From the NCBI GenBank assembly GCA_027339965.1, contig DAHWNL010000061.1, positions 1-61,962 of the forward strand: DNA of 61,962 bases, read 5' to 3'. Shown in pieces: positions 1-61,962 of this stretch; the first letter of the stretch is position 1; the number at the start of each line of letters is the position of its first letter. The position numbers and the translations under genes are program-made. Source of the stretch: Granulicella sp. (GTDB taxonomy: Bacteria > Acidobacteriota > Terriglobia > Terriglobales > Acidobacteriaceae). The notes under the pieces were generated by a model, which was given only the letters and a program-made list of their open reading frames with translations, made no database searches and was not told the origin of the DNA.

Positions 1-1497
1 ATGAGCACCCTGCTCGTCGCTGTCCTGACCGCCTTCGCCATACAGCGCATCATGGTTCGCGCCGGCATCTCCGAGCGCAACGCCACCATCGGTACCCTCG
101 CCCTCGTTCTCTCCCCGCTCTACCTTCTGCTGTCTGTCACCTTCATGAGCGATATCATTGGCCTGTTCGCCGTTGTTACCTGCCTCTACGGTTGCCTGCG
201 AGCCCTCCAGTCCTCCACGCCCAACGCCGCGATCGGCTGGCTCTGCTTCGCGGTTGCGGCCAACTTGGTTTGCGGCACCTCGCGCCAGATCGCATGGCTC
301 GGCGTTCTGGCGATGATCCCTTCCGCGCTGTATGTACTGGGCTCGCGGGGGATTTGGCGCGCAGGCCGGAGAGCCCTGTGGGCCGGCTGGGCCGCGACTG
401 CGACCGGTGCGCTGTTTGTCTTCGCCTGCATGCACTGGTTCGCCCGGCAACCCTTTATCCAGCCCGAGCACCTGCTTCCGGGCGCCTTCCCCCTACCGCA
501 CATTCTGTGGGAGTTCAGCTACAGCGTTCTGGATGCAGCTCTCCTGCTGCTTCCGGTCATCGCTCTGTTCCTGGCTGAAGTTCGGCGGACACGGCTCCGC
601 ACCCTGGCCGCGGTAGCCGTATGCTTCGTCGGCTATACCTTCGTAGCCCTGCATCCCAGCCATCTGCGCAGCACCTTCCCCCTTGAGCCCATCCCTGCGG
701 AGATCGGCGAATGGGTGAATGTGCATGCGATCTACCAGTTCCTCCTCATCAAAGGCGAGCCGCCCATCTTCCTCAACACGGGCACCCAGATCCTGCTGAC
801 GGTGATGTCGTTCGGCGGTCTCCTCGGCCTCTTTGCCTCGTTTCTTCGCCCTCGGCTCACGCCAGCTTCCGTAGACGCCCCCACGCGTACCTCCTGGGCG
901 GAGCTCGCCATTCTCCTGCTTCCGTTTACCATCGCCTACGCCCTTCTCTTGACGCCCCGCGCAGCAACCACGGGGATTCATGATCGCTATCTGCTTAGCC
1001 TGCTCGTCGTCGCTCTGATCTTTCTTGTCCGCTACTACCAGGAGCGCATCCAGCCACGTCTACCCGCCGCAAGCATACTTCTGGTTGCAGTGGTCGCCGT
1101 CTACAGCGTCGCCGTAATCCATAACTTTTTCTCCTTCTATCGAGCCCGCGTGGCCATCGCCTCTGAGATTCGCGCCTCCGGCGTTCCTGACGTCTCCGTC
1201 AACAACGGCTGGGAGTACAACTTCGTCGTCGAACTTCAGCACTCCGACCACATCAACGACCCGCGGATCGTGCTGCCCGCGCACGCCTATGTGAAAACAC
1301 CCCCCCTACCCGCCGACACATGTCCCATGCGATGGCATGACTTTACGCCCCACATCCATCCGATCTACGGCGTCTCCTTTGACCCCAACGCCTGTTATGG
1401 TCCAGCGCCCTTCGCTCCGGTGCACTACTCGCGCTGGCCCTACCGCACGCCTGGAACGCTCTACGTGGTCCGCTATCTGCCGACAGCGAAGAAGTGA
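1..1497 (+). CDS. GT39/ArnT-like (GT-C fold) polytopic membrane glycosyltransferase; probably 5'-truncated by the window edge
   Basis: 498-aa ORF with many hydrophobic helices, TFMSD and RQ motifs and a soluble C-terminal domain. The MSTLLVA start resembles an internal segment of this acidobacterial family, so the true start probably lies upstream. Confidence 0.6.
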   Translation: MSTLLVAVLTAFAIQRIMVRAGISERNATIGTLALVLSPLYLLLSVTFMSDIIGLFAVVTCLYGCLRALQSSTPNAAIGWLCFAVAANLVCGTSRQIAWLGVLAMIPSALYVLGSRGIWRAGRRALWAGWAATATGALFVFACMHWFARQPFIQPEHLLPGAFPLPHILWEFSYSVLDAALLLLPVIALFLAEVRRTRLRTLAAVAVCFVGYTFVALHPSHLRSTFPLEPIPAEIGEWVNVHAIYQFLLIKGEPPIFLNTGTQILLTVMSFGGLLGLFASFLRPRLTPASVDAPTRTSWAELAILLLPFTIAYALLLTPRAATTGIHDRYLLSLLVVALIFLVRYYQERIQPRLPAASILLVAVVAVYSVAVIHNFFSFYRARVAIASEIRASGVPDVSVNNGWEYNFVVELQHSDHINDPRIVLPAHAYVKTPPLPADTCPMRWHDFTPHIHPIYGVSFDPNACYGPAPFAPVHYSRWPYRTPGTLYVVRYLPTAKK

Positions 1498-1793
1498 TGC
1501 TCACTCTGACGCAGCCCACGTCTTGAGCAGACACGCTGCAGTCTTACCCCATACGCTGATGCGATAGAGGACTTATCTCGGCGGCTCTGCAACTGGCTCC
1601 CAAGTTCCGGCTTCCAACGCTGTTCCGCGGCCTGACACCGCTGCTGCGCGCGCTGCCGCGCCATCCGATTGTCACGGCGGGCATTTCCTTCGGCGGCCAA
1701 TACTCGGTAACTGCGATCAAATTGGCAGGTACAGGTCCACTCCCATCCGTCTCACCGCGCCTCCCTCAATTCCAGCGCCTGCTGCCGCGGAGC

Positions 1794-3060
1794 TCAGTGC
1801 AGGTCCAGCTTCATCGGCCCTTCCGGAGCGGTGGGCGGCGGTAGGTGAAGGTGACGCAAGGTCCGTGCGACATCCAGGTAACCGGGTCTTTCTCCGTGGT
1901 CGCCAACGGCCGGCAGCATCCATGTGGTCGCGTACAAAAGCACTGCCGACCACGCTGCCGCATGAATCCAGGGATTGCGGCGCCTCGCCGCCCCCGCCTG
2001 TCTCGCAACAGCCACCACCCGATTGGAAATCAGCATCACCATAAGCATCAGGCGGATCGCCTGTATGTGGATCCAGCGTCCCCAGTCCAGCCCGCAATAA
2101 AACAGGAGCCCCGTAGCCGGCAGCGACGCCAGCGCCCACCCAAGCACCGTGCCCACCTCAAAGCGCAACCTTTCGTGTCGACAAAACAGCGCTAACTGCC
2201 CAATCAGCGGCACAAAAGTGGGAATCGCCAGCAGGCAGAAAAGCCGAACCAGGCCCCACTGTCGAATCATGGGCGCAATCATCATGCGCGCCTGGAAGAG
2301 GCTCAGCGGCAGGAATTGGATAGCTCCACTGCAGATATCGTTGCTCGGCAAACGCGTCCCAGGTCTGACAAACGGTCCCAGCGTCCCGCCCACTGAACTG
2401 CAAATCGTCTGCGCCACAGCTAAATCTCCGTGGCGGAGCAAAGCCGCCAGAAATGCCGCTCCGCCCAGAGCCAGCGGCGCCGCACAGATTCTCAAAGCCC
2501 TCCGAGGGCTGTTTGTCTGGATCGCTACAGCCGCAAAGAAACGGGGGGACTCCAATCATCAGAGCCTCATGCGAGAGAGCCAGCCCAACCAGCATCAGGC
2601 TCAACATGGCGCTCAGCTGCCAGTCTTTCAGCCTGCTGGATAGAAGCACGCACAACGCGAATGCCGATGCGGCAAACAGCAGAATTTCTTTCCGGAGGCC
2701 GGAGGCATAGGGGTCCATGACCGTAAAGGTCAGCGTCGCAGGCGACAACAGCACCGCTGTCATCAGATACGACCAGCGAATTCCCTTTGACAATCTGTAC
2801 ACGCAGGTCAGGAACAACAGAAAGATGCTCACCTGCATCGCAAATACCACCCACGCCAGCGGAACTTCCGTCATGTCGTGTCCTATCAGCGCCAGCGCAC
2901 TGGTCAGGCCACGGCGGACAAACCCGCCGCTGTAATTGATCAGTCAGTCCCCAAGAATGTATGGGTTGTTTTCACGCAACATCAACGCGTTAAACCCTAT
3001 CGAATACAAGGCGATGAACAACAGGTAGAGTGCAAAGAACGTGCGCTCTATTCCGGACGG
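1794..3060 (-). pseudogene. Disrupted polytopic membrane protein (DWLINYxGGFVRRGL family)
   Basis: Minus strand reads ...NPYILGD*LINYSGGFVRRGL... with an in-frame TGA at 2944-2946, in frame with ORF 2158-2874 (RKEIL, LSHEAL). A frameshift near the G6 run at 2543-2548 continues into ORF 1794-2555 (DWGRW). Start not identified. Confidence 0.75.
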
Positions 3061-3399
3061 CTCTGCTTGACCGCATCGTCCCGTTGACAGCGTGGATCAC
3101 GTTGCTCCGTCCCATTCAGCGCCGTCCCTTCAACCGGGGCGCGATAACCAGCGGGCAACGCAGGACACTCCGAAGGCGTACGCCGGTCATTCCCGCACCT
3201 TCAATTCCGCTGCCCGGCCCGCTTCCGTGCGGCTGTCCACCGCCATAAACAAGTTTGGTGGCGCCTGCCCGAGCCCATACGCTGTTAATCCCCTCCTTTC
3301 TATCACAACCCATTCGGGCCCCCGTAGCCACACCGAAACGTGGGTCTGTGGCCACTAGGATCGGATTCGCAACACCACGCCGTCAGAGCTGTGACCGGC

Positions 3400-4950
3400 C
3401 TATGGAATCCGTTGGTAGACGTCGAAAAATCTGCCGCTGAACTGTAACCGGTAGTGTGACCACTCCGCAGCGAAGCTCCGCGACTCCAGAAACCACTGCA
3501 GCAGATCAAAGCTCATAGCGCCGAGGGCCTGGCAGGGAACCGCGGGACTGCAGTACTCCACGATGACAAATCTGGGCTTCCATCTGCGCAGGTCTTCGGA
3601 GGCATTGGACCTCTGCATGACGGCCAACTCGCGCACTCGGACCGGTGGAAGAGTCTTGCGCGCCGGAGCGCCACCGGAGAGAGCGCGTTCGTTCTCTACG
3701 ATTGCCGGAAGCAACCAAAGGTGGGCGTAGCGGCTTCCCCAAACAAGGCGATTCTGAAAGATATCGGTGAATCCACCAAGGCTGGTCGAAAAGACGTAGA
3801 CCGGGGTCTGCGGCGGGTATTGCGCCAGCAAATAGGAGAGCGGCGATCTATATTTCTCCGCCAGCAGAAGCTGACGCCGCTCGCGGGCGTGGAACGCGGG
3901 GAGCGAAACGGCCACAAGAACAAGCGCCAGGCCGGCAAAGACCAGAGTGCGGGGGGCTGTGGGCTCCGCCACGGTTGAAAGCAGATCGAGCGCCATCCAT
4001 CCAAGCGCACAATAAAGAAGGGCCTCCGACGGGAATAGGTGATAGGCCCAGGCCGTGCCCTGGATGCAATACGCGAGCCCGGCGCCAAGACCCGCAGCCA
4101 GAAGAGCGAGGGGCGCGGCAGGATGCTTGAGGTATCTCCCGACGCCTAACCAGATAACCAAGGTCAGCCAAACCCTCCAGTCCAGCAATACGGAGCGAAG
4201 GAGCACGAGCTTACTGGTATCCGCATAAGCCCAGTAGGTGTCCTTCAGGAGTGGGACCATCTGGCTGTAATAGCTTGTAGCCAGAGCGACAGCAAGGACG
4301 TAGGCGCAGACCGTGAGTGCGGTTGCAAAAAGCTCGGCGCGCTTCAAGCGGTGCAGATCACGGGTCCACAGCAGGAGGAGAAGCTCGGCGGCGGCAAGAA
4401 GGAGTATCTGCTGGGGTTTGACGCAGATGCCGCAGCCGGCGGCCACGCCAAGCGCAATACGTTCCGCCAGGCCGAGTTTCAGTTTGGATCCGCACGCTGC
4501 ATAGATCAGGTAGGGCAACACCAGGATGACCACAAGCTGCTCGCGCTGGCCAAACTGGCCATAGCCGAGCAGATCGCGTGAAACCTCCACAGCGGCCACA
4601 GCGCAGAAGCTGAGGCCAAGCAGCAGCGGCGATGCGGCAAGCTTTGCAGCATACAGAATTCGCGCACACCACGCAGCGCCAGCGCAGACCATCGCCGCCA
4701 CAAGGATCTTCAGAATCAGGAGCGGCGAAAGAGGAAGCCACCGTGCCAGAAGATCGGGAATCACAGAGAGCCAGACGATCAGGGGCGGATTTGTCTCTGT
4801 GATGCTTGGGCTATAAAGCCGTGCTCCAGCCAACGCGCGGTCGGCCACGTAGAGAAGCCATGCTGAGTCCGAGCCCGGACGAGCGTAGAGAAGGCAACTG
4901 AGCGCATAGTCAAACAGCAGGGCAACAGCCACGGACATTCCGAAGAGCAA
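3400..4950 (-). CDS. Polytopic membrane protein, putative GT-C-type glycosyltransferase
   Basis: 516-aa ORF with DSAWLLY, ETNPPL, FGQREQ and IC-VKP motifs, many TM segments and a periplasmic C-terminus. Start uncertain (TTG 4950 or ATG 4938). Confidence 0.55.
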   Translation of the reverse strand: MLFGMSVAVALLFDYALSCLLYARPGSDSAWLLYVADRALAGARLYSPSITETNPPLIVWLSVIPDLLARWLPLSPLLILKILVAAMVCAGAAWCARILYAAKLAASPLLLGLSFCAVAAVEVSRDLLGYGQFGQREQLVVILVLPYLIYAACGSKLKLGLAERIALGVAAGCGICVKPQQILLLAAAELLLLLWTRDLHRLKRAELFATALTVCAYVLAVALATSYYSQMVPLLKDTYWAYADTSKLVLLRSVLLDWRVWLTLVIWLGVGRYLKHPAAPLALLAAGLGAGLAYCIQGTAWAYHLFPSEALLYCALGWMALDLLSTVAEPTAPRTLVFAGLALVLVAVSLPAFHARERRQLLLAEKYRSPLSYLLAQYPPQTPVYVFSTSLGGFTDIFQNRLVWGSRYAHLWLLPAIVENERALSGGAPARKTLPPVRVRELAVMQRSNASEDLRRWKPRFVIVEYCSPAVPCQALGAMSFDLLQWFLESRSFAAEWSHYRLQFSGRFFDVYQRIP

Positions 4951-5167
4951 GAGAAGCCGCAGCCAGGTAGAGCTGGCAGCCCAGCATGGGTGTGGTGTTG
5001 CCGTTGTAGAAGATATGCCCGGTAACGGCGAGCTTCTGCGCCATCAGAATGTAGGGGCCGTCGTCGCAGATGCCCATGCTGGCTTAGGGGAGGCTGGCGA
5101 GCGCGCAGGCGAGGACAGCGAAGGCACAGAAGAGCGCGGGCAGGCGAAGACGGCGGACGAGTTGCAA
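4910..5167 (-). pseudogene. N-terminal fragment of a GT39-like gene (likely paralog of the gene at 1-1497)
   Basis: GGAGG then TTG at 5167; reads LQLVRRLRLPALFCAFAVLACALASLP*ASMGICDDGPYILMAQKLAVTGHIFYNGNTTPMLGCQLYLAAA with TAA at 5084-5086. Resemblance ends at about 4958. Confidence 0.7.
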
Positions 5168-5303
5168 GGAGCCTCCAGATCTTTGCTTGGGTGAACGCGT
5201 GGTGCTCAGCAAGGGTCGGGCGCATTCGTCAGCGGGATCGGATTCAGGGTAGCAGAGTCGGTTTGCGGGCTTCGCCCTGGACAGCGTCCTTCGCGCTGGA
5301 TGG

Positions 5304-7940
<2,637 letters not shown>

Positions 7941-8104
7941 GCTCCTTCTCCTCTGCGGCGCTTGCTTGAGCTGACGCCGTCAACATGCTAACTCTTTGGC
8001 GATGCTTCTCCAGGGGGTTTCAGCGTCTGGGTCCGGCTGGGGTCGGACTGCTCGAAGAGCTTCAGAGTCCGATCCAAAGACGGAGCGGCCTGTTGCGCAA
8101 AGAC

Positions 8105-8146
8105 AAAAAGGGGGCGAATCCGATGGTGCTTTCGGGATCCGCCCCC
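8105..8146 (-). terminator. Probable intrinsic terminator between hsp20 and clpB
   Basis: Minus strand GGGGGCGGATCC...GGATTCGCCCCC followed by TTTTT. Confidence 0.6.
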
Positions 8147-8470
8147 AGTCTCGCAACTGCAACAGATCTCCACTGCAACAGATCTCCGCACGCTGACGGA
8201 GTTGCCTCGAGGCCGCTGGCGGCCGCGGAATAGAGCGGGCGACCGGACAGGTTCTGCTGCCTGGGCAAGCTCTTCCACCCCAGCCGGTGCGGCGGCTTGA
8301 CCGGCATCTCCCCCGCAAGCAGCGCTCCCGAGCAACCAGGTTAGGGGGTTGCGGCGGGCGCGTTGCGGGGGGGTGGAACCGGGCGGGATGCCTGGCATCG
8401 CACCGCTGCGGGCTGCCGGGTACAGCGGCTCCGCGGAGGTTCGGATCCGCGCCCCGCCCAACTTCAGGTC

Positions 8471-8968
8471 TCAAGCCTTGGTCTTGGCCTCGACCTGCTT
8501 CTGCGCGGCCGGGGTCACCTGGATCTGAATCTGCTTCGGCTGGGCCTCCGGCTTCTTGGCGAAGGAGATGCTAAGCACGCCATCGGCGCTGCTGGCCTCC
8601 ACCTGCTCCGTGTTGAGGGTGGAGGGGAGGGTGAAGCTGCGCAGGAAGCTGCCATAGCGGCGCTCGATGCGATGGAAGTTCTCCTCTTTCTCCTCGTTCT
8701 CAAACTTGCGTTCACCCTTCACCGTCAGCGTCCGCCCCTCGACGCGGATGTCCAAAGCTTCCCTGGGAATGCCCGGAACTTCGAACTTCAGAACCAGCTT
8801 TTCAGCGTCCTCATAGACATCCACAGCCGGCACAAAGCTCCCGGCCATGAGGGACTCGGTTCCTTCGCTGGGACGGGAGAAGTCCTGGAAGATGGAGTTC
8901 AAGCGATTCTGAAGCAGGGCGATGTCATTCAATCCACTGCGAAATGGGGTCAAGCTTGTCAACGTCAT
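8471..8968 (-). CDS. Hsp20/alpha-crystallin small heat shock protein
   Basis: PAVDVYE, ERRYGSFLRSFTLP, DGVLSI and C-terminal IQI motifs; ATG 8968 preceded by AAGGAG. Confidence 0.95.
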   Translation of the reverse strand: MTLTSLTPFRSGLNDIALLQNRLNSIFQDFSRPSEGTESLMAGSFVPAVDVYEDAEKLVLKFEVPGIPREALDIRVEGRTLTVKGERKFENEEKEENFHRIERRYGSFLRSFTLPSTLNTEQVEASSADGVLSISFAKKPEAQPKQIQIQVTPAAQKQVEAKTKA

Positions 8969-9288
8969 AGCCAATATCTCCTTGAAAGATTTCTCAGGTT
9001 CGAGAGTCCTCACCCGGCAGGGCCTCTGCGGCCTCTTCCGAACCCGATACCAGTATAGACGCAATCATAGTGATTTGGTTGCATAAAAAATGATAAAAAG
9101 TCACTCAGATAAAATTCATAGAAAGTCGCTAATATTTTGTCGCAGGCTTTCCAGATGGCAGGACCGGCGGGTGGGCCATCCCGGAGACTGCCCCCGGCCC
9201 CCAGGACCGGTACACTCATCTGCGGAGGTGATCTCGCTTCTCCATGTCCTCTTTTTCTTCTCGGTCCTCTTTTTCTTCTCATTTCTTG

Positions 9289-11190
9289 ATGCCGTCATTT
9301 CTTGCCGCCATCCGGGCGCTTCCCCCTGCTTCTGTCTCCGGGCGGCTGCTCTGCCTGCCGCTGGCCTTTATGGCCGCCGAATCCTTGTTCGCCCAGGTTC
9401 CGGCGAACTATCTGAACGAACAGCCGGTTCGCGCTCCCCACGCGATGGTGGTCAGCATCCACCACGACGCCACCGACGCCGGCGTACAGATCCTGCGGGA
9501 GGGCGGGAACGCGGTGGATGCGGCAGTGGCCGTCGGTTACGCCCTGGCGGTGGTGTATCCCGAGGCGGGCAACATCGGCGGAGGCGGGTTCATGCTGATC
9601 CGCCCCTCTTCGAACCAGCTCAATAGAGGACAGCCGGTCTTCCTGGACTACCGGGAGGAGGCTCCCGGCTCAGCCAGCGCCAATATGTATCTGGACCGGG
9701 CCGGCAACGTCATCCCCAAGATGTCCATCACTGGGTTTCACGCCTCCGGGGTTCCGGGCACGGTGGCTGGACTGACCTATGCCGAGCAGCACTTTGGCCG
9801 CCTGGGGCTGGCAAAGGTAATGGCCCCGGCCATCCGCCTGGCGAGAGACGGCTTTGTGCTGCCTGCCCAGGAGGCTGGCGACCTGCATGCGGCCAACCTG
9901 ACGCAGTTTGCGGCCTCGCGGCGCATCTTCCAGCGCAACGGCAACTTCTACGAGCCGGGCGAGCTCTTCCGCCAGCCGCAACTGGCGGCGACGCTGGAGC
10001 GCATCGCGCGGGATCCGGCGAGCTTCTATCACGGCAAAATGGCCGCGCAGATCGCTGCCTTCGAGGCCGCCAACGGCGGCATGATCACCGCCCAGGATCT
10101 GGCCCGCTACCGGGTGCGGGAGCGCACGCCGCTGCTGGGCCACTATCGCGGCCTGGAGGTGTTGACGGCACCGCCGCCGAGCTCGGGGGGCATCGTGCTG
10201 ATCGAGATCCTGAACATGCTGAGCGGCTACAACCTTCCCAGCCTGGGAGCGGACCGCTCTGCTGGCCAGATCCATTTGATCGTAGAGGCCTTTCGGCGCG
10301 CCTACATGGACCGCAGCGACTACCTGGGAGACCCGGACTTCAACCGCATGCCGCTGGAGCAGATGGCCTCGCCGGCCTATGCGGCTGCCTGGCGCAAGAC
10401 CATCGACCCCTTCTATCCCACCCCCTCAGCCGAGCTCGTCCGCCCCGCGGGATTTCTGCCCACGGCTTCCACTCCGCTTCAGCCGCAGTTGGAGTCCAAG
10501 GAGACGACGCACTTCTCGATTGTGGATGCGCAGGGGAACGCTGTGTCCAGCACCTACACCTTGAACTTCGGCTTTGGCTCCGGGGTGACGGTGGACCCGC
10601 TGGGCTTTCTGCTGAACGACGAGATGGATGACTTCACCTCCAAGGTGGGCGTGCCCAACGCCTATGGCTTGATCCAGAGCTCGGCCAACGCCATTGCGCC
10701 GGGCAAGCGGCCACTGTCCGCGATGACTCCGACGATCGTCAGCAATCCGCCGGTGTGCCCGGCAGCGGCAGCGCCCGCTGCCAGGCGGCAGATCTCCAGC
10801 GTGTACTATCTTCCTCTGCCGGCTGGCTGCACACCGGGCAAGCTGCGACTGGTGCTGGGCTCGCCGGGAGGCTCAACCATCATGACCACTGTGGCCAACG
10901 ACCTGATCAGTGTGGTGGATAACCATCTGAACATCCAGGCGGCGGCCGATGCTCCCCGCTTCCATCATCAGTACCTGCCGGACATTCTGCAGTTCGAGAA
11001 GGCCTTCCCCGTCGCCACCGTGGATGCGATGAAGGCGCGCGGCTACACCACGCGCCGCGCCGCGGAGTTCGATGAGAAATCCGCTGGGGTGTGGGGAGAC
11101 AGCGAGCTGATCGAGGTGGATCCGGCCGGCGGCGAACTGCTGGGCGGCCACGACCATCGCCACAGCTTCGGCAAGGCTGCCGGGTACTGA
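9289..11190 (+). CDS. ggt: Gamma-glutamyltransferase
   Basis: GGNAVDAAVA, GNIGGGGF, ETTHFS (Thr nucleophile), LNDEMDDF, PLSAM, GSPGG. Start uncertain (9244/9289). Confidence 0.95.
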   Translation: MPSFLAAIRALPPASVSGRLLCLPLAFMAAESLFAQVPANYLNEQPVRAPHAMVVSIHHDATDAGVQILREGGNAVDAAVAVGYALAVVYPEAGNIGGGGFMLIRPSSNQLNRGQPVFLDYREEAPGSASANMYLDRAGNVIPKMSITGFHASGVPGTVAGLTYAEQHFGRLGLAKVMAPAIRLARDGFVLPAQEAGDLHAANLTQFAASRRIFQRNGNFYEPGELFRQPQLAATLERIARDPASFYHGKMAAQIAAFEAANGGMITAQDLARYRVRERTPLLGHYRGLEVLTAPPPSSGGIVLIEILNMLSGYNLPSLGADRSAGQIHLIVEAFRRAYMDRSDYLGDPDFNRMPLEQMASPAYAAAWRKTIDPFYPTPSAELVRPAGFLPTASTPLQPQLESKETTHFSIVDAQGNAVSSTYTLNFGFGSGVTVDPLGFLLNDEMDDFTSKVGVPNAYGLIQSSANAIAPGKRPLSAMTPTIVSNPPVCPAAAAPAARRQISSVYYLPLPAGCTPGKLRLVLGSPGGSTIMTTVANDLISVVDNHLNIQAAADAPRFHHQYLPDILQFEKAFPVATVDAMKARGYTTRRAAEFDEKSAGVWGDSELIEVDPAGGELLGGHDHRHSFGKAAGY

Positions 11191-11705
11191 CGGGAAAAAC
11201 CGCTCGACTCGGACCAGGCCCGCAAACGGTTCAGGGAGAATGAGCGGCCTTTATACCTCCAACTCTGGCTTGGAGGGAGGGGGCAGAGATCGGTGCGCAG
11301 CCCTCCGCTTTGCAGTAAAGCCAGATCATGCTGCCTTGGCACGCCGGATCTTCCATGCAAGCGCTTCTCGACCGTTACAATCGACTTCCCGATGCCGGGA
11401 CCCCATCGGGCTCCCTCAACCGGGATGGAGGAAAAGCGCCACAGCCAGCCCGCTCCGGTAGATTCCTCGGCCAGGGAAGATGCTCCGAGGAGAAGTTCGC
11501 TGCGATGCCTGCCGATCCTTGCGCCTCGCGCAACCGGTGGAGGCACCCGGCGCATGATGCGTCACTCGCGGCTCTGCTATGCGTCACTCCCGGCTCTGAG
11601 TGGCGACCACGTCACACGCCTTTCCTCTTCTCCGGCTTGGCGTGGATCGCTCGGACTCTACCGCTCCACGCACTTCTCTCTCTTTTCGGTTCGCTTGGTT
11701 CCTGA

Positions 11706-11768
11706 CTCTTGGTTCTCGGTTCTTGGCTCTCGGCTCTTGGTTCTTGGCTCCCGGCCTTCGGCTCTCGG
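11706..11768. repeat. Tandem heptamer repeat (9 x ~YTCTYGG)
   Basis: ctcttgg ttctcgg ttcttgg ctctcgg ctcttgg ttcttgg ctcccgg ccttcgg ctctcgg, immediately downstream of the glyA stop. Confidence 0.9.
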
Positions 11769-11772
11769 CTTT

Positions 11773-13041
11773 TTATCTCTTCTCTCTCAACCAGCCGTAC
11801 AGGGGAAATGCCTCTGCCATCTCGCTCACCTTGATACGGATCGCCGAAAGCCTGCCCTCATCGTTGCGGTGCTCCAGAGCCTCTGAAATCCAGCCCGCGA
11901 TGGTCCTCATCTCTTCCTCCTTCATCCCGCGCGTGGTCAGCGCCGGCGTGCCGATGCGGATGCCGCTAGGCTTCAACGGTGGATTGGTATCGTAAGGAAT
12001 CGCGTTCTTGTTCACTGTGATCCCGGCCAATCCCAGCGCCTTCTCGGCCTCCGACCCCAGCATGCCCTTCACAAACACATCCACCAGGATCAGGTGGGTA
12101 TCCGTGCCGCCGCTGACGACCCGGAATCCGGCCGCCTGCATGGCGTCGGAGAGCGCCTTGGCGTTGGCCACCGTCTGCGCCGCATAGGCCTTGAACTCTG
12201 GCTGCAAGGCCTCTTTGAGAGCCACGGCCTTGCCCGCCACCACATGCACCAAGGGGCCACCCTGTTGGCCGGGGAACACGCTGCGGTCGATGGCCGCAGC
12301 CAGCTCCGCTTTGCACAGGATCATCCCCGCTCTGGGTCCGCGCAGCGTTTTGTGCGTCGTTGTGGTCACCACATCCGCATATGGAACCGGGCTGGGATGT
12401 ACCCCACCGGCCACCAGTCCAGCAAAGTGCGCCATGTCGATCATCAACTTCGCGCCCACCTTGTCCGCTATCTGGCGCATGCGTACAAAATCAAACTGCC
12501 GCGGATAGGCCGAGCCACCGCCTACAATCAGCTTCGGGCGTTCGGCGATCGCCTGCTCCTCCAGTGCGTCGTAGTCGATCACCTCTGTATCCTGCCGCAC
12601 CTTGTATCCGGCGATGCGATACAGCTTGCCGGAGAAGTTCAGCTTGTGCCCGTGCGTCAGATGCCCGCCGTTGGCCAGATCCAGCCCCAGCACGGTCTCT
12701 CCGGGCTCCAGCAGGGACATATAAGCCGCCGCATTGGCCTGCGAGCCGGAGTGCGGCTGCACATTCACATGCTCGGCCCCAAACAACTGCCGGGCGCGCT
12801 CCCGGGCAAGGTTTTCCACCGCATCGGCAAACTCGCATCCGCCATAGTAGCGCTTGCCCGGATACCCCTCGGCGTACTTGTTGGTAAAGACCGTCCCCAC
12901 CGCCTCCAGCACGGCCCGCGACACAAAGTTTTCGCTGGCAATCATCTCCAGCCCTTCGTGCTGGCGCAGCACCTCATTGTCGATCTGTGCGGCAATCTCG
13001 GGATCACTCAGCTTCAGGGGAGCATTCAAATCAATCGCCAT
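11773..13041 (-). CDS. glyA: Serine hydroxymethyltransferase
   Basis: [38 protein letters not shown] (PLP Lys); ATG at 13041. Confidence 0.98.
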
Positions 13042-13113
13042 ATCTTCCCATTTTACGCCGCAGCAAGACCTCCGCCCTCCGATTCTCTGCTCCACCCGCA
13101 GCGGCTGCGCCGC

Positions 13114-15300
13114 TCACTTCTGGCGGGCCAGCACCACGGTCATATCGTCGGGCTGCTCCTGGTCGCCAATCCACTCCTTGACCACCTCCAGCATATGGGC
13201 GGCCAGCGTGGTCAGCGGCTCACTTCTCCGGTGGCGCACAAACTCCGTCAGCCGCTGTTCGCCGAACTCCTGTTCATCGCGCTCCGGCTCGGTCAGCCCA
13301 TCCGTAAACGCTACCAGCAGATCCCCCGGCTGCAAGACCACCGTAGCCTGCTCGTATTCGATCCCTTCCAGGAGCCCCACCACCGCTCCTCCCTCCTCCA
13401 GGCGCCGTACGCTGCCGTCCGCGGAGATCACCAGTGGCGGCAGATGCCCGCCGTTGGAGTAGGTCAACCGCCGCGTCGCCGGATCGTAAGTGGCCAGAAA
13501 CAGCGTGGCGTAGCGCGAGGACTGCGTGCTGCGGCGCAGATGCTCATTCAGCATCCTCAGCAACTGCGCCGGAGACACCATCGCTCCAGACTCCAGCGCC
13601 GCCGCGCTGAAGGCTCTGTCAGCCGAGTGCAGCGCGCTCATCAGCAGCGCCGCCGAGATTCCCTTGCCGCTGATATCCCCCAGCGCCAGCGTCACATGTC
13701 CGGAGGGCGTCCCTTCCTGTCCCTCGTCCCTTCCGTATCCAAAGATGAAGTCAAAGTAATCTCCTCCCACAGATCTGGCGGGCAGGCAGGTTCCATGCAC
13801 CTCCAGGGATCCCACCTTGGCCGGCGAACTGGGGAAGAGCGTCGCCTGCACCTCCTGCGCGATCGCCAGCTCATGCAGTAGCCGATCCTTCTCTTGCTGC
13901 TGCACCAGCAGCTCGCTCACGGACTCTGCCATGCGATTGAATGAGCCGGCCAGGGCGGCAAGCTGGTCCTTGCGCCGCACCGGGATTCTGTGCTCTAGAT
14001 GCCCGGCGTCAATCTCCCGCGTGCCCTCGTACAGCTCCGCAACGGAGCGCGTAATCGTCCAGCTCAATCCGAAGGCCATCAGCAGAGCGAAGGCTTGCAG
14101 CAGGGTAAAGAACGCAGCCAGTCCCAGCAGCACCCCCTTTACAACCGCCCCAATCTTCCCCGAAGAGGCGAACAGCTTTCCGTAGAGCAGCCGGGGGCGG
14201 GAGATCACTGCCAGCAGGCCGGAGATATTTTCGCCCGTCCTCCACGAGGTGACCCGCAGCGTCACGGGCGAGGCAAGGATGGGAGGATTCAGGTAGGGAT
14301 GCCGAGAGGGCGCGAGCGGAGCGCTCGAGACCGCATCAAACGTTCCTCCTTTGGCGAAGAGAAAATCCGGTGTGACCACCTTGACATCGGTGTTCTTATC
14401 GACCTGCACATCCTTGGTTGCGGAGTAATCCGCAAGGCGGCTGTAGGCGTGGGAAACGATGATTCGCCCCAGACCGTCAGCTAACACATTGAGCTCAGCC
14501 CGGGTCAACGGGCGGCTGGCCAGCACGGTTACCATCTTCCCGTTATGCGGCGCGCTCACCTCCGCACACAGGTAAAGCCGCCTGTCTTGTTCCACCACGC
14601 CCTTAAACCCCGGATGGAGCCACTTTGGCGGAGTCCCGTTGGCCAGGGGACCGGCGAACTGCCTCGCCCCGCTCCGCCTTTCAACCCAGACGCCATTGCG
14701 CAACTCCAGCAGCGCGAGCGGCGTGGCGTCCTCTTTTTCGAGTATGCCCAGATCGTTCGCAGAGGAGGCATTGTCAGCGGCATCTCTTGTATCGGCGTCG
14801 GCAACCGTCTGGCGGACAGGCGCTGCCTTTCGTTGTCCGGTTTCTGCACTTTGCGTGCCGTAGACGGCCGCGCTTCCCGCCTCATCCCGCACCCGCGCCA
14901 GGGCGTGCCTTAAGCTCAAGAGACCCATATCGGTGGCGTACTGCCCGGCCAACATATAGGCCGCCACTGAGGTCAGCGTCAGCACCATCACCACCGGAGC
15001 CAGTCCCATCAGCAGGTAGGTGAGAATCAGGCGGTTGCGCACCTTCCACAGCACGCGGTTGGTAAACCAGCGCAAGAAGAGAATCAGAAGCAGCGGCCCC
15101 AGCACCGTCCAGCAGAGCAACTGCAGAACATCAACTGCTTCCTGGGCGATATGGATCGCGCTCGCCAGCGAACCCAGCGAGATCAGGGCCAGCAGCGCCA
15201 CGGAGAGCTTGGCCACACGGCTGCGCCGGCTCCACCAGGCCCTGTATCGAGCGGGGGTCAACCGCAACCATGGCTCGCGAACTTTCCCGATCTCACTCAA
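13114..15300 (-). CDS. Membrane-bound PP2C/SpoIIE (RsbU-like) Ser/Thr phosphatase with HAMP domain
   Basis: N-terminal TM helices, extracytoplasmic region, HAMP (DQLAALAGSFNRM), VGGDYFD, GDISGKG, TDGL, PDDMT. Confidence 0.9.
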   Translation of the reverse strand: MSEIGKVREPWLRLTPARYRAWWSRRSRVAKLSVALLALISLGSLASAIHIAQEAVDVLQLLCWTVLGPLLLILFLRWFTNRVLWKVRNRLILTYLLMGLAPVVMVLTLTSVAAYMLAGQYATDMGLLSLRHALARVRDEAGSAAVYGTQSAETGQRKAAPVRQTVADADTRDAADNASSANDLGILEKEDATPLALLELRNGVWVERRSGARQFAGPLANGTPPKWLHPGFKGVVEQDRRLYLCAEVSAPHNGKMVTVLASRPLTRAELNVLADGLGRIIVSHAYSRLADYSATKDVQVDKNTDVKVVTPDFLFAKGGTFDAVSSAPLAPSRHPYLNPPILASPVTLRVTSWRTGENISGLLAVISRPRLLYGKLFASSGKIGAVVKGVLLGLAAFFTLLQAFALLMAFGLSWTITRSVAELYEGTREIDAGHLEHRIPVRRKDQLAALAGSFNRMAESVSELLVQQQEKDRLLHELAIAQEVQATLFPSSPAKVGSLEVHGTCLPARSVGGDYFDFIFGYGRDEGQEGTPSGHVTLALGDISGKGISAALLMSALHSADRAFSAAALESGAMVSPAQLLRMLNEHLRRSTQSSRYATLFLATYDPATRRLTYSNGGHLPPLVISADGSVRRLEEGGAVVGLLEGIEYEQATVVLQPGDLLVAFTDGLTEPERDEQEFGEQRLTEFVRHRRSEPLTTLAAHMLEVVKEWIGDQEQPDDMTVVLARQK

Positions 15301-16173
15301 CTTCGCCGTCCATACCGTCCCCGGTCTACGTCACCGCCACGCTGCCGGCAACCTTCATCTCCGTTGCCGCAAAGCTCCTCCTGCGCCCTCAGCAGAGAAA
15401 GCCTTCCTGCCTTCCTGACCAAGAGAGAGCAGTCGAGCGCCAAAAGCTGCTGGCCCATGCCTAGCCCATCTTGCCAGTTTCTTCCGAGGGAATCCATTCG
15501 GTCAGGGTAATCCCTCGTGAGCGGCTCTACTCACTCTGAGGACCCCTTCATCGAGCCAGTGCGATCACTACGTCCCAGAGACCCTCTTGGCGTTCCGCGG
15601 AAGGGTTTCCAAGGGAAAAAATGCAATTCGCCAACCAAAATCGCCCCCGGCAGGAAGCGACTAGGCAAGACGGAGCCTTCGGCCAACCCAAATCAACTTG
15701 TGGCCCCGGCAACGGGCAGCCTCGAAAAATCCAGCAGGGAATCAGCGATTTCTTTAAGAGCTCACAGCGATGTTTTCCATCAACTCATAACTTTAGTCTA
15801 ATCATTCCCGGACGTGAACCAGATCGCCTGGTCGGTCAGATGCTCGTTCACCTGCATCGTTCATTCCTGAGTCAAGGTCGATACGCGGGTCATCCTTCGA
15901 CGGGTTCCAGAACTCCTGATAGCGGTATCTTCAAAACCCTTCCGCCAAATTTTCTTGCGTGAAAATCATGACTGGGTCAACGGATCTGCCACCGCCGCCT
16001 GACGCGCAGAAACGCTGCTCGGAGGCCCATTGCGCCAGGAGCCACGGGGCGAATCCGGTCCCGCAGCGCTTTGCAGCCTCTGGAACCTCTGCGGCTTCTC
16101 CAGCTCGGAAGATCCGGAACCTGGGATTGCAAAAGATTGGCCCCCGCTGCCCTCCGCCGCTCCGTTCCAGCCC

Positions 16174-17406
16174 TCACTCCTCCATCCGCAGCCTGCGAAA
16201 CGCTCCCCAGATGAACGACCCCAGATACCATCCGTCCAGATACTTGTACGGCGTCTCTCCGGTCGTATAGTGGCCGCAGGGCAGCACCTTGGCCACATAG
16301 TCCACGCCATGGCGGTCAAAGTTCTTTAACACCTCGCGGGAGTACTGCACCACGAAGGTCAGGTCATAGGGCGCATAGACCACCAAGGTGCGCCGCGGCC
16401 TGTCTCCCTCCCAGCGCGGCCCGCCGCTAGCCGCAAACCTCTCCATGAAGCTCATCGGGCTCACCCCGGCGAAGATCTCGCGGACCTGATCCTGGCTCAG
16501 ACCGGCGTGCTCGAAGGCGGCCTTGATGTGGCGGGTGCTTTGCCCCGTCCACACCACATCGCCAAACTGGGTGCTGGCATGGTTGAATGCGCACACCCGC
16601 AGACGCGGGTCCCTGGCGGCGGCGATGAACCCGTAGGCGCTGCCCAGGCTGGTGCCCAGAATCCCGAACTGCTCATAGCCCTGGGACTCCAGCCAGTCCA
16701 CGCAGCTCCGGATATCCACCACCGCCTGGCGGCATGCGGCCAGGGTGCGCCCCACATTCGCGCTCACCGCGTAGTCGCTGCGCTCCAGCTCCGGTGGCCG
16801 GCGTACGTCGTGGTACGGCTTGGAGAGCCGCAGGCAGGAGATGCCGAAGCGGTTGAACATCTCACAGAGCGAATTATGGGAGAATGCATCGGCGTTCCAC
16901 TGCGGCATCACGATCATCGCCTGCCGGGGCTGCGGCCTGCCCTTGCTGTCCACCCCGGTCGCTCCCGCCCGGGCCTCATACCATCTGGCGTTGACCGTAT
17001 CGTTCTCCGGGTACGGCGTGGTGACCCAGGAGGTAAAGCGCAGAAAGGGCTCCTTGCGCAGCTCGCCCGCCTCCGCCCGCCGCCTCCACTCACGTTCCTG
17101 CTCCAGGGTCTCCGGACGCACATTGGTGGGGTAAGGCGCTGGAAAGTGCTGCTCGATCCGAAAGTCCCCAGGCGTCTGGTAGGCATAGAACTTCTGCGGT
17201 TCAGCTACCATTCTCCGGTTCAGCTCGGTCATCGCCTCCAGCCCGGAGATCTCTCCGCGCTCCACGCGTCCGGCCATCTCCTCCCCACCGAACTCCGCCA
17301 GGTGCTCGAAGCCCCACTCCAGCGGCCGCTCCACCCGGTTCTCATCCCGGGTGGTCAGCGCTGTCTCCCACGCATACATCCACTTTGCATAAAGCCGTGC
17401 CAGCAT
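16174..17406 (-). CDS. Alpha/beta hydrolase (ABHD18-like)
   Basis: 410 aa; GTSLG nucleophile elbow, with downstream Asp (YDLTF) and His (CGHYT). Confidence 0.8.
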   Translation of the reverse strand: MLARLYAKWMYAWETALTTRDENRVERPLEWGFEHLAEFGGEEMAGRVERGEISGLEAMTELNRRMVAEPQKFYAYQTPGDFRIEQHFPAPYPTNVRPETLEQEREWRRRAEAGELRKEPFLRFTSWVTTPYPENDTVNARWYEARAGATGVDSKGRPQPRQAMIVMPQWNADAFSHNSLCEMFNRFGISCLRLSKPYHDVRRPPELERSDYAVSANVGRTLAACRQAVVDIRSCVDWLESQGYEQFGILGTSLGSAYGFIAAARDPRLRVCAFNHASTQFGDVVWTGQSTRHIKAAFEHAGLSQDQVREIFAGVSPMSFMERFAASGGPRWEGDRPRRTLVVYAPYDLTFVVQYSREVLKNFDRHGVDYVAKVLPCGHYTTGETPYKYLDGWYLGSFIWGAFRRLRMEE

Positions 17407-17528
17407 CTTCTCTCAGTCTACTGTCCGGCGGATGCCGGATGCCGTGGCGCACGACACAGGCTCACGCGCTTCGCCATGCCTTCTTCCCTCACCCCGTTGC
17501 CTCACCCGCTGACTCACCCCGTCTGCCT

Positions 17529-18731
17529 TCACGTCCGCAGCGCCCGGATCCCGCACAGAACCTCGTAGGAGATCGTTCCGCTCCAGCCGGCATGGTCGTC
17601 CGCCGTCACGCCCGGACCCAGCAAAACCACCTCGCTGCCCACCTCCACTCCCCCGATCTGCGTGATGTCCACGGTGGTCAGGTTCATGGACACTCTGCCC
17701 ACCACCACCGCTCTGCGCCCTGCAATCATCACCCAGCCGTTGCCCACCCCAGAGGATGCCGCCCTGCGCAGCCCGTCCGAGTAGCCCACCGGCAGCAAGG
17801 CCAGCCGCATCCGCGATGCAGCCGTAAACGTGCCGCCGTATCCCACGCTCTCTCCCGCTTCAATCTCCCGCACCCCGATCACCCGCGTCTTCCAGGTCAA
17901 CACCGGCTGCAGCCGGGGCCGCAAAACGCCCCCCGCCGTGGGAATACAGTAGCCATACAAGGAGATCCCGGCGCGAACCATCATCCGCGCCCCCTGGCTC
18001 CGCGCCAGCTCCCGCATCCCGGCCAGAGTCCCGCTCTCATCCACAGCGGAACTGGCCGCCAAGTGCAGCCACGCCGGCCGAACCCCCTGCGCTGCGGCAA
18101 TCTGCACCGCCTGGGCAAATCTTGCCTGCTGGCGGCGGGTCTGCTCCGAGCCGGCCACCTCTGCCGAAGCCAGATGAGACATCACCCCCTCACAGCGCAC
18201 CCACCGAGAGCCCGCCAGCCTCCGGGCGACCGCTGCAACCCCAGCCAGATCCACTCCCTGCCGGCACATTCCGCTGTCAATCTCCAGATGAACGGCAACG
18301 GCCCGGCCTGCGCTCGCTGCGGCCCGTTCCAGCATCTCCACATGTTCTACGGTCCAGACCACGGGCGTCAGGCCGTGCTCCAGCATCGGTGCGCACTCCA
18401 CAGCATCCAGACCACCCATCACCAGCACGCTTATCCTCTGCCGGGACGTCCCGGGCTCCGCCCGCCCGGATTCCGCAGCCGCCAGCCCCTCCACCGCCCG
18501 GCGTACCCGCGCTCCCTCCTCCACATCCGCCACCCCCAGCCAGCCCAGCCCGGCCTTGGCGAGCATCCGCGCAACCTGCACAGCACCATGCCCATAGGCA
18601 TCGGCCTTGACTACCCCCAGCACCTCTGCGGCTCCCGGCAAGCCCACCCTATCCTCGCCACCAGCCAGCGCCTGAACCGTGCGAAGATTCTCCACCAGCC
18701 GCTCTTCGGAGATCTCAACCCAACTTTTCAT
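17529..18731 (-). CDS. alr: Alanine racemase
   Basis: VVKADAYGHG PLP motif, HLEIDSGM, VGYSDG, GRVSM, GTISYE; ATG 18731. Confidence 0.96.
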   Translation of the reverse strand: MKSWVEISEERLVENLRTVQALAGGEDRVGLPGAAEVLGVVKADAYGHGAVQVARMLAKAGLGWLGVADVEEGARVRRAVEGLAAAESGRAEPGTSRQRISVLVMGGLDAVECAPMLEHGLTPVVWTVEHVEMLERAAASAGRAVAVHLEIDSGMCRQGVDLAGVAAVARRLAGSRWVRCEGVMSHLASAEVAGSEQTRRQQARFAQAVQIAAAQGVRPAWLHLAASSAVDESGTLAGMRELARSQGARMMVRAGISLYGYCIPTAGGVLRPRLQPVLTWKTRVIGVREIEAGESVGYGGTFTAASRMRLALLPVGYSDGLRRAASSGVGNGWVMIAGRRAVVVGRVSMNLTTVDITQIGGVEVGSEVVLLGPGVTADDHAGWSGTISYEVLCGIRALRT

Positions 18732-19175
18732 CCACCTAATTATCCACGCTGTGTTCGCACAGCCGACCGCGCGGCTGTTTGCCCGGCCGGCCAAGGAGAA
18801 CGGTCTCCGTTGTCAGTCCATCCATCTGCAAGCGCGGGGTACGAATCCACTCGAATCGCGATACCATGAAATCAGTCGTATGGAATGGACTGGAACAGTA
18901 GCGCAGCCTTCGCCTCTGCCCACGGCAGACGCGGCTACAGACCGGGGCGCAGGCTCGCGCAGCCTGGATGCCGGCAACGCCGAGCGGCGCGACTTTGCCT
19001 AGCGGCGAGAACCTCCGCGCCCCAGCCCGCGTTCTTCCCTATTCCTGACAGAAGCCGAGCTTGCAAATTCCTGATCCTGCAACTTTTCCAGATTTCTGAA
19101 GCTCTTTCTGCCCTCTCCCGATCTTCTCTCCGGCAACCGGATCAATCCCTGCGCCTGGCGCAGGAGGAGCTCTCC

Positions 19176-20249
19176 ATGTTTGAACGTCTCGACCAACTCG
19201 AAGCCCGCTACGAAGAGCTAGGCCTGCAGCTCTCCGATCCGAAGATCGTGAACGACCAGGAGAACTTCCGCAAGGTGGCCAAGCAGCACCGGGATATGGA
19301 GCCGACCGTGGAGAAGTTCCGTGAGTACCGCAGGCTGCGCACCGCCATCGCCGACGCCCAGGCCATACTCGCAGACAGCGATCCCGGGCTGCGCGAGATG
19401 GCCCAAGCCGAATTAGAGGATCTCCGGCCCCGTCTGGCCGCCTGCGAGGAAGAGCTGAAAATCCTGCTTCTACCCAAAGATCCCAACGACGAGAAGAACA
19501 TCGTTCTGGAGCTGCGTGCCGGCACCGGTGGCGACGAGGCCTCACTGTTTGTGGCCGAGGTCTTCCGCATGTACCTGCGCTTCGCCGAGCAGCACAAGTG
19601 GAGGGTGGAGATCCTCTCCCAGACCGAGTCCGACGTGGGTGGTTTGAAGGATGTCACTGCCATCATCGAAGGCGAGAAGGTGTACTCCCAGATGAAGTAC
19701 GAGTCCGGCGTGCATCGCGTGCAGCGGGTGCCGGCCACCGAGACCCAGGGCCGGGTCCACACCTCCGCCATCACCGTGGCCGTGCTCCCCGAAGCCGAAG
19801 AGGTGGACATCAAAATCGAGCCCAAAGACCTGCGCATCGATACCTTCTGCTCCTCCGGTCCGGGAGGCCAGTCCGTCAACACCACCTACTCTGCGGTTCG
19901 GATCACCCACCTGCCCACCAACACGGTGGTGAGCTGCCAGGATGAGAAGTCACAGATCAAAAACCGCGAGAAGGCGATGCGGGTGCTGCGCTCCCGCCTC
20001 TACGAGGTGGAGATGGAGCGGCGTCACCAGGCCCTGGCCGCCGAGCGGAAGCAGCAGGTGGGCACCGGCGACCGCAGCGAAAAGATCCGCACGTACAACT
20101 TCCCCCAGAATCGGGTCACCGACCACCGCATCGGCCTAACCAACCATCAGCTTGGGATGGTGATGGAGGGCATGCTGCAGCCGACCATCGACGCCCTCAT
20201 CGCGCACGACACCGCCGAACGGCTGAAGGCGCAGGGTGCGGCTGTCTGA
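19176..20249 (+). CDS. prfA: Peptide chain release factor 1
   Basis: PAT tripeptide (VPATE), [22 protein letters not shown] before ATG 19176. Confidence 0.98.
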
Positions 20250-20324
20250 CGCAGCAGTTTCCATCTTGATGCGGCGCACCCCGAATCACCTCCCCGCGGA
20301 GGGGCCTTCCGCTATCCTCGCCAG

Positions 20325-22592
20325 ATGGGCCCTTTTGCATCGCTGCTGATCGCCGCCTTCGCCGCCGCAGGTCTCCACTCGGCTGGGCTCCGATCCTTTA
20401 CCCACCACTCCTACGGCCATCCGCCCTTTACGCTGCAACAGGCGCTCAGCGCTCCCTATGCCACCGATCTGACCGCCGCTCCGGAGGGCAACCTCTTCGC
20501 CTGGGTGGAGGATGCCCAGGGCCGGCATAATCTGTGGGTCGCTCGCGGAGCCGATCCGAGCCAGCCGCGCCGGCTTACCCACAACCTGCAGGACGACGCC
20601 CAGGACATCTCCCAGTTGGCATGGTCGCCGGACGCCACGGCTATCGCTTACACCTACGGAGCCGAGCGGGGAGCCAACGGAGAGCCTGCCAATCCCGCCC
20701 ATCTCCAGCACCCCACCCCGGTGGAAGTCCGAGTGCAGTGGCTGGATGGAAGATCCGCCGTCATCGGCCCGGGCCGCTCACCGCTGTTTACCCGCGACGG
20801 ACGCAGCCTGATCTTTTTGCATCAGGGCAAGATCTGGATCGCCGCCGCCATTCCTCCTGGATCCTCATCCGACTCCACTACCAACCCCGCCCACCAACTG
20901 GTCTTCGACCGCGGCAGCGCCGGCTCGCTCACCCTCTCTCCCGACGGTCATCTGCTGGCCTACATCAGTCAGCGCAGCGAGCGCAACGAACCCTCCCACA
21001 GCTTTCTTGCGCTCTATGACCTTCAAGCCCATACGCTGCGCTTTCTGGATCCCACCACCAGCGATGACTCTGCCCCCGTCTTCTCGCCGGATGGGACCCG
21101 GATCGCCTGGCTGCGCTCGCCCTTTGTTCAACCCCGAGAGTTCGCCAATCCGCGCACCTCGCCCAATCCCTGGTCGATCCAGATCGCCGATGTGGCCACG
21201 GGCAAGACCCGTACCGCGTTTACTCCGGCGGCCAACCAGCCCGGGAGCGTCCTTCCTCACCTCTCCACCGGAGAGCCGTACCTGATCTTCGCCACCAACA
21301 ACTCCGTCGTCTTTTACAGCGAGGCCGACGGATGGGTTCATCTCTATCAGATTCACCTCAACGGCAACCCCGGCGTGGAGTGGCTAACGCCGGGTCGCTT
21401 CGAGGTAGAAGATGCCACCTTGAGCTCGGATGGTCATTCCCTGATATACAGCTCCAACCAGATAGCCGCTCAGCCGGCTGCCCGCAACGGAGTTCAACCT
21501 GGCTCCCAGCGGCTCGACGAAACCGGCTCGACGCACGGCGACCCTGCCGATCAGGACCGTCGCCACCTCTGGCAGGTGGACCTCGCCCATCCCGAGATGT
21601 CTCCCGTGGAGTTGACATGGGGTGCGGGCAATCAGACCAGACCTCAAGTCAGTTCCCGCGGAGCGCTGGCCGCGCTGGTCTCCGATGTGCGCACTCCCAT
21701 GCATCCGGCCCTGATCATCCCCGTCCAGGGAGCCGAAGCGACCATCACCCCACTGCGCCCCGATTTTCTGCCCGCGGACTACCCCGCCGCCTCCTTCGTC
21801 ACACCCCGCCAGGTCTTCTTCCGCAGCAGCGACGGACTCCAACTGCATGGTCAGCTCTTCACCCCGGAGAACCCCGCTCCCGCGCACACCTTGCGCGCCG
21901 CAATCCTCTTTGTCCACGGCGGTCCTGAGCGCCAGATGCTGCTGGGCTACCCGGCGATGGACTACTACTCCAACGCCTACGCGATGAATCAGTATCTGAC
22001 CTCGCGGGGATTTATCGTTCTCAGCGTGAACTACCGCTGCGGCATCGGGTACGGCCTGGACTTCCGCACCTGCCAGAACGCCGGTGCCGAAGGCGCAGAG
22101 GAGTACAACGATGTTCTCGCCGCGGTCCGCTATCTTGACTCTCTGCCAGGAGTTAATCCCCACCGTATCGGCATCTGGGGCGGTAGTTACGGCGGATATC
22201 TCACCGCTCTGGCGCTGGCCCGCAACTCCAATCTGTTTGCCGCTGGGGTTGACTTCCACGGCGTCCACGACTGGAACCTGGAGGACAACGCATCCGACTG
22301 GAAGCAAGGTAGCTTCGCCGCCATGGACGCGATCACCCGGCAGGCGCGCGCCAGCTCCCCCATGGCCTCCCTCCGTCTCTGGCGTTCGCCGATCCTGCTG
22401 ATTCACGGCGACAATGACCCGGATGTCGCCTACGCCCAGACACCCATCCTGGCCGAAGCCCTGCGCGCCCATCACGTCCCAGTGGAAGATCTCATCTTTC
22501 CGGACGAGGTTCACGGCTTCCTTCTGCATTGCGACTGGCTGGCGGCGTATCGGGCGGAGGCAGCGTTCTTCAAGAAGACACTGCTGCCCTGA
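20325..22592 (+). CDS. S9 family peptidase with signal peptide and TolB-like propeller
   Basis: HGGP, GGSYG catalytic Ser, HGDND, EVHG; WSPDA/FSPDG repeats. Confidence 0.9.
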   Translation: MGPFASLLIAAFAAAGLHSAGLRSFTHHSYGHPPFTLQQALSAPYATDLTAAPEGNLFAWVEDAQGRHNLWVARGADPSQPRRLTHNLQDDAQDISQLAWSPDATAIAYTYGAERGANGEPANPAHLQHPTPVEVRVQWLDGRSAVIGPGRSPLFTRDGRSLIFLHQGKIWIAAAIPPGSSSDSTTNPAHQLVFDRGSAGSLTLSPDGHLLAYISQRSERNEPSHSFLALYDLQAHTLRFLDPTTSDDSAPVFSPDGTRIAWLRSPFVQPREFANPRTSPNPWSIQIADVATGKTRTAFTPAANQPGSVLPHLSTGEPYLIFATNNSVVFYSEADGWVHLYQIHLNGNPGVEWLTPGRFEVEDATLSSDGHSLIYSSNQIAAQPAARNGVQPGSQRLDETGSTHGDPADQDRRHLWQVDLAHPEMSPVELTWGAGNQTRPQVSSRGALAALVSDVRTPMHPALIIPVQGAEATITPLRPDFLPADYPAASFVTPRQVFFRSSDGLQLHGQLFTPENPAPAHTLRAAILFVHGGPERQMLLGYPAMDYYSNAYAMNQYLTSRGFIVLSVNYRCGIGYGLDFRTCQNAGAEGAEEYNDVLAAVRYLDSLPGVNPHRIGIWGGSYGGYLTALALARNSNLFAAGVDFHGVHDWNLEDNASDWKQGSFAAMDAITRQARASSPMASLRLWRSPILLIHGDNDPDVAYAQTPILAEALRAHHVPVEDLIFPDEVHGFLLHCDWLAAYRAEAAFFKKTLLP

Positions 22593-22744
22593 GAGACAGA
22601 GGTTTGAGCGTGCGCGGGAAGGAAGGTTCGCGGGATCTTTGTGCAGCGTGACTTCGGTTGCGCCTTGCATGCCGATGAGGGGCCAGGCGCGTTGATCGAG
22701 GCTCGTCGATCCAAGCCTCGTTGATCCTGGCCTCGTGGCTGCAA

Positions 22745-22773
22745 TCCCACATCTCAAAATGCGAGATGTGGGA
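22745..22773. repeat. REP-like palindrome
   Basis: TCCCACATCTC-AAAATGC-GAGATGTGGGA, a perfect 11-bp inverted repeat between convergent genes. Confidence 0.7.
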
Positions 22774-22914
22774 CACATCCCCTTTTATAGAACCCACAAC
22801 TTCGCCTGCAGCACGTTGCCTGTTCCCATCCTCATCCACGAAGCATGTCCAGTACAGGTGCAGAGGAACGCCCGGGCTTCAACGGCTCGGCATGACACCT
22901 GCAGGAAAGTTGCT

Positions 22915-23448
22915 TCAGTCGCGATGGTCGTCCAGTTCGCCGGTGTAGGTGGACTTGAAGACGGAATCATCGGCTACCGCGGCCTCATGGCTCGATCGCT
23001 CCGGAGCGTCGCTCTTGATGGTCACCTGCACATGCGCTGAGACCTCGCGATGAAGCTTGATGGGCACATGGAACTCGCCCACGCTCTTCAGCGGCTCCTC
23101 CAGATGGATCTTGCGGCGATCCACCTTGTAGCCCCGCGCCTCCAGCTCCTGCGCGATATCCATGGACGTGACCGACCCAAAGAGATGGTCGTTCTCGCCC
23201 GCCTTGCGCTCGAAGACCAGCACCAGGTCGTTCAGCCGGACCGCAAGATCCTCGGCTCCGCCCTTCTCAGCGGCGGACTTGCGGATCGCCGAGGCCTTCA
23301 TCTGCTCGATGACGGCCTTGTTGGCTGGCGTGGCCTCCATCGCCAGCTTGCTGGGCAACAGATAGTTCCGGCCATAGCCGGCGGCTACCTTGACTACATC
23401 GCCGCGGTGACCGAGTTTGTTTACATCCTCTTTCAGAATGACTTCCAT
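22915..23448 (-). CDS. rplI: 50S ribosomal protein L9
   Basis: MEVILKEDVNKLG..GYGRNYL, LFGSVT. Confidence 0.97.
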   Translation of the reverse strand: MEVILKEDVNKLGHRGDVVKVAAGYGRNYLLPSKLAMEATPANKAVIEQMKASAIRKSAAEKGGAEDLAVRLNDLVLVFERKAGENDHLFGSVTSMDIAQELEARGYKVDRRKIHLEEPLKSVGEFHVPIKLHREVSAHVQVTIKSDAPERSSHEAAVADDSVFKSTYTGELDDHRD

Positions 23449-23519
23449 GACAGATCTCCAGGTTTATCGAGGCGCTGCGCAAAGCCGCCTCGGGGTAGGC
23501 GCGCCAGGGCGCGGGGAAG

Positions 23520-23903
23520 CTAATACTTGGCCGCAAAGGGCAGCAGTGCGATCGCTCGGGCCTGCTTGATGGCGCGCGTCAGCTTGCGTTGAAACGGAGC
23601 GCTGGTACCGGTAAGACGGCGCGGGATGATCTTGCCGCGGTCGGAGACGAACTGCTGCAGCAGACGCACATCGCGGTAGCTGATGGTATCGATCTTCTCC
23701 ACCGTGAACTTGCAGACCTTCTTGCGGCGGAAGAACTTGCGCCCGCCGGCACCTGCCCCGGCTCCGGCACCTGCTCCGGCCCCTGCCGGACGCGGCGGAC
23801 GGCCTCCACCCGGACGGGAACCCTGATATCCGGTGCGCGCCGCAGGCGCGCCCTCATTGCTGGTTGCAGCCGGCGTTGCCGGTTGTACTGTCTCGTCAGC
23901 CAT
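23520..23903 (-). CDS. rpsR: 30S ribosomal protein S18 with Gly/Ala-rich N-terminal extension
   Basis: [29 protein letters not shown]. Start 23903 or 23912. Confidence 0.96.
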
Positions 23904-24127
23904 TTTGCTCATCCTTGGTCTGCCCCCGGCCCATCGAGGCCGGCGGTCGGTTCTGCCACTCCTGCTCCAGATCCGCCAGGGGATCTCTGGACTTGATCTC
24001 CGCTTTGGGCTCCGCCAGGTTCACCGGACGGAAGAGGAGATCGTGGAAGCATCTCGCGGCGTTGGTTTGGTCCTGTCAGCGAACGGAAGGAGATCCATAC
24101 TGTCCGCAGATCTCAAGGGGCGCGGCC

Positions 24128-24562
24128 TCAGGAGGCTGCCGCGGTCTCCTCCGGCGCGGTCTCCGCGGCTTCCGCGGCCACCTCCGGCGCGGCCTCCGCA
24201 TTCACCTGCGGCTGAGCGCTGCGCTTCACGTGAGCGTCGCGGTGGGCCTTGATCTTCGCCACCCGCTTGTCTTCCTCATCCATGCGCACGGTGATGAACT
24301 TGATCACCTGTTCGGAGACGCGCAGACGGCGCTCAATCTCCGCGATCAACGCGGCCGGCGACTCCACGATCAACAGAATGTAAAAGCCGTCGTTGAACTT
24401 CTTCACTGTGTACGCCAGACGCCGGCGGCCCATCTTCTCGGTCGCCTTCACCGTTCCGCCTCCGGCGGTGACGTAGCCGGAGAAGGTCTCCATGATCTTG
24501 TCGAGCTCAGCCTCTTCAACATCCGGCCGAACGATAAACATGATTTCGTAGCTGCGATTCAT
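24128..24562 (-). CDS. rpsF: 30S ribosomal protein S6
   Basis: RSYEIMFIVRPD, GRRRLAY, acidic Ala-rich tail. Confidence 0.96.
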   Translation of the reverse strand: MNRSYEIMFIVRPDVEEAELDKIMETFSGYVTAGGGTVKATEKMGRRRLAYTVKKFNDGFYILLIVESPAALIAEIERRLRVSEQVIKFITVRMDEEDKRVAKIKAHRDAHVKRSAQPQVNAEAAPEVAAEAAETAPEETAAAS

Positions 24563-24723
24563 CATGACTTCTTTCTGCGGGGTTCTGCCCCGCACCGTTC
24601 CGGGATTCCCTTCCATCCGAAACCGGTGTGGAAGATTGTTCCTGCCAACCGACGATCAAAAACTTCTTGCAATCGTTTCCTGCTTGCTGCAACCACTCCA
24701 AACTACAGCTCCCGGCGCGCCGC

Positions 24724-25326
24724 TCAAACTCCGGGAGGGGCCTGCTCCTTGCGATTGAACTCGTTCATCGCCACGGCTACGCCCTTGCTCAGCACCGTCT
24801 CCACCGCGCGCACCGCACGGTCCAGGGATGCGTCCAACTCCTCCAGCATCGGCTTGCGCATGGGAGCCAGAAGAAAATCCTTCCCGCCGGATTTGACGAT
24901 CTCTCCCGTCTCCGCCGGCGTCTTCCCAATCCCAATCCGAATGCGCGTCCATTCCTCCGTCCCAAGCACGCCGGAGATGGACTTCACTCCGTTGTGCCCG
25001 GCCGCTGAACCACGCTCGCGGATGCGAATCGCACCCAGAGGAATGTCCAGTTCGTCGTACAGGACGATCAGATCCTGAACTCCGAGCTGAAACTCATCCA
25101 GCAGAGCGGCGACGGAAAGCCCGCTCAGGTTCATGAAGGTCTGCGGCTTGACCAAAAGAACCTCCTGTCCCGCGAGTTGCGCCTTGCCCGTCAGCGCTCT
25201 GCCGCGACGGTTGACGACCTGCGCATGACAAACCTTCGCGATGCGATCGATCGCCAGAAAACCTGCATTGTGGGGCGTACTGGCGTACTCCGGACCAGGA
25301 TTCCCAAGACCGACGATCAGCTTCAC
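24724..25326 (-). CDS. pth: Peptidyl-tRNA hydrolase
   Basis: LIVGLGNPG, HNAGF, KPQTFMNLSG, GHNG, RIRIGIG. Confidence 0.97.
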   Translation of the reverse strand: MKLIVGLGNPGPEYASTPHNAGFLAIDRIAKVCHAQVVNRRGRALTGKAQLAGQEVLLVKPQTFMNLSGLSVAALLDEFQLGVQDLIVLYDELDIPLGAIRIRERGSAAGHNGVKSISGVLGTEEWTRIRIGIGKTPAETGEIVKSGGKDFLLAPMRKPMLEELDASLDRAVRAVETVLSKGVAVAMNEFNRKEQAPPGV

Positions 25327-25466
25327 GCCCCCATAGCACCTTTCCAGTTCCTCTGGCTCCGGCCAACCTGCGTCGCACCTCTGCGGCCAGATTCACCGCA
25401 AATTCAGCCCAACTTCTTGCGTCCGCCCTCCGCTCAGGCTTGTTGTCTTCCTGAACCTGGGCCGGC

Positions 25467-26162
25467 TTACTTCTTGCCTTTCTCCGCGGCTGCTTCGGCA
25501 GGAGCCTCCGTCTTGCCCTTCTTGGCGACCTCCGGCTCCGCAGCGGCGGCTGCCGGCTCCGCCACAACCTCTTCACGCAACACCGTCACATGAGCCACCA
25601 TCGCTCCCTCGTCGCCCAAAAACTTCAGCTTGCCGGAGTGGGGAAGATCAGAGATGTGAATCGCGCCATGAAGATCCAGTTCGGTGACATCCACATCAAT
25701 GTGGCTGGGAATATCTCCGGGCAGGCACTCCACCTCCACCTCGTGCAGCACCTGGCTGAGAATGCCTCCGGCGTTCTTCACGCCCTTACAGACCCCCACC
25801 AGTTGCACCGGAACCGAGACGCGCATCACCTTGTCCATCGCAATCCGCTTCAGGTCGATGTGCAGCAGCTTTCCCTTCAGAGGCTCGTTCTGCCAGTCCA
25901 CGATCATCGCCTTGGCGGTGGTGCTGGCCTGTCCGGCCTCCGAACCCTCGATATGAAGGTCGAAGATCGTGTTGTGACCCGAGTCGGAGTAGAGAATTCT
26001 AGTAATCACCTTCGGATCGACCGTAACCGCCATGGACTCCGCGCCAGCTCCATAGACCACGGCCGGAATCAGCCCCTCGGCGCGCACCCGGCGCGCATGG
26101 TTCTTGTTGAATTTACCCGTGCGGGGCTTGGCTACCACCGCTTCGATCGTTCTCTGTGTCAT
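25467..26162 (-). CDS. rplY: 50S ribosomal protein L25 (CTC type)
   Basis: ARRVR..GLIPAVVYG, LLHIDL, C-terminal CTC domain. Start uncertain (26162/26171/26276). Confidence 0.95.
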   Translation of the reverse strand: MTQRTIEAVVAKPRTGKFNKNHARRVRAEGLIPAVVYGAGAESMAVTVDPKVITRILYSDSGHNTIFDLHIEGSEAGQASTTAKAMIVDWQNEPLKGKLLHIDLKRIAMDKVMRVSVPVQLVGVCKGVKNAGGILSQVLHEVEVECLPGDIPSHIDVDVTELDLHGAIHISDLPHSGKLKFLGDEGAMVAHVTVLREEVVAEPAAAAAEPEVAKKGKTEAPAEAAAEKGKK

Positions 26163-26315
26163 CAGCTTCATCCTTTCGGGCACGAGGTTGAGCCCCGCTC
26201 CCTTTTCCTGCGCTTGCTGCCGTTCCTGCGCTTGTTGTTTCTGCTGCTCTGGTCGCTTCTGCTGCTCTGGTTGCAAAACTCCGCTAACACCGCCGCCGCA
26301 AAGATTCGCGCCGGT

Positions 26316-27437
26316 CTAATTGAATAATGTGCTCACGCTGGTCTCCATATGGATGTTCTCGATGGTGCGGCCCAGCAGGCCGGCGATGGAGAGCACTTTG
26401 ATCTTCTCCACCTTGCGCGCCGCCTCAGTCAAAGGAATCGTGTTGGTCACCACCAGCCGCTCCAGACAGGAGTTCTGAATGCGCTCCACAGCGGGGCCGG
26501 AGAGCACCGCGTGCGTGGCGCAGGCGTAGACCTTCTCCGCCCCCTGCTCCAGCAGCGCCGCCGCGGTCTTCACCAGCGTTCCGGCCGTATCCACAATGTC
26601 ATCCAGAATCAGGCAGGTGCGTCCCCGCACCTCCCCGATGATGTTCATCACCTCGGTGACGTTGATATCCGTACGGCGCTTGTCCACAATGGCCAGCGGC
26701 GCAGGCTGCTGGAGTTTTTTGGCGAAGAACCGCGCCCGCTCCACTCCGCCCGTGTCCGGACTCACCACCGTCAGATTCGAGAGGTTCAGCTCATCGAAGT
26801 ACCCCACCAGCACCGGGCTGGCGAAGATATGATCCACCGGAATGTTGAAGAACCCCTGAATCTGCGCCGCGTGCAGATCCACAAACAGCGCCCGGTTGGC
26901 TCCGGCCGTGACCAGCAGATCCGCCACCAGCTTGGAGGAGATGGCCACCCGCGGCTTGTCCTTGCGATCCTGACGGGCGTAGCCGTAATACGGCACCACC
27001 ACCGTGATGCGGCGGGCGGAGGCGCGGCGCAGAGCATCCATCATGATCAGCAGCTCCACCAGATGCTGATCTACGGGATTGCAGGTCGGCTGAATCAGAA
27101 AGACGTCCACCCCGCGCACGTTCTCCAGAAGCTGAAAGAAGGTTTCGCCGTCGGAGAAGCGCTCCAGGCGGGATTCGCCGACGGGAACGCCCAGAAATTT
27201 GCCGATCTCCTCAGCCAGTGGCCGGTTGGCCGTCCCGGAGAAGATTTTGAAGCGCCGGTCCTCGCTCAGCCGCGAGGGGCGCTTCTTCTCCGCCGCCTTG
27301 GGATCGGCAGCCTTGTTGGCCGACGACGGGGCGGAGACCGCATGGCTCGAGTTTGGGTTGGGAACCACAGTTATGTCGGCTACGTTCACGGATGCTGTCA
27401 CAGTTTCGATGACGGTTTCGGAGACGCTGTCACTCAC
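26316..27437 (-). CDS. prs: Ribose-phosphate pyrophosphokinase
   Basis: FSDGE, PYYGYARQDRK, DLHA, VSPDTGG, DDIVDTAGT; about 60-aa N-terminal extension. Confidence 0.97.
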   Translation of the reverse strand: MSDSVSETVIETVTASVNVADITVVPNPNSSHAVSAPSSANKAADPKAAEKKRPSRLSEDRRFKIFSGTANRPLAEEIGKFLGVPVGESRLERFSDGETFFQLLENVRGVDVFLIQPTCNPVDQHLVELLIMMDALRRASARRITVVVPYYGYARQDRKDKPRVAISSKLVADLLVTAGANRALFVDLHAAQIQGFFNIPVDHIFASPVLVGYFDELNLSNLTVVSPDTGGVERARFFAKKLQQPAPLAIVDKRRTDINVTEVMNIIGEVRGRTCLILDDIVDTAGTLVKTAAALLEQGAEKVYACATHAVLSGPAVERIQNSCLERLVVTNTIPLTEAARKVEKIKVLSIAGLLGRTIENIHMETSVSTLFN

Positions 27438-27780
27438 GTTGAAATCCTCCAGGCTGGTTGACCCATGGGCTCTTTCATACTGCTTGCCTTACTGCCTTGC
27501 AGCCGGTACTGGTTTCTTCACCGGCCACCTGCATGTGTGAGACCTGATTCCCTGGATCTTGCCCTCTTCTGGTTCGATTCCAGGACAATCTCCATACTTT
27601 CTGCTGCTACCGCATCCGGTGCCGGATGAGGGTTCTGCTCACCTTCCCGACGATGCAGTTGCCATCGCGAAAGATCAAAAGCTCCCAAACTTCAGCCCTC
27701 TTCGCAGAAGCGGATTCGCCGGCCGGAGGCAGTTGCCCAGCCGGCTTGGCAAGCTACTGCTGCGGCCGGGTGGCGACTTG

Positions 27781-27854
27781 TGGCTGGGCGACTAGGATTC
27801 GAACCTAGACAAAGTGCGTCAAAGGCACTTGACCTACCATTAGTCGATCGCCCA
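27781..27854 (-). tRNA. tRNA-Gln (anticodon TTG)
   Basis: Minus strand TGGGCGA-TCGACTAATGGTAGGTCA-AGTGC CTTTGAC GCACT-TTGT-CTAGG TTCGAAT CCTAG-TCGCCCA-GCCA forms a cloverleaf with encoded CCA; canonical ispE-tRNA-Gln-prs position. Confidence 0.97.
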
Positions 27855-27897
27855 GTACGCCTGCCTGCATGCCGGCCCAGCCAACCGATAACCTCGG

Positions 27898-29028
27898 CTA
27901 AGCCCCAAGTCTCTCTTCCGAGAGCGGCTCCTCTGCGAAGATCGCGTGCCGGTACCGGCGGCGCGGCAGGGTCTCCGTCAGGATCGCCCGCGTGCCGCTT
28001 TGCTGCACACGATGTTGAGCCTCGCGCGCGGCGGCCTGGGATCCATAGAGCCCAAACAACGCCGAACCCGAGCCCGAGAGAGCCGCATAGAGCGCGGCGT
28101 CCTCTGAACCTCCCAACAGATCACGCTTGATGGAACGCAAGAAGGGATGCTGCGAGAAGACGACCTCTTCGAAGTCGTTCTCAATCCCGGTGCGGACAAG
28201 CGCGAGAAGAGGATTCTCGGCCAGATCGCATGGTACGTCCCTCGTTGCCGAGACCCTGCCCGAAGGCAAGTCGCTTGACGCTGAACCCGGCGCAAGTTCC
28301 CCTTGCGCACAATCTGGGCGGTCCGTAAGGCGGTCCGTAAGAGCGATACCGGAGGGGCCGGACTCAAGGCCAGAAACTGACCAGACCGAGGCTAGAGCAC
28401 GGCTCAACTGTTCTAGTTTATCCACAGAATGGCCGGAAGTCAAAGAACGCGCGTCCATCTGCTGGAAGGCCAACGCCGTCGAGACACCCACCTCGGGCAG
28501 GGCCACCACGCAGGCCAGCGGAGCCGTGTCCGGCAGCGGATAGACCAGCTCGCCCCGGCCCAGGCCGAGCACCGTCCCGCCCAGCAGGAACAAGGGAACG
28601 TCCGAGCCGACCTCCGCGGCCAGCCGCAGCCGCTCCGGCCCGGGCAGAGCCACGCCCAGCTCCCGCTCCAGACCCAGCAGCGCCGCCACGGCGTTGGCCG
28701 AACCCGCGCCCATCCCGCCCTGCACCGGCAGGGTCTTTTCGATGTGAATCTGCACCTCGGCGCTGAGATCGAGGCGTTCCAGCGCACCCTGGGCCATCTT
28801 CCAGGCCGTGTTGCGCTCCGCATTTCCCTCCGCGGTGCGGGGCACCCCGGGATGGTTGCTGGTGATCTCGATCCGGGTGCGCCCCGCCGCTCGCGCCGTC
28901 ACCGTCACCCGATCATGCAGCGGCAGCGTCTGGTACACCGTGGCCAGGGGATGGAAGCCATCCGCGCGAGGCGTGCCGACGGCCAGACCAAGGTTAATCT
29001 TGCAAAACGAGCGCAGACCGGCGGGCAT
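27898..29028 (-). CDS. ispE: 4-diphosphocytidyl-2C-methyl-D-erythritol kinase
   Basis: KINLGL, PVQGGMGAGSAN, GSDVP, NDFE, LSGSGS; ATG 29028. Confidence 0.95.
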   Translation of the reverse strand: MPAGLRSFCKINLGLAVGTPRADGFHPLATVYQTLPLHDRVTVTARAAGRTRIEITSNHPGVPRTAEGNAERNTAWKMAQGALERLDLSAEVQIHIEKTLPVQGGMGAGSANAVAALLGLERELGVALPGPERLRLAAEVGSDVPLFLLGGTVLGLGRGELVYPLPDTAPLACVVALPEVGVSTALAFQQMDARSLTSGHSVDKLEQLSRALASVWSVSGLESGPSGIALTDRLTDRPDCAQGELAPGSASSDLPSGRVSATRDVPCDLAENPLLALVRTGIENDFEEVVFSQHPFLRSIKRDLLGGSEDAALYAALSGSGSALFGLYGSQAAAREAQHRVQQSGTRAILTETLPRRRYRHAIFAEEPLSEERLGA

Positions 29029-29227
29029 CAGAGCCGGCCCTCTGAAACCGAGGCTGCGCAAATGCTTATGGGGCGGGAACGCATGCAGGAATGATTTTAG
29101 AGCAGTCTGTCCTCGGCCTACGCGTCCGAACCCAAAGACCACATCTTCGGATACCCGACCCCAACCGCGTTCTTCGCCCCTCAGCCAGAGAGAACAAACT
29201 CACCCCACCAAGCCGGGCGATGGAGAC

Positions 29228-29267
29228 AAAAGGAAAGCCCGTGACGCAGCGGTGCTGCGTCACGGGC
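29228..29267 (-). terminator. Intrinsic terminator of the NHL-lipoprotein gene
   Basis: Perfect 14-bp stem GCCCGTGACGCAGC/GCTGCGTCACGGGC followed by TTTCCTTTT on the minus strand. Confidence 0.85.
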
Positions 29268-29288
29268 GGCCTTGAACCGGCGGCGGGA

Positions 29289-31955
29289 TCAGGGCTTCTG
29301 GCCGAACTTATTCTCTTGCGCCGCCACCGAGAGCGGAGTGACCACCGGCGCCGCTGCTCCGACCATCTCGACAACGCGGTTCCCAATGTAGTTCGTGATC
29401 CAGACGTTCCCAGAAGGATCGATGGCCAGATTGAGCGAGTCCTCCAGCATCTTTGTGAACGAGGTGGCTGCGGCCGGGTACTGCGCCTCGGGGATGTAGT
29501 TGGTGGGGGGCGAGATGGCAAGATCGGCGCTTCCGGGCGTGTAGCCGCCGTTCAGCTCCACGATGGAGTTGGTGCCAGTGCCATTGGTGCAGGTGCCGTA
29601 GTTGCCGCAGCGGTTGGTAAGCCAGATATTGCCGTTCCCGTCTATGGCAGAACCGAAGGTGGAGGTAAGGTCAGCTCCGGTGTTGCCGCTGTCGAACTGC
29701 GCGGGAGATCCGCCGTTGGGGCCGAACTCATAGACGATTGCATCCGTCTCCTGGTCGGGGATCCAGCCATTGCCGTTGGCGTCGATCGAGGGGAACTCCG
29801 GCTGCTGCAAGTTGGTGGTGTACTCCCAGACCTCGGCTCCCGTCGGGCTCACCCTCGCAATCTGGTAGGGGGACCCCTCGCTGGTCAGCCAGAGATCTCC
29901 AGAGGCATCAATGGCGCCGTGCGCCACATTGTCGCCCGCCTGGAAGATGGCCGGGCTGATACAGTCGTACACGTAACTGCCGGCGTTGCCGTTGCAGGTC
30001 GTGCTGCTGCTGATCAGCGATCCAGAGCCGTTGTACTCCCACATCTCAAAGTTCCCGAAGGTGTTGGTGCTTCCACTCTGGTTCGACGAGCCGGCGAAAA
30101 AGTATGCGTCACCACTGGCGTTTGCGATGACCGTATAGGCCTTTTCATAGCCGCTGCCGAAGGTGTTTATCAGGGCGCCGCTCTGGTTGAACTCCTGAAT
30201 GCTCGTGGTGCTGATCGCGTTGCCGGTCCATGCGTTGTTGCTTCCGTCCACAGAGACGTAACCGAAGATGTAGGCGGGGTTGTTGGTGTACGAACTGACC
30301 TGCGCGCCCAGAGGAGACCAGAGATTAATGCTCGGGTTGACATTGCCGTCCTGCGCGGTGATCCAGATCTGTCCGTTGCCGTCCACTGCGATGCTCTCTG
30401 CATTGTTCAGGTTCGGGTTTACAGCCGTCGTGTAGCCGCCCACTGCGGTGTACGGATAGTCGATCGCGATGGTCCAATCATTCGGAGCATGGCTCAGGTC
30501 GGGGACGTAGGGCACCGTGCCGGACTGCAGGGCGAAGATGTCGGAAACGTAGCCGGTGTTCACGTCCGCCGAGCTGTGATTGCCGGCCGGGTAGCGCGCG
30601 ATGTTGATCGCCGCCGTGGCCGTATCGGTTGGCTGCGTGCCGGTGCTGGTACCGTCATCGGTGGCTACCGAGAACAGCGAGATGCACTCTGTGCTTTCGG
30701 TGCCCGGCGAGGGAGGAATGGAGTCGACGCAGGAGGCCAGAATATTGGCCAGGGTGTCGATGGTCGCCTCCGGAACCACGCCGTTGCCGGAGTTCGAGAC
30801 CCCGTTGAGCTGCGTCTGGTAGTTGGCCAGATGACCCTCCCCATCGTTGGCGGTGGACTGCGGGCCCGTGCCCTGGATGTTATAAAGCTGCGCCGCCGTG
30901 TTGGCCGCATTGGCGATTCCCAGCAGCGCCTGCGCCGTGCCGGAGGTGCCGATGTGCCAGGCATCGTTGTTGGCCGCCAGCGTGAAGGGTTGGAAGGTGT
31001 ATGCCGTAGCCACCGTCGAAACTTCATTCAGATAGATGTAGGAGAGCGCCGTCGAGCCGGTGGAGAAGTTCCCCGACGAGGGGCAGTTGCCCAGCGTGGC
31101 AAGCTGCACGATGTTCGGGTTGTTGGTCGCGGCGACCGTGCCGGGAGGGGTCGCGGTGGCCGTCGCCGCCGTGCCGATGTTGTCCTTTCCGGTCGTCGTG
31201 TAGGTGCCGGGTTGAATGTGTCCGTGAATGCCGCTTTGGTTGTAGAAGGTGAGCGCGGTGAAGGAGAAGGTGTTGTTGGTCGGCGAGGGCGAGGACAGGA
31301 TCGTCTGTGTTCCGTTCAGGATGCTCCAGCCATAGTCCGTGGCCGTTGCGTTGGGAAGGCCGGCGATGGTGACCGGCTGGCCTGCGGCGAGCGGAACCGA
31401 CGAGTTGATGGTGAAGGTGTAGGTGGCCGTCTGGGTTCCGCCGCTCCCTTTCACGTTGCTCACCGTGATCGCGCTGACGGTATAAGTCACCGGCGGCAGA
31501 CTCGTCGTCCCGATATTTCCACCCCAGGCATAGATGTATACCGGCTGGCCCACCGTACACTTGTAAGCCCCGGTGAGGTTAAAGGATCCGGAACTATCCG
31601 TGGTGACGTACTCGGCCCCTGAAGGCACATTCGGATCAGAGGTGTCGGCGGTGAGCGTGAACCCCCCCGGTGAGGTGGTTGTGCCCGTGCCGAGGATCGA
31701 GGTCGCCGGAGATCCGTAGCCGCTCGTCCCAGGCTGCAGGAGATACACATGCGCCCCCTGAATCGGCGCATGACCGCCATACACATACCCCTGAACCGCC
31801 GGCCCCGCTATCTGACCGGTGGGCGTCGCAGAGCTGGACGCGCTGTTGTTCTCCATGGTCATCGCCCCTCCACAGCCGGCCAGCAGCAGGGTTCCGGACA
31901 GGAGGACGGAGGCAGACAGGCTGGGAAGGAAGGCTCTCTTCAAGGTAGACGCCAT
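29289..31955 (-). CDS. Large NHL-repeat/beta-propeller surface lipoprotein
   Basis: Lipobox LLAGC, Thr/Ser/Gly-rich, repeated (A/S)(I/V)DxxGN(V/I)W blades, INEVST and PNDWT family motifs; ATG 31955. Confidence 0.8.
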   Translation of the reverse strand: MASTLKRAFLPSLSASVLLSGTLLLAGCGGAMTMENNSASSSATPTGQIAGPAVQGYVYGGHAPIQGAHVYLLQPGTSGYGSPATSILGTGTTTSPGGFTLTADTSDPNVPSGAEYVTTDSSGSFNLTGAYKCTVGQPVYIYAWGGNIGTTSLPPVTYTVSAITVSNVKGSGGTQTATYTFTINSSVPLAAGQPVTIAGLPNATATDYGWSILNGTQTILSSPSPTNNTFSFTALTFYNQSGIHGHIQPGTYTTTGKDNIGTAATATATPPGTVAATNNPNIVQLATLGNCPSSGNFSTGSTALSYIYLNEVSTVATAYTFQPFTLAANNDAWHIGTSGTAQALLGIANAANTAAQLYNIQGTGPQSTANDGEGHLANYQTQLNGVSNSGNGVVPEATIDTLANILASCVDSIPPSPGTESTECISLFSVATDDGTSTGTQPTDTATAAINIARYPAGNHSSADVNTGYVSDIFALQSGTVPYVPDLSHAPNDWTIAIDYPYTAVGGYTTAVNPNLNNAESIAVDGNGQIWITAQDGNVNPSINLWSPLGAQVSSYTNNPAYIFGYVSVDGSNNAWTGNAISTTSIQEFNQSGALINTFGSGYEKAYTVIANASGDAYFFAGSSNQSGSTNTFGNFEMWEYNGSGSLISSSTTCNGNAGSYVYDCISPAIFQAGDNVAHGAIDASGDLWLTSEGSPYQIARVSPTGAEVWEYTTNLQQPEFPSIDANGNGWIPDQETDAIVYEFGPNGGSPAQFDSGNTGADLTSTFGSAIDGNGNIWLTNRCGNYGTCTNGTGTNSIVELNGGYTPGSADLAISPPTNYIPEAQYPAAATSFTKMLEDSLNLAIDPSGNVWITNYIGNRVVEMVGAAAPVVTPLSVAAQENKFGQKP

Positions 31956-32292
31956 GGCGCAAGTCTCCGGGGGTTCAAACACAGGGAGTTACCAAAATCT
32001 CAACCTCAGCGGCCGGTATGCGGTTACCAGAGGGCGGCAGCGATTGCGAGAGATAGGTTCAGATGAGAAAACTATAATCTGAAAGTGATTAGAGAAATCT
32101 AATTTTTTTGCATCGGGTAGCGATTCAGGGACGCCCTTCGGGTAATAACCAGGAGGACACGGGGGGTTACCGAAGATTCTTTCGCTCCTTGCGCCTGACC
32201 GGCAGCCGAAGCCCAGCGAAGCCCCTGCGCCAGCAACATGGCGGGCATTCGCAGCCTTGCGCGGGAAAGCAAAGCCGACTCTCCTGGCCGCC

Positions 32293-35136
32293 TCAAGGAG
32301 CGGTGGGGATGGACTGCAGGGGCGTGACGGTGGGAGCGGTCAGGCCGAAGAACATCGTCAGCTGGCCGTCGCCCTCGTTGGAGACCCACAGATTCCCTGC
32401 CCGGTCCGGAAGCAGGCTGAACGGCTCGACCAGGCCGGCATCCAGCCCGAAGCCCCCCGTCCCGTAGACGCCGGTGGTCGGAGAGATCGCCGTCCCTGCA
32501 GCCAGAGCGCCACCCTCCCCGGCCAGTTCAGTCACCGAGTTCCCATGCAGGTTGCTGATCCAGACGTTCTGGGCGGCGTCCACGGCGACCATCGCCGGAT
32601 GATCGATTCCCCCCGCAGCCAGACCGCTGATGGGGACGCTGGTGCCGGTCGAGGTGGTGACCGCCTCCGCAACCGCTCCCTGGAAGTCGCTGCCCCCCAG
32701 ATAGTCGGCGATCCAGAGATCGCCGGCGGCGTCCGTAGCCATGCCGTAGGACTCGCCACAACAGGCCGCGTCCACCAGCAGCGTCCCCGTGGCGGAGAGG
32801 TGCGCCACGTCCTCATCCCCGGAGAGCCAGAACCCGCCGCTGGCGTCCAGCGCAATGGCGTTGGGAAGATCGGCCAGGTTGTAGCCCGCCCCCAGCGAGG
32901 CTGCCACCACCCCCCCGCTGCTGTTGTACACCGTGGCCGAGGAGGTGCCGCTGTTGGCGATGTAAAGATCCCCATAGTTGGCCGCTCCCACCGTGTTGTT
33001 GGCGGCGATCGCGTAGGGGTACTGCAGCGAGTAGTCCGAATAGGAGGTGGAACTGCCCTGCGTCGCCGGGTTGCTGACGCCGTAAAACTCCGTCACGCTG
33101 CCCGCTCCGCCCGCGCCGTTCACATTGGTCACCCAGATGTTGTTCTGTGGGTCGATCGCCAGCCCATAGACCTCATGGATCACCGCTACCCCGTTGGCGA
33201 TGCCGTAGCCGGTGGAGGAGAGCGCTGTCCCCTGCGCGTTGAACGCCGACAGCGGCCCGTTCTGATTCGCCACCCAGACGTTGTTCTGGCTGTCGATCCC
33301 CAGGCTGGTCGGCAGCGCCAAACCACCGCCGGTGATCGTGAGCGACATCGTCCAGTCATTGGGAGAGGCGGTCAGCGGCGTCGTGGCGAACGGCGGAGAG
33401 GACGGCTGCGCCGCCCACACCGCCTCCACGTTCTCTCCCGGATGGCGCACGATGTTCAAGGCCGCCGTGAAGCTGTCCTGTGGAGCCGTTCCTCCCATCG
33501 GCGTGGCCGCGGCGAACAGCGGCGTGCAAGTTGAACCGTCTCCGCCGGTGCAACGATTCAGGACGTTGGCCAGAGCGTTCAGCTTACCGCTCTCCACCCG
33601 CAGCGTGGCGGGCAACGTGGCCAGCCCTCCCGTCGCCGGATTGGCCAGCAGCGCCGCGTCCAGAAAGGCATTGCTGATGCCCAGGGTGTTGGTGGAAGTC
33701 GCGCCGATGGCCGTGGCTGAGCCGGCAAACGCGGTCAGCGCCCAGGCCGCCGCCGCCGTGGTCACCTCATTCACCGTAAAGAAGGAAGTCGGGGTCAGGC
33801 TGCTGCACGGTCCCAGCGCCGCCACCATCACCAGCCCGTCGTTGCTGCCCGAAGGCGGCTGCGCCGGGTTGGGCGTCGCCATGCCGCCGCTGGCTACCAG
33901 ATACACCTGGCCGCTGCCGCTGATGCTGCTGCCGGAGCTGCTCTGGCCGCAGGTGTAGAGGCCATTGAGCTGGAACATTCCGATCTCGTCCGAGGTGACC
34001 GTCTGGGTCAGCATCGGCGTGGCCGGCGAGCCGTTGCCGCCGCTGCCCACCGCGTAGAGCTGGATCGTGGCATTCGCCACCGGCGTGGTTCCGCTGAGTA
34101 CCTGGCCCTGGAAGGCCACCGCCGTGACCGTCAGCGCCAGCGTGGCCGTGGCCGTATTCCCCGCCGAGTCTGTCACCTGAACGCTGAGCGGAGCCGAGGT
34201 CTCACTCGTGTTGGGCGCGCCGCTGATCACGCCGGAGGGCAGCAGCACCAGGCCCACCGCGCTCAGCGCGCTGCCGCCCGTCACCGTCCATACATAACCC
34301 ACGCCGCTGCCGCCCTGGGCCGTCAGCGCGGCGTTGTAAGAGTTGCCCTCGACGCCGTTGGGCAATGCCGTGGTGTTAATGGTGAGCGCCGGATAGGCTG
34401 TGGCCAGGGTGTACGCCGCGCTGGCCGTCAAGGCCGGAGAACCCGAGTCGGTCAGCGTCACCGTGAAGCTCGCCGAGCCGACCGTGGTGGGCACGCCGCT
34501 GATCACCCCGCCGCTGCTCAGGCTGAGCCCTGCGGGCAGCGTGCCCTGGGACACGGCCCAGGTATAGGGTGGAATGCCGCCCGCGCCCAGCAAGGTCTGC
34601 GCGTAGGCACTCCCGTAGACGCCGCCCGGCAGCGCCCCGGCGGATGGCGTAATGCTCGGATTCACCGGAACCGAGAGGGTCACGCTCGCCTTCACCCCGC
34701 CGTCCACCGTCGAGGTGGCTGTCACGGTGACCGTGAAGGCGGTGCTCACCTTGAGCGGCGCGGCATAAGTCACTGCAGTACTGGTGGCGCTGAAAAGCCC
34801 GCCACAGACCGTGGCGCTGCAACCGCTCAGCGTCCAGTTCACTCCCGCCGCTGCCGCTCCACCCGCCACGGTTGCGGTAAAGTTTGCTGAATTCCCCGGA
34901 TCGATGGTGTCTGAAGCCGGCCCGTTGATCTTAATCCCCGTTGGAACCGCCGACGCGTTGCTGCCTCCGCAGCCGCTCAACAGAGGCGTCAAGCCCAAGA
35001 TCGAGCCCAAGATCAAGCCCGGCAGCAAGCCCGCAAGAGAGCCAGGCGCGAGCTGGGCCACGCGTCGAACCGAGGACAAAGGCTTGCTTCCACACAGGCG
35101 CGCGCGGCGTCCAAAGCGTTCCAAAAAGGGGTGCAT
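32293..35136 (-). CDS. Surface lipoprotein with putative Ig (He_PIG-like) domains and NHL repeats
   Basis: Lipobox LLSGC, GGIPPYTW..LPAGLSL..G.ISG.PT Ig repeats, then NEVTT, PNDWT and AIDxxNNVW blades. Confidence 0.8.
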   Translation of the reverse strand: MHPFLERFGRRARLCGSKPLSSVRRVAQLAPGSLAGLLPGLILGSILGLTPLLSGCGGSNASAVPTGIKINGPASDTIDPGNSANFTATVAGGAAAAGVNWTLSGCSATVCGGLFSATSTAVTYAAPLKVSTAFTVTVTATSTVDGGVKASVTLSVPVNPSITPSAGALPGGVYGSAYAQTLLGAGGIPPYTWAVSQGTLPAGLSLSSGGVISGVPTTVGSASFTVTLTDSGSPALTASAAYTLATAYPALTINTTALPNGVEGNSYNAALTAQGGSGVGYVWTVTGGSALSAVGLVLLPSGVISGAPNTSETSAPLSVQVTDSAGNTATATLALTVTAVAFQGQVLSGTTPVANATIQLYAVGSGGNGSPATPMLTQTVTSDEIGMFQLNGLYTCGQSSSGSSISGSGQVYLVASGGMATPNPAQPPSGSNDGLVMVAALGPCSSLTPTSFFTVNEVTTAAAAWALTAFAGSATAIGATSTNTLGISNAFLDAALLANPATGGLATLPATLRVESGKLNALANVLNRCTGGDGSTCTPLFAAATPMGGTAPQDSFTAALNIVRHPGENVEAVWAAQPSSPPFATTPLTASPNDWTMSLTITGGGLALPTSLGIDSQNNVWVANQNGPLSAFNAQGTALSSTGYGIANGVAVIHEVYGLAIDPQNNIWVTNVNGAGGAGSVTEFYGVSNPATQGSSTSYSDYSLQYPYAIAANNTVGAANYGDLYIANSGTSSATVYNSSGGVVAASLGAGYNLADLPNAIALDASGGFWLSGDEDVAHLSATGTLLVDAACCGESYGMATDAAGDLWIADYLGGSDFQGAVAEAVTTSTGTSVPISGLAAGGIDHPAMVAVDAAQNVWISNLHGNSVTELAGEGGALAAGTAISPTTGVYGTGGFGLDAGLVEPFSLLPDRAGNLWVSNEGDGQLTMFFGLTAPTVTPLQSIPTAP

Positions 35137-35409
35137 GAGTCATTAATAACGGACACTCCGGTCAATATCCTCAGAGATGAGCCTTTTTTATTAATGAATC
35201 TGTGCGCTTCTTAACAAAACGCCGCCCCATGCGCCTCCAGTTCGATCCTGCGGACCGGTAACGGGATGAGGGTATATTGGCCGGGAACCGGGCGCGTCCG
35301 GGCCGATGTCCAAGCTATCTGGCCCCAACTCGCCTTCCATGCTCCCCTGCCACCGTCGACACAGTCAAATCCGTTCGTGTACTTCTCCCACTCACCATCA
35401 AAGTCTCCC

Positions 35410-35640
35410 TGGAGCGTTGCGCTCAAGCCGGAGATCCGTGCGCGCAGAACGGGCAAATCGCCTTGAATCGTCTTCCACACGATCTCCAGTCCGCCTCGTT
35501 CTCGTCCGCCTCGTCCTCGCCGTGCGAGATGCGGTGGCGCATGGCGTATAGGGCCAACGAAGGAGCACCATCTGTAAGACGCGGGAGCGCACCACTGTGC
35601 AGCCACGACAAGCTGCGCAATACCAGCGTGTTATCACTCT
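35410..35640 (-). pseudogene. Remnant of HepT/DUF86 HEPN ribonuclease toxin
   Basis: YAMRHRISHG (RX4H at 35522-35539), a 15-bp duplication, a 1-nt frameshift, then LEIVWKTIQGDLPVLRARI, typical of a DUF86 C-terminus. Confidence 0.75.
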
Positions 35641-35886
35641 GGCGGGGCGGACTTGCATCGGCATGGCCGGACTGGCATCGGCATGGCTGCCTGCCAAGCC
35701 TGGCAGGTCTGAAACTCGCTTGTTGGAGGGCTGGAGATCGCGATGCCGTTGCTGCCTTCCTGACGCACCAAGCTCGCGGCGCACCAAAGTGCAGATGCCG
35801 GCGGCGGCGACGGATTCAGCCCAACCCTCGCCGCAGAGTCCCGGCGCACACGCCTTGCGCGTGGCCAAGGCCCCCGCGCGTCGCCG

Positions 35887-38097
35887 CTACTTCTCCTCCA
35901 GCTTGCTGGTGAAGTAGGTATAGGTCAGGGCCCAGGTCTGAGCCTGTTCCTTCAGATTGGCGCCCGCCGAGTGCCCGCCTTCAACGATTTCGTCGTAGAG
36001 GAAGGGCTCATGGAACTCCTCCATCTTGGCGGCGAACTTGCGTGCGTGCTGCGGGCCGACGCGATCATCCTTGGTGCTGGTGAAGATGAAGGGCTCGGGA
36101 TAGTCCACGCCGGGCTTGAGCTGGTTGTAGGGTGAGATGCTGGCCAGGAACGCGCGCTCTGCCGGAACGCTCACCGAGCCGTACTCGCCCACCCAACTGG
36201 CGCCGGCGTCAATCTTCTCGTAACGCAGCATGTCCAGCAACGGCACCATGATGGCCACCGCGTGCCATAGATCTGGATGCTGGGTCATCTCCACGCCCAT
36301 CAGCAGCCCGCCATTGGAGCCTCCGATGATCCCGAGGCGGCGCGGCGAGGTGATCCGGCGGGCGATCAGGTCCTCGCCCACCGCGGCAAAGTCATCGTAG
36401 ATGCGCTGGCGCTGGGTCTTCAGCCCCGCCTCATGCCAGGCCGGGCCAAACTCTCCTCCTCCGCGGATGTTGGCCAGCACATAGACGCCGCCCGGCTCCA
36501 GCCACAGCTTGCCCAGCGAGCCGGAGTAGGTGGGCGTCATCGAGATTTGAAATCCGCCGTACGCGGTCAGAATCGTGGGGTTCTTCCCGTTGAGCTGCAT
36601 CTGCTTGGGATGCACGATGAAGTAGGGAATCGACGTGCCATCCTTGGAGGTAGCTTCATACTGCTCCACCACATCCTGGGAGCCGTCGAACTGCGCCGGC
36701 TCGGCCCGGACGTACTGCAGCGTTCCCTGGGCCGCATCCCCGAACAGCAGCGAGGGAGGGGTCAGAAAGCCATTGAACTCCAGGAAGAAGTTGTCATCCG
36801 TATCGCTGGTGGAGACCACCTTCACACTCACGTTCTCCGGCACCGGAAGCTCGCGATGGCTCCAACCCAGCAGCGAGGGCGAGTAGATGTAAGCCTTGCC
36901 CTGAACGTGCTTCAAGGTCGTGATCAGAACCCGCGAGTGGGTCAGATCCACGCTCTGCAGGAACTCCTGCGCGGTGGGAGCAAAGATCGTGCTGGGCTTC
37001 AGATGCTCCGGATCCTTGAGCAACTCCCCCAGTTTCAACTCCAGCAGGGAGCCGCGCGGAAAGGTCTGCAGTTGACCGGCAGGCGTCCAGTCCTGATTGA
37101 TCTCCACCAGCAGCCGGCCATCCAGGAGGCCATCGATCCGCGAGCGGGCGGGAATCTTCAGCTCCCGCAATCCCATTGGCGTCTGGATAAAGATCCGGGT
37201 GCTGAAGAAGCTGATCCGGCGGGTAAAGACGGTGAGTGAGTGCTTCCTGGCGTCGTGCAGCGTAACGCCGCTGGCGCTCATATCGGTGGGCTCGCCGCGG
37301 AAGACCTGCTTGGCGCTGGAGAGCGGCGTCCCGCGCCGCCACTGCTTGACGATGAACGGATAGCCCGAGCTGGTCATCGTTCCCGGACCCCAGTCGCGCG
37401 CCACCAGCAGCGTGTCCTTGTCCTGCCAGGAGACGTCCTGTTTGCTGCGGGAGAGAACAAAGCCTCCGGAGACAAACTCTCCGCTCTTCAGATCGAACTC
37501 TCGCTGGCTGTCAGCATCCTCTCCGCCCGAAGAGAGCGCCACCATGCAGTAGCGGTCCCCCGGATACAGACAGTTCAGGCCATGCGCCACCCAGTTCACC
37601 TTGTCCTGCCGGCCCAGAGCATCATAGTCGATCACCGTCTGCCAGACCGGATGGTCCGACAGGTAGCTGGCCAGCGAGGTCTTGCGGTAGATGCCATTCA
37701 CATGGCCGGCATCGCGCCACAGGTTGTAGATCTCCGCGCCGTGTTGCCTTGGGTCGGCCAGACGGCTGGGAGACTCCGTGATGCGCAACGCCTCCGCATA
37801 GAAGGTGGCGTAGTGCGGATCTGACTCCAGGATGGGTAACGAACGGGCATCCTCAGCCCGCACCCAGGCCAGCGCGCGGGCGCCGAGCTGGTCCTCCAGC
37901 CACAGGTACTTGTCCGCAGGCAGCGGGGGCGGCCCCGTTGGCTCGGCGGCTGCAGAAGCCGCAGCGGTGGATGTCTGCGCCGCCGGGGCGTTTGTTCCTC
38001 CGGACTGTCCGGCGTTCGCGTGCGGCGGAAGAGCCAGCCAGGCCACGCCCAGCGTGAACGCCAGCGCTACAAGAGAGAAGGAACCATGTTTGAGCAT
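35887..38097 (-). CDS. Prolyl oligopeptidase (S9A) with signal peptide
   Basis: DKYLWLED, YGGF, NIRGGGEFG, GGSNGG, DDRV, GGH. Confidence 0.93.
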   Translation of the reverse strand: MLKHGSFSLVALAFTLGVAWLALPPHANAGQSGGTNAPAAQTSTAAASAAAEPTGPPPLPADKYLWLEDQLGARALAWVRAEDARSLPILESDPHYATFYAEALRITESPSRLADPRQHGAEIYNLWRDAGHVNGIYRKTSLASYLSDHPVWQTVIDYDALGRQDKVNWVAHGLNCLYPGDRYCMVALSSGGEDADSQREFDLKSGEFVSGGFVLSRSKQDVSWQDKDTLLVARDWGPGTMTSSGYPFIVKQWRRGTPLSSAKQVFRGEPTDMSASGVTLHDARKHSLTVFTRRISFFSTRIFIQTPMGLRELKIPARSRIDGLLDGRLLVEINQDWTPAGQLQTFPRGSLLELKLGELLKDPEHLKPSTIFAPTAQEFLQSVDLTHSRVLITTLKHVQGKAYIYSPSLLGWSHRELPVPENVSVKVVSTSDTDDNFFLEFNGFLTPPSLLFGDAAQGTLQYVRAEPAQFDGSQDVVEQYEATSKDGTSIPYFIVHPKQMQLNGKNPTILTAYGGFQISMTPTYSGSLGKLWLEPGGVYVLANIRGGGEFGPAWHEAGLKTQRQRIYDDFAAVGEDLIARRITSPRRLGIIGGSNGGLLMGVEMTQHPDLWHAVAIMVPLLDMLRYEKIDAGASWVGEYGSVSVPAERAFLASISPYNQLKPGVDYPEPFIFTSTKDDRVGPQHARKFAAKMEEFHEPFLYDEIVEGGHSAGANLKEQAQTWALTYTYFTSKLEEK

Positions 38098-38250
38098 TGT
38101 GACGGAGATCCTCCCGGAAAGACAACAAAGACCGTTGCAGGTGACAAGTCAAAGCCGGCACCTCGGCTGCCGGCAAGAGGAGCGGAGGAGAAACGCCGTC
38201 GGATCCTACCGGGACAACACCCGGACAGACCCGCACGGCATCCAGACCTG

Positions 38251-39957
38251 CTACTGGCTCGCAGCCTCGTAGTTGCGGATGAACTCGGCCGTGCGCTCAT
38301 GCAATCCGGAGCGAGCCTGTGGATTGACGTAGACCATATGTCCGGTGGGGAAGAACTTGTACTCGATGTTCTTCTCCAGTTCAGCGGGGATGGGCAGGTG
38401 CTTCATCTCATAGGTGGCGCCGAAGTAGATCGTGCCCAGGTCGAAGTATCCGCCCATCAACAGCACATGCATGTGAGGGCTCACCTTCATGGTGTAAGCC
38501 AGATCGCCCATCACGTTGCTGAAGGTGCCGGGCCAGCCTCCGGGCTGCGGGCCATGGTGTTTCATATCCCAGTGCCAGCTACCCATGCGGGCGCTGGGTT
38601 CGTAGGTCATATTCTGCCCGAACTTCAGCGTGGTCTGTGCGTAGGTGTTCATCGCGGCCTGGATGGCCGACTCGATGGCCTCCGAGAAGGGATCGTAAGC
38701 CGCTTCGCGATCCAGCGGGTTCAGACTGGGGCCGGACCAGCGGGAGTCCAACCGGCCGGTAGTGTCGTTGCTGTCGCCCAGCAGATCCTGGGCAAACTCG
38801 CCCCCGGTCAGGCGAAGATCGGCCTTGATCCAGAGCGCCGCCGGAATGCCCGTAAAGCTCTCCAGCTTGGCGGCCACCGCTGCCTTGCGCGTGGCGTCCA
38901 GATCGGCTCCCTGCAGCAGCGCGCTGGCGTAATCTCCCAGCGCATACTGCTCCACCTGATGCAGCCAGGGCAGCAGCTCCGCAGGCTGGTTGGGAACCTT
39001 GTGGTGAAACCAGGCCGTGGCGGCAAAGCTGGGCAGAGCCAGGAAGAAGCCGTTCTCCGTGCCCGGATTGCCATCGGAACCGTCCGCCGAGTCGTCAAAG
39101 CTCAGAATCTGGCTGAGGAAGACCACCCCGTTCAGATCCACGCCATGGTGCTGCAGCGCTGCGGAGAGAACCGCGTCACGCGTGGTTCCGTAGCTCTCTC
39201 CAAACAGGAAGCGCGGCGAGTCCCAGCGGTTGTACTTGGTCAGGAACCGGCGGATGAAGCGCTGGAAGGCCCCGGCGTCCTGATCGATTCCGTAGAACGC
39301 CTTGTCGGCGTCCTTGCCCATCACCCGGCCATAGCCCGTTCCCGGAGCGTCGATGAAGACCAGATCGGCCGTGTCCAGCAGCGAGTCCTGATTGGGCACA
39401 ATCTTGTACGGACCGCCGGCCGGATGGCCCAGGTCATCCAGCTCCACCCGCACCGGGCCAAAGCTGCACATGCGCAGGTACATGGTGGCCGAACCCGGCC
39501 CTCCGTTGTAGATGAAGACGATGGGCCGGGTGGCCGAATCCTCGTCCTTGGCGAAGTAGGCGGTATAGAACATCGTCGCCGTCGGCGGCTCCTGGCCCGG
39601 CTTGGCCGGCATAGCGCCGGACTCCGCGCCGGGCAGAATGGTTCCGTCGAGACTGATCGTCGCATCCTGCTCGTCTGTCGCTCCCACCCGCAGCAAACCC
39701 GCGACCGCCTTGTAGGCGATGGCCTTGCCGCTAACGGTCACCGTTCCCTCGGTGATGGAGTCGGGCGGAAGGGCGTGCTGCAGAGGCTGCTGCGCTGGGG
39801 CTGCGGCTTCTCCACTCGGCGCGCTCTGCGCCGGCGCGGCGCTGCTGGCCAAAAGAAGGGTTACCGCAAGGAGGCCGGCCTTCGCGCCTCTGGAATTCCG
39901 AAAGATGTACCTCGAATTGAGGAAGATGTGCCTCGGGGTGTGATCGCAAAGCGTCAT
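38251..39957 (-). CDS. S10 family serine carboxypeptidase
   Basis: NGGPGS, FIDAPGTGY, GESYG, GYFDL, TGHMVY. Start uncertain. Confidence 0.9.
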   Translation of the reverse strand: MTLCDHTPRHIFLNSRYIFRNSRGAKAGLLAVTLLLASSAAPAQSAPSGEAAAPAQQPLQHALPPDSITEGTVTVSGKAIAYKAVAGLLRVGATDEQDATISLDGTILPGAESGAMPAKPGQEPPTATMFYTAYFAKDEDSATRPIVFIYNGGPGSATMYLRMCSFGPVRVELDDLGHPAGGPYKIVPNQDSLLDTADLVFIDAPGTGYGRVMGKDADKAFYGIDQDAGAFQRFIRRFLTKYNRWDSPRFLFGESYGTTRDAVLSAALQHHGVDLNGVVFLSQILSFDDSADGSDGNPGTENGFFLALPSFAATAWFHHKVPNQPAELLPWLHQVEQYALGDYASALLQGADLDATRKAAVAAKLESFTGIPAALWIKADLRLTGGEFAQDLLGDSNDTTGRLDSRWSGPSLNPLDREAAYDPFSEAIESAIQAAMNTYAQTTLKFGQNMTYEPSARMGSWHWDMKHHGPQPGGWPGTFSNVMGDLAYTMKVSPHMHVLLMGGYFDLGTIYFGATYEMKHLPIPAELEKNIEYKFFPTGHMVYVNPQARSGLHERTAEFIRNYEAASQ

Positions 39958-40159
39958 GCCAACTCCAAAGATCAGAATTTTGTGCCCGGCCGCCAATCGT
40001 AAACCCGCAGTATACTCCGCCCGGCAAGAGAATCTTCCCTCCGTCCGCCAGGCGCGGGCGAACCCTGGCCGGATTTTGCACTAGACTGGTCGCTGCGGAC
40101 TGCGAGGTTGGCCCAGGCCCTGCCTCGGGCGGCAACCGCCGGTGTGGGAGTTGGAGCCT

Positions 40160-41503
40160 ATGCGAGTTGGGTTGATGACGCGGGAGTATCCGCCGTACGT
40201 CTACGGTGGCGCGGGAGTTCACGTCGAGTACCTCTCCCGGGAGATGGCTCGGTCGATCGAGGTGGAGGTGCACGCCTGGGGAGAGACGCCCCCCGCCGAT
40301 AGCCTCGCCGATCCATCTCTGCCGCACACCCAGAACCTGCACGTCTCCTTCGCGCAGCCCTGGCCGCTGCTCTCCCGCGGAACCGACGCCAAGTTTAAAA
40401 CTGCCCTCGAAGCGCTTTCTCTGAACCTCCTGGAGAATCTTCACCTCGACCGGCTGGACGTGATCCACACCCACACCTGGTACGCGGCCATGGCGGGGTT
40501 CTTCGCCAAGAAGCTCTACAACATTCCGTTCGTCCTGACCACCCACTCCCTGGAGCCCTTGCGCGCCTGGAAGGCCGAGCAACTGGGGTCGGGCTATGCT
40601 TTGAGCTCCTGGATGGAGCGCACCGCCATTCTGGATGCCGATGCCATCGTCGCCGTCTCGAGGGGCACTCGCGCAGACATCCTGCGCGCCTACCCGGAGG
40701 TGGACGCAGACCGGATTCACGTGATTCATAACGGAATCGACCTCGAGCAGTACCGCTACCGGACCGAGAAGACCGCGCTGCAGAAGTACGGCGTGGACCC
40801 GAACCGTCCCTACGTCTTGTTTGTGGGCAGAATCACGCGCCAGAAGGGCGTCACCCATCTGGTGGATGCGATCCCTTATCTTCCTCCAGGCACCCAGGTG
40901 GTGCTCTGTGCCGGAGCGCCGGATACCCCCGAGATCGCCGCCGAGATGCGTTGCAAAGTCGAGGCGGCGCGCCACGCCGGCTCCGGGAACTCGGCGGCGG
41001 CGGTGGAGAACTTTGGCCCCCGCGGTGGGCACTCCACCGCTAACGGCGACCCCACTGGAACCGGCCACAACGTAGTCTGGATCGAACAGATGATCACCCG
41101 CGAGGAGGCGATTCAGCTTTACTCGCACTGCGCCGTCTTCTGCTGCCCCTCCGTCTACGAGCCCTTCGGCATCATCAACCTTGAGGCCATGGCCTGCGGG
41201 GCTCCGGTGGTGGCCAGCGCCACCGGAGGAATCCTGGAGGTGGTGGTGGACGGCCAGACCGGGCTGCTGACTCCATTTGAGGCCAATCCCGTTACCTCGT
41301 TCCCGGTGTATCCGGACCGCTTCGCCCGCCATTTAGCCGAGCGCCTCACCCACCTACTGCAAAACCCGGAGCAGGCTCGGCGCATGGGGCAGGCCGGGCG
41401 AGTGCGCGTCGAAGAACACTTCTCCTGGAGAGCGATCGCCGACCAGACGATCCGCTTGTACCGGGAGCTGATCGATGCCCGGCGCGCAGCAAAGCGGGCC
41501 TAG
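40160..41503 (+). CDS. glgA: Glycogen synthase, GT4 GlgA/GlgM type
   Basis: MRVGLMTREYPPYVYGGAGVH, HTWY, HSLEPLR.WK.EQLG, EPFGIINLEAM. Confidence 0.92.
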   Translation: MRVGLMTREYPPYVYGGAGVHVEYLSREMARSIEVEVHAWGETPPADSLADPSLPHTQNLHVSFAQPWPLLSRGTDAKFKTALEALSLNLLENLHLDRLDVIHTHTWYAAMAGFFAKKLYNIPFVLTTHSLEPLRAWKAEQLGSGYALSSWMERTAILDADAIVAVSRGTRADILRAYPEVDADRIHVIHNGIDLEQYRYRTEKTALQKYGVDPNRPYVLFVGRITRQKGVTHLVDAIPYLPPGTQVVLCAGAPDTPEIAAEMRCKVEAARHAGSGNSAAAVENFGPRGGHSTANGDPTGTGHNVVWIEQMITREEAIQLYSHCAVFCCPSVYEPFGIINLEAMACGAPVVASATGGILEVVVDGQTGLLTPFEANPVTSFPVYPDRFARHLAERLTHLLQNPEQARRMGQAGRVRVEEHFSWRAIADQTIRLYRELIDARRAAKRA

Positions 41504-41659
41504 GAAGGCCCCTTTTACATGCCGCTTGACGTCACCGCGCGCGACGCAGTACAACTTAGGTTTAATTTCGCCTGCCGACCATCGCTGACCCTCCGCGAAA
41601 GATGATCCCTTTCTTTGCTACCCACCTCTGAGAAAGCCCGTTCGCGACGGGGGGCATCG

Positions 41660-42403
41660 ATGTCCAAGAAACCAGCCCACTTCAGCGGCGTTCTCAAGCC
41701 GGCGAGCCGGGCCCGCTACATGATATGGCGGCTCATGGGCGGAAAGCGTCCGATCGACCTGAACCTGTCAATTGGAACTCGCTTGCGCCTGCGGCCATTG
41801 GCCACCACCGACTACGATGTTGCGTGGCAGATCTATTGGCGCGGGGACTATGAATCTCCTCGGCCGCTGAAAGATGTTCGGAGGGTCGTGGATCTTGGCG
41901 CTAACGTGGGCTACTCCTGCCTCTACTGGTGCCAGAGATTTCCGGAGTGTCGCGTGACCGCGTTTGAACCGCATCCGGTCCACGTGAACATCATGAAAGG
42001 CAACCTGGCACAAAATGCCTTTCTGGATCGCGTCGATCTTGTGACCGCGGCAGCCGGGTCGAGCCAGAGGCACTCGTACCTGACCGACGCTCGCACGAGC
42101 TCGACCGTCACGGACCAGGTCGCCGATTTCGAGATACGCGTTGTGGACATCTTTGGGGAACAGGACCTGGCGGGACCGATCGACATCCTGAAGATCGATA
42201 TCGAGGGCGGGGAATACGAGCTACTCTCCGACCCCCGATTCGAAATCCTGAATGTAAGAACCTTAGTCCTTGAATGGCACAGCACGGCGGAACACTCCAA
42301 TGGCAAGGCCTGGTGCCTGCAAAGGCTGCAAGCGCTTGGATATCAGACGCATATCGGAAATGAAGATCCTCCGCTAGCGGGTCTGATATGGGCTTTCCGG
42401 TAA
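41660..42403 (+). CDS. FkbM family SAM-dependent methyltransferase
   Basis: VVDLGANVG, AFEP, ILKIDIEGGEY, LEWH. Confidence 0.88.
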   Translation: MSKKPAHFSGVLKPASRARYMIWRLMGGKRPIDLNLSIGTRLRLRPLATTDYDVAWQIYWRGDYESPRPLKDVRRVVDLGANVGYSCLYWCQRFPECRVTAFEPHPVHVNIMKGNLAQNAFLDRVDLVTAAAGSSQRHSYLTDARTSSTVTDQVADFEIRVVDIFGEQDLAGPIDILKIDIEGGEYELLSDPRFEILNVRTLVLEWHSTAEHSNGKAWCLQRLQALGYQTHIGNEDPPLAGLIWAFR

Positions 42404-42829
42404 CGCTGCGGCTGCAAGAGCTCATCCCGGAGCGGCTAGAAGCGCCGAGCTTGTTCCGGAGCGAAACGCCGGCTTGGCCCTGCAGCCGCCCCGGGCGACC
42501 GACCAGCTTCTCGATCGTGCACGGGGGGTGCTGCTTTGCAGGTTTGCGTGTAGCACCCGCTCCAGGCTTCTGCCTCCAGGCTCCTATGGGGGCTACGTCG
42601 CGGCCTCAGTGACCCGCGCGCGGCGACCGGCGGCGCTGGTGCCGATCGGCGGAGTGGAGGCGAAGCAGCCTGGGGAGGGACAAAACCTTCGCTCCGGCGA
42701 TGGCATCATATAATCGAGACAAGTGGAGAGGGGTTGATCTCCGGACGGGTGAGGCTTTCGATCCGGGCCGTTGGGCTCATGACTCCAGTTCCGCAATCGT
42801 TCTCCGATACCCCTCCCTCAGGAGCCTTT

Positions 42830-43825
42830 ATGGCGAATCTGCTGGACCAGCTCAAGCAAATGACCACCGTGGTCGCCGATAGCGGTGACATCAACTCCAT
42901 CAAACAGTTCAAGCCCACCGATTCGACGACCAACCCATCGCTGATCGCTGCCGCTGCCGCCATGCCTGAGTACCAGGGCATCGTGGATCAGGTGCTGCAG
43001 GAGGCGCGGGAGAAGGCCGGCGAGAAGGCCTCCGACAAGGAGGTGGCAGCCGCTGCATTCAAGCACCTGGCCGTGGCCTTCGGCAAAAAGATCCTGGATA
43101 TCGTTCCCGGCCGGGTCTCCACCGAGGTGGACGCTCGCCTGAGCTACGACACCGAGAAGACCATGCAGCTCGCTCGCGACATCATCCAGCAGTATGAGAG
43201 CGCGGGCATCTCGCGCCAGCGGATCCTGATCAAGATCGCCTCCACCTGGGAGGGCATCAAAGCCGCTGAGGAGCTCGAAAAAGAGGGCATCCACTGCAAT
43301 CTGACCCTGCTCTTCGGCCTGCACCAGGCTATCGCCTGCGCGGAGGCCAAGGTAACCCTGATCTCGCCCTTCGTCGGCCGCATCCTGGACTGGTACAAGA
43401 AGAGCACCGGCAAGGACTACGTGGGCGCGGACGACCCGGGCGTACACTCCGTCACCGAGATCTTTCACTACTACAAAAAGTTCGGCTACAAGACCGTGGT
43501 GATGGGCGCCAGCTTCCGCAACACCGGCGAGATCATCGAGTTGGCCGGCTGCGACCTGCTCACCATCGCCCCCAAGCTGCTGGAGGAACTGCAGAAGACC
43601 GAAGGCGTGCTGGAGCGCAAGCTGGATCCGGCCAAGTGCGCCAACCTTCCCATCGAAAAGATCGTGGTGGACCGGGCGACCTTCGACAAGATGCACGCCG
43701 AAAACCGCATGGCCAAGGAAAAGCTCGAGGAGGGCATCGAGAGCTTCTCCAAGGCGCTCGAAGACCTGGAGAAGATGCTGGAGAAGCGGCTCAGCGAGCT
43801 GCCCCGGCCGCAGGCGGTGCGGTAA
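42830..43825 (+). CDS. tal: Transaldolase
   Basis: [47 protein letters not shown]. Confidence 0.97.
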
Positions 43826-43845
43826 CGCCTGACAAAGCAGACCCC

Positions 43846-43876
43846 AAAGGGCCGCCTCTGCGGAGGCGGCCCTTTT
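43846..43876. terminator. Probable bidirectional terminator between tal and GT2
   Basis: AAAGGGCCGCCTC-TGCG-GAGGCGGCCCTTTT. Confidence 0.85.
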
Positions 43877-43924
43877 CCCACGTCACCCTATCCGCAGCCG
43901 CCCAAGCTCCGCAACCGCGTAGGC

Positions 43925-45136
43925 TCAGCGGCGGCGCAGGCCCAGCAGGCTCAAAAAGAAGCTGGCAAAACAGATCTCTGTGCCCAGCATCAGGCACAGC
44001 ATGGCAGGAAGCGTGCGCCGCATCATCTGCACCGGGGGAAGGTGGCCGTAGCCGGTGTGCGCCCAGGAGAGCACGGAGGAGACCGCGATCCCCACGCCAC
44101 AGAGCACCAGCAGCGCTCCCAGCAGCAGGCCGGTCTCCAGAGTGATGTAGTGGAACCAGCGCTGGAAGCTCTCATCCTCTGGGAGCAGCCCCTCGGAGAT
44201 GGCGAAGACCTTGGCCGCCACGGCGAAGAAGACCAACTGGAACCCCACCAGCACCGCCGCCGAGATGTAGGCCAGCGTATCCACGCCCAGGTTCACATGC
44301 CCCAAAGGGCGCGAGGCCGGCAGCAGCCAGGCCATCAACCCCAGGCCCACCGCCATCAGCGCCAGGCCGGGATAGAGGAAGAGCCAGCGCGGCGAGTACA
44401 TCAGCAGAAAGCGCAGATGCCGCCAGCCGTCGCGCCAGGTGCGCAGATGCGGCGGACGGCTGCGGCCATCCTTCTTCAGCGTCGTCGGAACCTCAGCGAT
44501 CCTCTGCCCCAGCAGCGCCGACTTCACCACCATCTCACTGGCGAACTCCATGCCCGTGGTGCGCAGGTCCAGGCGGCTGTAGGCGTCCTTGGAAAACGCT
44601 CGAATGCCGCAGTGGAAGTCGCCAATCGAGGCATGAAACAGCCTGCGGCCCAGGAAGCTGAGCACTGGATTGCCCAGATAGCGATGCAGCGGCGGCATCG
44701 CCCCGGGAAGGATCCCTCCCCGGAAGCGATTGCCCATCACCAGCTCGGCGCCACCGCGCAACTCGGCCAGGAAGCGGGGAATATGGGCAAACTCGTAGCT
44801 GTCATCCGCATCGGCCATCAGCACATAGCGGCCCCGCGCCGCCTGGATGCCGGCGCTCAGCGCCGCTCCATACCCGCGCACCGGCACGTTCACCACACGT
44901 GCGCCATGCTGCGTGGCAATCGCCTGCGAGCCGTCGGTGGAACCGTTGTCGGCCACGATCACCTCACCCACAATGCCGTTCCCGGCCAGCGCGGCCAGCG
45001 CCTTGTCAACACAGACGGCGAGCGTCTCGGCCTCGTTCAGGCACGGCATCACCACCGTCAACTCCACGGGAGCCGTCTCCCCCTGGCCGCCGTCCGGGTA
45101 TGCGGGCTGTGTCGGATCTTGAGCCATCATCTTCAT
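43925..45136 (-). CDS. GT2 glycosyltransferase (DPM1/polyprenol-phosphate sugar synthase-like) with C-terminal TM helices
   Basis: VVMPCLNE, DNGSTDGS, GYG, MADADDSY, RDGWRHL. Confidence 0.9.
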   Translation of the reverse strand: MKMMAQDPTQPAYPDGGQGETAPVELTVVMPCLNEAETLAVCVDKALAALAGNGIVGEVIVADNGSTDGSQAIATQHGARVVNVPVRGYGAALSAGIQAARGRYVLMADADDSYEFAHIPRFLAELRGGAELVMGNRFRGGILPGAMPPLHRYLGNPVLSFLGRRLFHASIGDFHCGIRAFSKDAYSRLDLRTTGMEFASEMVVKSALLGQRIAEVPTTLKKDGRSRPPHLRTWRDGWRHLRFLLMYSPRWLFLYPGLALMAVGLGLMAWLLPASRPLGHVNLGVDTLAYISAAVLVGFQLVFFAVAAKVFAISEGLLPEDESFQRWFHYITLETGLLLGALLVLCGVGIAVSSVLSWAHTGYGHLPPVQMMRRTLPAMLCLMLGTEICFASFFLSLLGLRRR

Positions 45137-45182
45137 GCAAATCGCCTGTATGCCGCGGAGAATCGTGCAACGCTGCGCGGGT

Positions 45183-47153
45183 TCATGGCTTGGCCGCTCC
45201 CGTGCTGTCCCAAGGCAGGCTAACAGGTGCGGCGGGGGAAGGTGGGGGAAGATTCAGGGGAAAGGCGTACAAATCCGAATCCCCCAAGCGGATCCACCCC
45301 TCGGAGGCAGGCGTTCGGCCGGTCATGGAACCGGGATCGAAGGCAGCTACCACGACCTTCGCGCCCTGCGCCTTCAGCACCTGGAGCACCTGCTGCCGGT
45401 TGGGCAGACTCTGAAACTCCTCCAGCAGATGGGTAGGATCCGGGTTATAGACCTCGGTGAGCACGCGCACGTCGGCCAGCCGCATCCAGTACGGATCGTT
45501 CAGGCAGGCTATCGTCCCCATGCACGCGATGGCGTCGCCGGAGCCCACCCCGAGCGCATTCAGGCCCCGCGCAGCGGCGAAGATCCGCGGCCAGTACCAA
45601 GCAGCGGGAAGCCCAGCGGCAGACTCGTCCCGCCGCTCCTCCAGCGCAATACGCAGGCTCTCCCCCAGCGCCAGAAAGGCCAGCAGCGCCACCATCGCGG
45701 CGGCCGAGCGGCGCTGCCAAGAAGAATGCCGGGAAGAACAGGAGGAAGCCGATAGCGCTTCAGGGGGTGACGGCGCTCGATCGCCTGCAGCAGCCGGATC
45801 CGTCCCGGCAACGGAACCGCACTCTGGAGCTCCGGCTCCCGAGTCTAGAGCCGCGAAGAGCGGAAGAACGATGGCCAGCCAGGCCAGCGTGACGTAGCGC
45901 TCTTCAATGTTCACCATGGCGTAGATGCCCCAGATGGCCACGCCCAAAAGCAGCGGCGGCAAGGCGAAGGCACTCGACCGCCAGCCTTCCCCGCCCGCGC
46001 CGAGGCAGGCGCCAAATCTGGCGCCGACTCCGCCGCAAACCCCCGGCGGATCCAGCCGCGCGCCGCAGACCAGCAGCAGCGCCAGCAGAATCCACGCCTC
46101 GGGATGATTCAGAAGGTAGCGCAGGCTCAGCGCCAGATTGCGTGCGTCTCGTCGCATCAGACGCCGAGCGCTGAAGACCGGCGTGATGCGCTCGTGGAAG
46201 TAGGTCGGGTCAAACCAGGCTGGATACGTGCCGTACGGCTCCGCCTGGTAGCTGTAGATCCCCGGATGCGCCAGCAGTTGCTGCTCCGGATGCAGCAGCT
46301 TGACGCGGGCTGAGCCGAAGTCGCCGGTCATCCACGGCTCGAGGTGCATCTTCACCGTGCCGCTCACATACCAGGCGTAGTTCAACGCGCCGGAGTCTCC
46401 AAAGTCGAAGCGATGCTTCTGGCGGGAGAGCGCGGCGATGTACGGCCCAGCTACAGCGGCGAAGACCAGCAGCGCCAGCCCGCCTGCGGCCAGAACCCGC
46501 CCCGGACGGCGGCGTTGCACCCAGAGCTGAAACAGCATCATCACCCCTATGGTCAGCAAGCCCGCCACAAAGGCGAAGGACTTCGCCAGATACGCCAGGC
46601 CAAGAAACAGTCCCAGCAGCGGAGCGTAGACCAGGCTGGCGGTGGCCAGGCTCTGCAGCAGCATCGCCAGGGCCAGCAGCATCAGCGCTTGCAGCAGAGC
46701 GTCCGGACGCATATAGGCCATCGAGAGCTCGCGCTGCGCGGCGATCACCGTCAGCGCGACCCCCAGCAGGCGCAGCGAGTCGATGCCCAGCAGGTGGGCC
46801 GGCGAAGGGTTCCTGTGGTGGCGTAGCTTCACCAGCGCGGAGACGAACCAAAGCACCGCGGCCACGGAGAACAGAAAGATGAAGTAGTTCAGAACATAGA
46901 AGGCGTGCAGCTCGTTCCATCGGGTGGTGTGGAAGAGGTGCTGGAAGAGCGCCATACAGGCCGGATAGAGTGGGTTCCAGTAGCCATTGACCACCCCCGC
47001 CCAGCGGTGCGCTCGCATCAGATCGGCGATGTCCATGTAGGCCATGCCGTCGCCATCCAGGGCGTACGGAGAGTACCTCATGGCCAGCCAGCCGATGGGA
47101 ATCAGCAGCACCAGATAGACCAGCAGTGCGCGGCGGATGGTTTGAGATCTCAC
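45183..47153 (-). CDS. Polytopic membrane protein, putative GT-C glycosyltransferase
   Basis: DGDGMAYMD..NGYWNPLYP first loop, RPD, YLAK, EERY; directly upstream of the GT2 gene. Confidence 0.6.
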   Translation of the reverse strand: MRSQTIRRALLVYLVLLIPIGWLAMRYSPYALDGDGMAYMDIADLMRAHRWAGVVNGYWNPLYPACMALFQHLFHTTRWNELHAFYVLNYFIFLFSVAAVLWFVSALVKLRHHRNPSPAHLLGIDSLRLLGVALTVIAAQRELSMAYMRPDALLQALMLLALAMLLQSLATASLVYAPLLGLFLGLAYLAKSFAFVAGLLTIGVMMLFQLWVQRRRPGRVLAAGGLALLVFAAVAGPYIAALSRQKHRFDFGDSGALNYAWYVSGTVKMHLEPWMTGDFGSARVKLLHPEQQLLAHPGIYSYQAEPYGTYPAWFDPTYFHERITPVFSARRLMRRDARNLALSLRYLLNHPEAWILLALLLVCGARLDPPGVCGGVGARFGACLGAGGEGWRSSAFALPPLLLGVAIWGIYAMVNIEERYVTLAWLAIVLPLFAALDSGAGAPECGSVAGTDPAAAGDRAPSPPEALSASSCSSRHSSWQRRSAAAMVALLAFLALGESLRIALEERRDESAAGLPAAWYWPRIFAAARGLNALGVGSGDAIACMGTIACLNDPYWMRLADVRVLTEVYNPDPTHLLEEFQSLPNRQQVLQVLKAQGAKVVVAAFDPGSMTGRTPASEGWIRLGDSDLYAFPLNLPPPSPAAPVSLPWDSTGAAKP

Positions 47154-47385
47154 AGGGTTCCTCGTTTTGCAGCCGGCATCAAGACTGTCGGTGAATTGAA
47201 GATGAGGGCTCTCTCAGCATATCCCGACCTCCGCACCGTCAGCGAGGCTCTCTCGGTCGTTATCGAGGACAGCCCCTTCGCCCATGGCATTACGGCGCAT
47301 ATCGGCCCCGTCTTGGGATGGCAACCTCCGCGAACGCAGTGATATACCGGAATTACGATCTCATCTTTAGTTTGTGGGGTATCCG

Positions 47386-48252
47386 ATGGAACGGAACAAA
47401 CCCACCCTGGCGTGGATTCTCCGCTATGTTCGGCAGGCGCTGAGTGAAACGAGCAACTTTGAGTTTCGGACGTATGCGAATGCTCTTTTCGACAAACTGG
47501 AACGAGCACAAGTCGAGGGCGTAGTTCGCGTCCGGCCAGAGCAGTATTCGGGAGGACAGACCTATCAGTACGCTGAGATGCCGCACGAGTTGCGTGCTCT
47601 GGTTTCTGAGGCATTCTTCCACATTTTTCATAAGGGATACATTGCGCCCGCCGCTCCAGACTCCTAGCTGAACCCGCCGACCTTGCATATGTTCAATGTG
47701 ACCCCAAGGGGTCGAGCATGGTTCCAAGGGAAAGAACCGCTCCCGGAAGACGCCGAGCAATACATGATGTTTCTGCGTCAACGGGTTGCTGCGCTCGACC
47801 CGATCCTTGAGCAATACACCATTGAAGCTCTGACCGCATTTGACCGAGAGGCATACTTCGCATCCGCCGTGATGCTGGGAGCCGCCTCGGAAAAGGAACT
47901 ATATCTCCTCGCAGATGCAGTCGTCTCCGCATTGAAAGACCCGAAGAGGCAGACTAAATTGAGGGGATTATTAGATCGTCGGAAGCTATTGGAGCTGTTC
48001 GAGACCGTGAGGGATACGATCCATCAAGGCGTGACCGCAAAGCTGATTCCGTACACCGACTCGGAAGGTTCGACGACCCATTTGATGTCACTGTACGAAG
48101 CCATTCGGGTACAAAGGAATGATGCTGTGCATCCGATGAATGCCGTCGTTTCGGAAGATTCCGTCAGGCTGTTGTTGCAATCGTTTCCCTATGCACTGTC
48201 GAAGAGCGAAGAGTTGCGGGCTTGGCTTGCGGCACATCCAAGGAGCATTTGA
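47386..48252 (+). pseudogene. HEPN-domain protein interrupted by one in-frame TAG
   Basis: ORFs 47374-47667 and 47683-48252 share a frame: ...YIAPAAPDS*LNPPTLHMF... (TAG 47665-47667). C-terminal half has EA..AF...ASAVMLGAASE and RNDAVH (RX4H, 48115-48132). Confidence 0.75.
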
Positions 48253-48254
48253 TC

Positions 48255-48850
48255 TTACTCATATCCCGAATGCAGTCGCTTGCTCAGTCTCGTCAAGTGG
48301 TGTTTCAAGTCCGCGTACAGCGGTTGGAGGGTTCCTTCTTTGTGCTCGATCTGCTGCAAGACCTCGCGCGGCAAGGACTGGTCCAGGAAGCGATTCCATA
48401 TCTCCACGAACTCCACGAACGTCGCGTAAAAGCCCATAGTGGATGGTTCAGCAAGCCACCCGCTGTCCGTAAAAATGGCGAGCATCTTGCAGTAGAGGGG
48501 AGCGATTTCTTCAGCCGCTTAACGGTTGTTATAGTTCTGCAATTTGTCGTAGGCCTGGCTGTCGCGCTCACTGATTTGCTTTTTGCGCATGGGAGCTTCA
48601 ATGCCAGCAAACTTTGCGGACCAGGCGGCACCGGCTGCAATCGATAGCTTCAGACGCAGTTCGCTCTTCGCTTTGATCTGGAGGCGGATGCTGACCAGCG
48701 GAGAATAGAACTCGCCGAGCTGGCTTTTAATATGAGCTTCCCGGCGCTGTCGCTCTTGATCGAGAGCCGTAAGCCATCCCCCGATAGCCACACCCGCAAG
48801 ACCAGAGACTGCCGGAACTGCGGGAACGATCCTGCGCAGAGCCCAGATGC
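48255..48850 (-). pseudogene. Hypothetical protein with N-terminal TM helix, interrupted by in-frame TAA
   Basis: ORFs 48519-48791 and 48255-48485 are in frame: ...QNYNNR*AAEEIAPLYCKML... (TAA 48519-48521); VSGLAGVAIGGW followed by QLGEFYSPL. No clear start codon. Confidence 0.65.
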
Positions 48851-48970
48851 TCCGTGAGGAAGCATCCTCTTCGATCTCCTTCCGCGAGCAACTGCTTGTC
48901 TGCTTGTCCAGGGCAGCCCCCGCTCAGGCTCACTTTGACGTGGCCGAACCCGACACCTCGCAAGGCCAGT

Positions 48971-50602
48971 CTAGCCGATGTCCTCCGACCAGTTCTCCAG
49001 ACAGGCTTTGAAGTCGGCCATGAACTTGCCTGCATCCGCGCCGTCGATGATGCGATGGTCAAAGCCCAGGGTGAAGTGCTGGATGCTGCGGATGGCGATG
49101 CTGTCCTGGCCGTCTTCGCTGGTGACGACGACCGGCTCCTTGCTCAACCCGCCGATGCCGAGGATCGCCGACTGCGGCTGCGCGATGATGGGCATCCCGA
49201 ACTGCTCGCCGAAGATGCCGGAGTTGGTCAGCGTGAAGGTTCCGCCAGCCACCTCCTCGGGCGCCAGTTTCTTGGCGCGCGCTCGCTCGGCCAGGTCGGC
49301 CACTGCGCGAGCCACGCCCAGGAAGCTCTTCTCCTCGGCCTGCTGGATCACCGGGACGATCAGGCCCCACTCCAACGCCACTGCGATTCCCAGGTTGATG
49401 TTGCGGTTGTACAAGATGGCTTCGCCCTGCATGGAGGCGTTGACGATGGCGTGCTTGCGCAGGGCGTGCACGGCAGCCCGGGCGATGAACGGCATGTAGG
49501 TCAGCTTCACGCCGTTGCGCTGTTCGTATTTGCTCTTCTCCCGCTCGCGCAGCCGGACGATGCGCGTCATGTCCACCTTGAAGACCGTATGCACGTGCGG
49601 ACTGGTGGCCTTGGACTCCACCATCCGTTTGGCGATGATGGAGCGCATCCGGGAGAGCGGCACCAGCTCACCGGGCAGCGGCGTTTGCGCCGCCGGAGCG
49701 GCGGCCGCGGGGGCAGCCTGAACAGAGGCCGCTTGTGCGGGCGGGGCCTGCGGAACGGAGGCTGCAATGGGCGCTGCGACCGGTGTCGCTGCCGGCTCCT
49801 GCAGCCGGCGCAGGATATCCTGCTTGGTGATGCGGCCGGAAGCCCCGGTCCCGCGCAGGCTGCGCAGATCGATCTTGTTTTCGGCGGCGATCTTGCGCAC
49901 CAGTGGCGAGGAACGCGGCAGCTCCCCCGCAGCGGCGGGAGCGGAGGCTTTCTGTGAGCTCCCGGCCGCGCTGGAGGCCTGCGGCACCACTGCCGCGGGC
50001 GTGGCTTGGGCCGCAGACGCCACCTCTGCCGCTCTGGCCGAAGCTGCCCGGATCACGGCGACCACCGTGTTGATGGTGACCGTCTGGCCCTCCCCGACAC
50101 GGATCTCGTTTAGAACGCCGGCGACCGGTGAGGGGATCTCGGCGTCCACCTTGTCCGTGGAGATCTCGAAGATGGGCTCGTCGCGCGCGACGGAATCGCC
50201 TACTTTTTTGAGCCATCGGGTCAGCGTACCCTCGGTGATCGACTCTCCCATCTGCGGCATCAAGACCTCGGTGCCGGCCCCCATCCCAGCCGCGTCGCCG
50301 GCGGCTATAGCGGCGGGTTGCGCCGCCGGAGGCTGGGCCGAGGGCGCCGCTGCGGACTGGTCGCCGGCCTCCAGGATGGTGCAGACAACGGTTCCAATCC
50401 CCACCGTCGTACCCTCTTGAATCTTGATCTCACCCAGCGACCCGGCGGCGGGCGAAGGAATCTCGGCATCCACCTTGTCGGTGGAGATCTCAAAGATGGG
50501 CTCGTCGCGCGCCACGGTATCGCCCGGCTTCTTGAGCCACCGGGTCAGAGTTCCCTCCGTGATGGACTCACCCATCTGGGGCATTACGACGTCAATTGGC
50601 AT
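48971..50602 (-). CDS. sucB: 2-oxo acid dehydrogenase E2 (dihydrolipoamide succinyl/acyltransferase) with two lipoyl domains
   Basis: Two STDKVDAE lipoyl motifs, E3-binding domain (SPLVRK..GTG..GRITKQD), DHRIIDG. Acyl specificity inferred. Confidence 0.88.
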   Translation of the reverse strand: MPIDVVMPQMGESITEGTLTRWLKKPGDTVARDEPIFEISTDKVDAEIPSPAAGSLGEIKIQEGTTVGIGTVVCTILEAGDQSAAAPSAQPPAAQPAAIAAGDAAGMGAGTEVLMPQMGESITEGTLTRWLKKVGDSVARDEPIFEISTDKVDAEIPSPVAGVLNEIRVGEGQTVTINTVVAVIRAASARAAEVASAAQATPAAVVPQASSAAGSSQKASAPAAAGELPRSSPLVRKIAAENKIDLRSLRGTGASGRITKQDILRRLQEPAATPVAAPIAASVPQAPPAQAASVQAAPAAAAPAAQTPLPGELVPLSRMRSIIAKRMVESKATSPHVHTVFKVDMTRIVRLREREKSKYEQRNGVKLTYMPFIARAAVHALRKHAIVNASMQGEAILYNRNINLGIAVALEWGLIVPVIQQAEEKSFLGVARAVADLAERARAKKLAPEEVAGGTFTLTNSGIFGEQFGMPIIAQPQSAILGIGGLSKEPVVVTSEDGQDSIAIRSIQHFTLGFDHRIIDGADAGKFMADFKACLENWSEDIG

Positions 50603-50724
50603 AGGAACTCGTCTCCACAAAAATTTAGAACGCTACCAGCGCAGCCCAGAGCAGCCTGCGGCGCAACTCTGAGATTATACGGTTCCTGCCCGCTTCGGAA
50701 GAGTACAAAACCGCGATTCCATAC

Positions 50725-51486
50725 CTATTGGTACAGTTGACCCTGTGGCGCCGTCCTGGAGGAAGGTGAAGCACCTCTCAAAAGCTCTTGCAAGGACGCC
50801 GCAGCCAGCATCTGGCGTTGAAAGACGCGGCCAAAGTTTGCCGAGACCACCTCGGCCGCGCGGGCCATCGTCGGGGCCGGCTCCGCAGCCTCCATCTCCA
50901 GGGAGGTGACCGCGCGGTCGGTGATGCCGCAGGGAATGATCCAGTTAAAGTCGCGCAGGTCGGTGGTCACGTTCAGGGCGAAGCCGTGGGTGGTGATTGC
51001 CTGCGCCACATGGATGCCGATGGCGGCAATCTTTTTCTCCGGCACGCTGCCGCCGGGCAACGTCCAGACTCCGGTGCGTTTGCAGATGCGCTGGGCAGCG
51101 ACTCCGAAGTCTTTGCAGGAGAGGATCAACGCCTCCTCAATCCGGCGGACGAAGTCAACGGGGCCCAGGTGCGGGCCGCGCTTGCCAGGCAGATCGCCGC
51201 GGAGATCGAAGATCGGGTACCCCACCAGTTGCCCGGGGCCGTGATAAGTGACATCGCCGCCACGGTTGATCTCCTGCACCTCAACGCCGCGGGCGGCAAG
51301 CTCCTCTGGAGGCAAGAGAATGTTGGCTCGCGAGGCATTGCGGCCCAGGGTCAGCACCGGCGGATGCTCCAGCAGAATGAGCGTATCGCCGATGACACCG
51401 TCTCTCCGCGCGGCCGCTATCTCCGCCTGGAGGCGCAGGCCCTCCGCGTAGGGGACACGGCCGAGTTGGAGCAGATGGATCAGCAA
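50725..51486 (-). CDS. lipB: Lipoyl(octanoyl) transferase
   Basis: EHPPVLTLG, RGGDVTYHGPGQLVGYP, KIAAIG, HGFALN, IIPCG. Confidence 0.96.
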   Translation of the reverse strand: MLIHLLQLGRVPYAEGLRLQAEIAAARRDGVIGDTLILLEHPPVLTLGRNASRANILLPPEELAARGVEVQEINRGGDVTYHGPGQLVGYPIFDLRGDLPGKRGPHLGPVDFVRRIEEALILSCKDFGVAAQRICKRTGVWTLPGGSVPEKKIAAIGIHVAQAITTHGFALNVTTDLRDFNWIIPCGITDRAVTSLEMEAAEPAPTMARAAEVVSANFGRVFQRQMLAAASLQELLRGASPSSRTAPQGQLYQ

Positions 51487-51527
51487 AGCGTCTTGAGATC
51501 GCCTATGCGCCCGGAGGCGGACCGGCC

Positions 51528-52952
51528 CTAAACGTTCACCGCCATCCCCTCCACCGCCGAGAAGCCGTCCAGCAGACTCTCAGCGAGGGTTGGATGGGCG
51601 TGGATGGTAAACATCAGTTCTTCCACCGTGGCCTCCAGTTCCAGCGCCACCACGCACTCGGCGATCAGCTCGGTGGCCTGAGGGCCGATGATGTGGACTC
51701 CCAGCACCTCGCCGTAGCGCGCGTCGGAGACCACCTTCACAAAACCCTCATGGGAGTCGACGATGGTGGCCTTCGAGTTTCCCTTGAAGGGGAACTTGCC
51801 CACCTTTACCGCATAACCCTTCTCTCGGGCCTGCGCCTCGGTAAGCCCCACGCTGCCGATCTGCGGCTCGCAGTAGGTACAGCCTGGAACGCGCTCCTTG
51901 CGCACCGGACGAGCGTACTTCCCGGCCAGCTTGCTGGCTACCACAATGCCGCTCATGGCGCCCACATGCGCCAGTTGCGGCAGCCCGGCGACGATGTCTC
52001 CAATGGCGTAAACTCCCGGCTCGGTGGTTTCCATCCACTCATTCACCGGGATGTAGCCGCGGTCCAGGGCAATGCTCATCTTATCCATCCCGGCATCAGC
52101 CGTACGCGGACCGCGCCCGACGGCGACCAGAACCTTCTCGGCCTCTTTGCTCTGGGCTTTGCCGGAGGCATCCTTGAAGCTGACCTTGACCCCTCCCGGC
52201 GTCTTCTCGATCTTCTCCACCATGCAGCCCGTGTTCACGTCGATGCCGCGCTTCTTGAAGGCTCGTGTCAGCTCCTTGGAGACCTCTTCATCCTCCACTG
52301 GAACGATGCGGGGCAGCGCCTCCAGAATGCTCACCTCGGCGCCGAAGCTGCGGAAGATGGAAGCAAACTCCACTCCGACGGCGCCCGAGCCGATGACGAT
52401 CAGCGACTTGGGCGGAGCCGCCAGGGTGAGGATCTCCATGTTGGTGAGGATCGTCTCATCGGCCTGGTAGCCGGGCAGCATGCGCGCGTCCGAGCCGGTG
52501 GCCAGCACCAGCTTTTTGCCCAGAACCGGAGTGATGGTCTTCTTGTCCCCGGCCGTCACCTCAACGGTGAACACCCCATCCTTTGCCGGACCGGTCAGCC
52601 GTCCGTGACCATGCTCCACGGTGATCTTGTTTTTCTTCATCAAGAAGTCCAGGCCCTTGGTGTGCTGGGTCACAATCTCGTTCTTTCGCTTGAGCAGGTT
52701 CTCCCAGTTCAAGCGGGGGGCGGACACCCCGTCGATGCCATAGCTCTCGGCGTGCTTCAGATGGTCCCACACCTCGGCGGAGAAGAGCATCGCCTTGGTG
52801 GGGATGCAACCCCAGTGCAGGCACGTCCCGCCGAGCTTGCCGGTCTTTTCGATCAGGGCCACTTTGAGCCCAAGCTGCGCGGCGCGGATGGCGCAGGTAT
52901 ACCCGGCCGGACCGCCGCCGACGATCACCAGATCATAGATAGTCTCTGTCAA
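51528..52952 (-). CDS. lpdA: Dihydrolipoyl dehydrogenase
   Basis: GGGPAG, GGTCLHWGCIPTK, GSGAVG, HAHPTLAE; probable TTG start at 52952 after GGAG. Confidence 0.97.
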   Translation of the reverse strand: MTETIYDLVIVGGGPAGYTCAIRAAQLGLKVALIEKTGKLGGTCLHWGCIPTKAMLFSAEVWDHLKHAESYGIDGVSAPRLNWENLLKRKNEIVTQHTKGLDFLMKKNKITVEHGHGRLTGPAKDGVFTVEVTAGDKKTITPVLGKKLVLATGSDARMLPGYQADETILTNMEILTLAAPPKSLIVIGSGAVGVEFASIFRSFGAEVSILEALPRIVPVEDEEVSKELTRAFKKRGIDVNTGCMVEKIEKTPGGVKVSFKDASGKAQSKEAEKVLVAVGRGPRTADAGMDKMSIALDRGYIPVNEWMETTEPGVYAIGDIVAGLPQLAHVGAMSGIVVASKLAGKYARPVRKERVPGCTYCEPQIGSVGLTEAQAREKGYAVKVGKFPFKGNSKATIVDSHEGFVKVVSDARYGEVLGVHIIGPQATELIAECVVALELEATVEELMFTIHAHPTLAESLLDGFSAVEGMAVNV

Positions 52953-53173
52953 AAGATGCACTCCATTCATCCGGGCCGGCGCAGACCGCGCAAGGCTTCT
53001 CCCCGCGGTGTTGCAACCTCCCCGGAAGCCTTAGTTTACGATACTGCGTCGGAAGGGGGCGGAAACGCCGAAGCCCTTTTGGCGCTGCGGCCAAGAGGCA
53101 GAAACCGGCGGCGCCCGAGGGTGATCAAATGCTTTGCACGGATGCCGACTCCTGTCCTTCCGGTCCCGGCTTC

Positions 53174-54160
53174 TCAGAGCAGCTTGGCAGCGTCCTTGGC
53201 GAAGTAGGTGACGATGAAGTCGGCTCCGGCGCGGCGGATGCTCAGCAGGCTCTCCAGCATCGCCCGCTCCGGCTCCAGCCATGCTCGCTGAAAGGCGGCG
53301 TGCAGCATGGAGTACTCCCCGGAGACCTGATAGGCCCCCATGGGCAGATCAAAGCGGCTGCGCGCCTCGCGGATCACATCCAGATAAGGCATGGCGGGCT
53401 TCATCAGGAGCATATCCGCGCCCTCAGCGATGTCCTGCTCGATCTCCCGCATGGCTTCGCGAAGGTTGGCCCCGTCCATCTGATAGGTGCGGCGGTCGCC
53501 AAACTGCGGAGCCGAAGCGGCAGCCTCGCGGAAGGGTCCGTAGAAGGCTGAAGCGAACTTGGAGGCGTAGCTCAGGATCGGCGTATGGGTCTTGCCCGCC
53601 TCGTCCAGGGCGGAGCGGATCGCTCCCACTCGTCCGTCCATCATGTCGCTGGGCGCCACCACATCCGCTCCGGCCTGGGCCAGCGAAACCGCCGTGGCCG
53701 CCAGCAGGGCCACGCTGGGATCGTTGTCCACCACAAAGCTCTCGCCCTGCCGGTTCACCACCCCGCAGTGGCCATGGGAAGTGTACTCACAGAGACACAC
53801 GTCGGCCATCACCACCAGCGACTTGGCCGCCGAGGTGTTCTTGATGGCGCGCAGGCCGCGCTGCACAATGCCGTCTTCCGCCCAGGCCCCGCTGCCCTGC
53901 TCGTCCTTCTCAGCCGGGACGCCGAAGAGAAGCAGGCCGCCCAGGCCCAGCGCGGAGCAGGCCTCAACCTCCTTCAGCGCCTCGTCGATGGAGAGGTTGA
54001 AGACTCCCGGCATGCTGCTGATCTCGCGCCTCACCCTAGAGCCTTCGCAGAGGAATAAGGGGTAGATCAGCGCCGAGGGTTCCAGGCGCGTCTCTCGGAC
54101 CAGGGACCTCAGGGCGGCCGAGGAGCGCAGACGACGGAGGCGGGTAGCGGGAAAGTTCAT
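53174..54160 (-). CDS. hemB: Porphobilinogen synthase (Zn-type)
   Basis: [38 protein letters not shown]. Confidence 0.97.
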
Positions 54161-54283
54161 GCCCTCATTCTATGGCGCGGACAGCGGCGCTTCCGTAACG
54201 CCGGTCACAGCTCTACGGAGCTCCGGCCACAGCCCTGCGAGCGCTGGCCCGGTGCGTTGCGCACCATCGCCGGTCAGTCCAGC

Positions 54284-54850
54284 TCAGCCCGCCGCATCCG
54301 CCAAAGCTGCGTACTCCTCTCCGCTCAGCCGGGGCGCCAGCACCCACAACGTGTAAATGCCCAGCGCCGTGCCCAGCGGCGGATGGATCAACACCATCAC
54401 TCCAAACACGATGGCCAGCACCCGGCCCCAACGCCGTCGGCTGAACAGCGCATAACCGGTGAGCAGATTCGTGCCGGCGCCCAGCAGCACCGCAGCCAGA
54501 GCCACCGGCCACAGGCTGGCCAGCAACAGCGAGCCAAATGGGCTCCAGCCCAGATCCAGCGAGGTGTTGTGGAAACGTCCGGCGAAGAGCCCGCGTAACA
54601 CCAGTACGCCCAAGGATCCCGAGATCAGCCGCAGCCCTGCATAGACCAGCCACAGCACGCTGAGCATCTGCAGATGGCGCGAGACGCGATCAAACGAATT
54701 GCAGCCTTGATCAGAGTTACAGCCTTGAGCAGAGTTACAGCCTTGAGCCAGAGCGCCGCCCGCTTGCCCTTCCCACACCGCCCTGGTTCCGCAGCGCGGG
54801 CAGAACCGGGCATCTGGCGATAGACTGTCCCCGCAGGTTGAGCAGTTCAT
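54284..54850 (-). CDS. Zinc-ribbon domain membrane protein
   Basis: CSTC..FCPRC N-terminus, TM helices, PLGTALGIYTLWVL; GGAG before ATG 54850. Confidence 0.75.
   Translation of the reverse strand: MNCSTCGDSLSPDARFCPRCGTRAVWEGQAGGALAQGCNSAQGCNSDQGCNSFDRVSRHLQMLSVLWLVYAGLRLISGSLGVLVLRGLFAGRFHNTSLDLGWSPFGSLLLASLWPVALAAVLLGAGTNLLTGYALFSRRRWGRVLAIVFGVMVLIHPPLGTALGIYTLWVLAPRLSGEEYAALADAAG
54695..54748 (-). repeat. 3 x 18-bp in-frame tandem repeat (AQGCNS AQGCNS DQGCNS)
   Basis: gctcaaggctgtaactct twice, then gatcaaggctgcaattcg. Confidence 0.9.
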
Positions 54851-55068
54851 CGGCGCTTCTCCTTCAGGCCCCTGGTCGCTTCGGCTCAGCAGCCCACTTG
54901 GACTCCGGCGCAGGGCCACCATCCTTCTCTGCCTGATGGTACGCGGACTCCGGCAACTTCGTTCCCTCTGCCGCAGAGCGTTTGTGCCACCCCAGCCGAG
55001 TTCCTTGTGCCTTAACCTCTGCGGACAGATATTCCACCCGTGCAGCCCGTTGCCCGTATGCTAAGGAT

Positions 55069-57696
55069 GTGGCCTCCCCGTCCCTGCCTTCGCCTGACTC
55101 GAGCGCGGCGCCTCCCTCGCGGCTGGCTGAGAGCGGCGCCGAGGCGCTGCAGTGGGCGGAGCTGATAGCGTTCCTCGCCGTGCGCGCTCTCTCGGAGCTG
55201 GGCAAGCGCCGGCTATCGGCTCTGGAACCCTCTTCCGACCTCATCTGGGTGGAGCAGCAGCAACAGCGCAACGCTGAAATGCAACAATGGATCGCCGGTG
55301 GAGGGTTCGACTTTCGCGGCATCTTCGATGTTTCCGAGATGCTGGAACGGGCGCGCATCGAGGGCGCGGCGCTGGAGGTTGGGGAGATTCGCGCTCTGCT
55401 GGTACACGCCGAGCGCGTGGCGGCCTGGCGCCGACAGGTGCTGTTGCCGGTCGAGGGCGTGCGCTCGGCAGCGTCTCCGGACCGAGACTCCCTTCCCGGC
55501 CTGCGGAAGCTCACGCAGCCGCTCGAGCCGCACGATCTGGGCCACCTCCTCGGCTCTCTGGTCGGCAAGATCGAGCCCGACGGCACTCTCAACGACGATG
55601 CCTCGCCGGAGCTGCGCCGCATCCGCAGAGCTTTGGAACAGCAGCATCGAGCGATCCAGACCAGCCTGCGCCAGGCTCTGGCCAGGCTCTCGGAGGACGG
55701 AAGCACCCAGGATGCCTTGATCACCGTGCGGGGTGAGCGCTTTGTCATACCCGTCAAAACCGAGTTCAGGCGCCGGGTGGGCGGCGTGGTTCACGGCTCC
55801 AGCTCCAGCGGCCAGACCGTCTTCATCGAACCCATGGAGACCATCGAGCACAACAACGAGCTCACCCGGCTGCTGGATGAGGAGCAGGCCGAGATTCATC
55901 GCATCCTGGTCGCCATGACGCGCTCGCTCTCGGCCCACGCCACGGCGCTTCTGCTCGGCGCCCAGGTACTGGCTCAGGCTGATGCCCACCAGGCCATCGC
56001 CAAGGCTGCCGCCGAGTTCGATTGGGTGCGGCCGGCGCTGAGCCCCACGGACCCGGAGGCCTCTCTCGCGGCGAGCCACCGTCCACAGGCAGTGGCCGGC
56101 GCGGAGTCCTCCACCGCCCACCCCGAGCCGGCGCTCGTCTTCGAGCTTGAACTCGCTCGCCATCCTCTGTTGGACCTTCGGCTTCGCTTCCAGGGCGGCC
56201 GGATCGTTCCCCTGACCATTGCTTTGCCCGCCGGCAAACGGCAGATGATCGTCAGCGGACCCAACACTGGCGGCAAAACCGTCGTGCTCAAGACCGTCGG
56301 TTTGCTGGCGCAGATGGCCCAGGCGGGAATGCCGGTGCCGGCTCGGAGAGCTCGCCTGCCGCTCTTCAGCGCCATCTACGCCGACATTGGGGACGCGCAG
56401 TCGATCGAGCGCAATCTCTCCACCTTCTCGGCGCACATCGCTAACTTGCAACGCATCGCCCAGCGCGCGGATCCGCACTCGCTGGTGCTGCTGGATGAGC
56501 TGGGCTCGGCGACGGATCCGGAGGAGGGTGCGGCTTTGGCTGTGGCCGTGGCCGAGCACTTTCTGCGCCGTGGCGTCTGGTGCATCATCACCACCCATCT
56601 CACCGCTTTGAAGGTCTACGCGGCAAGGCAGGCCGGGCTGCCGGGGCAGGCGGGCGCGCTGAACGCCGCCGTCGGCTTCGATGAGGCGGCCTTGTCTCCC
56701 ACTTATGAGCTGCGCCTGGGCGTGCCGGGCGCCTCGGCCGGCCTGAACATCGCCGCGCGGCTGGGGCTGGATCCGGCTATTGTGGCCCAGGCCCGCGCTC
56801 AGATGACCACCCAGCAGGTGGACATCGGCAGGTTTCTGGAACAGTTGCACGCCCAGCTCACGGCAGCCGCAGCGGAGCGCGAACGCCTAGCTGCCGCCGA
56901 GCGCGCCCTGGCCAAAGAACGGCTGCGCCTGGAGCAGGAGGGGCGCGCTGAGCAGCAGACGCGTACCCGCGAGCTGGAGCGCCGGCTCAAAGATCTCCTC
57001 GAGGTCTTCGAGGCCCAGCTACGCGATACCGTCAAGGCCATCGATGACAAGACGGTTGCCCAGAAGATCGCGCGTGACGCCGCGCTGCGCGTGGCCCGCG
57101 TCAAGCGCGAGTTCTCCGAGCAGTTTCAAAGCACGGTGGCGGCTCATCAGGAGCCCTCCCCGGGCCTCGGCGGAGAAAGTCGGCCGTCCCGGCAGCCGGA
57201 TGAGCCGCAGCCTGGGGACCTGGTCCGGCTGCGCTCGCTGAACCGCGAAGGCCGGGTCGTGCGGATCCTCGACCGCAACTCGCTGGAGGTGGCCGTCGGT
57301 CCCATGAAGATGCGCGTCCGTAGCGGCGATATTGCGCAGGTGGTCGCCCGTTCCGTCCGCCGCGGCCAACCGGCAGGGCCGGAGGCGGCGGGAGTGCCGG
57401 AGACCGGACCAGGCGGCATTACCCTCTCCACTGCGGACGACTCCGACTCGCTTCGCAATGAGATCAACGTCATCGGCAAAACCGCCGACGAGGCCGAAAG
57501 CGAGGTGGAGCGCTTCATCGAGCGCGCCTTCCTGGCCGGCCTGCCCCGCATCCGCGTCGTGCACGGCGTCGGGATGGGCATCCTCAGACGCACGCTGCGG
57601 GAGTTCCTGCACCGGCATCCCCATGTTGCCTCGGTAACAGAGCCCCCCTACAACGAAGGCGGCCAGGGCGCCACGCTGGTCGAGTTGCGCCAGTAG
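55069..57696 (+). CDS. mutS2: Endonuclease MutS2
   Basis: HGSSSSGQTVFIEP, GPNTGGKT, LSTFS, DELG..TDP, coiled coil, C-terminal Smr (VVHGVGMG). Probable GTG start at 55069. Confidence 0.95.
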   Translation: MASPSLPSPDSSAAPPSRLAESGAEALQWAELIAFLAVRALSELGKRRLSALEPSSDLIWVEQQQQRNAEMQQWIAGGGFDFRGIFDVSEMLERARIEGAALEVGEIRALLVHAERVAAWRRQVLLPVEGVRSAASPDRDSLPGLRKLTQPLEPHDLGHLLGSLVGKIEPDGTLNDDASPELRRIRRALEQQHRAIQTSLRQALARLSEDGSTQDALITVRGERFVIPVKTEFRRRVGGVVHGSSSSGQTVFIEPMETIEHNNELTRLLDEEQAEIHRILVAMTRSLSAHATALLLGAQVLAQADAHQAIAKAAAEFDWVRPALSPTDPEASLAASHRPQAVAGAESSTAHPEPALVFELELARHPLLDLRLRFQGGRIVPLTIALPAGKRQMIVSGPNTGGKTVVLKTVGLLAQMAQAGMPVPARRARLPLFSAIYADIGDAQSIERNLSTFSAHIANLQRIAQRADPHSLVLLDELGSATDPEEGAALAVAVAEHFLRRGVWCIITTHLTALKVYAARQAGLPGQAGALNAAVGFDEAALSPTYELRLGVPGASAGLNIAARLGLDPAIVAQARAQMTTQQVDIGRFLEQLHAQLTAAAAERERLAAAERALAKERLRLEQEGRAEQQTRTRELERRLKDLLEVFEAQLRDTVKAIDDKTVAQKIARDAALRVARVKREFSEQFQSTVAAHQEPSPGLGGESRPSRQPDEPQPGDLVRLRSLNREGRVVRILDRNSLEVAVGPMKMRVRSGDIAQVVARSVRRGQPAGPEAAGVPETGPGGITLSTADDSDSLRNEINVIGKTADEAESEVERFIERAFLAGLPRIRVVHGVGMGILRRTLREFLHRHPHVASVTEPPYNEGGQGATLVELRQ

Positions 57697-58284
57697 CGTC
57701 CTGTCTCCAGCCGCGAGCCAAGCCCCGGGCCGCGAGCCAAGCCCCGCCCAACCCGTCGCCAGAGCAGATCATCCGCCGCCACCCGCCCCCGTCCCTCCTG
57801 TCCCGGGCTCGGAGGCGGCTATTTACCCTTTTGATTCCATTGGCGTTAGAGTCCACCGCGATAGAGTCCACCCGGCTGGATCCCCGCTCCACCCTGGCTT
57901 TTCTGCCATTCGCTGCAAAATATCCCCGTTTACTGCTTGGGTAACGACTTGCGGCCCCAGAACCTCCTAAGCTGGGGATGGTACGCGGTCTGGATCTGCT
58001 TGCCCTCGCCAAGGATCCGGATAACAAAGATCGGGGTAACAAAGATTCGGGTAAGGAGTCTGGACTGTTGGCCTGAGGAATCGGGGCCTCCGCCATGGCG
58101 AAGCCGTGGCAGCGGGCTTCAAAAGCAAGGAATCAGGGCAACCAGTCAAGGCAAGTAGCTTCTGGAAGCCCGGAATGCCCTTTTGTGGCTTGAGCGTTGC
58201 TGCTGGAAGCGTAGCCGTTTGAGTCCATCAACGAAAGCAAGGACCGCGCGGATCGCCGCGGAGAATCTTCAGGAGGTACGAAAA

Positions 58285-60390
58285 ATGGGAAAGGCAACCA
58301 AACTACTCGAAAAAGGCATCGTTGTCGGCGCCAGGGGCGCCTGGGCAGTGTTCAGCCGGCTGAACTCCATCAGCCCCAATGAAAGCTTTACTCCGAAGTG
58401 GTCGGATAAGCCGCTGCTCAAGTCGTACCAGAAAGAGAAGCCGCCTCTGGGCTGGCCACGCACCACGGACTCCCTCTGCCCCAAGTGCGTTCCAGAGATT
58501 CGCAAGCAGATTGTGGATGGCAAGCTGCCCCACGAGATTCTGCTCAATGAGAAGGTAGGCGAGATCAAGGCGCAGATCATCGAGCGGGACGGCAAGATAC
58601 TGATGGTGAAAGACTGCCCGATCCACGGCCACTTTGAAGATGTGATGTCCATCGATCCTCCCATGATGAAGCACCTGGAGGACGTCTTTCCGGGCCGCGA
58701 CATCCGCGCCCACAACGACGGCAAGCTGCACAATCACGGCACCTCGACGGTCACCCATGGCCGCGGCTCGGTGTTGACCATCGACCTGACCAACCGCTGC
58801 AACATGATGTGCGACCCCTGCTTCATGGACGCCAACCAGGTCGGCTTTGTGCATGAGCTCACCTGGGATGAGATCAAGACCATGCTGGACAACGCCATCA
58901 CCATCAAGCCCAAGCGGCAGATGTCGGTGCAGTTCTCCGGCGGCGAACCCACGCTGAGCCCTTACTTCCTGGACGCTGTGGCCTACGCTCGCAAGGTGGG
59001 TTACAACTCCGTGCAGGCGGCCACCAATGGGATTGAGTTCGCCAAGTCCAAGGAGTTTGCCAAGGCGGCGGCGGAGGCCGGCCTGCGCTATGCGTACCTC
59101 CAGTTTGACGGCATCGGCAATGCCGCCAACTCACACCGCAAGGTGGGCAACGCCTTTGACGTGAAGTTGCAGGCGATCCACAACCTGCATGAGGCCGGCG
59201 TGGATATCGTTCCCGTCACCACCATCGTCAACGGGATCAACAACGAACAGGTGGGGCGCATCATCCAGTTCGCCATGGACAACCCCAAGAAGATCAACTT
59301 CCTCTCCTTCCAGCCGGTCAGCTTCACCGGCCGCGATGAGGACATCTCCGACGAGCGCCGCGCCGCGCAGCGTTACACCCTCTCCCATCTGGCTCACGAC
59401 GTACGCGACCAGACGGGTCTGGGTGAGAGCACCCGCGACTGGTATCCCATCAGCTTCATGTCCACCTTCTCGGACTGGGCTGACTTGGTACATGGTCCCG
59501 ACCGGGAGTGGGGCCAGCTCTCCTGCGGTTGCCATCCCAACTGCGGCGTCGGCATGGCGTTGATGATCGACAAGGAGACCAAGGAAGCCGTGCCGGTGAC
59601 GGCGTTCCTGAACGCCTCGCGCCTGGCCAAGGATGTCGCCCGGGTCAACGACGCGGCTCGCGGCAAATTCCTTACCATGCTGGGCGGCTCTCTGGCGCTC
59701 ATCCGCAACTATGAGCCCTACAAAGCCCCCAAGCACTTCAGCATCTTCGCCCTGCTGGCCAAGTTCGACAAGTGCTTCGGAGCTTCCGGACGCTCCTACG
59801 GCAAGGTCTCCGGAGACCGCACCATGGAGGACATCCAGAAGCGCCGCGCCGATCGCTGGAACTTCCTGTTCATCGCCGGCATGTGGTTCCAGGATCTGTT
59901 CAACTACGACTTCCGCCGCACCGAGCAGTGCATCATCCCCTATGCCACCCAGGAGGGCGAGATCAGCTTCTGCGCCTACAACACGGGCATCGGCTGGCGC
60001 AACATCATTGAGAAGATGCACATGACCGCCTCGCTGACCAAGTGGTACGAGGAGCATGGTCGCCATGAGATCTTCGCCGGCGGAAAGAAAGTCGGCCTGG
60101 AAAAGCAGGAGAAGATTGACTTGGTGGTCAACCAGGAGCATGTGAACGCGGCTGCCAACGATACCTTCGACAAGAGCGGCATCGCCAAGAACGCTCGTGA
60201 GGAGAAGCTCCGCGCCCGCGAGCAGAAGCTGAAGCAGGATGCCGAGAACGCCCGCATGGCCAAGCTGTACCGCAAGGAGATCCTCAAAGAGCAGGAGATT
60301 CCAGGATTTGTCCCGCTCGGCGAGATCAGCGCCATCCAGCCCGCAGCCCAGCCGCAGAAGGACGTCGAGGAGACCGTCGCCGGCGACTGA
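58285..60390 (+). CDS. Radical SAM protein, tetraether lipid synthase (Tes/GDGT-MAS, MJ0619)-like
   Basis: TDSLCPKC..KDCPIHG, DLTNRCNMMCDPCF, QFSGGEPT, ATNG, YLQFDG, FQPVSFTGR, CHPNCG, MWFQD..YD..R..QCIIPYAT..ISFCAYN; AGGAGG RBS. Confidence 0.85.
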   Translation: MGKATKLLEKGIVVGARGAWAVFSRLNSISPNESFTPKWSDKPLLKSYQKEKPPLGWPRTTDSLCPKCVPEIRKQIVDGKLPHEILLNEKVGEIKAQIIERDGKILMVKDCPIHGHFEDVMSIDPPMMKHLEDVFPGRDIRAHNDGKLHNHGTSTVTHGRGSVLTIDLTNRCNMMCDPCFMDANQVGFVHELTWDEIKTMLDNAITIKPKRQMSVQFSGGEPTLSPYFLDAVAYARKVGYNSVQAATNGIEFAKSKEFAKAAAEAGLRYAYLQFDGIGNAANSHRKVGNAFDVKLQAIHNLHEAGVDIVPVTTIVNGINNEQVGRIIQFAMDNPKKINFLSFQPVSFTGRDEDISDERRAAQRYTLSHLAHDVRDQTGLGESTRDWYPISFMSTFSDWADLVHGPDREWGQLSCGCHPNCGVGMALMIDKETKEAVPVTAFLNASRLAKDVARVNDAARGKFLTMLGGSLALIRNYEPYKAPKHFSIFALLAKFDKCFGASGRSYGKVSGDRTMEDIQKRRADRWNFLFIAGMWFQDLFNYDFRRTEQCIIPYATQEGEISFCAYNTGIGWRNIIEKMHMTASLTKWYEEHGRHEIFAGGKKVGLEKQEKIDLVVNQEHVNAAANDTFDKSGIAKNAREEKLRAREQKLKQDAENARMAKLYRKEILKEQEIPGFVPLGEISAIQPAAQPQKDVEETVAGD

Positions 60391-60418
60391 CGTAGCCCCG
60401 GCACTTCCAAATCGGCCA

Positions 60419-60444
60419 GGGGAGGAGAGGAGACTCTCCTCCCC
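60419..60444 (+). terminator. Stem-loop after the radical SAM gene
   Basis: GGGGAGGAGAG-GAGA-CTCTCCTCCCC, 11-bp stem with GNRA loop and no clear U-tract. Confidence 0.5.
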
Positions 60445-60780
60445 GTCCTAGCGCACTCGAAATGTCCTCTGGAAGAAAGTGATCGAGTCTCCCGCAGAGC
60501 CAGTGTCGCACCGCCTTGGCTCCGCCCTCTCGATGCCGTGCCCCCAGGCGCTTCCTCTGGCGCTCAAGCAGTTTCTGTGAAGGTGTACCCAACGCCTGGA
60601 CATCTATGGGCGTTTTCCCCAATGAAAACGCCGCTGCAAGCCCTCTTCGGAACACCCATCAACACTGAAAATGCTGTAGCTTGGACGCAGTCTCCCGCAG
60701 ATGCAGGTTGACTCAGGACGCGACCTTCCGGATTGGGCTGGAAGGAGATGCCTCCGTCGGTCCCATAGAATGGTCGTGGC

Positions 60781-61458
60781 ATGAACCAGGCTTCCAGCGT
60801 CACTCCACCAAAGACCAGCCCGAACAGCATCCGCGCCGTGCTCTTTGACTATGGCATGGTGCTCAGCCAGTCTCCACGGGCCATGGACTGGAGATGCCTT
60901 CAGCTCGCGCTGGACCCCGCAGGGAAGTCGTCTGCCGAGGAGTTTTCCGCGGCCTACTGGAAGTACCGCGATGCCTATGATCGGGGGATCTTGAAGGGGC
61001 CCGCTTACTGGCAGAAGGTCGCAAACGAGTTCGGCATAACTCTGGACCAGCCTACACTCCATGCGCTGCTGGAGGCGGATCTTGTTGCCTGGACGCGACC
61101 CAACACACCGATGATGGACTGGGCGGCACGGTTGCAGCGTACAGGCATCAAGACCGGGATCCTCTCCAACATGGGTGACGCCATGGAGGAGGGTATAAGA
61201 AAGCGGCTCCCCGACATTGACAGCTTCTCTCACCATACTTTTTCGCATCGCCTGCATCTCGCCAAACCAGATCCCGCCATCTACCTCCACTCCATCCAGG
61301 GACTCGGTGAAGCTCCCCACCATATCCTTTTCATCGACGACCGGGTGGAGAATATAGATGCTGCACGCCAAATAGGAACTTTCGCCATCCAGTATTCAGG
61401 ACAGGCAGCGTTCGCACATGATATGCAGCAGATGGGACTTGGTTGGCTGCTGTTGTAG
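60781..61458 (+). CDS. HAD-superfamily hydrolase (subfamily IA)
   Basis: VLFDYGMVL, ILSN, KPDPAIY, FIDDR..N. Confidence 0.88.
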   Translation: MNQASSVTPPKTSPNSIRAVLFDYGMVLSQSPRAMDWRCLQLALDPAGKSSAEEFSAAYWKYRDAYDRGILKGPAYWQKVANEFGITLDQPTLHALLEADLVAWTRPNTPMMDWAARLQRTGIKTGILSNMGDAMEEGIRKRLPDIDSFSHHTFSHRLHLAKPDPAIYLHSIQGLGEAPHHILFIDDRVENIDAARQIGTFAIQYSGQAAFAHDMQQMGLGWLLL

Positions 61459-61650
61459 TTGGCCGGAGATAACCTCATGCAAGCATGTTCGAGGGTCCCC
61501 AATCCAGTTGAGGAGATCGAGATGCGTGCCGTGGCCCGCAAGGCGCCGCCAAAGTCGCTGTGAGAGAAAGGATCGGCAGGCAACCCCTCGCACATGGCAG
61601 CACCAACCCACAGCAGCGTTCGCTGTGAGAGATGCGGCCTGACTGCCGGC

Positions 61651-61962
61651 TAGACCATCTTACTCTGGGGTATAAGCCTTGATTCTTTGCAGCCGCCTGG
61701 ATTGAGCTCCTGTTTGATGTATGGCTCGGGCATACGGTGATGATCTTGGGCGCAAGGTGTTGTCGGCTTATGCGGGCGGCAAGGGCACGATGAAGGAGGT
61801 GGCGTTGCGGTTTGACGTCACCTACGGCTGGGTGCAGAAGATCGCGCGCGCCCAGCGGCAGAACGGCAGCTACAAGCGGGTGCCGCAGCGGCGTGCTCCG
61901 AGCGGGGTCGATTACGAGGTGATCCGGCGGCTGGTCGAGCGGGAGCCTGACATCGTGCTGGT
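61651..61962 (+). mobile_element. IS630-family insertion sequence, left end and transposase N-terminus (truncated by window edge)
   Basis: ATG 61721: MARAYGDDLGRKVLSAYAGGKGTMKEVALRFDVTYGWVQKIAR...IRRLVEREPDIVL, an IS630-type HTH N-terminus. Candidate left end at TA-GACCATC (61651). Confidence 0.8.

What the first reader, a model, noticed from the sequence alone, without database searches (positions are those of the whole stretch)
58285..60390. Bacterial homolog of tetraether lipid synthase (Tes/GDGT-MAS)
Seen: rubredoxin-like CPKC..CPIH, radical SAM CNMMCDPC, FQPVSFTGR, and C-terminal HPNCG, MWFQD, QCIIPYAT and FCAYN, colinear with archaeal MJ0619/Tes as recalled. Established: Tes forms the C-C bond joining lipid tails, and some Acidobacteria make iso-diabolic acid and branched GDGTs. 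Inference: candidate membrane-spanning lipid synthase. Activity of such bacterial homologs is not established from sequence alone.
Basis: partly seen in the sequence, partly recalled or inferred. Interest (0 to 1): 0.75.

Follow-up and report, generated by a model that had tools for sequence, protein, structure and literature searches.

The report
Acidobacterial three-cofactor lipid-tail coupling enzyme
This intact gene encodes a bacterial relative of the archaeal enzyme that welds two lipid tails together; it lacks the binding motif for one of that enzyme's four metal centres and likely makes the membrane-spanning lipid iso-diabolic acid of soil acidobacteria, a role proposed in print in 2022 and apparently still untested.

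Summary
Confirmed: 58285-60390 (+) is an intact 701-aa radical SAM gene under purifying selection (dN/dS 0.09-0.15). Its model matches archaeal Tes/GDGT-MAS (7TOM, Z 45.7, 2.4 A over 479 residues, 28-31% identity). It keeps the rubredoxin, radical SAM and catalytic C-terminal cluster ligands but lacks the N-terminal [4Fe-4S] cysteines, and scores 316 against the NCBIfam Tes cut-off of 450: a distinct subfamily, not canonical Tes. Tes-family matches occur in 145 of 151 genomes of its own class (134 at subfamily level) and 60 of 61 of a class grouping with Blastocatellia; they are patchy elsewhere. That fits published iso-diabolic acid producers, which lack Mss; a 30% identity filter probably missed the gene. 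No Ger/PlsA or ElbD was found in this genome, so the likely product is ester-bound iso-diabolic acid, not brGDGT. No direct activity test was found, and named lipid-negative strains could not be checked. Acidobacterial Tes homologues were proposed for this role in 2022, and this scan noted the same gene before on at least 8 other genomes. A good experimental target, not a new idea.

The parts
58285..60390 (+). Gene for a 701-aa Tes/GDGT-MAS-family radical SAM protein, subfamily without the N-terminal [4Fe-4S] motif; stand-alone
58271..58276 (+). Shine-Dalgarno-like AGGAGG, 8 nt before the ATG; supports 58285 over the upstream TTG at 58183
58288..58368 (+). N-terminal extension, predicted helix at residues 2-28 with amphipathic character (moment 0.49), outside the part aligned to GDGT-MAS; possible membrane-surface anchor (inferred)
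58477..58626 (+). Rubredoxin-like site C65, C68, C111, H114 (GDGT-MAS C9, C12, C33, H36), with a 22-residue longer spacer
58729..58740 (+). H149-x-H151-G152 motif standing where GDGT-MAS has the C73/C77/C80 ligands of its N-terminal [4Fe-4S] cluster; cysteines absent
58798..58821 (+). Radical SAM CX3CX2C motif C172, C176, C179; followed by F180 (GDGT-MAS F106)
59308..59334 (+). Motif holding Q343 and S346 (GDGT-MAS Q268, S271, which bind 5'-deoxyadenosine)
59524..59547 (+). CxCHPxCG motif; C420 is a likely ligand of the C-terminal cluster; C414 is kept throughout the subfamily alignment
59881..59982 (+). C-terminal cluster region: M533 (GDGT-MAS M439), C549, Y553 (Y459), C563; the best-conserved part of the subfamily (87% mean identity)
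60067..60387 (+). C-terminal extension beyond the GDGT-MAS fold (residues 595-701), with a predicted charged helix 637-665; variable across the subfamily; no Pfam match

Best explanation
The protein is a radical SAM enzyme with the fold of archaeal tetraether synthase that likely joins the terminal methyl carbons of two iso-C15 fatty acyl chains in phospholipids, giving ester-bound iso-diabolic acid, the membrane-spanning lipid of acidobacteria. Shown: the fold, the conserved ligands and active-site residues, the missing N-terminal cluster motif, the distribution. Inferred from GDGT-MAS chemistry (Lloyd 2022): SAM cleavage gives a 5'-deoxyadenosyl radical that takes a hydrogen from one chain end; that radical is parked on a sulfur of the C-terminal [4Fe-4S] cluster; a second SAM activates the second chain end, which attacks and forms the C-C bond. 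Inferred: electrons arrive without the N-terminal cluster, through the rubredoxin site or a partner; ether bonds (brGDGT) would need a separate reductase, not found in this genome.
For: Fold: Z 45.7, 2.4 A over 479 of 498 residues of 7TOM; Foldseek E 3.3e-36. Equivalents of M439, Y459, F106, Q268, S271 and three invariant C-terminal cysteines are kept; the C-terminal cluster region is the best-conserved part. The motifs hold in 119-120 of 120 close homologues and 72-74 of 74 full-length named records. It is the only full-length Tes-family gene in this 98.9% complete genome. Matches in 145 of 151 genomes of the class, 19 of 19 and 36 of 36 of the family besides this genome, 60 of 61 in the class grouping with Blastocatellia. 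Published: 14 of 19 acidobacterial strains in Table S21 make iso-diabolic acid (subdivisions 1, 3, 4, 6), none has Mss. Iso-diabolic acid is 11.8-30.4% of fatty acids in six Edaphobacter strains. E. aggregans, a producer, is reported to have one Tes homologue, at 32% identity. Iso-fatty acid tails end like phytanyl tails, and GDGT-MAS binds ester phospholipids. Koribacter, with Tes homologues but no Ger, is reported to make only iso-diabolic tetraesters (Chen 2025, seen second-hand).
Against: No knockout, expression or assay of a bacterial Tes homologue was found; papers of 2025 and 2026 call the activity unconfirmed. One review sentence says Chen 2025 'showed' Tes involvement; the support it gives is co-occurrence and that paper was not held. 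Identity to GDGT-MAS is only 28-31%, the lipid-pocket region is divergent (21% mean identity to bacterial four-cofactor proteins), and one cofactor motif is missing whose role is unknown. Homology does not guarantee product: haloarchaeal Tes homologues without GDGT, MA_1114 with trace activity, Desulfoluna with a Tes hit and no membrane-spanning lipid. The subfamily also occurs in records titled Myxococcota (11 of 80) and Gemmatimonadota (6 of 80), for which I saw no iso-diabolic acid data, and in some Thermoanaerobaculia, whose one strain in Table S21 is negative. It was found in only 27 of 61 genomes of the class grouping with Vicinamibacterales. Any core gene of these classes would show a similar distribution; the match is by class, not by strain. 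Solibacter, which has two Tes homologues, has no detectable iso-diabolic acid. No lipid gene lies next to it here.
Confidence: 0.66

Rival explanations
1. It does radical chemistry on lipid tails but makes another product, such as an intramolecular macrocycle, a cross-link or coupling of ether lipids only under low oxygen; bulk iso-diabolic acid comes from an unrelated, still unknown enzyme, as Sahonero-Canavesi 2022 suggested.
For: The lipid-pocket region has diverged and the N-terminal cluster motif is gone. GDGT-MAS itself makes both macrocyclic and spanning products. The subfamily reaches groups without iso-diabolic acid data, and many genomes carry a second paralogue at about 50-54% identity. 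Two radical SAM proteins of this genome have no NCBIfam match at E 1e-25.
Against: It needs a second, unknown coupling enzyme with the same distribution. The published argument for it (Tes in only 3 of 14 producers) rests on a 30% identity filter that this subfamily straddles (28-31% to GDGT-MAS); the same table lists no Tes for E. aggregans and S. usitatus, where other papers report them. The gene is near-universal in the family while Ger/PlsA is in 22 of 61.
Confidence: 0.22
2. Its substrate is not a membrane lipid; it is a conserved housekeeping radical SAM enzyme (cofactor, RNA or peptide modification), as the old database label 'pterin dimethyltransferase' would have it.
For: Several database entries carry that label. 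It also matches the TrsS family model, at 212 bits. Near-universal retention fits any essential function.
Against: Lloyd 2022 could not corroborate the pterin annotation and found a hydrophobic lipid tunnel. The match to Tes is stronger than to TrsS (316 vs 212 bits) and covers the whole GDGT-MAS chain, including the helices and cluster that handle lipid.
Confidence: 0.09
3. It is a catalytically dead or decaying Tes homologue that only binds lipids.
For: One metal-binding motif is lost.
Against: dN/dS 0.087-0.149 against 6 of 6 relatives tested; SAM-binding and C-terminal cluster residues are invariant or nearly so.
Confidence: 0.03

Closest known systems
Tetraether synthase Tes / GDGT-MAS of Methanocaldococcus jannaschii (MJ0619; PDB 7TOL, 7TOM; NCBIfam NF045702)
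   Same: Whole fold (Z 45.7, 2.4 A, 479 residues); 3Cys/1His rubredoxin site; radical SAM motif; C-terminal cluster with Met ligand; Y459, F106, Q268, S271 equivalents.
   Different: No C73/C77/C80 motif for the N-terminal cluster (HxHG instead); 55-residue N-terminal and about 105-residue C-terminal extensions; longer rubredoxin spacer; extra cysteines before the conserved His; 28-31% identity; below the family cut-off; bacterial host with fatty acid lipids.
Published acidobacterial Tes homologues of the distant type: Solibacter usitatus Acid_2410 (Q025C7), the single Edaphobacter aggregans homologue, probably Acidobacterium capsulatum WP_015897912
   Same: About 30-32% identity and E near 1e-61 to archaeal Tes; Acid_2410 appears with PF04055 at 166-330 against 168-330 here (read from machine-extracted figure text). 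Proposed in print for membrane-spanning lipid synthesis.
   Different: I did not have these sequences, so orthology is inferred from the reported figures. The papers read do not separate this type by cofactor content.
Four-cofactor bacterial Tes homologues (probably the 40-42% identity type reported for Koribacter and Solibacter Acid_5929)
   Same: Same family and C-terminal cluster ligands; some genomes carry both types.
   Different: [quoted passage not shown] None in this genome.
Membrane-spanning lipid synthase Mss (Thermoanaerobacter ethanolicus, Thermotoga maritima)
   Same: Radical SAM enzyme shown to couple fatty acid tails into (iso-)diabolic-type diacids, the reaction proposed here.
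   Different: Described as only remotely related to Tes, found in anaerobes, and not found in the acidobacterial genomes screened. I had no Mss sequence to compare.
Radical SAM (seleno)protein TrsS (NCBIfam NF045646)
   Same: Related model, 212 bits over residues 93-567.
   Different: Far below its cut-off of 490 and weaker than the Tes match.

Membership tests
Radical SAM superfamily | CX3CX2C motif and partial TIM barrel (PF04055 above cut-off) | tested here: met
   69.6 bits vs 29.5, residues 168-330; model and fold matches
Tes/GDGT-MAS | Overall fold including rubredoxin, core and C-terminal cluster domains | tested here: met
   Z 45.7, 479 of 498 residues aligned, on a predicted model of pLDDT 92
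Tes/GDGT-MAS | Rubredoxin-like 3Cys/1His site | tested here: met
   C65, C68, C111, H114; PF23545 48.6 bits
Tes/GDGT-MAS | N-terminal [4Fe-4S] cluster ligands C73, C77, C80 plus His | tested here: not met
   No cysteine in the aligned stretch; triad absent in 120 of 120 close homologues and 74 of 74 full-length named records
Tes/GDGT-MAS | C-terminal [4Fe-4S] cluster with 3 Cys and Met439; conserved Tyr459 | tested here: met
   M533 and Y553 align with M439 and Y459; C420, C549, C563 invariant in 20 of 20 aligned sequences. The paper passages read do not number the three cysteines, so their assignment is inferred.
Tes/GDGT-MAS | NCBIfam NF045702 equivalog score of at least 450 | tested here: not met
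   315.7 bits; 8 other subfamily members 291-343, 8 four-cofactor proteins 501-602
Tes/GDGT-MAS | Groups with biochemically verified Tes in a rooted tree | tested here: inconclusive
   The subfamily (54 rows) is one side of a branch with 100% SH-like support, apart from four-cofactor proteins; no verified Tes sequence and no outgroup were in the tree
Tes/GDGT-MAS | Forms a C-C bond between terminal carbons of lipid chains | not testable with these tools
   Needs expression, knockout or in vitro assay
Mss | At least 30% identity and E at most 1e-50 to T. ethanolicus or T. maritima Mss | not tested
   No Mss sequence was in hand; the paper calls Mss remotely related to Tes
TrsS | NF045646 score of at least 490 | tested here: not met
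   212.1 bits
brGDGT pathway (tail coupling plus ether formation) | Ger/PlsA or ElbD in the same genome | tested here: not met
   PF09989 not found in the genome, 98.9% complete, controls positive; neither of the two strong PF07993 proteins shows the ElbD domain order. Other ether routes are not excluded.

The most novel reading that the evidence does not exclude
This three-cofactor subfamily, not canonical Tes or Mss, is the main enzyme that makes membrane-spanning lipid cores in aerobic soil bacteria: a single-gene marker for iso-diabolic acid and brGDGT-backbone producers that also points to Polyangiaceae, some Gemmatimonadota and Polarisedimenticolia as unrecognised producers, and shows that tail-to-tail coupling works without the N-terminal cluster, whose place a His-x-His site has taken.
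Probability: 0.3. Interest if true: 0.75.

Novelty: new variant of a known kind. Interest (0 to 1): 0.45.

Why it matters
The enzyme that makes iso-diabolic acid in acidobacteria is an open gap: they are major producers, Mss was not found in them, and a 2022 screen concluded that they use another pathway. Branched GDGTs built on this backbone are widely used temperature and pH proxies whose sources are uncertain. If this gene is the synthase, one knockout or expression test closes the gap, gives a genetic marker for producers, and tells which of the two kinds of bacterial Tes homologue matters. It would also show that the N-terminal cluster of Tes is dispensable. The candidate itself is already in print, so the gain is a sharper target rather than a new concept.

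Tried and rejected
Operon or lipid cluster at this locus: rejected; neighbours are mutS2, hemB and a HAD hydrolase, and neither mutS2 nor the HAD gene was found in the 1.5-kb flanks of 29 of 29 related loci. Upstream RNA element, promoter or terminator: nothing above chance. Recent foreign origin: not supported; GC3 0.85 against 0.81 for mutS2, and homologues throughout the family. Membrane-spanning helix: none (maximum 19-residue hydropathy 0.92). Longer start at TTG 58183: rejected on the Shine-Dalgarno site and homologue starts. Expression: no run holds this organism (best share of words 0.05); contigs of relatives in three RNA libraries lay only on the gene, but those runs were picked with this stretch and contigs do not show transcription, so this is not used. 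A conserved partner gene: a first cluster of 13 loci proved to be several unrelated radical SAM neighbours. A maximum-likelihood tree did not finish; FastTree was used. Geometry of the His-x-His site could not be examined, as the model's coordinates are not returned. Two papers were not held.

Full report
OBSERVATION. The window holds an intact ORF at 58285-60390 (+), 701 aa, with a Shine-Dalgarno-like site 8 nt upstream. Named close homologues (80-86% identity) come from Acidobacteriaceae, Edaphobacter, Terracidiphilus and Alloacidobacterium dinghuense, so the host is most likely an Acidobacteriaceae member (inference). The gene stands alone between mutS2 and a HAD hydrolase gene, and those neighbours were not found beside 29 of 29 related loci. 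dN/dS is 0.087-0.149 against 6 relatives.

WHAT IT RESEMBLES. Of 5 solved sequences matched, GDGT-MAS (7TOL) is far ahead: E 1.4e-60 against 2.8e-06. An AlphaFold2 model (60-row alignment, pLDDT 92.2) matches 7TOM with Foldseek E 3.3e-36 and 28% identity, and with Z 45.7, 2.4 A over 479 of 498 residues and 31% identity. Lloyd 2022 (PMC9433317; read parts 1-4 of 9, extended-data legends and supplement passages) defines four metal sites. I mapped them by reading the alignment, where chain numbers run 20 above the paper's. Rubredoxin C9/C12/C33/H36 corresponds to C65/C68/C111/H114; the radical SAM motif to C172/C176/C179; M439 to M533; Y459 to Y553; F106, Q268 and S271 to F180, Q343 and S346; R210 probably to R285 (one residue of ambiguity). 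C420, C549 and C563 are invariant in 20 of 20 aligned sequences and are the likely C-terminal cluster ligands (inferred). The N-terminal cluster ligands C73/C77/C80 have no counterpart: an H149-x-H151-G motif stands there.

TWO BACTERIAL TYPES. Acidobacteriota carry two kinds of Tes homologue. One keeps CPxxCGxC and passes the NCBIfam Tes cut-off of 450 (501-602 bits, 8 of 8 tested). The other, to which this gene belongs, lacks it and scores 291-343 (8 of 8 tested; this protein 315.7). The triad is absent in 120 of 120 close homologues and 74 of 74 full-length named records (6 of the 80 were too short to count), while the other motifs are kept in 119-120 of 120 and 72-74 of 74; HxHG is in 120 of 120 and 66 of 74. 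In a FastTree tree of 81 chosen proteins, 54 of the 55 without the triad form one side of a branch with 100% SH-like support; the 55th, from a cluster with Parcubacteria names, sits among four-cofactor proteins. The tree has long branches, no outgroup and no biochemically verified Tes, so it shows separation, not ancestry.

DISTRIBUTION. Matches at E at most 1e-30: 145 of 151 genomes of the window's class, 134 of them at E at most 1e-200 by my count from the table, and 19 of 19 others of its family; 240 of 401 in the phylum, both types counted, 36 of 36 others of the family. For three other classes, labelled only by where their proteins group with named records: 60 of 61 (with Blastocatellia); 27 of 61 (with Vicinamibacterales; 25 of 26 in twelve families, 2 of 35 in four); 23 of 81 (with Thermoanaerobaculia; 20 of this subfamily). 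A fourth class gave 23 of 41. One genome marked unpublished (G172) is one of the matches; those two tallies rest on it by one count and need its depositors' permission for publication. Related genomes are not independent, and a core gene of any function would look alike.

LIPID CONTEXT. Table S21 of Sahonero-Canavesi 2022 (PMC13159169; passages, section 9 part 1, table rows) lists 14 of 19 acidobacterial strains as iso-diabolic acid producers (subdivisions 1, 3, 4, 6) and 5 as negative (Solibacter and subdivisions 8, 10, 23), finds no Mss in any, counts Tes in 3 of the 14 with a 30% identity filter, and concludes that another pathway exists. This subfamily sits at 28-31% to GDGT-MAS, and the table lists no Tes for E. 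aggregans or S. usitatus, where Zeng 2022 (PMC8941075; passages and section 7) and Halamka 2023 (PMC10087280; passages and part of supplement 1) report homologues with another query. The filter therefore probably hid a near-universal gene (inference; I could not rerun it with their query). Iso-diabolic acid is 11.8-30.4% of fatty acids in six Edaphobacter strains (PMC11354219, passages). This genome has a single full-length Tes-family gene. PF09989 (Ger/PlsA) was not found here and is in 22 of 61 genomes of the family; no ElbD layout was seen. Of 19 other radical SAM proteins, 17 match NCBIfam models and 2 do not; Mss was not tested directly.

MECHANISM. Best reading (0.66): omega-omega coupling of two iso-C15 acyl chains on phospholipids, by two SAM-derived radicals with the first chain radical parked on the C-terminal cluster, as shown for GDGT-MAS; the product here would be ester-bound iso-diabolic acid. 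Shown: fold, ligands, distribution, selection. Inferred: substrate, product, electron supply, and a membrane-surface role for the amphipathic N-terminal helix (no transmembrane segment). The role of the missing cluster is unknown even in GDGT-MAS, and Gms is reported to couple tails without a rubredoxin domain (PMC13459092, passages), so the loss does not argue for inactivity. Against: no direct test found; Tes homologues without spanning lipids exist; the pocket region has diverged; the subfamily occurs in groups without lipid data and in a class whose one tested strain is negative; Solibacter has no detectable iso-diabolic acid. Rivals: another lipid-tail reaction (0.22), a non-lipid substrate (0.09), a dead enzyme (0.03).

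WHAT IS KNOWN. Zeng 2022 reported 456 bacterial Tes homologues and proposed them for brGDGT synthesis; Chen 2022 (10.1101/2022.04.07.487437, passages) and Halamka 2023 used them; Garcia 2024 (PMC11214058, passages) found gms clustered with tes in Acidobacteria. PMC11868695 (2025) and 10.64898/2026.06.23.733905 (passages) call the bacterial activity unconfirmed; the latter uses WP_015897912 as a putative Tes. PMC13023045 (passages) reports that Chen 2025 linked Tes alone to iso-diabolic tetraesters in Koribacter; that paper was not held and might contain more. Passages of PMC13274423, PMC12042123, 10.1101/2025.10.20.683597 and 10.64898/2026.09.04.749484 added no test of a bacterial homologue. 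Eight searches showed no paper describing the missing N-terminal cluster or testing this subfamily; the library lacks most subscription geochemistry journals and bioRxiv supplements. This scan noted look-alikes in 89 windows, and the 8 notes shown give the same reading; they are not independent evidence.

VERDICT. Works like Tes (likely); is not a member of the canonical Tes equivalog (two defining tests failed). A variant of a known kind and an already published candidate. The added value is the split into two types, the near-universal presence of this type in the producing classes, the explanation of the 2022 negative screen, and the prediction of ester-bound product in this genome. Interest 0.45.

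Noticed in passing
L173:7214-8398 (own genome, contig C21) and L126:3881-4951: An unassigned 394-aa radical SAM protein of this genome is 60% identical to one encoded directly upstream of the Tes-like gene in a record titled Blastocatellia; a possible partner in lipid modification. Its own neighbours here are not lipid genes.
   Followed up: partly
L148, L162, L163, L168, L171; L024, L027, L028; L137; L049, L169: Other uncharacterised radical SAM genes lie beside the subfamily gene in some lineages: 389-421 aa in 5 Gemmatimonadota records, 431-438 aa in 3 Terriglobia-class loci, a 548-aa SPASM protein (possibly Gms-like, untested), and two B12-binding ones. A minority of the 138 loci examined.
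   Followed up: partly
L063, L064, L065, L050; protein P0268: A second paralogue of the subfamily (about 50-54% identity) is common in several families, and a more divergent one is named from Terriglobus roseus.
   Followed up: partly
protein P0380: A Tes-family protein from a cluster with Parcubacteria names also lacks the N-terminal cluster motif but groups with four-cofactor proteins, suggesting a separate loss; long branch.
   Followed up: no
L075, L083 (own genome, contigs C6 and C65): Hopanoid genes hpnJ and hpnH pass their NCBIfam cut-offs.
   Followed up: no
L067 (own genome, contig C47:92007-95396): An 1130-aa protein with an AMP-binding domain followed by a reductase domain; not the ElbD order.
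   Followed up: partly
window 61721-61962: An ORF with a weak helix-turn-helix match runs off the contig end; it resembles an IS630-type transposase start (recalled, not shown).
   Followed up: partly
window 57710-57750: A short direct repeat of about 17 bases follows the mutS2 stop codon; no known RNA family matched.
   Followed up: no
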